DNA from: a virus
Lineage: Duplodnaviria; Heunggongvirae; Uroviricota; Caudoviricetes
Length of the DNA: 7,640 bases
IMG/VR virus record: IMGVR_UViG_2778261354_000005
Direction: 5' to 3' (one strand)
Below the pieces are notes generated by a model. That model was given only the letters and a program-made list of their open reading frames with translations. It was not told the origin of the DNA and ran no database searches. Both the position numbers and the translations under genes were made by a program. Positions within the stretch are counted from its first letter, which is position 1. The number at the start of each line of letters is the position of its first letter. This document shows positions 1 through 7,640 of this stretch, in pieces.

Positions 1-163
1 CTCGTTAGCCCATGAATAACAATCAGAAAGTACCATAACAGACCCGAAGAAAATGAAATATAAGAGAAGATCAACGGGTGAGGAAAAAGTTCAAAAAATC
101 GCTGCCGGGGAGGAAGGAAACTACCGGATGGAAAGAGTCCCCCTAAAGCAGACTGACAGACAT

Positions 164-189
164 CACAAATCCCCGGGTGGGGATTTGTG
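164..189. repeat. Perfect 11-bp inverted repeat / hairpin (CACAAATCCCC-gggt-GGGGATTTGTG) in the ORF-free gap downstream of the KilA-N gene
   Basis: Read directly: 164-174 is the exact reverse complement of 179-189, with a 4-nt loop. No U-run follows on either strand, so it is not a canonical intrinsic terminator. Function unknown. Confidence 0.6.
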
Positions 190-201
190 TATAAGAGACA
201 G
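183..201 (-). other. Solitary IS50/Tn5 outside-end-like 19-mer (minus strand CTGTCTCTTATACACAAAT); no transposase or partner end in the window
   Basis: 17/19 identity to the Tn5 outside end CTGACTCTTATACACAAGT as I recall it. The first 16 nt equal the mosaic end. The inner part of the 19-mer forms the right arm of the 164-189 hairpin. Confidence 0.3.
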
Positions 202-296
202 GCATAAACAGGGGCATCAGCTCTGAACCGGGTCTGAACAATACGATCCCCATACGCGGGGCAATTTCAGGGGTCAGTAGTGCTCTCACGGTCACC

Positions 297-1112
297 TCAA
301 TGAACGGTATCGAGCAGCTTTAACAGCTCAGGGAATCGGGATTCGAAGAAATGCGGCTGCGTCTCGCGCGGATTTGCGGGACTGGTGATGTTCTTGCCGA
401 ACATGCAGCCTTTCGCTGTCAGCGACCAGAATTTTTTGATGTTGTTAATCGCGGTACGGCTGTATCGTTCGCGTTGTTCAACGATCCCCAGCTTCGCCAT
501 CTGGTGATATGCCTGATTAGCCGTCAGGCGGATACCATACTGCTTCAGCAGTGCACTCAGCGACAGCGTAGGGCGGCTTGAACCATCTGGCGCATCAGCA
601 GGTGCATCAATGGCATAGATCGGCATAAGTTCAGGAAGACCAGCTACCTTTGATAATTTCTGGTATGCACCAAGTTTCGAGGAGTTTGACAGATTTAGAG
701 TCTTTGCTGCTGATTCAAGCAGAATGACCCCGGATTTAATTTTGTCGGATGTGGTTTCTTCTGGTGATGAATTATGAAGCGCATCAAAAGTACGTATCAC
801 TTTTAAGCTGAATGCCGGGCTGATCCACATTGCATATGCATAGACCAGCTCTTTACAGACATACGTCCCACCATTGCGCCCCTGAATGGTGATGACAGGA
901 ATACTACGGGAATCTCCCGTAGTTTCTTCTTCCAATAATTCCACAAGAGCCTTCGTTTCAGGACGACGCATAAACTCGTGAACTTCCAGCGAACGGGAGG
1001 AGCGATTCTCACCAGCGGCAAGAAGAGCAGCTTTCTGAAGGTCGTTAAGACAGTAGTTAGATTCGAAGTACTGGCGCACAGAAACGCCATCAATTACAAG
1101 CAACTGATTCAT
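297..1112 (-). CDS. KilA-N domain protein with a KilA-C/ANT-like C-terminal region (phage antirepressor-like)
   Basis: The ORF track gives 297-1124. The GTG at 1124 lies inside the Shine-Dalgarno GTGGAG, and the ATG at 1112 follows GGAG by 6 nt, so it is the preferred start (271 aa). The N-terminus carries the KilA-N signature (..GRNGGTYVCKELVYAYAMWISPAFSLKVIRTF..). The C-terminal ~90 aa resembles the ANT/KilA-C pattern. Confidence 0.8.
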   Translation of the reverse strand: MNQLLVIDGVSVRQYFESNYCLNDLQKAALLAAGENRSSRSLEVHEFMRRPETKALVELLEEETTGDSRSIPVITIQGRNGGTYVCKELVYAYAMWISPAFSLKVIRTFDALHNSSPEETTSDKIKSGVILLESAAKTLNLSNSSKLGAYQKLSKVAGLPELMPIYAIDAPADAPDGSSRPTLSLSALLKQYGIRLTANQAYHQMAKLGIVEQRERYSRTAINNIKKFWSLTAKGCMFGKNITSPANPRETQPHFFESRFPELLKLLDTVH

Positions 1113-1175
1113 TGGTTTCTCCACAAATTTTTATCCACGAGCGGGACTGCACTCCCTTTTCGTTGATGCAGGATG

Positions 1176-1269
1176 AACTTACTGCGATTTTTAATAGTTA
1201 TCAAGGATACACTGTTCATAAATACAGTATCTTTAACGAGGTAATACCCAAATTTAGGGTGTTGCTCAA
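1176..1269 (-). promoter_or_regulatory. Two candidate sigma70 promoters for the KilA-N gene, flanking the SOS box
   Basis: On the minus strand: TTGAGC (1269-1264)-N17-TATTAC (1246-1241), which places the SOS box about +5 to +25; and TTGATA (1204-1199)-N17-TAAGTT (1181-1176), which places the box 5 nt upstream of the -35. Hexamers were matched by eye only. Confidence 0.45.
1210..1229. promoter_or_regulatory. LexA (SOS) box upstream of the KilA-N/antirepressor-like gene
   Basis: The minus strand reads TACTGTATTTATGAACAGTG, a 16/20 match to the consensus TACTGTATATATATACAGTA, with an intact CTGT-N8-ACAG core. It lies in the 150-bp rusA/KilA-N intergenic region. Confidence 0.75.
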
Positions 1270-1274
1270 TTCCG

Positions 1275-1670
1275 TTACCGAGTTGCTAATTTGCAACTCG
1301 CTTTTTCGTACTTACTGATAGTGATCTCGACCTTCCCCTCCGGGATAACCGGTCCCCACTCCACCAGCATTCTTTTCACCTGTCTGTCGTCTTCCCACAC
1401 ACCCGCGTGGGTCAGGGCGTCAAACAGCGCCTTGTTATAGTTGTCCAGATCGCGGATCCGGTTATCCGGAGGAAACAACACGATCTCCACTGAAGCAGGT
1501 GCCGACGTTGGTTTCGGCAGACGACGTAACTGCTCAACTATTGCTGCACACGCCGCGCTCTGGAATTTTCGCCCCGCCGCGCTTATCAGGCTCTTACCAG
1601 CAAACGCCCCTTTGTTGGGGTGTCGCCAGTACGTGTTCACGCTGGGCGGAAAAGGCAGTATTAGCTTCAT
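1275..1670 (-). CDS. rusA: RusA-family crossover junction endodeoxyribonuclease (Holliday junction resolvase)
   Basis: 131 aa. It has the PPSxNxYWR N-terminal motif and the RDLDNYxKAxxDALT catalytic-Asp motif typical of RusA. Its ATGA start overlaps the upstream stop, and GAGGGG lies 9 nt upstream. Confidence 0.9.
   Translation of the reverse strand: MKLILPFPPSVNTYWRHPNKGAFAGKSLISAAGRKFQSAACAAIVEQLRRLPKPTSAPASVEIVLFPPDNRIRDLDNYNKALFDALTHAGVWEDDRQVKRMLVEWGPVIPEGKVEITISKYEKASCKLATR
1279..1306 (+). terminator. Plus-strand intrinsic-terminator-like hairpin embedded in the 3' end of the minus-strand rusA gene
   Basis: CGAGTTGC-taattt-GCAACTCG is an 8-bp perfect stem with a 6-nt loop, followed by C-TTTTT (1301-1306) on the + strand only. 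The minus-strand side has an A-run before the stem and no U-run after it. Confidence 0.45.
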
Positions 1671-1993
1671 ACTTTCAGGCCCCTCTCATGTAACCAGTGG
1701 GCTGCACGCAGCCTGGCGTTTGCCTCACCGGCAAGCAGGGCGCGGATAATCCCGACCGCCTCGCTGTCGTCGTCCTTCACCGCGGTATGAAGAGTGATAC
1801 CCCGGGCCACGCCACGCTTTATCGTGATGACACCTTTTTTCTCCAGTGCGCGAAGATGCTCCACCGCTGCATTCACCGAACGGTATCCCAGCATGGTTGC
1901 CACCTCCTGATTGGTTGGCGGGAAGCCACGTTCTTTCTGATAAGAAATCAGCATATCCAGCACCTGCTGCTGGCATTGAGTTAATGTCGTCAT
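1667..1993 (-). CDS. LexA N-terminal DNA-binding-domain-only protein (winged HTH; no S24 peptidase domain)
   Basis: 108 aa. Residues ~4-68 align by eye with E. coli LexA residues ~5-69, with about half the positions identical to my recollection, including the recognition-helix region RS-NAA-EHL-AL--KGVI and the following RGI-L. The protein ends about 40 aa later, so it has no Ser/Lys catalytic domain. ATGA overlaps occur at both ends. Confidence 0.85.
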   Translation of the reverse strand: MTTLTQCQQQVLDMLISYQKERGFPPTNQEVATMLGYRSVNAAVEHLRALEKKGVITIKRGVARGITLHTAVKDDDSEAVGIIRALLAGEANARLRAAHWLHERGLKV

Positions 1994-2643
1994 GCCGCCA
2001 TCTCCCTGACCAGTTTTTCCGCCTGCTGGCGAACCTGCGCCAGAAACGCCTCACCACATGCCTCAAGTTCATCGCGCCCGATGTAGCTGATTGCCGCTCC
2101 CTTCCAGGTCTTGTCGAAAACAGCAATAGCACCAGCGAAGAAAGCACCTGTTGGCACCTGCTTTTCGTCTTTCGGGATAAACCAGGCTGGCAGTTCAAAA
2201 CCAATACGCCCGCGAATAAAAGCAATATGATCTGCATCTTCCGGCCACCACACTTCGCTGGTGGCCGCTTTGATCAGGAAAACATAGCGCCCGCCCTTAT
2301 CACGCATGGCACTGGCATGTTTCATGATGTAACGCATGCCGGTGATGTATTGCCCCTCATGCTGACTGGCGCGGCTGTATGGGGGATTACCAAAGGCAGC
2401 ACCTTTAAGCTCCGCAAGACGTTCTGACCAGTCATGCGCCAGCGCGTTGTCTTCCGCCGTGTAATACGCGGCACATTTGGCGTTATCACCGTCAGTGAAC
2501 AGATCCAGAACAAACGGACCAAACAAGGTGTTAATTCCCCAGAAAATGTTGTCCGGCGTGCGCCACTGATCGCCCACTTCCTTCAGTTCATGGGCTGGTT
2601 TGTTCCGCAGTTCTACCAGCGCCTGGCAATATTTATTACTCAT
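1990..2643 (-). CDS. Phage Dam-type DNA N6-adenine methyltransferase
   Basis: It has the NPPY catalytic motif (..AAFGNPPYSR..) and a WRTPxxxF N-terminal motif typical of the phage_N6A_met/Dam family. The preferred start is the ATG at 2643 (MSNKY.., 217 aa), preceded by GGGGG, rather than the 2688 start in the ORF track. Confidence 0.88.
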   Translation of the reverse strand: MSNKYCQALVELRNKPAHELKEVGDQWRTPDNIFWGINTLFGPFVLDLFTDGDNAKCAAYYTAEDNALAHDWSERLAELKGAAFGNPPYSRASQHEGQYITGMRYIMKHASAMRDKGGRYVFLIKAATSEVWWPEDADHIAFIRGRIGFELPAWFIPKDEKQVPTGAFFAGAIAVFDKTWKGAAISYIGRDELEACGEAFLAQVRQQAEKLVREMAA

Positions 2644-2735
2644 TAAGCCCCCACGTAAAAAGCATCCGCAATGTCTCCGGAAGTACACCCCGGATGGGCT
2701 TCAATGAATTTCTGAACTTCATTCAAAAGACTCAT
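2643..2735 (-). CDS. 30-codon ORF (MSLLNEVQKFIEAHPGCTSGDIADAFYVGA), possibly a wHTH-like fragment, translationally coupled to the methyltransferase
   Basis: Not in the ORF track because it is too short. A strong SD, AGGGGGTGA, sits 2-3 nt before the ATG at 2735. Its stop TAA shares one base with the methyltransferase ATG (TAATG). It fills the only gap in an otherwise overlapping operon. Confidence 0.35.
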   Translation of the reverse strand: MSLLNEVQKFIEAHPGCTSGDIADAFYVGA

Positions 2736-2737
2736 GA

Positions 2738-3733
2738 TCACCCCCTGAATCCTTCCGGGATCTGGCTGTAGTCCACGTTGTCGTAACTGGCTTTGAAGTA
2801 CGGGTCCTCGCGTCTGGCTGCAGATACCGCAGGAACTTCCCAGGATTCTTCGAAATGACGATCCGGACCAAAGAACGTCGACGCCTGCTTCACGAACTGG
2901 GTACCGGTATTTCCAGAGACACGCACCCAGGCGGCATAGCGTTTCACACCGTCGAGCATGGTTTCGGGTGTCACACCTTCCCTGATTCGGGCTTTCCAGG
3001 CTTTAAAAGCGGCGGATTTTGAATTACCACCAGCACGTTTGGGATATTCCTGCCAGGCCTGTTCAAATTCCGGTGAATATTCCTGTCTGGCAGAACGCGC
3101 TGGTGCAGACGCGTCAGCGGATGCGCCAATAGTGTTTTTAGTCTCCGTTGTAATCTCTGTAGTAATCTCTGTAGTAATCTCTGTATTTGTATCAACATTC
3201 GGCGTATCCCCTGTTCCGTTATGACGTCGGGGGGTGTTCCGTTTTAACGTAATAGCTGTATCGCTGATTGCATTATTGCTGTTACTTTCTGGCGAAACAG
3301 AAGAAGGTGTGGTGATGGCCGCAATTGCCTGTGGGTTGATCCCGACAAACAAAATATTGCTGCATTTCACCCCATCGAGCATTTCCACCGTGCGTAAATC
3401 CAGAGTAATAAACCCTGCATCGCGCAGACGCTTCAGCGCATCTGCGGTTTCCCTTTTCCCGAAACCAAACTGCTCAGCAAACGCCTGGTAGCTTCTTTGC
3501 AGTTTGTCGCCCTGAAAACGCTTGCGATATCCCAGCAACGCTCCGGTGTGCTCATCCCTGACCTCTGTCGGGCGGTACCAGTAAACGATCTCTGAAAGCA
3601 GAGCGATAGCCGTCGCATCCGGACGCCCACTGGGTAGTCTAATATATTTCCACCAGGTCGCAGGTGTAACATTGCCGGAAATATTAATTTGACCAATAGC
3701 CATAACTTCCGGTGTGGGGGCGTAACGGCTCAT
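2738..3733 (-). CDS. Replication initiator, lambda O-like in architecture (N-terminal wHTH, repeat-bearing linker, C-terminal domain)
   Basis: 331 aa. It occupies the expected position in the early operon. The N-terminal region resembles the Phage_rep_O/replisome-organizer type (..AIALLSEIVYWY..ETADALKRLRDAGFITL..). The linker is encoded by tandem 12-bp repeats, as with lambda ori inside O. The C-terminal motif EFEQAWQEYPKRxGxxSKxxAFKAW is common in phage replication proteins. ATGA start overlap with a GGAGG SD. The family assignment is by eye. Confidence 0.7.
   Translation of the reverse strand: MSRYAPTPEVMAIGQINISGNVTPATWWKYIRLPSGRPDATAIALLSEIVYWYRPTEVRDEHTGALLGYRKRFQGDKLQRSYQAFAEQFGFGKRETADALKRLRDAGFITLDLRTVEMLDGVKCSNILFVGINPQAIAAITTPSSVSPESNSNNAISDTAITLKRNTPRRHNGTGDTPNVDTNTEITTEITTEITTETKNTIGASADASAPARSARQEYSPEFEQAWQEYPKRAGGNSKSAAFKAWKARIREGVTPETMLDGVKRYAAWVRVSGNTGTQFVKQASTFFGPDRHFEESWEVPAVSAARREDPYFKASYDNVDYSQIPEGFRG
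3138..3185. repeat. Tandem 12-bp direct repeats (GTAATCTCTGTA x3 perfect, plus one degenerate copy); candidate ori iterons inside the initiator gene
   Basis: 3150-3161, 3162-3173 and 3174-3185 are identical, and 3138-3149 matches 8/12. The repeats are in frame and encode TEIT-TEIT-TEIT. Confidence 0.8.
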
Positions 3734-4029
3734 ACAACCTCCTTCCGCAGCATGAGAATTGTGTAGCCACGCGCAGGTTGTAGTCTGGCTTTTGCATCAA
3801 TAGTAAGCGTTGCAATTTTTCGGATATGAAGATAACCAGCTCTTTCCAGTGCCAGGGTTTCCCTGAATATCGCTTGCTTAGAACAACAGCAGAAATCAGC
3901 AAGCACCTGATGATCAATAACTCTCTCGCCTTCACCGTCTGAAGAACCCGACATCAAAACACGCAACATAATCAGGCGCTGAATCGGGTTATCGAAAGCA
4001 CATCCGCACACAAACTGAAAACAGTTCAC
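3730..4029 (-). CDS. Hypothetical 99-aa Cys-rich protein with a possible winged-HTH
   Basis: GTG start with a GGAGG SD 6 nt upstream. It has a GTGA overlap with the upstream gene and an ATGA overlap with the downstream gene. It has six Cys, including a CCC run. The segment ..SKQAIFRETLALERAGYLHIRK.. looks like a wHTH. No family recognised. Confidence 0.6.
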   Translation of the reverse strand: MNCFQFVCGCAFDNPIQRLIMLRVLMSGSSDGEGERVIDHQVLADFCCCSKQAIFRETLALERAGYLHIRKIATLTIDAKARLQPARGYTILMLRKEVV

Positions 4030-4250
4030 GCCACACCTCCCAGACGCTTAAACATTTTTCCGGAGCAAAAGGCTATAAGCGGCATACTGACGCGGTAATT
4101 ACGGCCCAGCGGTTCACAAACCACCTTCTGACATTCACGGTCAACCAGGCTAACACGTAGAACATGCCCAGCAGGCGTGGTGTACCACTGACCCGGACGA
4201 GGACAACGGAAAGTATGATTGGTAAACCGTTTGAAAATATTCCGGATCAT
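4026..4250 (-). CDS. Hypothetical 74-aa protein (possibly DUF4222-like)
   Basis: ATGA overlap with the Rha ORF stop and GTGA overlap with the next gene. The size and the W-Y..G..V.V pattern are reminiscent of small lambdoid early proteins. The family call is weak. Confidence 0.55.
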   Translation of the reverse strand: MIRNIFKRFTNHTFRCPRPGQWYTTPAGHVLRVSLVDRECQKVVCEPLGRNYRVSMPLIAFCSGKMFKRLGGVA

Positions 4251-5407
4251 TTGCGCCCCCTTACCTCTGAAGGGTTCAGCGACAAATTTATGAGACAGGC
4301 CAGCGCCGAAGCATCATTAATATAGTCATATAAGCTAACAGCCAGCGGAGATTCGGCTTTTGCCAACATAGGATAAAGCTGCTGCAGCCAGACCTGATGA
4401 ATTGATGAAATGTAGGAACAGAGAACGCTGGCGTTATGTGCAACGTCGCTCGGTACAGCGGGCTTTGAAAGCTGTTTCTCCATCTGGTTAAAGGCATTTA
4501 TGTATGCCTCTTTGAACCGGGCAGCACGTTTACCCGTGAAACCCATAGCAAGAAACGCAAAACCGTCTCGTGTGATTTGATAGCAAGGGAGCTTGCGTGT
4601 ACCACCGTTCGGTTGATTTACCGAAATCGATGTCTCCGCAAAATTGCGGGCACAAAACTCTGGGGAACAATCCAGAGTGCGGATCTTTTTCAGCACATCG
4701 TCGTGACGCTTGGAGAAGAAGTTGGCAACAGCCAAAGAAGTGGTAACGGCCTGGCCGTTGTCAATGGTGATTTCAGGTTGAGTGAGGGCTGGGATCGTAG
4801 CCATGATGGCAGCCTCCGTTGACAGTGAAAAACTTCCACCACCGGAAACGCCAATTTCACTGGTGGTGAACTGGACGGGGTTGGCGTAACCGGCGTCAAC
4901 GGAGACCGGCGCACCTTTCGGTGCCCCCGCCCAGCCCACCATAATCTGGATGTGAGCAAATGCGGACGATAAAAAAGACGCTGGCGCGTCATACATCGCC
5001 GTTGACAATTTCAGGACGCCAATCCCGGCACCCGCTTTATAAGGTGCCTGAGCAGTGTAACGTCCCGGAATTGCAGAATCAATATGCTGGTGGTCCTTCA
5101 CACTCAACAAAATCACGCCTGAATTTCCACAAAGGACTAAAGCACTCATGCGGGTAGTCTTTGCGAAGATAGATAACGCGCTGTGTTTCTGGCTCCCAAC
5201 GAATAACATGGACATAAAGCCCTCTTCCGTCACGAAACCAGCGGTTAAGTTCCTGCACAACTCGCCCCCCACAGTCAGGTAAAGTTCTCTGTGGTTACTT
5301 ACAGCCAGGTGATTTGGTAATCTGCATTCATGCCGTAACAACAGGTGTTCAGCGACGCTGACCACCAGCTGTTGCGACAAACGGTTATTTGCCGTTAAAC
5401 TATTCAT
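4247..5407 (-). CDS. 386-codon ORF: an unknown 201-aa N-terminal region fused in frame to a Rha-family phage regulatory protein (C-terminal 185 aa)
   Basis: Residues ~212-330 carry the Phage_pRha pattern (..TTSLAVANFFSKRHDDVLKKIRTL..YQITRDGFAFLAMGFTGKRAARFKEAYINAF..). The ATG at 5407 overlaps the YmfL-like stop (ATGA). There is no stop codon between the N-terminal region and the Rha part. Confidence 0.65.
   Translation of the reverse strand: MNSLTANNRLSQQLVVSVAEHLLLRHECRLPNHLAVSNHRELYLTVGGELCRNLTAGFVTEEGFMSMLFVGSQKHSALSIFAKTTRMSALVLCGNSGVILLSVKDHQHIDSAIPGRYTAQAPYKAGAGIGVLKLSTAMYDAPASFLSSAFAHIQIMVGWAGAPKGAPVSVDAGYANPVQFTTSEIGVSGGGSFSLSTEAAIMATIPALTQPEITIDNGQAVTTSLAVANFFSKRHDDVLKKIRTLDCSPEFCARNFAETSISVNQPNGGTRKLPCYQITRDGFAFLAMGFTGKRAARFKEAYINAFNQMEKQLSKPAVPSDVAHNASVLCSYISSIHQVWLQQLYPMLAKAESPLAVSLYDYINDASALACLINLSLNPSEVRGRK
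4802..4817 (-). promoter_or_regulatory. Internal ribosome-binding site plus ATG at the start of the Rha domain (alternative 185-aa product, 4247-4804)
   Basis: The minus strand reads GGAGG (4817-4813), then ctgccatc, then ATG (4804-4802). This is a consensus SD with 8-nt spacing, exactly where Rha-family proteins normally begin (MATIPALTQPEITI..). Confidence 0.55.
5289..5304. promoter_or_regulatory. Weak SOS-box-like CTGT-N8-ACAG motif inside the 5' part of the 386-codon ORF
   Basis: CTGTGGTTACTTACAG has an intact core, but the spacer is GC-containing and the flanks are non-consensus (CT..CC), so predicted affinity is low. Confidence 0.25.
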
Positions 5408-5961
5408 GCGTTAGTTTCTCCACAACCAGAAGCAATCGACGCCACGACGCCCGGAGCTGCACACTCGCGGGCGTTACTATTTTCTGGAGCGCAGAAGATT
5501 TTGTAGACCAGTGCTGCATGCTCCTGGAGCTTCGAAATTGAAAGATACAGTTCGTCGTTAATTGCTGTCTTCTCATGCGGTTCCACTACACCGTCTTCGA
5601 TTGCTGAACGAATCTGTTTTGAATAACTGCCGATCTGTTCAATGACTTCCAGTAAACGCTGGTTAATATCGGCATTGTCCACATCCTCGACGTCAGGAAG
5701 AGACACAAAGACGCCATTTGCAGACTGCGCCACAGCGTCAGCAATGAAGTGAGTGCCACCAGCACGTTGTAAAATCATTGCCCATCCCAGCGGGAAAATC
5801 TGATCGCCATCGGCACGAAGGCGGTTAAATAATGCGTTCTCTGTTACATCCAGCCACTCAGCAGCTTCAGCGTAACCCTCCGGCAACGCCGCGATAGTTT
5901 TTCTGACAGCTTTCACGTACCACTCAGGCTGTTTTTCCACTTTCCAGTTATGATTACCCAC
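5404..5961 (-). CDS. ymfL: YmfL-family putative regulatory protein (occupies the cII-like position after cro)
   Basis: 185 aa. GTG start with a GGAGG SD 6 nt upstream, and an 8-nt overlap with the Cro-like gene. The size and position (immediately after cro in an e14-type immunity region) match my recollection of e14 YmfL. The assignment rests on synteny and memory, not a search. Confidence 0.6.
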   Translation of the reverse strand: MGNHNWKVEKQPEWYVKAVRKTIAALPEGYAEAAEWLDVTENALFNRLRADGDQIFPLGWAMILQRAGGTHFIADAVAQSANGVFVSLPDVEDVDNADINQRLLEVIEQIGSYSKQIRSAIEDGVVEPHEKTAINDELYLSISKLQEHAALVYKIFCAPENSNARECAAPGVVASIASGCGETNA

Positions 5962-6214
5962 GGCTTACCTCCTGTTCCTGTGGTTTAAACCCATTCTGGT
6001 TTTGGCTAGATTGAAAACGTGCCGGATAAAGAATCTGCATTTCGCTGATTTCACCCTTAAAAAAATTGGCCAGACGTTCTGCAAGATCGATAGATGGAAT
6101 TTGTTCCAGTCTTTCAATACGACTCAGCGTCGCTGGATTGACCTGAACGCCAGCAGCAACATGCTGCAAAGTAAATCCGTGCGTCTTACGCACATTCCGT
6201 AATGGTGATTGCAT
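5954..6214 (-). CDS. Cro-like XRE-family HTH regulator
   Basis: 86 aa, divergent from the repressor gene. The HTH segment is ..FTLQHVAAGVQVNPATLSRIERLEQIPS... A GGAGG SD (6223-6219) lies 4 nt before the ATG at 6214. Confidence 0.8.
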   Translation of the reverse strand: MQSPLRNVRKTHGFTLQHVAAGVQVNPATLSRIERLEQIPSIDLAERLANFFKGEISEMQILYPARFQSSQNQNGFKPQEQEVSRG

Positions 6215-6311
6215 ATTACCTCCACATATTGCGTGATGAGCATATTATTTCACGCAAATATTTTGCGCAAGTTGATTTGCTTAACGCGCAATAAAGAAAT
6301 GTAATAAACGC
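6215..6311. promoter_or_regulatory. OR-like divergent control region: PR-like promoter (-), PRM-like promoter (+) and repeated TTGCG/CGCAA operator half-sites
   Basis: PR-like on the minus strand: TTGCGC (6270-6265)-N17-TAATAT (6247-6242). PRM-like on the plus strand: TTGCTT (6277-6282)-N17-TGTAAT (6300-6305). This predicts a start about 7 nt later at the A of the cI ATG (6312), and no SD is present, implying a leaderless cI mRNA as in lambda. Dyads: TTGCTTAACGCGCAA (6277-6291), CGCAAATATTTTGCG (6253-6267) and TTGCGTGATGAGCAT (6229-6243), with centres 24 bp apart. Confidence 0.65.
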
Positions 6312-7004
6312 ATGAACATAGGAAACCGAGTCAGACAACTTCGCCAGGCGAAGAACATGAAAATCGCCGATCTCGCTGAAGCAATAGGAGTGGATGCGGC
6401 GAATATCTCACGCCTGGAAACAGGTAAGCAGAAACAATTCACTGAACAAGCCCTGAGTAATATTGCCAGGAGCTTAGGTGTTGATATTGCTGATCTCTTT
6501 ACCTCAGACGTCAAAAGTAATACTGTATTTAAAAACAGTATTAGTGAGGATGTTGCGCAGGTGAAGGATGTATTCCGTATTGAAATGCTGGATGTCAGTG
6601 CCAGTGCGGGAAATGGCCTTATCCAGGGCGGTGATGTCATTGATGTGATTCATGCCATTGAATACAGAACTGATAATGCTGTATCGATGTTTGGCGGACG
6701 GCCAGCCAATCACATTAAAGTTATCAACGTTCGTGGGGACAGTATGTGTCCAACCATTGAGCCAGGAGATCTCATCTTCGTTGATGTCAGTATCAATCAG
6801 TTTGATGGAGATGGTATCTATGTATTTGGTTTTGATGATAAAATTTATGTCAAACGACTGCAAATGATACCTGACAAACTACTGGTGATTTCTGATAACC
6901 AGATTTACCGTGAATGGGGAATTACCAGCGAAAATGAACACCGGTTTATGGTCTTTGGAAAGGTCTTAATCAGCCAGTCACAAACCCTTAAGCGACACAA
7001 TTAA
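6312..7004 (+). CDS. cI-like prophage repressor: XRE HTH plus LexA/S24 autopeptidase domain
   Basis: 230 aa. N-terminal HTH (..IADLAEAIGVDAANISRLETGKQ..). Candidate Ala99-Gly100 cleavage site (SASAGNG). Catalytic Ser144 lies in GDSMCPTI and Lys181 in YVKRL. The Ser-Lys spacing is 37 residues, as in LexA. Confidence 0.9.
   Translation: MNIGNRVRQLRQAKNMKIADLAEAIGVDAANISRLETGKQKQFTEQALSNIARSLGVDIADLFTSDVKSNTVFKNSISEDVAQVKDVFRIEMLDVSASAGNGLIQGGDVIDVIHAIEYRTDNAVSMFGGRPANHIKVINVRGDSMCPTIEPGDLIFVDVSINQFDGDGIYVFGFDDKIYVKRLQMIPDKLLVISDNQIYREWGITSENEHRFMVFGKVLISQSQTLKRHN
6521..6540. promoter_or_regulatory. Near-consensus LexA (SOS) box inside the cI-like coding sequence
   Basis: TACTGTATTTAAAAACAGTA is a 17/20 match to TACTGTATATATATACAGTA, with perfect 8-bp arms AATACTGT/ACAGTATT (6519-6542). 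It encodes N70-I77 in the interdomain linker. Confidence 0.7.
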
Positions 7005-7024
7005 CCCTTACCTCCTCATCAATT

Positions 7025-7046
7025 AGCCACCCAAAGGTGGCTTTTC
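7025..7046 (+). terminator. Rho-independent terminator of the repressor gene
   Basis: AGCCACC-caaa-GGTGGCT has a 7-bp stem and a 4-nt loop. Its last base begins the run TTTT (7042-7045), and it starts 21 nt after the cI stop. Confidence 0.75.
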
Positions 7047-7059
7047 ATTACCCTTTAAA

Positions 7060-7112
7060 TTGCATATCTCGCAATAAAAACACTTGCATAATGCGCAACT
7101 TCATTTTATCTT
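7060..7112 (+). promoter_or_regulatory. OL/PL-like region: two operator-like dyads and a rightward promoter
   Basis: TTGCATATCTCGCAA (7060-7074) and TTGCATAATGCGCAA (7084-7098) share the TTGC-N7-GCAA architecture of the 6277-6291 site, and their centres are 24 bp apart. The candidate promoter TTGCAT (7084-7089)-N17-TATCTT (7107-7112) overlaps the second dyad. Confidence 0.5.
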
Positions 7113-7118
7113 TCTTTC

Positions 7119-7570
7119 CAGACAAACAAACAAGGTACTAACAAAATTTGGTTGTAACACGGCGTATGGCACATGCGTCGTTAGCGGTCTGGGGACGTTA
7201 AAGGGGACAATCCACTCCTTGCTCGAGCAAACAAACCAGGTAGCCGGAATGTGCAAGTCAATGATGATGCTGATAAGACGCCTAACCAGCGTGGCGATTC
7301 GGTTTGACGCCTGGGAAGAGACCAGGGTGCAACGATGAGGGCATTTATGGAGCCGCGACAAAGTGTGGTGCTGTAACTGGCTAAGTGCTCTCAGCGTTGT
7401 GGTAATCCGCGAAATGGCGCGGCGGTAAGTATGGCGGGGTTACTCTTTCCCCGTTGAGGACACCGGATTGTCAGGTTGACCATACGCCTGAGTGACAACC
7501 CCACCACAACAGCCACTGCTTTGGCGGTACCAGTTTGTACCCTTGCTTCCGGCTGGTACCGCTCTTTTTA
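7119..7570 (+). ncRNA. Candidate long untranslated, structured leader/ncRNA downstream of the PL-like promoter
   Basis: No ORF has both a credible start and an SD; the best are peptides of 8-31 codons. There is dense complementarity, including nested helices at 7396-7510. It ends at a 10-bp hairpin plus T-run. The extent and the existence of the transcript are inferred, not shown. Confidence 0.3.
7524..7570 (+). terminator. 10-bp perfect hairpin followed by CGCTCTTTTTA: an atypical terminator and/or a boxA-like nut element
   Basis: GCGGTACCAG (7524-7533) pairs with CTGGTACCGC (7553-7562), leaving a 19-nt loop. The sequence then continues as CGCTCTTTTTACAA (7560-7573), which resembles boxA (lambda CGCTCTTA; rrn TGCTCTTTAACAA). 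The large loop weakens a terminator call. Confidence 0.35.
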
Positions 7571-7640
7571 CAAAACAGAGAAGAGCATCACCGGACGACG
7601 GGCTCATAACCCAATCCATCCGGGCGGCTGCCACCGCAGG

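Follow-up and report, generated by a model that had tools for sequence, protein, structure and literature searches.

What purpose might a LexA box serve directly before a KilA-N family gene in a prophage whose own repressor is already of the self-cleaving type? The question is raised by a 7,640-nt stretch of DNA (the window, which is the whole stretch that was analysed), which corresponds, in reverse orientation, to the immunity region and the early-right part of a lambdoid prophage; its nearest phages are PhiR49_1 and Shigella phage SfIV, at 99% identity. An earlier note, made from the sequence alone, had read the locus as a LexA-controlled antirepressor gene. The SOS box, the promoter-like hexamers, the KilA-N gene and the S24-type repressor on which that reading was built are borne out by the present analysis, but the step from KilA-N gene to antirepressor is not. 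With moderate confidence, we propose instead that the spacer before the KilA-N gene may contain an internal promoter, LexA-gated and independent of cI, that drives the gene of the KilA-N regulator and, where the prophage is intact, Q as well. It should be mentioned that the LexA box inside cI, the truncated LexA gene, the C4/isrK-Rha arrangement and the KilA-N-DUF968-Q unit were all absent from the earlier note, and that they change the picture of the region. Searches of the published literature turned up no experiment that addresses LexA binding, the start of transcription or the inducibility of this cassette, and no paper on the 162-bp cassette or on the KilA-N protein family.

The features of the window are collected in Table 1. 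Homology to phages and prophages begins in all cases at position 202, next to the end of the ISEc13 copy. The spacer between the rusA stop (1275) and the KilA-N ATG (1112) measures 162 bp and is the largest gap free of protein and RNA coding on its strand. It had been described as the only sizeable gap in the leftward operon. No larger protein-free gap exists outside the RNA genes; the isrK/C4 RNA region (approximately 4805-5400) is probably non-coding too, despite a 386-codon open reading frame across it. We also considered that the + strand terminator at the 3' end of rusA might end an antisense small RNA, and discarded the idea, as neither inspection by eye nor a promoter scan found an acceptable + strand promoter.

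Table 1. Coordinates of genes, RNAs and predicted regulatory elements in the window
Feature	Coordinates	Strand	Remarks
cI repressor	6312-7004	+	HTH and Peptidase_S24 domains; mEp460/SfII immunity type
Second LexA box, predicted	6521-6540		TACTGTATTTAAAAACAGTA; inside cI linker codons; 17/20; PWM 25.0
cro	5954-6214	-	
cII	5404-5961		CP76/YmfL-type
isrK RNA	4971-5047		
C4 RNA	4859-4946		
Rha-family gene	4247-4804		after the isrK and C4 RNAs
Replication genes			between Rha-family gene and Dam-type methylase
Dam-type methylase	1990-2646		
Truncated LexA homologue	1667-1993	-	108 aa; LexA DNA-binding domain only
rusA	1275-1670	-	last 8 codons within exchanged mosaic segment 870-1298
Terminator-like hairpin and T run	1279-1307	+	antisense to the operon; inside rusA 3' end
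P1 candidate promoter	1241-1269	-	-35 TTGAGC (1269-1264), 17-nt spacer, -10 TATTAC (1246-1241)
LexA (SOS) box, predicted	1210-1229		- strand TACTGTATTTATGAACAGTG, + strand CACTGTTCATAAATACAGTA; sequence match
P2 candidate promoter	1176-1204	-	-35 TTGATA (1204-1199), 17-nt spacer, -10 TAAGTT (1181-1176)
Leader hairpin	1138-1162	-	core GGGA-GUGCAG-UCCC at 1156-1143; between P2 and Shine-Dalgarno region
Shine-Dalgarno region, KilA-N gene	1119-1124	-	GTGGAG; nearly invariant across genera
KilA-N family gene	297-1112	-	271 aa; PHROG 129
DUF968/HNH-like gene, 5' remnant	202-289	-	
ISEc13 (IS4 family) copy, end	1-201		terminal repeat 183-201; interrupts DUF968 gene

The predicted box before the KilA-N gene, TACTGTATTTATGAACAGTG, matches the SOS-box consensus TACTGTATATATATACAGTA at 16/20 positions and contains a perfect CTGT-N8-ACAG core (CTGTTCATAAATACAG, 1212-1227) with an A/T-rich spacer. 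Such cores occur three times in the window, against an expectation of 0.10. A LexA weight matrix was assembled from a list of 28 literature-known LexA sites of E. coli; it gives the box 21.9 bits, compared to 12.5-26.8 bits (median 20.0) for the training sites. None of 300 Markov-1 random windows scored 20 or more, the maximum being 16.9. The heterology-type index of the box, based on the same site list, is 4.8, compared to a training median of 5.7. Since the score lies far beyond that of random windows, the SOS-box observation can be regarded as real, and the 16/20 match stated in the earlier note is confirmed by the checked coordinates and by a matrix score above the median of known E. coli sites.

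The coordinates also agree with the claim that the box sits between two promoter candidates and directly upstream of the KilA-N gene; the limits that had been given for the locus, 1176 and 1269, are the exact outer ends of the hexamers of these two promoters. P2, with a predicted start near 1169, has 8 of 12 consensus matches and failed a strict consensus scan. The box lies on its upstream side, with 5 nt between the end of the box and the -35 hexamer, so that the box centre falls near position -50. Most tightly repressed SOS genes have their box over the -35, the -10 or the +1 position. Considering that the box here is upstream of the P2 -35 element, repression could therefore be partial. Relative to P1, the same box would occupy approximately +5 to +24. 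P1 lacks the T at -7 and is not conserved beyond the E. coli/Shigella module, because the corresponding DNA in other genera is rusA coding sequence, and it was rejected as the main promoter.

The spacer is part of a mosaic exchange. Relative to Stx2a_1447, mEp460_4F5 and SfII, positions 870-1298 of the window are a replacement spanning approximately the first 80 KilA-N codons, the entire gap and the last codons of rusA; in those three phages the KilA-N gene follows rusA after 19 bp and no box is found. The replaced segment is present in only 5 phage records, and 186 of 5426 complete E. coli genomes (3.4%) have the cassette, including those of O104:H4 C227-11, O157:H7 FRIK944, O55:H7 CB9615 and S88. 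The CTGT-N8-ACAG core is kept in all five aligned variants (the window, SfIV, FRIK944, AZ187 and C227), and the version of the box in SfIV and AZ187, ending in ...CAGTA, matches the consensus at 17/20 positions.

To evaluate the arrangement beyond E. coli, 50 loci with KilA-N orthologues of 45-69% identity were compared, one genome per species, which include 18 with a short gap to the upstream gene (16-42 bp) and 29 with a long gap (at least 64 bp). Between -170 and -50 of the long-gap genes, the best LexA-matrix score reaches at least 10 in 14/29 loci and at least 12.5 in 12, compared to a background of 0.44% and 0.26%, respectively, in random 120-nt windows of the same loci. No LexA-type palindrome was found in the 18 short-gap loci, none of which scores above 0.6. 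The palindromes with scores of at least 10 are located between -75 and -165, 12 of the 14 between -75 and -137, in loci from Citrobacter, Enterobacter, Leclercia, Raoultella, Pantoea, Rosenbergiella, Serratia, Erwinia and Edwardsiella. They vary in sequence yet retain CTG(T/G)-N8-(A/C/T)CAG, as in AACTGTTCAAACATACAGGT, TAGTGGATGTACATACAGGT, TACTGGTTACACGATCAGTA and GGCTGTTTTAATATCCAGTA. A promoter-like element accompanies them at a fixed place: in 10 of 12 Enterobacteriaceae-type loci the best promoter candidate begins 4-5 nt past the box, has a 17-nt spacer and hexamers TTGAAA...TAAGGT or TAATGT, and ends its -10 element 58-63 nt from the ATG. In the Pantoea-type loci a -35-like hexamer was seen by eye within the palindrome itself. 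This geometry of box and promoter, kept across genera, identifies P2 rather than P1 as the conserved promoter candidate.

It is noted that the box comes and goes among close relatives. Citrobacter farmeri, which carries the closest orthologue outside E. coli (80% identity), has the spacer and the leader hairpin but no box (matrix score 0.8). In an extra set of five orthologues of N-terminal type A, the scores are 0.8, 5.5, 12.4, 13.2 and 10.9, so that 3/5 reach approximately 11-13 bits. The box is evolutionarily labile and not universal, and the comparative evidence supports its interpretation as a functional SOS operator.

The leader between P2 and the Shine-Dalgarno region contains a hairpin that combines an invariant N-UGCAG loop with a covarying stem. 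TGCAG is present no more than 80 nt from the ATG in 27 of 30 long-gap leaders, nearly always as the loop of a hairpin with a variable stem. In a gapless alignment of 15 sequences, 89% of the cells are paired, and the covariation score of 0.975 compares to 0.30 in shuffled alignments (0/500) and to at most 0.45 in slid controls. The short-gap phages of the Enterobacteriaceae have GGCGG-(G/U)UGCAG-CCGCC inside the 3' end of rusA, and the Morganellaceae have a hairpin with a different loop. The presence of the hairpin in short-gap phages as well indicates that it belongs to the mRNA of the gene and not to the LexA cassette. The element is absent from Rfam. As a target of the C4 or isrK RNA it was rejected, since duplex energies equal those of shuffled controls and neither RNA contains CUGCA; a relation to the put-like elements of HK022 was rejected as well, there being no UGCAG hairpin or GTGGAG in the PL and PR leader regions of HK022. 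As a separate observation, UGCAG-loop hairpins with an adjacent GTGGAGAA motif are found in the PL-operon leader of relatives, just past the right end of the window.

The resident cI has the complete S24 catalytic set and the Ala-Gly site attributed to it, with Ser144 in a GDSM motif, Lys181 in VKRL (aligned to LexA Lys156) and a single Ala99-Gly100 in the linker, in addition to the HTH domain. The linker codons of cI contain a second predicted box, TACTGTATTTAAAAACAGTA, which at 25.0 bits is the best-scoring one in the window, above that at 1210-1229. It is found at the same codons in SfII (TACTGTATATAAAAACAGTA), AZ187 and C227, and a Klebsiella phage with a cI of 71% identity retains it as TACTGTACATATAAACAGTG. 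The linker next to the box has diverged in that phage, except for the Thr-Val and Asn-Ser codons, which spell CTGT and ACAG. A third strong LexA box was found in relatives at the start of a methyltransferase gene that follows Q. One could imagine these three sites (the promoter of KilA-N, DUF968 and Q, the cI gene and the methyltransferase gene) as one small LexA-box regulon of the prophage, read by host LexA and by the truncated LexA of the phage, in which DNA damage would act directly on the expression of Q and cI in parallel to cI self-cleavage; we regard such a regulon as a doubtful extension of the data.

What the promoter would drive depends on the genes that follow. In intact relatives, KilA-N, DUF968 and Q stand in this order, 7-20 nt apart, with DUF968 starting 7 nt after KilA-N, and in relative L006 the first strong terminator on the same strand comes directly after Q. 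From this tight unit we infer that a LexA-gated promoter would lead to production of Q too, by read-through. In the window, ISEc13 cuts DUF968 and separates the KilA-N gene from Q, so that the Q part cannot operate in this particular genome.

Taken as a model, the 162-bp spacer would be a self-contained regulatory cassette before the KilA-N gene of an SfIV/CPS-53-like lambdoid prophage. An operator for host LexA would abut the upstream edge of the moderately weak sigma-70 promoter P2, and in the E. coli/Shigella version it would also cover the early transcribed region of the weaker candidate P1. In a lysogen, PR would be shut off by cI, and LexA bound at 1210-1229 would silence the internal promoter. 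Upon DNA damage, RecA* would induce self-cleavage of LexA, and the internal promoter would be expected to fire independently of cI. The resulting transcript would begin with the leader and its UGCAG-loop hairpin, continue through the KilA-N gene and, in intact relatives, proceed to DUF968 and Q.

We have weighed this LexA-gated promoter against other explanations of the box. One of them assigns the box mainly to the truncated, non-cleavable LexA homologue of the phage, possibly alongside host LexA; the protein would either activate P2 in lytic growth or re-close LexA-controlled promoters after host LexA has been destroyed. The 108-aa protein aligns with residues 2-70 of E. coli LexA (E 6e-16), with the LexA_DNA_bind domain at residues 1-65, and it has no S24 protease domain; its conserved C-terminal helix carries an A-G-E motif that in the homologues is aligned with the LexA cleavage site. 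Ser39, Asn41, Arg64 and Gly65 are kept among the homologues, and the gene is located two genes upstream of KilA-N in the same operon. The fixed offset of 4-5 nt between box and -35 element has an activator-like geometry, further strong boxes occur in cI and the methyltransferase gene of the same prophages, and gp6 of GIL01 activates from a site overlapping the -35 element (PMC6182141), a precedent that makes a role of the truncated LexA at these boxes a live rival or add-on. Against it, the homologues differ at Glu45, a residue of the recognition helix, short-gap SfII and Stx2a_1447 have the gene but no box before KilA-N, and strong boxes are found at loci of Pantoea, Rosenbergiella, Serratia and Erwinia without such a gene within 3 kb. 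These boxes exclude a strict linkage of box and truncated LexA gene and point to host LexA as the usual ligand, and we consider a main role for the phage homologue rather improbable. LexA bound at the box could alternatively act as a roadblock to PR transcription arriving from rusA, which would restrain expression of Q and the late genes when an undamaged cell has just been infected and allow it in a cell with an induced SOS response. The early-right transcript does have to pass the box immediately ahead of KilA-N, DUF968 and Q, and there is no same-strand terminator around the box, but the conserved promoter-like hexamers beside it would be left unexplained and the box is missing in many relatives. 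To our knowledge, roadblocking is not an established mechanism of LexA, and a roadblock appears quite improbable here. Even less credit is given to the view that the palindrome arose by chance or is a relic and regulates nothing, for which its absence from several close orthologous spacers might be cited: no random window reaches its score, and many genera have LexA-type palindromes at this offset.

The remaining alternative retains LexA control and gives the KilA-N protein the function of an antirepressor, directed either at its own cI (as a second, faster route of induction) or at the repressors of co-resident prophages (cross-induction). The LexA box and the promoter candidates are compatible with it, and so is the build of the protein, with an N-terminal domain of DNA-binding type and a separable C-terminal module. 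LexA-controlled antirepressors are established, and Fels-1 provides a case of a phage with cleavable CI that targets other prophages (PMC3121763). The KilA-N assignment itself is solid, residues 10-114 matching the Pfam family PF04383 with E 1.3e-15 and 57.6 bits (gathering cut-off 23.8). The C-terminal half had been called ANT-like, and for this we could find no support: for residues 115-271 (157 aa), Pfam at E<=10 gives no family, ANT/KilAC (PF03374) included, NCBIfam gives no match and a profile search of PDB sequences nothing significant, so that the ANT/KilAC identity was dropped. The AlphaFold model (pLDDT 73) has no fold match in the PDB below E 0.3, its structural matches in BFVD to viral KilA-N proteins are driven by the KilA-N domain, and a protein-collection search with the last 96 aa as query gave mainly fragments and frameshift fusions, among which no architecture was informative. 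The conserved C-terminal module does recur behind Bro-N-type or Rha-type N-termini in phage proteins of Pseudomonas, Klebsiella and Ruminococcus, some of which are annotated as antirepressor. The shared module places the KilA-N protein within the shuffled Bro/KilA/Rha class, often labelled antirepressor; the label of PHROG 129 is 'transcriptional regulator'.

The linked repressors bear on the question as well. Between the window, SfIV, FRIK944, AZ187 and C227, the KilA-N protein keeps an identity of at least 99.3%, while the cI proteins beside it belong to three types with 21-31% identity to each other. The same protein next to such divergent repressors argues against a cognate antirepressor, which should track its repressor. 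All three cI types carry Peptidase_S24, and none would need an antirepressor. Many relatives have neither a box nor a separate promoter for the gene, which there simply belongs to the PR operon; the KilA-N protein would then be made only once repression has already been lifted. The window also offers a better and more conventional antirepressor candidate, judging by its sequence, in the Rha gene, which follows the C4 and isrK RNAs and matches PHROGs named 'anti-repressor Ant'. We take the layout of this gene and its RNAs to be that of the P1 immI region. With no ANT/KilAC or P22-antirepressor profile and no co-variation with the repressor, the proposal that the KilA-N gene encodes an antirepressor is not supported, and we consider it unlikely, though a broad antirepressor role in trans is possible. 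The protein is most likely a DNA-binding regulator with a target other than the repressor of its own phage.

Among known systems, the LexA-gated promoter proposed here would best be read as a variant, leading into KilA-N and Q, within the class of LexA-controlled prophage modules. 186 Tum, N15 AntC and SPC32H Ant are LexA-repressed and are demonstrated antirepressors of non-cleavable repressors. The present locus resembles them in having a host LexA operator, here a predicted one, at the promoter of a single phage gene, and differs from them in that the window contains neither homology to these proteins nor their linkage to a repressor. The closest counterpart is the LexA-controlled dinI-antirepressor (gfoA/gftA) locus of the Salmonella prophages Gifsy-1, -2 and -3, described by Lemire, Figueroa-Bossi and Bossi in 2011 (PMC3121763). 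As in Gifsy (PMC3121763), a LexA box and a promoter of its own, here both predicted, are located between the replication genes and Q (the nin region) of a lambdoid prophage, and expression of the regulator is predicted to be independent of cI and dependent on SOS. In contrast, the Gifsy products are small antirepressors encoded with a dinI homologue, to which the 271-aa KilA-N protein has no similarity; the Gifsy repressors have no cleavage domain, whereas the repressor here is of the S24 type; and the transcription unit here, unlike that of Gifsy, would continue into Q in intact relatives. Fels-1 FsoA, an antirepressor from a phage with cleavable CI, acts on the Gifsy repressors (PMC3121763). 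Its host phage is similar to ours in the cleavable type of its repressor and gives a precedent for cross-induction, but FsoA is a GftA homologue controlled by the Fels-1 repressor and not by LexA, whereas the KilA-N gene is under a predicted LexA box.

In GIL01, the truncated LexA homologue gp6 activates the late promoter P3 (Fornelos et al. 2018, PMC6182141). The two phages share a phage-encoded LexA DNA-binding domain without protease, together with LexA boxes (here predicted) at phage promoters; GIL01, however, is a Gram-positive tectivirus without a cI-type repressor, and the prophage here is lambdoid and has cI. The N-terminal domain of the KilA-N protein has 37% identity to P1 KilA over residues 4-109, and the two proteins differ in their C-terminal module and in the genomic position of their genes. 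We know of no LexA control of P1 KilA.

If the internal promoter is controlled by LexA, DNA damage would turn on phage gene expression that bypasses the cI switch, in prophages that are common in E. coli and Shigella. In intact copies this route would reach Q, the antiterminator that governs lysis and, in Stx-type phages, the toxin genes. It would then bear on the speed and the SOS level at which these prophages fire, and on how the prophages of a polylysogen affect one another. From the box inside cI and from the truncated LexA gene, testable predictions can be derived about a second level of SOS control in lambdoid phages. As a minor observation, the sole match returned by PADLOC for the window is a weak one of KilA-N type, to the candidate PDC-S22.

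A near-consensus LexA box within cI (Table) outscores the box before the KilA-N gene on the LexA weight matrix (PWM). SfII, AZ187 and C227 have this cI box at the corresponding codons, as does a Klebsiella phage with 71% identity in cI, and it persists while the residues of the surrounding linker diverge. A further strong LexA box, at +2459 to +3164 relative to the start of KilA-N, was found in five related loci, in two of which, L005 and L006, the gene context was read from the annotation. In L005 the box and the opening codons of a DNA-methyltransferase gene sited after Q overlap, and in L006 the box lies just within the start of that gene.

Table. Features of the window and of related loci (coordinates are those of the window unless a locus is named)
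Feature	Coordinates	Strand	Remarks
ISEc13 (IS4 family) end	1-201		terminal repeat CTGTCTCTTATACACA at 183-201, reverse strand
Mosaic segment	870-1298		KilA-N N-terminus, gap and last 8 rusA codons
36-codon ORF	1109-1219	-	ATG within LexA box before KilA-N gene; ends in ATGA overlap with KilA-N start codon
Hairpin, invariant N-UGCAG loop, covarying stem	1138-1162	-	KilA-N gene leader
Other UGCAG-loop hairpins	L002 (Stx2a_1447) 3916-3931; L006 13465-13484; L057 7701-7720 and 7793-7806
Terminator-like hairpin CGAGTTGC-TAATTT-GCAACTCG + CTTTTT	1279-1307	+	inside rusA 3' end, against operon direction
108-aa protein	1667-1993	-	LexA DNA-binding domain and conserved helix
Rha-family gene	4247 to about 4804	-	downstream of C4 and isrK; matches 'anti-repressor Ant' PHROGs
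C4 antisense RNA	4859-4946	-	81 bits
isrK RNA	4971-5047	-	62 bits
Near-consensus LexA box TACTGTATTTAAAAACAGTA	6521-6540		inside cI, codons 70-77; 17/20; PWM 25.0
Operator-like repeats TTGCATATCTCGCAA and TTGCATAATGCGCAA	about 7057-7100	+	past cI terminator; by eye
Strong terminator-like hairpin GGCGGTACCAG...CTGGTACCGC TCTTTTT	7523-7569	+	in G+C-rich leader; by eye
Further strong LexA box, e.g. TACTGTAAAAATAAACAGTG	L005 3787-3806; L006 2708-2727; also L011, L026, L047		PWM 22.6-23.7

The 108-aa protein is a truncated LexA homologue from which the protease domain is absent. Its conserved helix bears an A-G-E motif that aligns with the LexA cleavage site, and Ser39, Asn41, Arg64 and Gly65 are invariant among its homologues, which show 41-48% identity to LexA. 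In kind, the protein is like gp6 of GIL01 (PMC6182141).

The ISEc13 end is inserted in the DUF968 gene, of which a remnant is left at 202-289, and as a result KilA-N is cut off from Q in this genome. The mosaic segment has been replaced relative to Stx2a_1447, mEp460_4F5 and SfII. A 90% identical copy of the 30-bp stretch of the rusA-end hairpin (1277-1306) is present inside the KilA gene of Stx2a_1447 (L002 3718-3747), and this repeat may be a recombination scar. No plus-strand promoter that would need this terminator-like hairpin was found. The 36-codon ORF begins upstream of P2, so that, if transcribed, it would be carried only on transcripts from P1 or PR.

The UGCAG-loop hairpin of the KilA-N leader is present in nearly all orthologues from Enterobacteriaceae, Erwiniaceae and Gilliamella, and where there is no gap before KilA-N it sits within the 3' end of rusA. 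A search of Rfam gave no match to it. Relatives have similar hairpins in the leader of the PL operon, next to a GTGGAGAA motif.

An ORF of 386 codons spans both the C4 and isrK RNA genes (region 4247-5407, minus strand), as does a match to Pfam Phage_ASH. Because the ORF crosses these RNA genes, the portion lying over them may not be translated.

The plus strand beyond cI (7005-7640) was read by eye. The operator-like repeats are followed by a long G+C-rich untranslated leader, and the first PL gene in relatives begins about 130 nt beyond this leader and hairpin region.

Follow-up and report, generated by a model that had tools for sequence, protein, structure and literature searches.

Organization of the locus

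The window analyzed here, a stretch of 7,640 nucleotides from a Caudoviricetes virus (IMG/VR record IMGVR_UViG_2778261354_000005), carries on its minus strand a short LexA-like gene placed between those for a DNA adenine methyltransferase and a Holliday-junction resolvase. Two strong SOS boxes lie elsewhere in the window, one of them inside the coding sequence of the cI repressor. The features considered in this work are:

1210-1229, no strand: strong SOS (LexA) box, a candidate target, in the 150-bp intergenic insert between RusA and KilA-N; 21.8 bits
1275-1670, minus: RusA Holliday-junction resolvase, the downstream partner; PF05866
1667-1670, minus: ATGA overlap of the LexA-like stop and the RusA start; 'GAAAGTATGAAGCT', direct reading
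1667-1993, minus: LexA-like gene, PHROG 362 family; ORF of 108 aa plus stop
1670-1768, minus: two-helix C-terminal tail, codons 76-108, proposed dimerization module; AF2, conservation, dN/dS 0.22
1769-1789, minus: low-confidence linker, codons 69-75; pLDDT below 50 at residues 71-75
1790-1993, minus: LexA-type winged helix-turn-helix (HTH) of three helices and a two-strand wing, codons 1-68; AF2, Foldseek, dN/dS 0.035
1838-1882, minus: recognition helix region RSVNAAVEHLRALEK, codons 38-52; identity to LexA, dN/dS 0.009
1990-1993, minus: ATGA overlap of the Dam stop and the LexA-like start; 'GGCGGCATGACGAC', direct reading
1990-2643, minus: Dam-family DNA adenine methyltransferase, the upstream partner; PF05869, E 6.8e-45
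6521-6540, no strand: strong SOS (LexA) box, a candidate target, inside cI codons 70-76; 25.4 bits

The original prediction had placed the gene in the early operon between Dam and RusA, and this arrangement was confirmed, with an ATGA overlap at either end; the neighbors Dam, RusA, KilA-N and cI (HTH plus S24 domains) were all verified by Pfam. Dam likely begins at the ATG at 2643. A GGAG sequence lies 8 nt 5' of the LexA-like start codon, and the protein is probably made from the early lytic transcript by translational coupling from Dam through to RusA. A PADLOC search returned no meaningful defence-system match.

In all contexts examined, from 100% down to 40% identity, RusA lies directly 3' of the LexA-like gene, which it overlaps by 4 bp or follows after a gap of 2 nt, and the upstream neighbor is a DNA methyltransferase (Dam or a C5/D12 fusion) in five of seven distinct contexts. 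The gene and its accompanying rusA allele are also almost co-extensive in E. coli, where they occupy 2,855 and 2,974 places, respectively. These associations are consistent with a protein that acts not as a transcription factor but together with its neighbors, either binding DNA as an accessory to RusA, and often to the DNA methyltransferase, or coupling their expression; it might for example direct junction resolution or hold it in check, or deal with the damage caused by foreign methylation. We consider such a role quite improbable, as 17 loci without the LexA-like gene couple RusA straight to Dam through the same junction (Dam...GGCATGAAGCT...RusA; seven junctions read), while a LexA-type recognition helix as tightly conserved as the one described below points to sequence-specific reading of DNA, and many unrelated genes of the nin region likewise keep a conserved order. 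Many phages also carry RusA without the LexA-like gene. Because its absence from the 17 loci is ORF-precise, the gene is an accessory cassette and not a core function.

A LexA DNA-binding domain without the cleavage domain

The encoded protein was proposed to retain the winged HTH of LexA and to lack its S24 domain, and profile searches agree on both points. Pfam LexA_DNA_bind (PF01726) matches residues 1-65 over the entire 65-position profile (E 2.9e-19; 69 bits against a cut-off of 23.7), whereas Peptidase_S24 (PF00717) has no match in the 108-aa protein, although it does match the cI protein of the same window. E. coli LexA was found by a phmmer search of the PDB (E 6e-16), and the score against TIGR00498, the LexA equivalog, was 70.7 bits, under the cut-off of 110.95. 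The match to phrog_362 is full-length, with residues 1-108 aligned on profile positions 1-106 (E 4.2e-59). PHROG 362 is annotated as "transcriptional repressor", which is a predicted function only, and no functional study was found in the literature on the E. coli LexA-like family.

Structure prediction supports the same assignment. The AF2 model has the winged-HTH fold of E. coli LexA (3JSO, 1JHH), and in Foldseek it matched DNA-bound LexA (3JSO) at 1.4 Å over 67 residues with 51% identity. Secondary structure in the DNA-binding part comprises helices at residues 6-22, 28-35 and 40-52, followed by strands at 56-59 and 65-68. Where the LexA-like protein departs from E. coli LexA is in what follows: it has no S24 domain, no equivalent of Ser119/Lys156 and no conserved cleavable Ala-Gly loop, and it carries a different C-terminal module.

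The claim that most of the recognition helix is retained also held, with S39, N41, A42, A43, E45, H46 and L47 the same as in E. coli LexA and only P40 and E44 replaced, both by V. Outside this run, K52/K53 are basic, like R52/K53 of LexA. Our assignment of base contacts in LexA, which was drawn mostly from secondary citations, includes the contact of N41 with operator bases (PMC5999292) and the roles of R52/K53 (PMC4807011).

The C-terminal tail

The winged HTH leads through a short flexible linker, which is modeled as disordered and is the region varying most in length across the family alignments, into a helical hairpin of about 35 residues. Its two helices are predicted at residues 74-87 and 93-103 with a pLDDT of about 88 (AF2), and homologs keep the hairpin even where identity has fallen to about 40%. 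The tail gave nothing significant when searched against Pfam and PDB sequences. Weaker whole-length fold matches of the model were to the regulators MntR, MarR, Rrf2 and MecI (Foldseek), which dimerize via helices following the winged HTH. In our reading, the tail would make the LexA-like protein a constitutive dimer, standing in for the S24 domain with which LexA carries out both cleavage and dimerization. Formation of a heterodimer with host LexA, one of the roles suggested originally, is unlikely, since LexA dimerizes through precisely the domain that is missing from the phage protein.

The sequence LLAGEA, to which attention had been drawn as a reminder of the LexA cleavage-site region VAAGEP, is indeed present at residues 86-91, but the likeness is weak. 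This segment is predicted to be helical, with the A88-G89 pair inside the helix and not in an exposed loop (AF2); moreover, G89 is N in Citrobacter-type sequences, and the motif is missing from distant members of the family. No exposed loop bearing a conserved Ala-Gly site for cleavage is present in the LexA-like protein.

SOS boxes in the window and around the gene

Exact CTGT-N8-ACAG matches occur three times in the window (1212-1227, 5289-5304 and 6523-6538) against an expectation of 0.10, and three were reached in none of 200 shuffles. When scored with a LexA weight matrix built on E. coli LexA sites, two of the three SOS-type boxes in the original prediction are of LexA quality, at 21.8 bits for 1210-1229 and 25.4 bits for 6521-6540. 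The remaining one, at 5287-5306, scores 7.2 bits, below the 8.5 bits that is the mean best score of the shuffled window, and was rejected as a LexA site. The box at 1210-1229 accompanies its KilA-N allele in 45 of 45 loci, in one of which it has decayed to 15.2 bits; most loci having the LexA-like gene are without this RusA/KilA-N box. The cI box is found in all 49 distinct alleles of the window-type cI. Selection on the cI box itself was considered and rejected: its arms are conserved no more than the gene average, with one of 12 sites variable against 17% overall, and 55% of the 20-nt windows in cI are conserved as well as the box.

Strong SOS boxes number 23 in 27 complete loci where 0.2 would be expected, an enrichment of about 100-fold, and therefore sites on which the LexA-like protein could act are common around the gene. 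No SOS box of at least 18 bits was present in nine of the 27 complete E. coli loci, and of the five contexts examined for distant homologs, four (L001, L123, L124 and L399) had none of at least 14 bits. An apparent "degenerate box" before KilA-N in L123, TGGTGGATAAATGAACAGTG, proved to be a ribosome-binding site with its start codon and not a homologous operator.

The gene and the three boxes had been thought to form one module, and a survey of the co-occurrence of the gene with intragenic cI boxes did not bear this out. The LexA-like gene accompanies the box-bearing methylase in 96% of loci and the box-bearing KilA-N in 93%, figures that were striking at first but lost their force as evidence for a module against a control without boxes. 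The box-less SfV-type cI is found with the gene in 54 of 61 loci (89%), nearly as often as the box-bearing cI (57 of 60; 95%), so that no specific association is apparent. Lytic-side boxes occur in 26 of 54 loci with the gene and in three of seven without it. The LexA-like gene is not a dedicated partner of its phage's own SOS boxes.

Conservation and selection

The LexA-like gene belongs to a conserved lambdoid-phage family; it is present in 2,233 of 5,426 complete E. coli genomes (about 41%), and 326 of 327 copies are intact. Across 161 intact alleles of the E. coli clade, dN/dS is 0.11 overall, 0.035 in the winged HTH, 0.009 in the recognition helix and 0.22 in the tail, and third codon positions account for 61 of the 120 variable sites. 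These values denote purifying selection, very strong on the recognition helix and clear on the tail. The alignment of the protein to LexA in HMMER runs on weakly into the linker and cleavage-site region, where the AGE tripeptide matches up, as might be expected of a functionless, decaying remnant of a captured lexA. There is next to no likelihood in that explanation, which is already refuted by the pattern of selection and by the near-universal intactness of the gene, by the conservation of its length and tail down to about 40% identity, and by the existence of PHROG 362 as a full-length family. A recent truncation without conservation, which the original prediction had allowed for, is likewise ruled out by homologs of 104-118 aa that keep the tail over the same range.

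Comparison with known systems

Contrary to the initial view that truncated phage LexA proteins have no characterized function, one such protein has been studied. The gp6 protein of GIL01, a tectivirus of Bacillus thuringiensis, binds a palindrome overlapping the -35 element of the late promoter P3 and activates P3 (Fornelos et al. 2018; PMC6182141). Like the protein described here, gp6 is a phage LexA DNA-binding domain without S24, encoded in an early operon and made after derepression, and it acts at a phage promoter that is also controlled by host LexA. The two differ in that gp6 is of Gram-positive LexA origin, recognizes a palindrome unlike the host LexA box and serves as an activator, whereas the LexA-like protein is 51% identical to the E. 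coli LexA domain and keeps its recognition residues; gp6 is also a bare winged HTH of 66 aa, while the LexA-like protein adds a conserved 35-aa tail. BLASTP between the two gave no alignment at E values up to 100 and, as judged from the sequences, the LexA-like gene is of independent origin from gp6.

An activator of the gp6 kind, binding beside a -35 element and recruiting RNA polymerase to a delayed phage promoter such as one before KilA-N, is an improbable explanation of the present gene, even with the precedent of gp6, itself a truncated LexA homologue of an early operon, which switches on its late promoter when bound to a site centered at -43.5. One hand-read candidate for the KilA-N promoter, TTGATA-17-TAAGTT, would suit it, with the box upstream of -35 and centered near -50; the other, TTGAGC-17-TATTAC, puts the box just downstream of -10, in a repressing position, and a promoter scan of the RusA/KilA-N gap found no sigma-70-like site. 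Further points against activation are the absence of this box from most gene-bearing loci, the lack of detectable similarity to gp6 with its tail-less domain, and the presence of Q antiterminators, which handle late control in phages carrying the LexA-like gene.

GIL01 gp7, one of several phage proteins that modulate the SOS response, is also a small early phage protein, and the LexA-like protein would likewise alter the output of the LexA regulon, but gp7 has no DNA-binding domain and binds LexA itself. The tail has no similarity to gp7. The nearest functional analogues of the activity proposed below are the lexA(Ind-) mutants, such as G85D and S119A, in which the DNA-binding activity of LexA cannot be switched off by RecA*, together with the N-terminal cleavage fragment of LexA; the LexA structures 1JHF and 1JHH appeared in the PDB and Foldseek searches. 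The mutants are laboratory products and the fragment is a short-lived, weak binder, whereas the LexA-like gene is natural, selected and equipped with a C-terminal module of its own.

Variation of the recognition helix among clades

The recognition helix differs within the family. No member retains the E44 of LexA. The specificity residue E45 has changed in five of the 14 rows that alignment A3 holds for the family (P0086, P0122, P0133, P0136 and P0165) and also in L123, L124 and L403, the named changes being E45A in L123, E45I in P0136 and E45L in P0133. The Citrobacter clade, at 66-67% identity, shows four consecutive helix changes, from NAAVEH to NTIAGH or NTITGH. A species-level survey yielded only four loci, namely two from Shigella, one from Citrobacter and a 326-bp fragment, which did not suffice for statistics.

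These differences, which arise while the remaining protein is conserved, may indicate a phage regulator that is specific to its clade, has moved away from the SOS box as its operator, and represses or activates either a certain host gene or a phage promoter (in the nin/Q region, in replication or at an accessory gene). We regard this as rather unlikely, although several observations fit it: the replacement of E44 throughout the family, the four distant loci and the one third of complete E. coli loci in which no box reached the respective threshold, and the precedent of gp6 for a diverged operator. On the other hand, the E. coli clade keeps all checkable base-reading residues of LexA under extreme constraint, S-x-N-A-A-x-E-H is kept in nine of the 14 A3 rows, and no alternative conserved palindrome was identified.

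A proposed RecA-insensitive binder of SOS operators

The best explanation, in our view, is that the LexA-like protein is insensitive to RecA, dimerizes by its tail, is produced in lytic growth and binds operators of the SOS type, a reading that we hold tentatively, with a little less than even confidence. We infer SOS-box binding, repression and a biological benefit to the phage. The E. coli-clade protein is predicted to bind CTGT-type SOS operators because its recognition helix keeps the residues with which LexA reads bases, and such binding is plausible on these grounds. Having neither a Ser/Lys dyad nor a cleavable loop, the protein could not be inactivated by RecA*, and LexA-controlled promoters would for this reason stay occupied once host LexA has been destroyed. 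The promoters concerned may include those of host SOS genes and of SOS-controlled accessory genes belonging to the same and other prophages, with the KilA-N gene a possible target in the present phage. On infection of an undamaged cell, a LexA mimic would add little, because host LexA is intact.

Further considerations temper this reading, among them the lack of a specific co-occurrence with phage SOS boxes and the box-less surroundings of most distant homologs. A helix that varies by clade suggests clade-specific operators better than a single invariant host target, and gp6, with 44% identity to the host LexA domain, nevertheless has a different operator and acts as an activator (PMC6182141). 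It is possible, but doubtful, that a RecA-proof mini-LexA of this kind re-closes the SOS regulon after induction of a lambdoid prophage, shutting host SOS functions and blocking the SOS-dependent induction of competitor prophages with LexA-controlled antirepressors.

If the protein does bind SOS operators and is uncleavable, many E. coli strains, Shiga-toxin lysogens included, carry a phage-borne override of the host DNA-damage response that works from inside an induced cell; this would affect how long SOS-driven mutagenesis, filamentation and the expression of toxins or colicins persist after antibiotics, and which prophage prevails upon induction when several reside in one cell. A RecA-proof mini-LexA would be expected to influence how toxin is released, how antibiotics induce mutations and how prophages compete, because it resides in prophages of ~41% of sequenced E. 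coli, Stx phages among them. [quoted passage not shown] Should a diverged site be bound instead, the family would provide a set of naturally varied recognition helices, all carried on a LexA scaffold.

The gene has appeared in earlier work in other connections. Phage 1720a-02, the subject of "The bully phage", carries it, and the interference reported there was ascribed to Cro; mEp and Stx-phage genomics papers merely catalogue the gene or apply the term "LexA-like" to the S24 domains of cI. A precise deletion of the LexA-like gene is already present in nature.

Domain content and predicted structure

The window is taken up by a lambdoid prophage's immunity-to-nin region, whose lytic operon runs on the minus strand in the order Cro-like HTH, CII/CP76-like, Ash/Rha, replication genes, Dam, LexA-like, RusA, a 150-bp gap and KilA-N.

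Genes and SOS-type sequences in the window
297-1124, minus strand: KilA-N gene
1210-1229: candidate box, 21.8 bits, RusA/KilA-N gap
1667-1993, minus strand: LexA-like ORF, 108 aa
5287-5306: match, 7.2 bits, Ash/Rha ORF
6312-7004, plus strand: cI, HTH and Peptidase_S24
6521-6540: candidate box, 25.4 bits, cI codons 70-76

All elements that the original prediction described for the LexA-like ORF are present; its location on the minus strand was not mentioned there. Pfam LexA_DNA_bind covers its full profile in the 108-aa product (E 2.9e-19), the S24 domain is absent in the Pfam search, and a PDB search finds E. coli LexA (E 6e-16), while the score against the NCBIfam LexA equivalog stays below its cut-off (70.7 vs 110.95 bits). 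Residues S39, N41, A42, A43, E45, H46 and L47 are identical to those of E. coli LexA, and P40 and E44 are both replaced by V. The gene has an ATGA overlap at each junction and GGAG 8 nt 5' of its start codon.

In an AF2 model built on 16 family members (mean pLDDT 79.7), the N-terminal part forms three helices and a two-strand wing, residues 71-75 are disordered, and the tail that replaces the S24 domain forms helices 74-87 and 93-103 (pLDDT about 88). Foldseek superposes the first 67 residues on DNA-bound LexA 3JSO (1.4 A, 51% identity) and gives weaker whole-length matches to MntR, MarR, Rrf2 and MecI-type regulators, which dimerise via helices C-terminal to the winged HTH. The tail alone has no match among Pfam families or PDB sequences. 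Since the LexA-like protein lacks the dimerisation domain, it is unlikely to heterodimerise with host LexA, as once proposed.

We tentatively favour a model in which the protein, made during lytic growth and dimerised through its tail, would bind SOS-type operators insensitively to RecA, so that LexA-controlled promoters would stay occupied once host LexA is gone. Domain content and selection are observed directly; we infer the dimerisation, the target and the regulatory sign.

Conservation and prevalence

E. coli, Shigella, Citrobacter, Salmonella and Hafnia all have close relatives measuring 104-108 aa, and about 10 further 50%-identity clusters matching across the tail come from a profile search against 1.8 billion representatives (37-48% identity to the window protein, 104-165 aa, the extra length being N-terminal extensions). 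The full-length family in PHROGs is phrog_362, labelled 'transcriptional repressor' by prediction only. Among the loci fetched here 326/327 copies are intact, and the 161 intact alleles give a dN/dS of 0.11 for the whole protein, 0.035 for the winged HTH, 0.009 for the recognition helix and 0.22 for the tail. Of 5,426 complete E. coli genomes, 2,233 carry the gene, with 2,855 places in total and at most four per genome. Some 50 deposited phages have it as well, among them SfV (orf42), SfII, SfIV, mEp460, cdtI, 1720a-02 and many Stx2 phages. It is a functional and widespread gene. Recent truncation, which had been raised as an alternative, is ruled out by the conserved family, the retention of the tail and purifying selection.

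A gene-precise cassette between Dam and RusA

RusA lies directly 3' of the LexA-like gene in all contexts examined, from 100% to 40% identity, followed by KilA-N or DUF968 and then Q, and in E. coli the gene is nearly co-extensive with this rusA allele (2,855 vs 2,974 places). In 5/7 distinct contexts a DNA methyltransferase lies next to it on the upstream side: Dam in locus L124 as in the window, and C5/D12-type enzymes in loci L123, L399 and L398. These neighbours would suit a partner of RusA or of the methylase, but 17 loci join Dam straight to RusA without the LexA-like gene, and we consider this role very unlikely. Junctions read in seven of the gene-free loci (L088, L090, L126, L131, L140, L164, L352) have '...GGGAGATGGTGGCATGAAGCT...' or a close variant, the Dam stop meeting the RusA start via the same ATGA that flanks the LexA-like gene. 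The ORF is therefore a cassette whose gene-precise limits are the two ATGA overlaps, and at least some prophages can do without it.

Recognition helix and specificity

In a family alignment of 14 rows (A3), S39 is invariant, N41 is present in all rows but one, A42 and A43 are mostly retained, and E45 is found in 9/14, the remaining rows having D, G, I, L or T; outside this alignment the E45 position is A in L123, D in L124 and G in the Citrobacter prophage L403. LexA E44 is replaced in all family members. N41 is an operator contact in LexA (PMC5999292), and R52/K53 are important for LexA binding (PMC4807011). Because the LexA base-reading residues that were checked are kept in it, the E. coli clade, including the window protein, looks like an SOS-box reader, and this argues against an otherwise conceivable clade-specific regulator with a diverged operator. 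That alternative draws on the recognition-helix changes across the family (NTITGH or NTIAGH in Citrobacter; E45 lost in 5/14 rows), which by sequence are of the kind seen where operators diverge, but we regard it as unlikely.

The Citrobacter clade (L403 4870-5190; family protein P0086) is 66-67% identical overall and carries four consecutive recognition-helix substitutions (NAAVEH to NTITGH/NTIAGH), compared with a dN/dS of 0.009 for the helix within the E. coli clade. This looks like a specificity switch.

Relation to GIL01 gp6

The original prediction knew of no characterised truncated phage LexA, which is contradicted by gp6 of the Bacillus thuringiensis tectivirus GIL01 (PMC6182141). Gp6 is an activator of the late promoter P3, where its binding site GaCACAnnTGTGaC overlaps the -35; host LexA together with the small early protein gp7 represses P3 (PMC6182141). 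It was the only such homologue, and no functional study of the present family was found, in literature searches that left most subscription journals outside their coverage. In genomics papers on Stx phages the gene figures only as a 'LexA family transcriptional regulator' (pham 237, pfam01726), mixed with cI-type repressors, and a preprint on its carrier phage 1720a-02 ascribes prophage interference to Cro.

Gp6 has 66 aa and no tail, whereas the window protein has 108 aa with one, and BLASTP finds no similarity between them, which indicates independent captures. A gp6-like activator is quite unlikely here. The window protein adds to what is known a second phage LexA-domain protein, derived independently of gp6 and carrying a novel C-terminal module.

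SOS boxes

The window contains three exact CTGT-N8-ACAG matches vs 0.10 expected. Scored with an approximate weight matrix from 24 E. coli LexA sites (training range 13.3-26.9 bits), those at 1210-1229 and 6521-6540 fall within the range of the training sites, and that at 5287-5306 lies below the mean best score of the shuffled window (7.2 vs 8.5 bits). Across 80 IMG/VR loci with the LexA-like gene, three types of site repeatedly hold strong boxes: the interior of this cI family, a 150-bp insert 5' of one KilA-N allele, and an N6/N4 DNA methylase located between Q and holin, at its codons 3-9. The 27 complete 20-kb loci hold 23 boxes of at least 18 bits vs 0.2 expected, and nine of these loci have none.

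Presence of the LexA-like gene in loci fetched via box-bearing genes and controls
KilA-N allele with box: 42/45
KilA-N allele (about 70% identity) without box: 27/34
cI with box: 57/60
Methylase with box: 64/67
SfV-type cI without box (neutral control): 54/61

The locus sets are mosaics rather than clones (65-74 clusters per 80 loci). The gene accompanies box-free cI at almost the frequency seen for box-bearing cI, so the high co-occurrence reflects one phage group with a near-universal gene, not a functional link. In the control set, lytic-side boxes occur in 26/54 loci with the gene vs 3/7 without. The distant homologs fit this picture: boxes are absent in the loci of mEp390, L123, L124 and L399; L398 has a 26.8-bit box yet a divergent helix in its LexA-like protein, and L403 has a canonical box in cI, while its helix reads NTITGH. 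The most economical interpretation is that host LexA is what the boxes serve, and that they exist independently of the LexA-like gene. The proposed dedicated module of gene and three boxes is not borne out, given the box-free control (54/61 vs 57/60) and the third match of 7.2 bits, and the suggested survey of gene and cI-box co-occurrence yields a frequency close to that of the control.

Individual boxes and other features

The cI box 6521-6540, TACTGTATTTAAAAACAGTA, falls within the linker that joins HTH to S24. All 49 distinct alleles of this cI have it (identity 90.6-100%), their spacer codon being F, C or Y, and it is found also in Shigella (L401) and Citrobacter (L403) prophages. Conservation of its arms is not measurably above the rest of the cI gene. 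Host LexA at this candidate box could possibly act as a roadblock or at an internal or antisense promoter.

The KilA-N allele of the window comes with a 150-bp intergenic insert (1125-1274) holding box 1210-1229, whereas the roughly 70%-identical allele (SfV orf44 type) adjoins RusA without gap or box. The KilA-N gene of the window thus has the look of a self-contained, SOS-inducible unit. Two promoter candidates lie near its box, TTGAGC-17-TATTAC upstream and TTGATA-17-TAAGTT downstream.

The methylase box, TACTGTAAAAATAAACAGTG (22.6 bits; SfV locus L002, 10907-10926), is frequent in these phages and present in 67/67 methylase loci examined; in L398 (NCBI AP025685.1) it lies at 8739-8758, 24 nt 5' of where the homologous methylase is annotated to start. 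At L398 5476-5580 a terminator-like hairpin, located after a methylase, precedes the 26.8-bit box, about 440 bp 5' of a block of small ORF, LexA-like (40% identity to the window protein), RusA, DUF968 and Q, an arrangement suggesting that this Q operon may be directly under host LexA control.

An unannotated 30-aa ORF on the minus strand (2641-2735), MSLLNEVQKFIEAHPGCTSGDIADAFYVGA, lies between the replication gene and Dam and shares TAATGA with the latter, where its stop and the Dam ATG overlap. Its sequence is similar to the N-terminus of family member P0227, in which the first two helices appear swapped. An ISEc13 element (IS4 family, 97-98% identity to its annotated copies) occupies positions 1-201 with its end part, terminating at 201 in the IS50-like inverted repeat TTTGTGTATAAGAGACAG, and E. 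coli prophage homology begins at 202; the prophage is thus interrupted about 95 bp 3' of KilA-N, ahead of Q, and is possibly defective.

Follow-up and report, generated by a model that had tools for sequence, protein, structure and literature searches.

An in-frame extension upstream of a prophage rha gene: a likely composite of a ymfM-like segment and an RNA control module of the P4/P1/Gifsy-1 type

Why should a gene for a Rha-family regulator, equipped with a ribosome-binding site and start codon of its own, lie at the end of a reading frame that remains open for another 603 nt upstream? The question is raised by a 7,640-nt stretch of DNA from a virus of the Caudoviricetes (IMG/VR record IMGVR_UViG_2778261354_000005; the window, analysed as a whole), in which an ORF of 386 aa runs on the minus strand from 5407 to 4247. 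An earlier note had drawn attention to this frame, to its ATG overlapping a YmfL-like stop as ATGA, to a GGAGG-N8-ATG in front of a Rha regulator, and to a position corresponding to that of ymfM in e14. These observations were borne out: the ATG (5407-5405) and the TGA of ymfL form the ATGA overlap, the frame is open down to M202 (ATG 4804-4802), GGAGG (4817-4813) is located 8 nt 5' of that ATG, and both flanking assignments were recovered. The view of the upstream part as an unknown 201-aa protein region belonging to no recognised family had to be given up, as a real DUF4222 gene, read in a different frame, overlaps its 5' half, while its 3' half comprises a candidate promoter, two RNA genes of Rfam families, a terminator and the target sites of an antisense RNA. 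We think it likely that 4805-5407 is a composite of a ymfM-like segment and an RNA control module of the type found in P4, P1 and Gifsy-1, and not a protein domain. The present analysis established the RNAs and their folds, the three-way co-variation of loops and targets, the boundary of the module, and whether each segment is coding; the features concerned are the following.

4247..5407, minus strand: 386-codon open frame, annotated by PGAP as 'Rha family phage regulatory protein' (WP_001087333.1)
5404..5961, minus strand: ymfL-like gene (NCBIfam NF041471, E=7e-49; PF06892)
5102..5407, minus strand: ymfM-like segment, codons 1-102 (BLASTP to e14 YmfM, E=8e-8)
5079..5258, minus strand, other frame: DUF4222 gene, 59 aa, GTG start after GGGGGG (PF13973, E=9e-14)
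5099..5101, minus strand: GTG-103, left edge of the RNA-Rha module (homology boundary at ~5085-5101)
5054..5082, minus strand: candidate sigma-70 promoter for isrK, read from the sequence
4971..5047, minus strand: isrK / P4 seqA-like sRNA (Rfam RF01394)
4859..4946, minus strand: C4 / P4 CI-like antisense RNA (Rfam RF01695)
4940..4942, minus strand: conserved leader AUG (M156) at the C4 5' end, equivalent to the AUG that starts Gifsy-1 orf45
4813..4854, minus strand: C4 target sites a2 (4854-4848) and b2 (4824-4813), from complementarity to the C4 loops
4247..4804, minus strand: Rha-family regulator proper, 185 aa from M202 (PF09669, E=8e-28; TIGR02681)

The two ends of the long frame are coding sequences of known families. 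Downstream of M202, PF09669 is matched at residues 222-311 (97.3 bits vs 29.9) together with TIGR02681 (90.7 vs 45.95); pN/pS values for Rha are 0.36 and 0.23, and the gene occupies the position that the antirepressor has in P1 and Gifsy-1. At the upstream end, homology to e14 YmfM extends over residues 1-99, the BLASTP match spanning residues 1-89 and phrog_1170 giving E of about 1e-9 to 1e-10, and this ymfM-like coding sequence is, as judged from the ATGA overlap, translationally coupled to ymfL. YmfM is SfiC of e14, a cell division inhibitor that inhibits formation of the FtsZ ring (bioRxiv 10.1101/2020.11.19.390815). Protein-level constraint is evident over codons 1-49 (pN/pS 0.36, and 0.33 in a diverged group), whereas codons 50-102 avoid stops yet show no amino acid constraint of their own. 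The DUF4222 gene (PF13973, 51.1 bits vs a cutoff of 27) overlaps codons 50-110 of the long ORF, and its frame is under purifying selection (pS 0.65, pN 0.13; pN/pS 0.20-0.21). In diverged loci DUF4222 starts with GGAGG and ATG, and in UPEC129 the gene is annotated by PGAP. An end of the ymfM type, after ~110 codons and roughly 20 nt before the DUF4222 stop, is absent from the window, where the frame runs for 386 codons.

The module that the frame enters has a sharp left edge. The boundary at ~5085-5101 recurs in at least 15 loci whose upstream DNA is unrelated, and residues 103-106 are where the PHROG profiles 995 and 3960 set in. In other genomic contexts the counterpart of GTG-103 is an SD-preceded ATG that opens an Ash-Rha ORF, placed in frame and 10-20 nt past the upstream stop; in the window no SD was found before GTG-103. 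Directly inside the edge lies what is probably the isrK promoter (5082-5054), with a -35 of TTGATT (5082-5077), a 17-nt spacer and a -10 of TACACT (5059-5054) that ends 6 nt before the +1 at G5047. This element, which overlaps the stop codon of DUF4222, is conserved within the module and agrees with the consensus at 8 of 12 positions, and a promoter scan set to a threshold of 9/12 returned nothing here. An unrelated type of junction carries TTGAAA-17-TATAGT at the same position. The isrK RNA itself was assigned to RF01394 by a score above gathering (62.2 bits vs 50), full length (model 1-77 of 77), and by two 5' hairpins followed by a Rho-independent terminator. It contains the sites a1 (5022-5016) and b1 (5007-4999), and its intrinsic terminator, detected by a scan, comprises a hairpin (4990-4977) and U6 down to 4971. 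This terminator was judged by the presence of hairpin and U-run in each allele, because alleles replace the hairpin in different registers and covariation in a fixed register is therefore unusable.

The second RNA, C4, matches RF01695 over its full length (model 1-87 of 87; 81.4 bits vs a gathering score of 45). RF01695 belongs to clan CL00128, which includes P4 CI, and in P1 and P4 mature C4 is processed from the leader transcript by RNase P. The fold, a long closing stem with two hairpins, has 27 pairs, and all 189 of 189 pair cells are paired, with nine of the pairs showing compensatory changes; in slid controls just 34-49% are paired. Of its two loops, b' (4905-4894) can form a 12-bp duplex with b2, two G-U pairs among them, which covers the Rha SD GGAGG included in b2, and a' (4887-4881) pairs with a2 over 7 bp; pairing with the upstream sites amounts to 9 bp for b'/b1 and 7 bp for a'/a1. 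Loops and targets change in concert, since b', b1 and b2 switch together in six specificity types and a', a1 and a2 in two. Cognate b'/b2 pairing reaches 10-12 bp over GGAGG in five of the six b types, and 6 bp in the sixth (L079), against mostly 4-7 bp, and up to 9 bp with the loop of L064, for non-cognate combinations. An SD and ATG stand 48-61 nt past the C4 3' end in nearly every C4 locus that has an ORF downstream. The leader AUG, M156, is in frame with Rha and 138 nt upstream of its start. We considered a general coupling of the 'orf45 type', in which the leader ORF would always end at the downstream start, and rejected it: the AUGA geometry was found solely in Gifsy-1 and two relatives, and elsewhere the leader ORF ends 3-38 codons in. 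Given these variable leader ends, and in-frame stops before the start in other subfamilies, translation through C4 is not a general requirement of modules of this kind.

Is the long frame, then, translated beyond ymfM? Our initial conclusion was that the whole of it is a spurious ORF lying over non-coding RNA, and several observations suit an annotation artefact of this kind, in which only YmfM, DUF4222 and the 185-aa Rha from M202 would be made. In the main frame, pN/pS comes to 1.16 for isrK and 1.01 for a2/b2, and these parts are, to judge from their substitutions, evolving under RNA and not protein constraints; over the spacer and C4 the value of 0.59 is ambiguous. A probable promoter and an intrinsic terminator are located within the frame, identical open frames are called inconsistently by PGAP in the records examined (as a single 386-aa 'Rha family' protein or variously split), and among 75 unique C4 loci from other subfamilies, 32 carry a stop in frame ahead of the start. 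The distribution of stops argues otherwise. Over 32 distinct modules of the same Rha subfamily, picked regardless of their ORFs, the Rha frame has no stop site while the other two frames have 16/15 and 14/12, that is 12-16 each, a depletion whose significance is approximate as the alleles are related and recombining. The sole length variants of the module are 243 and 246 nt, and independent upstream contexts each supply an in-frame ATG at its edge, often with GGAGG. In P4, full-length Eta is moreover reported to be translated and to prevent immunity-specific termination (Forti 1999, via PMC10111431). We set aside the reading of the whole frame as spurious because of the frame-specific absence of stops, the in-frame SD-ATG starts at the module edge and the P4 eta precedent; the more limited claim that nothing is translated between ymfM and Rha we regard as unlikely. 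The comparative pattern indicates that the long frame is kept open by selection. We regard it as possible, though less likely than not, that the 386-aa polypeptide is really made on induction, when ribosomes coupled to ymfL would read from the YmfM-like N-terminus through to Rha, with their transit serving as a switch against termination and against C4; isoforms of 386, 231 and 185 aa would result, and DUF4222 would be a fourth protein, in another frame.

An open frame under selection could also encode a genuine folded 'Ash' domain fused to Rha, with the RNA matches being secondary. In keeping with this, PF10554 Phage_ASH is matched at residues 117-212 (76 bits vs 26, E=4e-21), phrog_821 is matched end to end at residues 61-386, PHROGs 995 and 3960 match as well, the ORF is maintained, pN/pS stays below 1 over the C4 segment (the 0.59 given above), and Ash is handled as a domain of unknown function in PMC8951638. 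We nevertheless consider it very improbable. The Ash profile lies on isrK, C4 and a2/b2 in the window, in SfV and in P4 eta alike, with the Rfam matches to isrK and C4 both inside it; variation follows RNA pairing and the complementarity of loops and targets rather than codon position; amino acid identity is lower than nucleotide identity in the RNA segments; and the composition is rich in Gly, Ala and Pro, as expected of translated GC-rich stems. On this alignment of profile and RNA elements, Pfam Ash is a conceptual translation of the isrK/C4 RNA genes and the N-terminal part of P4 Eta, and membership of PF10554 thus describes the DNA rather than a demonstrated fold. Its amino acids appear to be set for the most part by the RNA genes, and selection in this stretch appears to preserve the open frame and not a fold. 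As Ash is the translated form of seqA/CI (isrK/C4), its 'function' would accordingly be RNA-based immunity and the transit of ribosomes. PF10554 has been used as a marker of P4 epsilon (PMC8628076); P4 epsilon itself belongs to PF25738.

That the long frame is an insignificant pseudo-fusion, created by a recent lineage-specific stop loss or frameshift, is scarcely credible: the e14-type ymfM stop does fall about where the window has GTG-103, and the authors of PMC4825925 noted that orf45 is seemingly fused to anrP in S. dysenteriae, but the same frame is open in all 56 of 56 unique related sequences down to 77% identity, Citrobacter included, at least 80% of the ORF is covered at one place in 529 of 5426 complete E. 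coli genomes, and the junction stop that the earlier note proposed to seek in homologues is absent from every member of the Rha subfamily. Of the note's suggestion that an upstream gene had lost its stop, there remains the fact that the ymfM frame joins the downstream ORF where an e14-type ymfM ends, while a recent event is largely refuted by the comparative data. Its alternative of two products from one frame is plausible, and fits the nested eta/kil genes of P4, the avoidance of stops in the frame and the conserved SD and ATG at M202. A further start that it had pointed out at M65 (GAAGAGGG-cttt-ATG) is present as described but finds no support as a start: the 'SD' falls inside the coding part of DUF4222, for which the changes seen in it are synonymous. 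M87, chosen by PGAP in one genome, is otherwise unsupported.

How the locus might operate can be outlined by analogy with P4 eta/kil and Gifsy-1 isrK-orf45-anrP; which promoter is used, how the RNAs are processed and where translation starts are all inferred here. The module is probably an RNA immunity switch of the phage P4 type that controls the Rha gene behind it. In the lysogen, the internal promoter would yield isrK, ending at a leaky intrinsic terminator, and C4. Pairing of the a' and b' loops of C4 with a2 and b2 would occlude the Rha SD, so that little short Rha would be made, and C4 may in addition trigger premature termination. Once the early operon (cro-like, ymfL, ymfM) is switched on, ribosomes in the long frame would cross the terminator as well as C4 and b2, thereby suppressing termination and bypassing C4. 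The outcome would be an N-terminally extended Rha, of 386 aa from the ATG at 5407 and possibly of 231 aa from M156.

The module is located in the early-right operon of lambdoid prophages, many Stx phages among them. It exists as several specificity types that are non-cognate to one another, which is relevant to prophage cross-immunity and to the control of induction. For annotation, neither form of the PGAP calls, the 386-aa protein or the split one, shows the two regulatory RNAs. The mechanism is already described for P4, P1 and Gifsy-1, and the surprise to specialists is modest. The most original by-product of the analysis is the overlap of ymfM and DUF4222. If the 386-aa polypeptide is indeed made, the two would be genuine overlapping genes throughout Enterobacteriaceae, and the filamentation phenotype published for SfiC would be open to attribution to the product of either gene.

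How the locus relates to known systems can be stated for each in turn. e14 ymfM likewise follows ymfL directly with ATGA coupling, has a homologous N-terminus ('MNSLT..') and is overlapped by the same DUF4222 ORF; unlike the frame in the window, it is closed by a stop after 112 codons, a replication gene comes next, and neither isrK nor C4 was found in e14. In the window this stop is missing, and the frame enters the RNA-Rha module.

The immI region of P1/P7 (c4-icd-ant1/ant2) reportedly encodes a C4 antisense RNA with a' and b' loops, a1/b1 sites upstream and a2/b2 sites downstream, b2 lying over the ribosome-binding site; its antirepressor gene is said to have two in-frame starts, and its immunity types to vary through changes in loops and targets (Citron & Schuster 1990, Biere et al. 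1992 and Riedel et al. 1993; Rfam RF01695). The window resembles that arrangement in the loops, in both pairs of sites, in the placement of b2, in a gene at the antirepressor position with two in-frame starts, and in type variation through loops and targets. It differs in that no icd-like ORF, a translationally coupled gene in P1, intervenes between b2 and Rha, whose ATG follows b2/SD after 8 nt, and in that a gene resembling a cell division inhibitor (ymfM) is situated upstream of the RNAs.

In Gifsy-1, where the function of isrK-orf45-anrP has been shown (PMC4825925), the order is the same: a1b1/isrK, then C4 (orf45/STnc1160), then a gene at the antirepressor position. A conserved AUG at the C4 5' end and a leaky isrK terminator are also shared, and the authors of PMC4825925 report a leader ORF that is conserved in nucleotides while varying in amino acids. 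That leader ORF, however, is out of frame in Gifsy-1 and has 45 codons with its stop on AUGA, whereas its counterpart here is in frame, 138 nt upstream, and produces the fusion; a long ORF starting upstream of isrK is absent there, and no homology was detectable between AnrP and this Rha.

Phage P4 offers a parallel in its eta/kil genes, which are nested and carry the seqA and CI RNAs in a long ORF (Forti et al. 1999 and Sabbattini et al. 1995, as reviewed in PMC10111431). The two systems are set apart by what follows the nested start, the Kil C-terminus in P4 and the Rha domain here, by setting (a satellite as opposed to the early-right operon of a lambdoid prophage), by the 102 ymfM-like codons that extend the long ORF in the window, and by ~78 extra nt in P4 between the first AUUAUGG motif and CI. 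In both, the long ORF opens where the upstream gene ends or overlaps that end (here ATGA with ymfL), isrK/seqA with its terminator and a C4-family RNA lie within it, the nested in-frame start is found in the same '..GGAGGCTGCCATCATGGCTAC..' motif, and the whole N-terminal part matches Pfam Ash. The P4 eta ORF itself (8812→8168) contains isrK/seqA and C4/CI, continues in frame to '..EAAIMATT..' and matches the whole of the Ash profile. Considered alongside P4, the locus plausibly gives two products as eta/kil does, one short, starting at M202 and controlled by C4, and one long, whose translation from upstream would override termination.

The minus-strand ORF 5407->4247 encodes 386 aa, and all the sequence features described in an earlier note are present: its ATG overlaps the stop of the YmfL gene (NF041471, E=7e-49) as ATGA, no stop interrupts the 603 nt from 5407 down to the nested ATG at 4804-4802 (M202), and this ATG is directly preceded by GGAGG (4817-4813) plus 8 nt and followed by the Rha domain (PF09669, TIGR02681). 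The statement that the N-terminal part belongs to no family was mistaken, as residues 117-212, a stretch spanning M202, match Pfam Phage_ASH, with phrog_821 covering residues 61-386 from end to end. Nested products and a lost stop, the two readings then offered, both find partial support, but the supposed unknown protein region resolves into RNA genes and an overlap of ymfM with DUF4222.

Of 5426 complete E. coli genomes, 1624 have matches to the long ORF; the RNA stretch is present in 339 phage records, many from Stx phages. In identical genomes the PGAP annotation is the 386-aa form; in UPEC129 the same frame is open, yet PGAP gives a 59-aa DUF4222 protein (other frame) and a 300-aa Rha. Among the E. 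coli genomes L001, L002 and L003, PGAP treats the same open frame variably, calling either a single 'Rha family' protein of 386 aa or a DUF4222 gene and a Rha protein of 300 aa from M87, and none of these three records annotates isrK or C4.

The 3' half of the region ahead of M202 contains two RNA genes, with loop and target sites:

5047-4971, minus strand: isrK (seqA relative), full length, Rfam 62.2 bits against a gathering threshold of 50
4946-4859, minus strand: C4 antisense RNA (CI relative), full length, Rfam 81.4 bits against a gathering threshold of 45
4905-4894, minus strand: b', the loop of C4 hairpin 2
5007-4999, minus strand: b1, site in isrK
4824-4813, minus strand: b2, site just ahead of the Rha start, including GGAGG

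An Rfam a1b1 match is also present below threshold, and all three RNA matches lie inside the Ash match. The Rfam structure of C4 is 100% paired (189 cells, seven distinct alleles) against 34-49% in slid controls, and in nine pairs both partners have changed; the 3' end of isrK is a hairpin followed by U6. The b', b1 and b2 sites switch together across six specificity types, and the a' loop segment switches jointly with its a1/a2 partners in one further allele. With the exception of L079 (6 bp), the six types form cognate b'/b2 duplexes of 10-12 bp; non-cognate pairings are mostly 4-7 bp, and the L064 loop reaches up to 9. The L064-type loop could pair 7-9 bp, G-U included, with some foreign b2 sites, a hint of partial cross-immunity. 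Within one Rha subfamily there are no fewer than six b and two a specificity types of loop and target (alleles L031, L039, L043, L064, L079 and L085 compared with window 4813-5022). Main-frame pN/pS is 1.16 over isrK, 1.01 over a2/b2 and 0.59 over C4, and a clean coding signal (0.36, 0.23) is back from M202 on. Tandem isrK-C4-Rha arrays were also seen in L130 (three C4 copies, 656-nt spacing), L168 (two copies), L039 (2681-3527) and L193; some of these arrays have short (~120-aa) Rha-like ORFs and neighbouring copies that differ in b-specificity.

We sampled 120 viral contigs picked solely by conserved C4 ends, independently of ORFs. Where an ORF follows C4, it almost always begins at an SD-preceded ATG 48-61 nt past the C4 3' end, a conservation that supports M202 as a native start. 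Identity to the window sets in only at ~5085-5101 in 15 or more loci whose upstream DNA is unrelated, and ymfM and DUF4222 therefore lie outside the module. Inside this boundary TTGATT-17-TACACT stands 6 nt before isrK +1, and TTGAAA-17-TATAGT occupies this position in an unrelated type of junction; since a promoter scan tool did not call the window version, we only infer that it is the isrK promoter.

The Rha subfamily (N-termini MATIP, MTTLP and similar) accounts for 32 distinct modules in this sample, all 243 or 246 nt long. Across them the Rha frame has 0 stop sites, and the other two frames have 16/15 and 14/12 polymorphic stop sites; the open Rha frame is evidently kept by selection. Outside this subfamily, C4 loci (the Gifsy-1 AnrP type among them) contain in-frame stops, and the point at which the leader ORF ends varies. 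In contexts other than ymfM, the frame has an ATG 51-57 nt before isrK +1, in many cases within GGAGG-N7-ATG shortly after the stop of the preceding gene. The window GTG at codon 103 is homologous to it (GTG AAG GAC CAC CAG CAT ATT GAT versus ATG AAG CGC CAC CAG CAT ATT GAT). In the window, codon 103 provides no SD-ATG for the long frame, which would be entered from the ymfM ATG (5407), coupled to ymfL; the join between ymfM and the RNA module is the place where e14-type ymfM stops.

Residues 1-99 of the long ORF are homologous to e14 YmfM, and this 5' half carries a second gene:

5258->5079, minus strand: DUF4222 ORF (PF13973, E=9e-14)
5079-5258 within 5102-5407, minus strand: DUF4222 within the ymfM segment, out of frame
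L004:6002-6181 within 5823-6161: the e14 equivalent, DUF4222 overlapping ymfM out of frame

Over main-frame codons 51-90, the 56 unique related sequences vary at the second main-frame position, equivalent to the third position of DUF4222 codons. In a diverged set (17 unique sequences from the window, e14 and 18 loci of other Enterobacteriaceae), pS is 0.65 and pN 0.13 in the DUF4222 frame, pN/pS over the overlap is 1.46 in the ymfM frame, and DUF4222 starts at GGAGG plus ATG. The ymfM frame contains 0 stops in 15 distinct variants, whereas synonymous codons drawn at random would keep it open in just 3-9% of cases; every at-risk site uses safe codons only, varying among themselves (Val18 is GTC or GTT, never GTG or GTA; Leu4 is CTT or CTC, never CTG). 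DUF4222 is strongly constrained, with its own SD and start, and codon choice keeps stops out of the ymfM frame. The ymfM-only N-terminal part has pN/pS 0.36 in window-type loci and 0.33 in the diverged group (1.1-1.2 in other frames), values indicative of purifying selection on the protein. We conclude from these patterns that ymfM and DUF4222 are in all likelihood an out-of-frame overlapping gene pair across Enterobacteriaceae. In the study presenting ymfM as SfiC, the ymfM ORF was expressed from pBAD24 and the other frame goes unmentioned (bioRxiv 10.1101/2020.11.19.390815); the DNA cloned for that filamentation work carries both ORFs, and our literature search found no paper tying DUF4222 to ymfM.

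The sequence comparisons show how the locus is built, how its RNAs fold, that loops and targets are complementary over the Rha SD, what coding status each segment has and that the open frame is under selection; on this basis a mechanism may be proposed. In the lysogen, an internal promoter would supply isrK and C4, and C4 would block the M202 ribosome-binding site. Once the early operon is on, ribosomes in the long frame would traverse the terminator and the C4/b2 stretch, and their transit could override both controls and yield an N-extended Rha.

Downstream, the Rha stop overlaps the start of a 74-aa ORF (4250->4026) as ATGA (4245-4252, minus strand). The 74-aa ORF is itself coupled to one of 99 aa, and the early operon therefore appears to continue past Rha by serial translational coupling. 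Further on, a 331-aa ORF (2738-3733, minus strand) with a tandem TEITTEITTEITTE repeat has 0 Pfam or NCBIfam matches; an identical protein bears the PGAP name 'LvrA C-terminal domain-related'.

The phage P4 record (L223) still annotates an obsolete 137-aa 'cI protein' CDS, which matches Pfam Ash and contains a C4-family match, the CI RNA. P4 eta is the full ORF 8812->8168 (minus strand). Its start overlaps ORF88 at the latter's end, both isrK/seqA and CI lie inside it, the frame runs on through '..EAAIMATTLTPSHPE..', and the Ash profile is matched in its entirety. P4 epsilon has been called Ash, with PF10554 as its marker (PMC8628076); we find that it is PF25738, not PF10554. Pfam PF10554 'Ash' corresponds to a translation of RNA genes, seqA/isrK plus CI/C4, inside P4 eta and at window 4772-5059 (minus strand), and together with the ymfM/DUF4222 overlap it is among the most original by-products of this analysis. 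In P4, read-through allows a truncated Eta (Kil) to be translated, the full-length form is made only from an upstream promoter and coupled to the upstream gene, translating this full-length form prevents termination, and Rfam C4 and isrK pick up CI/seqA relatives in Bro-network genes (PMC10111431).

Gifsy-1 has the same order as the window: a1b1/isrK, C4, then anrP. There orf45 runs 45 codons from a conserved AUG at the C4 5' end and ends on AUGA, whereas its counterpart in the window is M156, which lies 138 nt upstream of Rha and in the same frame. In Gifsy-1, orf45 and anrP depend on IsrK for their translation, the isrK-orf45-anrP region yields a processed ~80-nt RNA, orf45 is conserved in nucleotides but not in amino acids, and the authors, who likened the system to P4 CI, remarked that orf45 is apparently fused to anrP in S. 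dysenteriae (PMC4825925). Rfam C4 matches Gifsy-1 (L225) at 34131-34214 (minus strand) with 69 bits, coinciding with published orf45/STnc1160, and this RNA is a bona fide C4-family member. AnrP and the window Rha have no detectable homology, and the RNA module therefore drives different cargo genes. The window locus is a lambdoid-prophage member of the class that comprises P4 eta/kil-CI-seqA, Gifsy-1 isrK and P1 c4.

What the first reader, a model, noticed from the sequence alone, without database searches (positions are those of the whole stretch)
6521..6540. Near-perfect SOS box inside the repressor coding sequence
TACTGTATTTAAAAACAGTA (17/20 to the LexA consensus, perfect 8-bp arms) lies in the middle of the cI-like gene. 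It falls in the codons for the HTH/S24 interdomain linker (N70-I77), the part of the protein least constrained at the amino-acid level, so selection at the DNA level is plausible. CTGT-N8-ACAG is self-complementary with 8 fixed bases. About 0.12 copies are expected in 7.6 kb and three are present. The two strong copies share the same first 11 nt (TACTGTATTTA). Lambdoid repressors that self-cleave do not normally need LexA. Three roles are possible, all inferred. (a) A LexA-gated internal promoter: TTTACC (6498-6503)-N17-TACTGT (6521-6526) puts the box on a weak -10, and such a transcript could give a C-terminal-domain-only repressor fragment or an antisense-insulating RNA. (b) A LexA roadblock that tunes PRM transcription. 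(c) A target for the phage's own LexA-DBD protein, which would shut off cI after induction.
Basis: partly seen in the sequence, partly recalled or inferred. Interest (0 to 1): 0.75.

Follow-up and report, generated by a model that had tools for sequence, protein, structure and literature searches.

The report
SOS-gated short gene inside phage repressor
A top-strength binding site for the host DNA-damage repressor LexA sits inside this prophage's own repressor gene, is preserved letter by letter in relatives from at least a dozen named bacterial genera, and is followed by a conserved ribosome-binding site and start codon, so the gene probably also makes a damage-induced short protein consisting only of its tail domain.

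Summary
TACTGTATTTAAAAACAGTA (6521-6540) lies in codons N70-I77 of a cI-like repressor (HTH + Peptidase_S24, 6312-7004). It scores 26.3 bits on a LexA matrix, close to the umuDC and sbmC operators. The same box occupies the same codons in 47 of 50 representative homologues (<92% aa identity) from Escherichia, Salmonella, Klebsiella, Citrobacter, Pantoea, Serratia, Proteus and others. Eight different amino acids occur at each of two box positions, yet the DNA letters stay fixed. Thr71 is always ACT and Ser76 is AGT in 48 of 49, the two lowest codon entropies among 58 conserved degenerate columns (first 31-homologue set). Selection is therefore on the DNA. New finding: about 50 nt downstream, at the first residue of the C-terminal domain, 43/50 have GTG/ATG/TTG and 42/50 have a Shine-Dalgarno sequence, encoded by 44 different peptides. 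The layout (-35, N17, TACTGT box, ~20-30 nt, SD, start) matches E. coli umuDC. Best reading (confidence about 0.5): a LexA-gated nested gene for a roughly 145-aa CTD-only isoform, probably a late-SOS dominant-negative of the repressor. LexA binding, the transcription start and the protein are untested. The phage's own LexA-DBD protein cannot explain the conservation. The third CTGT-N8-ACAG copy is chance.

The parts
6312..7004 (+). cI-like repressor gene (230 aa): HTH_3 domain, variable linker, Peptidase_S24 domain. Ala99-Gly100 cleavage site at 6606-6611, Ser144 at 6741-6743, Lys181 at 6852-6854.
   Evidence: ORF list. Pfam HTH_3 1.1e-10 and Peptidase_S24 6.4e-19. Residues read from the sequence. 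1040 of 5426 complete E. coli genomes carry it at >=~90% identity.
6521..6540 (.). LexA operator (SOS box) TACTGTATTTAAAAACAGTA in codons 70-77.
   Evidence: 17/20 to consensus. PWM 26.3 bits against umuD/sbmC 27.3, recA 20.4, sulA 20.0. Same position in 47/50 representative homologues at >=19 bits. ACTG-N10-CAGT invariant in 46 aligned representatives. Lowest codon entropy in the gene.
6498..6503 (+). Candidate -35 hexamer TTTACC, 17 nt upstream of TACTGT (inferred).
   Evidence: Read from the sequence. A TT-initial hexamer at a fixed 17-nt spacing in nearly all homologues. Same spacing as TTGATC-N17-TACTGT upstream of E. coli umuD. It is weak (4/6), it overlaps conserved Phe63 and Thr64 codons, and the consensus scan did not call it.
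6521..6526 (+). Candidate -10 hexamer TACTGT, the left arm of the box (inferred). The predicted start of the short transcript is near 6533.
   Evidence: Geometry only. No experimental 5' end.
6546..6550 (+). Internal Shine-Dalgarno-like GAGGA, 10 nt upstream of GTG 6561.
   Evidence: Duplex with the 16S 3' end is -6.8 kcal/mol. In the family the strongest internal SD of the whole gene lies at the equivalent place (mean -7.3 kcal/mol). There is an information-content bump GAGGG at +40 to +44 from the box start.
6561..7004 (+). Predicted nested in-frame ORF: GTG (Val84) to the cI stop, 147 aa. It is a CTD-only isoform with a 15-residue arm before the Ala-Gly site.
   Evidence: In most homologues the start is three codons later (column 87): GTG/ATG/TTG in 43/50, with SD in 42/50. 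GTG is used for 39 of 43 Val codons there against 17% at 16 other Val columns. The nearest solved relatives of the 147-aa product are UmuD/UmuD'.
6215..6311 (.). cI-cro intergenic operator/promoter region. PRM probably starts at A6312, giving a leaderless cI mRNA.
   Evidence: No SD before ATG 6312 (-0.9 kcal/mol). In ST64B the homologous gene SL1344_1967 has its dRNA-seq TSS exactly at the A of the ATG, with nearly the same upstream sequence (PMC3293720 supplement; PMC3963941).
7025..7042 (+). Intrinsic terminator after cI. It would end both the full-length and the short transcript.
   Evidence: Terminator scan.

Best explanation
The 20-bp element is a genuine, high-affinity operator for host LexA, and it has been kept inside the linker codons of this repressor family by selection on the DNA.

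It most likely sits on the -10 region of a weak sense promoter (TTTACC-N17-TACTGT) internal to cI. A conserved ribosome-binding site and an in-frame GTG/ATG lie downstream, at the border between the DNA-binding domain and the S24 domain. The repressor gene would therefore contain a second, nested gene.

While LexA is intact only full-length repressor is made, from the leaderless PRM transcript. When LexA is depleted, the internal promoter fires and a protein of about 145 aa is made. The operator is as strong as that of umuDC, a late SOS gene, so this should happen only after heavy or lasting damage. The protein has the C-terminal dimerisation/protease domain with its Ala-Gly site but no DNA-binding domain.

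The most probable job of that protein is to form mixed dimers with full-length repressor that cannot hold the operators. That would make it a built-in, immunity-specific antirepressor that sharpens and commits induction.

Shown here: the box, its strength, its DNA-level conservation, the conserved SD and start, and the umuDC-like geometry. Inferred: LexA binding, promoter activity, existence of the short protein, and its dominant-negative action.

My confidence by step:
- Real LexA-type operator under selection: about 0.9.
- Nested CTD-only gene: about 0.55.
- Pro-induction dominant-negative role: about 0.35.
For: Operator strength and conservation:
- The PWM score of 26.3 bits equals the tightest E. 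coli operators. The family consensus TACTGTATATAAAAACAGTA is identical to the umuD and sbmC operators printed in PMC3009722.
- The box is at the same codons in homologues of 54-97% aa identity from at least a dozen named genera, and in a second subfamily with a different HTH. 47/50 representatives score >=19 bits.

Selection on DNA, not protein:
- Thr71 is ACT 48/48 and Ser76 is AGT 48/49.
- Columns 70 and 75 each hold eight different amino acids, yet the majority third base (T at column 70, C at column 75) is kept in nearly all sequences.
- T71, S76 and V72 rank 1, 2 and 4 of 58 conserved degenerate columns.
- Conservation falls to background right outside the 20-mer.

Internal translation signals:
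- Column 87 is GTG/ATG/TTG in 43/50, with an SD of <=-4.5 kcal/mol in 42/50. This is the strongest mean SD in the gene and is encoded by 44 distinct pentapeptides. GTG is 39/43 there against 17% at other Val columns.
- Distance from the box to the column-87 codon is 49 or 52 nt in every box-bearing variant listed; in the window and ST64B clades the candidate start is three codons earlier (40 or 43 nt).
- The two Dryocola homologues (L023 with no box, L027 with only a degenerate 6.6-bit CTGT-N8-ACAG) and the boxless Phaseolibacter homologue lack the SD-plus-start combination.

Geometry: umuD in K-12 is TTGATC-N17-TACTGTATATAAAAACAGTA-N19-ATG. The window is TTTACC-N17-TACTGTATTTAAAAACAGTA-N20-GTG.

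Independence from other phage parts: in ST64B this is the only SOS-like box in 40 kb, and there is no phage LexA-DBD gene.

Weak support: cI-locus RNA in ST64B rises from 251 to 394 TPM on peroxide shock while the prophage is being induced (PMC7067206 Table S5).

From memory, not checked here: overproduced C-terminal domain of P22 c2 repressor induces a lysogen through heterodimers (De Anda, Poteete, Sauer 1983).
Against: - No experimental 5' end exists. Two SL1344 dRNA-seq tables list TSSs at the cI ATG and 292 nt upstream but none near the box. However, the cultures were not DNA-damaged, and several of the tables were truncated when stored.
- The -35 is weak (TTTACC; TTCTCT or TTTATT in other clades) and overlaps conserved Phe/Thr codons, so its conservation is not independent evidence. 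The simple promoter scan did not call it.
- In the window's own clade column 87 is GTA. The candidate start is GTG V84 with a rather long 10-nt SD spacing.
- Some Klebsiella-type clades lack a start at column 87. Some of them carry GAGG-N8-GTG at V95 instead (L007, L008, L013; L156 by reading the sequence).
- The conserved RGDSM motif also creates an SD+ATG at M145 in 21-36 of 50 sequences. Such combinations can therefore be by-products, though there the amino acids are fixed.
- In-ORF SD-like motifs can also serve as translational pause sites.
- The direction of the effect on induction is pure inference.
Confidence: 0.5

Rival explanations
1. Roadblock. LexA bound about 210 bp inside the gene hinders RNA polymerase coming from PRM or from the upstream PRE-like promoter. 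Repressor supply is then held down in healthy cells and rises when LexA is cleaved, which buffers the prophage against induction by mild or transient SOS. This could act alongside the nested gene.
For: A very strong operator lies in the path of the mapped cI transcripts (TSS at the ATG and 292 nt upstream in ST64B). cI-locus RNA rises on peroxide shock in ST64B. This model needs nothing but the box, which is the best-conserved element.
Against: It leaves the conserved SD and start codon downstream unexplained, as well as the fixed box-to-start distance. From general knowledge, a single repressor dimer in a translated region is usually a leaky block. A weaker PRM would achieve the static effect.
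Confidence: 0.2
2. Antisense promoter. The palindromic box gates a minus-strand promoter whose SOS-induced RNA is antisense to the 5' third of cI and reads towards cro, lowering repressor synthesis. From memory, this would be analogous to LexA-controlled oop RNA of lambda.
For: The box is symmetric, so TACTGT is also present on the minus strand. The window has TTGACG-N19-CAATAT on the minus strand just beside the box.
Against: No minus-strand -35/-10 pair recurs at a fixed position among homologues. The place where a -35 would lie for the minus-strand TACTGT is the purine-rich SD stretch, which reads as CCTC on that strand. The window's TTGACG is not conserved. No antisense TSS is listed for SL1344_1967.
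Confidence: 0.07
3. Target of the phage's own LexA-DBD protein. The 108-aa protein (1667-1993) is made from the early operon. It would bind the box after induction and shut off cI or the nested gene.
For: The protein matches LexA_DNA_bind (2.9e-19). It is 43% identical to the LexA N-terminal domain as I recall that sequence, with a similar recognition helix. It could plausibly bind SOS boxes in the phages that have it.
Against: ST64B keeps the box and has no homologue of it. The Klebsiella phages, phiNP and Eeyore also keep a box and are absent from the 60 of 61 tblastn records listed. Conversely the protein occurs in phages (SfV, SfIV, cdtI, Stx2c phages) that are not among the listed matches to the cI query. 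At most it is an add-on in some phages.
Confidence: 0.05
4. RNA or DNA hairpin. The palindrome acts as a stem-loop in the full-length cI mRNA, for example as a processing or pause site or as an occluder of the internal SD, and not as a protein-binding site.
For: The window hairpin 6505-6556 folds at -16.7 kcal/mol, z = -6.7. Positions just outside the 20-mer pair in about half of the homologues, with several compensatory pair types.
Against: The arms never covary: ACTG/CAGT are invariant. The one tolerated change (position 15, A to C or T, 7/46) breaks the pair, but it is a normal variant of LexA sites such as recN, dinI and uvrB. The AT-rich centre follows the LexA consensus. The 20-mer is identical to chromosomal LexA operators.
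Confidence: 0.05
5. No present function. The box, SD and start are a chance match, a by-product of amino-acid constraints (T-V...N-S), or a relic of an ancestral umuD-like gene fused to an HTH domain.
For: T71, V72 and S76 are also conserved as amino acids. The CTD's nearest solved relatives are UmuD/UmuD', and the operator equals that of umuDC, so a fusion origin is conceivable.
Against: Synonymous sites are frozen while every other conserved Thr/Ser/Val column is scrambled. Neighbouring codons change amino acid but keep the box letters. A relic would have decayed over more than 40% protein divergence. Chance expectation is about 0 per window.
Confidence: 0.03

Closest known systems
E. coli umuDC promoter-operator
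   Same: The operator is identical to the family consensus and to SfII (TACTGTATATAAAAACAGTA), and it differs from the window's box at one base (position 9, T for A). The layout is the same: -35, 17 nt, TACTGT as the left arm of the box, then 19-20 nt to the start codon of an S24-fold protein with a short N-terminal arm and a cleavage site.
   Different: Here the unit lies inside, and in frame with, a larger repressor gene. No umuC-like partner follows; a terminator does. The -35 is weaker (TTTACC against TTGATC). The product is a repressor C-terminal domain, only distantly related to UmuD (E about 1e-4).
LexA-controlled antirepressors of temperate phages (186 Tum; Gifsy GfoA/GfhA; N15 AntC)
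   Same: The logic would be the same. LexA, not RecA-mediated cleavage alone, times the inactivation of the prophage repressor through a damage-induced protein (Lemire et al. 2011, PMC3121763; review PMC7380047).
   Different: Those are separate genes encoding unrelated small proteins, and their target repressors are typically not self-cleaving. Here the putative antirepressor would be the repressor's own C-terminal domain, made from a nested gene. The repressor also keeps its Ala-Gly site and Ser/Lys dyad.
Lambda-type self-cleaving repressors (lambda CI, P22 C2, 434 CI)
   Same: HTH domain, linker and S24 domain. Ala-Gly site. Divergent cro. Leaderless PRM transcript, shown by dRNA-seq for the ST64B homologue.
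   Different: From memory, no LexA operator or internal start is known in those genes. Sequence similarity is remote.
Nested in-frame isoforms of regulators (phiC31 repressor gene c; IS50 Tnp/Inh), recalled from memory
   Same: One reading frame gives a full-length DNA-binding protein and an N-terminally shorter form from an internal promoter or start. The shorter form modulates the longer.
   Different: Those are not under LexA control and are not tied to the SOS response or to S24 repressors.

Membership tests
Gammaproteobacterial LexA operator (SOS box) | Palindrome CTGT-N8-ACAG within a 20-mer close to TACTGTATATATATACAGTA, with an AT-rich centre. | tested here: met
   17/20 and exact CTGT-N8-ACAG.
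Gammaproteobacterial LexA operator (SOS box) | Matrix score within the range of experimentally accepted E. coli operators. | tested here: met
   26.3 bits. The known sites span 6.6-27.6 by leave-one-out scoring, and the best of 300 shuffled windows reaches 18.6.
Gammaproteobacterial LexA operator (SOS box) | Binding by LexA in vitro or in vivo. | not testable with these tools
   No EMSA or ChIP data were found for this site in the searched literature.
Gammaproteobacterial LexA operator (SOS box) | Overlaps the promoter of a damage-induced transcript. | tested here: inconclusive
   The geometry is like that of umuDC. No TSS is listed at the box in non-SOS dRNA-seq of ST64B. Gene-level RNA is 1.6-fold up on peroxide shock.
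Lambda-type self-cleaving phage repressor | N-terminal HTH plus C-terminal Peptidase_S24 with an Ala-Gly site and a Ser/Lys dyad. | tested here: met
   Pfam. A99-G100, S144 and K181 read from the sequence and conserved in the family: invariant in the six-sequence alignment A1; G, S144 and K181 also invariant in A2.
Lambda-type self-cleaving phage repressor | Divergent cro-like gene with operators between the two genes, and a leaderless PRM transcript. | tested here: met
   cro-like HTH ORF at 5954-6214 on the minus strand. No SD at ATG 6312. The TSS is at the ATG in the ST64B homologue.
LexA-controlled phage antirepressor (Tum / Gifsy / AntC type) | A separate gene outside the repressor gene, encoding a protein unrelated to the repressor. 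| tested here: not met
   The candidate product is in frame within cI (6561-7004), so it is not a member of that family, although it may work like one.
LexA-controlled phage antirepressor (Tum / Gifsy / AntC type) | The product binds and inactivates the cognate repressor. | not testable with these tools
   Inference only.
umuD-like SOS gene | LexA operator over the -10, and an S24 protein with a short N-terminal arm carrying the cleavage site. | tested here: met
   (PRK10276 UmuD model 7e-08, below its cut-off).
umuD-like SOS gene | Followed by a umuC-type polymerase gene, and scoring above the UmuD family cut-off. | tested here: not met
   A terminator lies at 7025-7042 and no ORF follows. 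The NCBIfam score is 32.5 against a cut-off of 110.
Nested internal-start isoform gene | In-frame internal start codon with its own Shine-Dalgarno sequence, conserved beyond what the protein requires. | tested here: met
   43/50 have a start codon and 42/50 an SD. There are 44 different upstream pentapeptides. GTG is 39/43 against a 17% background.
Nested internal-start isoform gene | The short protein is detected. | not testable with these tools
   No proteomic or ribosome-profiling data are available for these prophages.

The most novel reading that the evidence does not exclude
Repressor genes of this widespread enterobacterial prophage family are two genes in one: an HTH domain fused in front of a still-active umuD-like SOS gene. 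The LexA-timed, CTD-only product, rather than RecA-stimulated self-cleavage alone, would be what commits the prophage to lysis. It could act by poisoning repressor dimers or by cleaving them in trans. The induction threshold would then be set by a umuDC-grade operator hidden in the linker codons.
Probability: 0.3. Interest if true: 0.9.

Novelty: new variant of a known kind. Interest (0 to 1): 0.8.

Why it matters
This repressor allele family is common. 1040 of 5426 complete E. coli genomes carry a copy at >=~90% nucleotide identity. It is also the immunity module of some Shiga-toxin phages (Stx2a_1447, Stx2a_WGPS2, 1720a-02, Stx2k), Shigella serotype-converting phage SfII, Salmonella ST64B and Klebsiella prophages.

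If the nested SOS gene is real, it adds a new layer to the textbook switch. A 'self-cleaving' repressor would also carry its own LexA-timed antagonist, so induction (and toxin release in Stx phages) would depend on late-SOS LexA depletion.

It would also be a clean case of regulatory signals (operator, promoter, ribosome-binding site, start codon) packed into the linker codons of a protein, which gene finders cannot see.

The hypothesis can be tested directly with purely synonymous mutations.

Tried and rejected
- Third CTGT-N8-ACAG at 5289-5304: rejected as a LexA site (6.7 bits).
- Met92 as the internal start: not conserved (I/V/L in homologues) and no SD.
- Minus-strand promoter: no recurrent -35/-10 pair.
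- Dependence on the phage LexA-DBD protein: rejected, because ST64B has no such gene and the other box-bearing phages fetched are absent from the listed records.
- E. coli K-12 e14 repressor YmfK as a way into K-12 ChIP, TSS or ribosome-profiling data: it belongs to a different family and has no box.
- dRNA-seq tables for Salmonella SL1344: these gave the PRM start (leaderless) but no entry near the box. The conditions were non-SOS and several of the tables were truncated.
- D23580 supplements hold only gene-level TPM.
- Alonso et al. 2005 on ST64B and Dam/SOS is not held.
- Literature searches for the box, for intragenic LexA sites in phage repressors, for truncated repressor isoforms, and for the exact 20-mers found no description of this element. 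The only exact 20-mer hits were the umuD/sbmC operators in PMC3009722 and a synthetic SOS-promoter paper I did not open.
- A scan of IMG/VR with the window-type alignment returned only near-identical copies. Re-anchoring on distant members was needed.
- The metagenome scan found no further homologues without a box.
- Rfam search and folding of 7005-7640 gave nothing.
Full report
**Setting.** The window is the early region of a lambdoid prophage of the SfV/mEp460/ST64B type.
- On the plus strand lies a cI-like gene (6312-7004; HTH_3 + Peptidase_S24).
- On the minus strand lie a cro-like gene (5954-6214), a CII/CP76-like gene, a C4/isrK RNA pair followed by an Ash/Rha ORF, a replication gene and Dam.
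- Also on the minus strand are a 108-aa LexA_DNA_bind-only protein, RusA and a KilA-N protein.
- The cI module is 96-98% identical to that of mEp460 and several Stx2 phages, 91% to SfII, about 75% to Salmonella ST64B and about 70% to Klebsiella and Citrobacter phages.
- It is present in 1040 of 5426 complete E. coli genomes.

**The observation.** TACTGTATTTAAAAACAGTA is at 6521-6540, matching the LexA consensus at 17/20. It is the only such site in the window, and none occurred in 200 shuffles. It covers codons N70-I77.

I built a symmetric weight matrix from the 18 E. coli LexA sites printed in Table 4 of PMC3009722. Scores on that matrix:
- The box scores 26.3 bits.
- For comparison, umuD and sbmC score 27.3, recA 20.4, sulA 20.0 and lexA 19.1.
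- The best of 300 shuffled windows reached 18.6.
- The second copy (1210-1229, upstream of the KilA-N gene) scores 21.3 and is credible.
- The third CTGT-N8-ACAG (5289-5304) scores 6.7 and is a chance match.

**Selection acts on the DNA.** I collected homologous genes from annotated phages, from one genome per species, from IMG/VR and from metagenomes. This gave 171 distinct coding sequences and 50 representatives below 92% amino-acid identity.
- The box is at the same codons in 47 of 50 representatives at >=19 bits.
- This includes a second subfamily with a different HTH (SRLERGxQGYS), in which the arms are encoded by other residues: T-V-D-S-Y-S gives T ACT GTA GAT TCA TAC AGT A.
- ACTG-N10-CAGT is invariant in 46 aligned representatives.
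- Column 70 holds eight different amino acids whose listed codons (46 of 50 sequences) end in T with one exception, and column 75 holds eight, ending in C in 49 of the 50 listed codons.
- Thr71 is ACT in 48/48 and Ser76 is AGT in 48/49.
- Among 58 conserved four- or six-fold degenerate columns of the first 31 homologues, T71, S76 and V72 rank 1, 2 and 4 in codon entropy. Other Thr, Ser and Val columns use all codons.
- Information content is 1.7-2.0 bits in the arms and drops to 0.1-0.6 bits immediately outside.
- The family consensus, TACTGTATATAAAAACAGTA, is letter for letter the umuD/sbmC operator.

This is a conserved protein-binding site of LexA type.

An RNA-hairpin reading fits less well.
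- The arms never covary. The one tolerated arm change (A15 to C or T, 7/46) breaks the pair, but it is a normal LexA-site variant.
- One loose end remains: two or three positions outside the 20-mer pair more often than shuffled controls, with some compensatory types. The window hairpin is also stable (z = -6.7).

**Which protein binds.** Host LexA is the only factor common to all these hosts. I could not test binding.
- The phage's 108-aa LexA-DBD protein occurs in SfV, SfII, SfIV, mEp460, cdtI and Stx2c phages.
- It is not among the 60 of 61 tblastn records listed for ST64B, the Klebsiella phages, phiNP or Eeyore, all of which keep a box.
- A direct tblastn against the whole ST64B genome finds nothing.
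- In ST64B the intragenic box is the only CTG-N10-CAG site with >=12/20 matches in 40 kb.

So the box belongs functionally to the cI module itself.

**What the box controls.** No minus-strand promoter recurs among homologues. On the plus strand, a TT-initial hexamer (TTTACC/A/T, TTCTCA, TTTATT) always lies exactly 17 nt before TACTGT. This -35 is weak and overlaps the conserved Phe63 codon, so it is not strong evidence on its own.

The decisive new observation lies downstream.
- At the residue that begins the C-terminal domain (column 87, just before [YF]R[VI][ED]), 43 of 50 representatives have GTG, ATG or TTG.
- 42 of 50 have a Shine-Dalgarno duplex of <=-4.5 kcal/mol in the -16 to -5 window upstream of the start codon. 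Examples are AAAAGGGGAGAAAAGAT GTG, GCGAGGAGGAATGAT GTG, AAGAAGGAGGGTCGCGAT GTG and AGGAGGGAGGGAGCA ATG ATG.
- This is the strongest mean SD anywhere in the gene (-7.3 kcal/mol; the next independent position is -5.1).
- The amino acids that encode it are hypervariable: 44 distinct pentapeptides in 50 sequences.
- Val87 uses GTG in 39 of 43 cases against 17% at 16 other Val columns.
- The box-to-column-87 distance is 49 or 52 nt in every box-bearing variant listed.
- The information profile reads: box, then a flat stretch, then a GAGGG bump at +40 to +44, then GTG at +52.
- The two Dryocola homologues (L023 boxless, L027 with only a degenerate 6.6-bit site) and the boxless Phaseolibacter homologue lack the SD-plus-start combination.
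- The only comparable column, M145, is explained by the invariant RGDSM motif.

The window's own clade is a variant. Column 87 is GTA, but GTG Val84 (6561) is preceded by GAGGA (6546-6550; -6.8 kcal/mol; 10-nt spacing). This gives a 147-aa product. The ST64B clade has the same V84 arrangement.

**Comparison with a known SOS gene.** Upstream of E. coli K-12 umuD the sequence reads TTGATC-N17-TACTGTATATAAAAACAGTA-N19-ATG. The window reads TTTACC-N17-TACTGTATTTAAAAACAGTA-N20-GTG. The predicted product is an S24 domain with a 15-residue arm before its Ala-Gly site. Its nearest relatives among solved structures are UmuD/UmuD' (E about 1e-4; the UmuD NCBIfam model scores 7e-08, below its cut-off). 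In architecture, the 3' two-thirds of cI looks like a umuD-type SOS gene with an HTH domain fused in front of it.

**Experimental context.** In Salmonella SL1344 the ST64B homologue (SL1344_1967) has its dRNA-seq TSS exactly at the A of the ATG, so the mRNA is leaderless as in lambda PRM. A second TSS lies 292 nt upstream (PMC3293720 and PMC3963941 supplements). The window has almost the same upstream sequence and no SD. Neither table lists a start near the box, but the cultures were not DNA-damaged and several of the tables were truncated when stored. In D23580, ST64B cI RNA rises from 251 to 394 TPM on peroxide shock, while cro and the PL genes double (PMC7067206 Table S5). That fits either a derepressed internal promoter or a released roadblock. 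No paper in the searchable library describes this box.

**Most likely mechanism.** Shown: a umuDC-grade LexA-type operator, conserved at the DNA level inside the linker codons, followed by a conserved internal ribosome-binding site and start codon at the domain border. Inferred:
- LexA binds and represses an internal sense promoter.
- After strong or prolonged damage the promoter fires. From general knowledge, tight operators such as umuDC are derepressed late.
- A CTD-only protein is made.
- It forms heterodimers with full-length repressor that bind operators poorly, acting as a built-in antirepressor. From memory, overproduced P22 c2 C-terminal domain induces lysogens in this way.

Other roles are possible for the short protein, such as a decoy for RecA* or trans-cleavage of repressor. 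A partial LexA roadblock of PRM transcription may coexist. My confidence is about 0.9 that this is a selected LexA-type operator, about 0.55 that there is a nested CTD-only gene, and about 0.35 for the pro-induction dominant-negative role.

**Novelty and verdict.** LexA-controlled antirepressors, umuD-type SOS genes and nested regulator isoforms are all known kinds. What I could not find described is their combination: an SOS operator, promoter, SD and start hidden in the linker of a self-cleaving repressor, conserved across Enterobacterales. I rate it a new variant of a known kind, of high interest. It can be tested decisively with synonymous mutations, 5'-end mapping and a tagged-protein blot.

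Noticed in passing
window 1210-1229 (with ORF 297-1124, minus strand): A second credible SOS box, CACTGTTCATAAATACAGTA (21.3 bits), lies in the 150-bp gap upstream of a KilA-N domain gene. This may be a LexA-controlled accessory or antirepressor-type gene. In mEp460 and in E. coli ST95-32, RusA and the KilA-N gene nearly abut, and mEp460 has no CTGT-N8-ACAG there. ST64B has a 60%-identical KilA-N gene without a box.
   Followed up: partly
window 1667-1993, minus strand: A 108-aa protein consisting of a LexA DNA-binding domain only. It is 43% identical to the E. coli LexA N-terminal domain, has a similar recognition helix, and lacks the S24 domain, so it would be non-cleavable. It is nearly identical in SfV, SfII, SfIV, mEp460, cdtI and Stx2/Stx2c phages. 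It could re-repress SOS boxes, including the two in this window, after induction. Its function appears undescribed in the papers searched.
   Followed up: partly
window 4859-5047, minus strand, and ORF 4247-5407: Rfam finds C4 antisense RNA (81 bits) and isrK (62 bits) in tandem, inside what the ORF list shows as a 386-aa Ash+Rha ORF. This is a P1/P7 immI-like c4-antirepressor module in the early right operon. The real protein start is probably downstream of the RNAs.
   Followed up: no
window 6302-6312: The cI start codon has no Shine-Dalgarno sequence, and the ST64B homologue's TSS is the A of the ATG, so cI mRNA is probably leaderless. Gly4 is GGA in 29/31 homologues, an unusually frozen codon near the 5' end.
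   Followed up: partly
window 7005-7640: After the cI terminator comes a PL-like region with operator-like TGCGCAA/TCGCAAT motifs (about 7060-7100). It is followed by a gene-free stretch with no annotation: PGAP annotates nothing over the ~720 nt between cI and yfdP in ST95-32, and at least the ~540 nt that lie in the window show no convincing ORF. There is no Rfam hit and the fold z-score is only -1.25. In ST64B the equivalent stretch holds the sRNA STnc1310, which was reported as induced by peroxide and nitric oxide.
   Followed up: partly
window 6517-6544 and alignment A4: The palindrome often extends 2-3 bp beyond the 20-mer (window AATACTGT/ACAGTATT), with compensatory changes in other homologues. 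0 of 500 shuffles reach the observed covariation, but that control is not phylogeny-proof. An additional RNA or cruciform role is not excluded.
   Followed up: partly
window 3150-3185, minus-strand ORF 2738-3733: Three tandem copies of GTAATCTCTGTA lie inside the replication-protein gene and encode TEITTEITTEIT. They look like origin iterons embedded in the O-like gene, as in lambda.
   Followed up: no
window 6178-6194, minus strand: A terminator-like hairpin followed by a T-rich tail lies just inside the 5' end of the cro-like gene, on its coding strand. It may be an attenuator or a chance match.
   Followed up: no
L347 (E. coli K-12 e14, 1201579): The e14 repressor YmfK is not a member of this family and has no intragenic box. 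A weak LexA-like site, TTCTGTACCAGAAAACAGTT (12/20), lies in ymfI.
   Followed up: no

Follow-up and report, generated by a model that had tools for sequence, protein, structure and literature searches.

Which element takes the place of an N-type gene in a lambdoid prophage when no credible gene can be read there? The question is raised by positions 7113-7640 of a 7,640-nt stretch of DNA (the window, at its full length) from the Caudoviricetes record IMGVR_UViG_2778261354_000005. An earlier note, made from the letters alone, described here about 520 bp poor in open reading frames (ORFs), following an operator pair and a rightward promoter which resemble lambda OL/PL, and set four explanations side by side: a long structured N-leader, an antitermination element like the put sites of HK022, a regulatory non-coding RNA driven by PL, or a decayed gene. 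The features which bear on this choice are collected in Table 1.

Table 1. Features mapped from the end of the cI-like gene to the window edge, in window coordinates.
Feature	Position	Strand	Details
Terminator of the cI-like repressor gene	7025..7046	+	AGCCACC-CAAA-GGTGGCT hairpin (7025-7042) then T-run, directly 3' of cI ORF 6312-7004
Two OL-type operator dyads	7060-7074, 7084-7098	.	TTGC-N7-GCAA, 24 bp apart
Putative PL-type promoter	7084..7112	+	-35 TTGCAT 7084-7089, 17-nt spacer, -10 TATCTT 7107-7112; read from the letters
Module A, overall	7145-7403	+	structured RNA, core plus P6 closing stem
Module A core, RNA with proposed pseudoknots	7145..7332	+	covariance model R1, 158.6 bits, E 4e-49
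Module A hairpin P1	7160-7180	+	
Module A P2	7184-7191 with 7237-7244	+	
Module A PK1 (proposed)	7169-7172 with 7251-7254	+	
Module A hairpin P4	7278-7292	+	
Module A PK2 (proposed)	7284-7287 with 7301-7304	+	
Module A hairpin P5	7310-7326	+	
Module A P6, imperfect closing stem of ~19 bp	7327..7403	+	arms ~7330-7346 / ~7383-7399, variable apical insert
Module B, homologous to the upstream part (body) of long-form DicF (190 nt)	7400..7509	+	
Module B hairpin	7407-7422	+	
Module B stem S1	7429-7434 with 7480-7485	+	
Module B stem S2	7465-7473 with 7493-7501	+	crosses S1, giving a pseudoknot
T1, DicF-type hairpin and intrinsic terminator	7520..7569	+	UUUGGCGGUACCAG, loop UUUGUACCCUUGCUUCCGG, CUGGUACCGC, UCUUUUU
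Module C, 5' arm plus interior of a long, nearly perfect hairpin	7570..7640	+	ACAAAACAGAGAAGA...UCUUCUCUGUUUUGU; 3' arm window-equivalent 7641-7659

Both operator dyads share their design with the OR-side site at 6277-6291, and the window holds four matches to the motif TTGC-N7-GCAA where chance predicts 0.27, a count of at least four being reached in 0 of 200 shuffles. The dyads described just after the cI terminator are confirmed, and the rightward promoter is a weak, predicted one: it agrees with 8 of the 12 sigma-70 consensus positions, overlaps the second operator and is the sole candidate there, the promoter scan being silent because 8 of 12 falls under its cut of 9 of 12. Transcription would start at about 7119-7120; phages of other immunity types share conserved sequence from about 7131-7140 onwards, just 3' of this predicted start.

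In agreement with the earlier note, no credible ORF was found in 7113-7640. The sole plus-strand ORF of more than 30 aa reaching into the region (7084-7338) has its TTG start inside the operator, the frames initiated by ATG span 20-22 aa, and the minus-strand ORFs, of 86, 41 and 64 aa, start with TTG or GTG; none of the ORFs of the region has a Pfam match. A decayed gene is contradicted by the lack of a consistent frame, by indels whose lengths are not multiples of three and by the absence of 3-base periodicity, together with the Pfam result and strong covariation. Beyond the window edge, nothing is annotated in RefSeq until yfdP, the ATG of which (position 6708 of L001, the source of the sequence past the window, equivalent to window 7707) lies 67 nt past the edge; this first gene, of 120 aa and with no Pfam match, is followed by yfdQ and yfdR.

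A long N-leader in the literal sense is contradicted as well, given that homologous phages have no N downstream and that yfdP, yfdQ and yfdR come directly. In lambda, N is the first PL gene, whereas here this place is taken by yfdP, whose N-terminus is not arginine-rich; neither an N-like ORF, in the window or downstream, nor a nut site was found. The position does correspond to that of lambda nutL/N, being the first element past OL/PL, and the 8-nt string CGCTCTTT, equal to a boxA variant, is indeed present at 7560-7567, where it had been pointed out. However, the string is the 3' arm of T1 plus its U-tract and homologues read CCGCCCTTTTT in its place, so that the boxA reading is rejected because the string is a terminator arm and is not conserved. 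Moreover, the short hairpin of boxB type is missing, and it is a long stem of ~19 bp which comes after the boxA-like string.

What the region does carry is a series of structured RNA modules, and strong base-pair covariation was found in them when homologues were compared for conservation and covariation. Module A is a real RNA. The evidence for its structure comes from covariation and not from folding energy: folded as a single sequence it is no more stable than shuffles (z -0.26), whereas in 21 sequences of <95% identity 98.5% of the cells of the core are paired and 10 pairs feature compensatory changes, against 26-46% paired in controls with slid partners. Two pseudoknots are proposed from the structural model, one of which covaries, and invariant single-stranded tracts, e.g. 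GGUAGCCGGAAUGUGCAAG, are also present. The closing stem P6, predicted by RNAalifold from 11 diverse homologues, shows compensatory variants of its arms (GAGCA/UGCUC vs GAGUA/UACUC and UGGCU/AGUCA) and terminates in GUUGUGG, a junction which recurs; P6 would probably be a substrate for cleavage by RNase III.

Rfam 15 returned no match at gathering score for 7113-7640, with noise only at E<=10, and only tRNAs for the module A homologues of phages P1 and phiV10, while a tRNA/tmRNA scan of the window was negative. Exact-sequence searches of the literature gave no match; an earlier description of module A is possible in King 2011, Faubladier & Bouche 1994 and Lobocka 2004. The sRNAs of the Pas sRNA preprint, which were also considered, belong to the late region and are unrelated.

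Of 5426 complete E. coli genomes, 1834 (34%) carry module A, corresponding to 2114 matching records, and a sample of 60 E. coli records drawn from across the ranking of these 2114 showed no RNA annotation over it. A genome-wide motif scan placed 22 of 24 loci in the Enterobacterales (21 in Enterobacteriaceae, plus Candidatus Erwinia dacicola). The carriers belong to three unrelated types of temperate phage, namely lambdoid, P1 and epsilon15-like: in the lambdoid carriers module A is found in PL leaders associated with at least four different repressors, in phage P1 it lies between trnI and ban in the ban operon (core 149.6 bits with R1), and in epsilon15-like phages it is part of a small moron, where its junction runs directly into tRNA-Arg. 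In most of 52 loci a T1-type hairpin follows 220-640 nt downstream, on a recurrent scaffold (GGCGG, variable stem/loop, CCGCC, UUUUUACA), with either module B or tRNA-Arg(UCU) in between. Module A is independent of any single regulatory circuit, and thus fits a trans-acting cargo RNA.

The modules which follow connect the region to the system of DicF, a small RNA of the cryptic prophage Qin which inhibits cell division and has species of 190 nt and 53 nt. Positions 7397-7519 are colinear with the sequence directly 5' of dicF in the Qin prophage of K-12 (L125 2752-2874), with 89% identity over 123 nt, rising to 91% for a 114-nt query of module B; a further ~75% identity, with compensatory changes, is shared with the region of phage P1 which overlaps the annotated 'dicF-like region'. 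Across nine sequences, 95.9% of the cells of module B are paired and 4 pairs covary, against 38-54% in slid-partner controls. The order of repressor gene, module B, DicF or DicF-like hairpin and division-inhibitor gene is also observed in the PPompW and Actinobacillus pPE4 phages. It is known that the 190-nt DicF species is made by RNase III (PMC10448788), and that RNase III yields the 72-nt DicF from the Qin dicBF transcript (PMC5069750).

T1 has a 10-bp stem and a 19-nt loop, with -21.2 kcal/mol for the 45 nt preceding the T-run. It shares with DicF the core UUUGGCGGUAnCAGUUU, the design of a two-part stem followed by a U-tract, and the GGCGGUA...CAGU scaffold, UUUGGCGGUACCAGUUU being alike at 16 of 17 positions; in both systems the promoter, here a predicted one, is under the immunity repressor and a long duplex lies downstream. 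On the other hand, the 5' 12 nt of DicF are missing from T1, the AU-rich RNase E site of Qin DicF, UUAUCAAUUUU, is absent from the window, and the loop of DicF, which holds its seed, differs from that of T1. The neighbourhoods differ too, with dicB downstream of dicF and ydfABC upstream in Qin, but yfdP downstream and module A upstream here. The Rfam model of DicF (RF00039, gathering score 48 bits) gave no match at E<=10 in 7395-7590 (196 nt) or in 851 nt, whereas K-12 dicF, as positive control, scored 76.7 bits. Pairing of T1 with the ftsZ translation-initiation region reached -27.5 kcal/mol in RNAduplex, a value equalled or bettered by 88% of shuffles in what is a crude test, since DicF itself, at -38.5 kcal/mol, is not significant by it. 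A DicF-like function of T1 is an extrapolation from the scaffold and the precursor, because Rfam fails, the 5' end is missing and the ftsZ pairing is at shuffle level.

Between phages the C/U-rich loop of T1 varies while its scaffold stays constant, which points to a family of trans-acting sRNAs that differ in their targets. A cis target in the window or the downstream operon was also sought for this loop, and the best candidate, a complementarity of 12 nt in yfdQ, was discarded as chance (369 of 3000 shuffles were as good). The comparison suggests that DicF is one member of a much wider family of phage hairpin sRNAs, which have a precursor and a scaffold in common, differ in the sequence of the loop (seed) and are missed by the current Rfam model; in this part, what is proposed here extends a known system.

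Module C, the last element, is a putative RNase III site, as judged from its predicted duplex. It is kept in SfV, SfII and ST64B, an analogous long-range stem is found in Qin 3' of dicF, and the ribosome-binding site and ATG of yfdP come after its 3' arm.

We consider it fairly probable that an N-less lambdoid prophage of the SfV/mEp460 type has here the non-coding leader of its early-left (PL-type) operon. This leader, composed of mobile RNA modules, would act as a processed precursor with T1 as attenuator. Once the CI-like repressor leaves both operators, transcription would begin near 7120 and produce a highly structured precursor, in which module A (~260 nt, closed by a long duplex) would be followed by module B with T1, and then by module C ahead of the yfdP ribosome-binding site. 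Module B and T1 together would correspond to the long (190-nt) form of Qin DicF, with T1 doubling as the 3' hairpin of a base-pairing sRNA of the DicF family and as an intrinsic terminator. Most transcripts would stop at T1 and give stable non-coding RNAs; the read-through RNA would be processed, with RNase III as the probable enzyme and the two long duplexes as its sites, by analogy with the dicBF operon, and this would release the RNAs and an mRNA for yfdP-yfdQ-yfdR...xis-int. The long duplexes which flank the units correspond in this to the RNase III sites known from the dicBF transcript. Among the explanations of the earlier note, it is that of a PL-driven regulatory non-coding RNA which gains support, from the homologue of the 190-nt DicF precursor, from the DicF-type terminator and from the large covarying RNA ahead of them.

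Two systems of phage P1 offer further comparisons. The ban operon, controlled by the C1 repressor, carries both module B and the module A core, but in reversed order and with 2.3 kb of tRNAs and tci genes between them; module B is followed there by a terminator of T2 type instead of T1, and module A, devoid of the P6 stem, runs directly into ban. The C4 antisense RNA of the P1/P7 immI region (RF01695) is likewise a processed, structured regulatory RNA of phages, excised from an operon transcript, but comparison of the C4 clan with modules A and B gave only 13-bit noise, on the opposite strand. A genuine copy of C4 is located elsewhere in the window, at 4859-4946 on the minus strand.

As regards the role of module A, our best guess is that of a stable, processed RNA, trans-acting or forming a ribonucleoprotein (RNP), which accompanies DicF-type sRNAs, rather than that of a cis antiterminator. 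A more specific proposal, which we advance tentatively and regard as rather unlikely, is that it represents a new class of phage non-coding RNA of ~190-260 nt with a double pseudoknot, spread among lambdoid, P1-like and epsilon15-like temperate phages of Enterobacteriaceae, which would dock on a host machine either as an RNA-only processive antiterminator distinct from put or as a stable, host-manipulating RNP.

The first competing explanation sees in module A a processive antiterminator which acts in cis and consists of RNA only, a functional analogue of put but a different and larger RNA. It would fold on the nascent PL transcript, modify RNA polymerase and allow it to pass T1 (in other phages also T2) and enter the early-left operon, in place of N. 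The arrangement is indeed similar to that of HK022, where a structured, pseudoknotted RNA comes right after PL, in the absence of N and with terminators next: module A lies within ~25 nt of the predicted PL start, which is exactly the place of putL, and in mEp390, a relative of HK022, it takes the putL position. Furthermore, every lambdoid carrier examined lacks the N gene, downstream of module A there is nearly always a strong terminator, or a pair of them, and then ORFs on the same strand, as would also be expected of a cis antiterminator, and pseudoknots with long invariant single strands are typical of an RNA which docks on a macromolecule. The two RNAs are nevertheless different in build, put being ~70 nt long with two stems and a 5' strand pairing into the loop of stem I, and module A measuring ~190-260 nt with five or six helices. 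In hairpin P1 of module A the stem (CGGCG/CGUCG with a G.U pair, then AGCG) is similar to the base of stem I in putL, a likeness which is not significant; the best match to the HK022 immunity region is 13/15 nt (BLAST E 2.3), and the R1 model finds nothing in that region. Homologues of put are confined to ~10 other phages, and blastn with putL retrieved 21 records, 0 of which were of the SfV/mEp460 type.

The contexts of module A also weigh against an antiterminator. In SfV the T1 loop, module C and the operon downstream are the same as here, yet module A is missing, which speaks against an obligatory antiterminator. Read-through of DicF-type terminators also takes place in Qin, PPompW and pPE4, none of which has module A. 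A promoter-proximal place upstream of terminators holds for the window and the other lambdoid carriers, but not for phage P1, where module A is ~2.3 kb past the promoter-proximal terminator and no terminator separates it from ban. Unlike put, module A can also be located at places other than operon starts and beside tRNAs, the epsilon15-like copies being located in a small moron and fused to a tRNA, and it is found as one copy on the PL side, the R1 search having revealed no second copy on the PR side. Membership of the put family, as entertained in the earlier note, is not supported, there being no similarity by sequence or covariance model, and a put-like function is weakened by the SfV and P1 contexts; we judge the antiterminator explanation unlikely.

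Still less can be said for a long 5' leader of yfdP of the ordinary, untranslated kind, whose structures would act in cis only, through mRNA stability, translation control by RNase III or attenuation, and which appears distinctly improbable. Module C occludes or abuts the ribosome-binding region of yfdP, T1 could serve as a simple attenuator, and in the lambda N leader RNase III controls the first PL gene, which provides a precedent. However, in other phages modules A, B and T1 precede ban, a tRNA-Arg with a DUF2829 ORF, dicB, kil and unrelated ORFs, and are therefore not tied to yfdP; in addition, the homologous DicF species are stable trans-acting RNAs.

That the region instead codes for a small protein, or for several, or represents a gene remnant is extremely improbable: many homologues do have long stop-free runs on the minus strand, and some records annotate minus-strand ORFs as hypothetical or carry depositor-annotated ORFs here (e.g. 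mEp460_036, mEp460_037 and a 'Phage protein' in 2H10), but no frame stays open throughout the homologues, the lengths of two variable segments occupy all three classes modulo 3, codon periodicity is absent and Pfam negative, a RefSeq gene is missing in 59 of 60 sampled E. coli records (the exception being a P1-like plasmid with a 'hypothetical protein' under the match), and substitutions in the RNA helices are compensatory.

Module A, a large and clearly structured RNA, occurs in about one third of complete E. coli genomes as well as in phage P1, although it is absent from Rfam and was without RNA annotation in every record examined. In widespread lambdoid phages with no known early antiterminator, module A occupies the very site of lambda nutL-N and HK022 putL. 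If it were an antiterminator, it would explain how the early-left operon is expressed in the large N-less group of SfV-type lambdoids; more generally, its role could clarify the control of early operons or expose a new phage RNA directed at the host.

The region 7113-7640, ORF-poor DNA after a PL-like promoter, is concluded to be the non-coding leader of an early-left operon and a precursor for stable RNAs. It holds, in order, a structured RNA (module A), a second structured module (B), a DicF-type hairpin terminator (T1) and a long hairpin (module C). The window represents the immunity region of an E. coli lambdoid prophage of the SfV/mEp460 type; phages PhiR47_1, mEp460, cdtI, 2H10 and several Stx2-converting phages, as well as many E. 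coli chromosomes, carry near-identical copies.

Features of the leader and its surroundings (window positions)
Feature	Position	Strand	Evidence or matches
C4 antisense RNA	4859-4946	-	Rfam, 81 bits
isrK Hfq-binding RNA	4971-5047	-	Rfam, 62 bits
cro-like gene	5954-6214	-	
Operator-like dyad	6277-6291		TTGC-N7-GCAA
CI-like repressor gene	6312-7004	+	
cI terminator	7025-7042		hairpin
Operator-like dyad	7060-7074		TTGC-N7-GCAA
Operator-like dyad	7084-7098		TTGC-N7-GCAA
Candidate promoter	7084-7112		TTGCAT-17-TATCTT
Module A core	7145-7332		R1 covariance model, 158.6 bits
P6 stem of module A	7327-7403		
Module B	7400-7509		
T1	7520-7569		
Module C	from 7570		
Block A	about 7147-7403		P1, P7, D6 (~79%); phiV10/TL-2011b (~82%)
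Block B	about 7397-7519		PPompW phages and an Actinobacillus phage (85-90%)
Last block	from about 7522		SfV, SfII, ST64B

Past the window edge, a chromosomal copy (L001; window coordinate = L001 + 999) was used, in which no RefSeq annotation is found between the repressor gene and yfdP. The yfdP ATG lies at L001 6708, equivalent to window 7707, and is followed by yfdQ, yfdR, more phage genes, a helix-turn-helix gene and an integrase. The layout is the same in mEp460, Stx2a_1447 and 2H10, where an N gene is absent. L001 1-5300 (E. coli strain 26561) is a prophage remnant in which an AVAST type 2 (avs2) defence gene, tail-fibre genes and a truncated helix-turn-helix pseudogene occupy the place of the window's cro and replication genes, while the repressor, the ncRNA leader and the yfdP...int block are kept, adjoining tRNA-Thr. 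On the PR-side strand of the window, C4 and isrK lie side by side inside a mechanical 386-aa ORF (4247-5407); in mEp460 the corresponding ORF bears the annotation Rha-type antirepressor, and the RNA pair looks like an antirepressor control module of the P1 immI or Gifsy-1 isrK-anrP type within the early-right operon.

The operator-like dyads, the cI terminator and the promoter over an operator described in the earlier note were all recovered, the dyad motif occurring four times in the window against 0.27 expected. The sole candidate promoter, read from sequence, overlaps the second operator and predicts a transcription start near 7120; it is missing from a consensus scan because only 8 of 12 consensus positions match. 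Homology to phages of other immunity types begins at 7131-7140, which puts the beginning of the conserved RNA very close to the predicted start. As had been claimed, 7113-7640 contains no believable ORF, and a Pfam search of its mechanical ORFs gave no match. The supposed boxA-like string CGCTCTTT is present at 7560-7567, but it is the descending arm and U-tract of the terminator, and homologues carry CCGCCCTTTTT at its position. The observation of an ORF-poor leader is thus confirmed, save for the meaning given to this motif.

Sensitive BLAST against phage genomes, a nucleotide search that the note had proposed, matched conserved blocks in other phages and broke the ~610-nt leader into pieces found separately elsewhere. 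Where modules meet, the short strings GTTGTGG and GCTGTGTGTAGTC come up repeatedly, as recombination joints would. The SfV leader (L159 1650-2700) has module C, a yfdP homologue and a T1 with the loop seen in the window; modules A and B are replaced by orf33, whose acidic 98-aa product is not N-like, and by a segment (GTGGTGAATGCGGCTsAGCGCACGCGG) that Qin also carries, downstream of dicF.

A motif scan of viral contigs yielded 35 module A representatives below 95% identity. In 21 of them, a structure that combines two pseudoknots with four nested helices, P1, P2, P4 and P5, has 98.5% of its cells paired, with compensatory changes in ten pairs, so that the covariation among homologues named beforehand as a test is present; when the 3' partners were slid by 1-3 columns, pairing fell to 26-46%. 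PK2 covaries (CACC:GGUG becomes AACC:GGUU in the window), as does P6, a long closing stem with a variable apical insert, and the invariant PK1 (GCAC:GUGC) is a proposed pseudoknot. Coding tests on module A were negative. The R1 model detected no second copy in the window and no match in HK022 or Qin. Module A is carried by 1834 of 5426 complete E. coli genomes, with 554 places plasmid-borne, and follows the repressor gene in the HK022 relative mEp390 as it does in the window. In a one-genome-per-species scan, Enterobacterales accounted for 22 of 24 motif-holding loci (21 Enterobacteriaceae and Candidatus Erwinia dacicola), the other two being metagenome-assembled genomes labelled Bacillota and Oscillospiraceae. 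Rfam returned no match, RefSeq carries no RNA annotation of it in the E. coli records sampled (a 'hypothetical protein' is annotated at the match in one P1-like plasmid), and a literature search with its sequence, whose reach excluded some potentially relevant older papers, found none. Module A therefore appears to be undescribed.

Lambdoid carriers of module A lack N, module A occupies the position of putL, an HK022 antiterminator RNA, and terminators come after it; even so, it is unlikely to be an antiterminator acting in cis in lambdoid leaders. No put homology was found: the P1 helix and next bases, ACGGCG...CAUGCGUCGuuAGCG (window 7159-7186), resemble the base of putL stem I, ACGGCG...CAUGCGUCGggAGCG (HK022, L153 about 2776-2805, minus strand), G.U pair included, but this likeness falls short of statistical significance (E 2.3), and elsewhere the two RNAs differ. 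SfV has T1 with the same loop, module C and the same operon, yet neither module A nor B, and phages of the Qin type pass DicF terminators in the absence of module A. In phage P1, module A lies between tRNA-Ile (trnI) and ban, beginning 2 nt past the tRNA and far downstream of the promoter-proximal terminator. In epsilon15-like phages (phiV10, SPN1S, a Klebsiella phage) it opens a small autonomous moron between the portal and terminase genes and is directly continued by tRNA-Arg(UCU). These contexts, together with the missing put homology, favour a trans-acting cargo RNA over a cis role.

The second half of the leader is related to DicF. Window 7397-7519 shares 89% identity with a stretch of K-12 Qin that stops 8 nt short of dicF; the conserved string that comes next, TTTGGCGGTAyCAGTTT, is DicF's own core. 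DicF occurs in two sizes, both derived from the DicA-repressed dicBp transcript: a 190-nt form, whose 5' end RNase III generates, and a 53-nt form produced by RNase E (PMC10448788). The start of the 190-nt form lies about 6 nt 5' of the module B homology, and window 7400-7569 therefore corresponds to long DicF. The annotated 'dicF-like region' of P1 overlaps this homology at ~75% identity with compensatory changes; across nine sequences, pairing reaches 95.9% in a structure of one hairpin and two crossing stems, and four pairs covary, which is modest support for the module B structure. On the opposite strand (7418-7520), the C4 model gave a weak, non-significant hit (13.4 bits, E 4.7), probably noise. 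T1 keeps the DicF scaffold but lacks its first 12 nt and AU-rich RNase E site, and its loop is different and longer. The Rfam DicF model found nothing in the window (76.7 bits for K-12 dicF), and complementarity of T1 to the ftsZ start region was not above that of shuffled sequences; judged by sequence, T1 is therefore a divergent paralogue of DicF, not its orthologue.

Module C is a near-perfect hairpin directly 3' of the T1 U-tract, with its 3' arm just past the window and then the yfdP ribosome-binding site. A comparable long-range stem follows dicF in Qin; there RNase III makes the 72-nt DicF from read-through transcripts (PMC5069750). For the leader, homology, structures and genomic contexts are shown directly; where its transcript starts, how it is processed, and which sRNA activity and targets it has are inferred from likeness to dicBF, and every statement on its transcript is a prediction. 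Derepression of the operator-overlapped promoter would give a transcript folding into A, B, T1 and C. T1 would stop most transcripts and set the 3' end of a DicF-family sRNA, while read-through transcripts would be cut in two long duplexes, freeing the RNAs and the yfdP mRNA.

In most of the 52 loci with module A, a T1-type hairpin follows 220-640 nt downstream; it consists of GGCGG, a variable stem, a variable C/U-rich loop, CCGCC and UUUUUACA, and about 100 nt further on there is often a second sRNA-like terminator of the P1 kind. This second terminator, CAUUGCUUCCAGUUCGCCCACUUCGGUGGGCAUUUUUUU, had no Rfam match; it recurs in epsilon15-like morons (phiV10-like phage, L004 3466-3505) and many prophages, and the terminator of the P1 'dicF-like region' (L003 about 840-885) is of its type. 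Between module A and T1 stands either module B or tRNA-Arg. GUUGUGG is the recurrent junction ending P6, and its last four bases form the acceptor 5' end of tRNA-Arg(UCU) in epsilon15-like phages (L004 3235-3318). Module B of the window opens with GUGG (7396-7404) and closes with ...CCCCACCA (7497-7508), and these ends could form a tRNA acceptor-like pairing, a hint that RNase P might cleave module B as it does C4 precursors. DicF-type hairpins thus make up a family whose scaffold stays constant while the loops diversify, and module A often accompanies them. The DicF-related part of the leader extends a known kind of element; module A appears to be undescribed.
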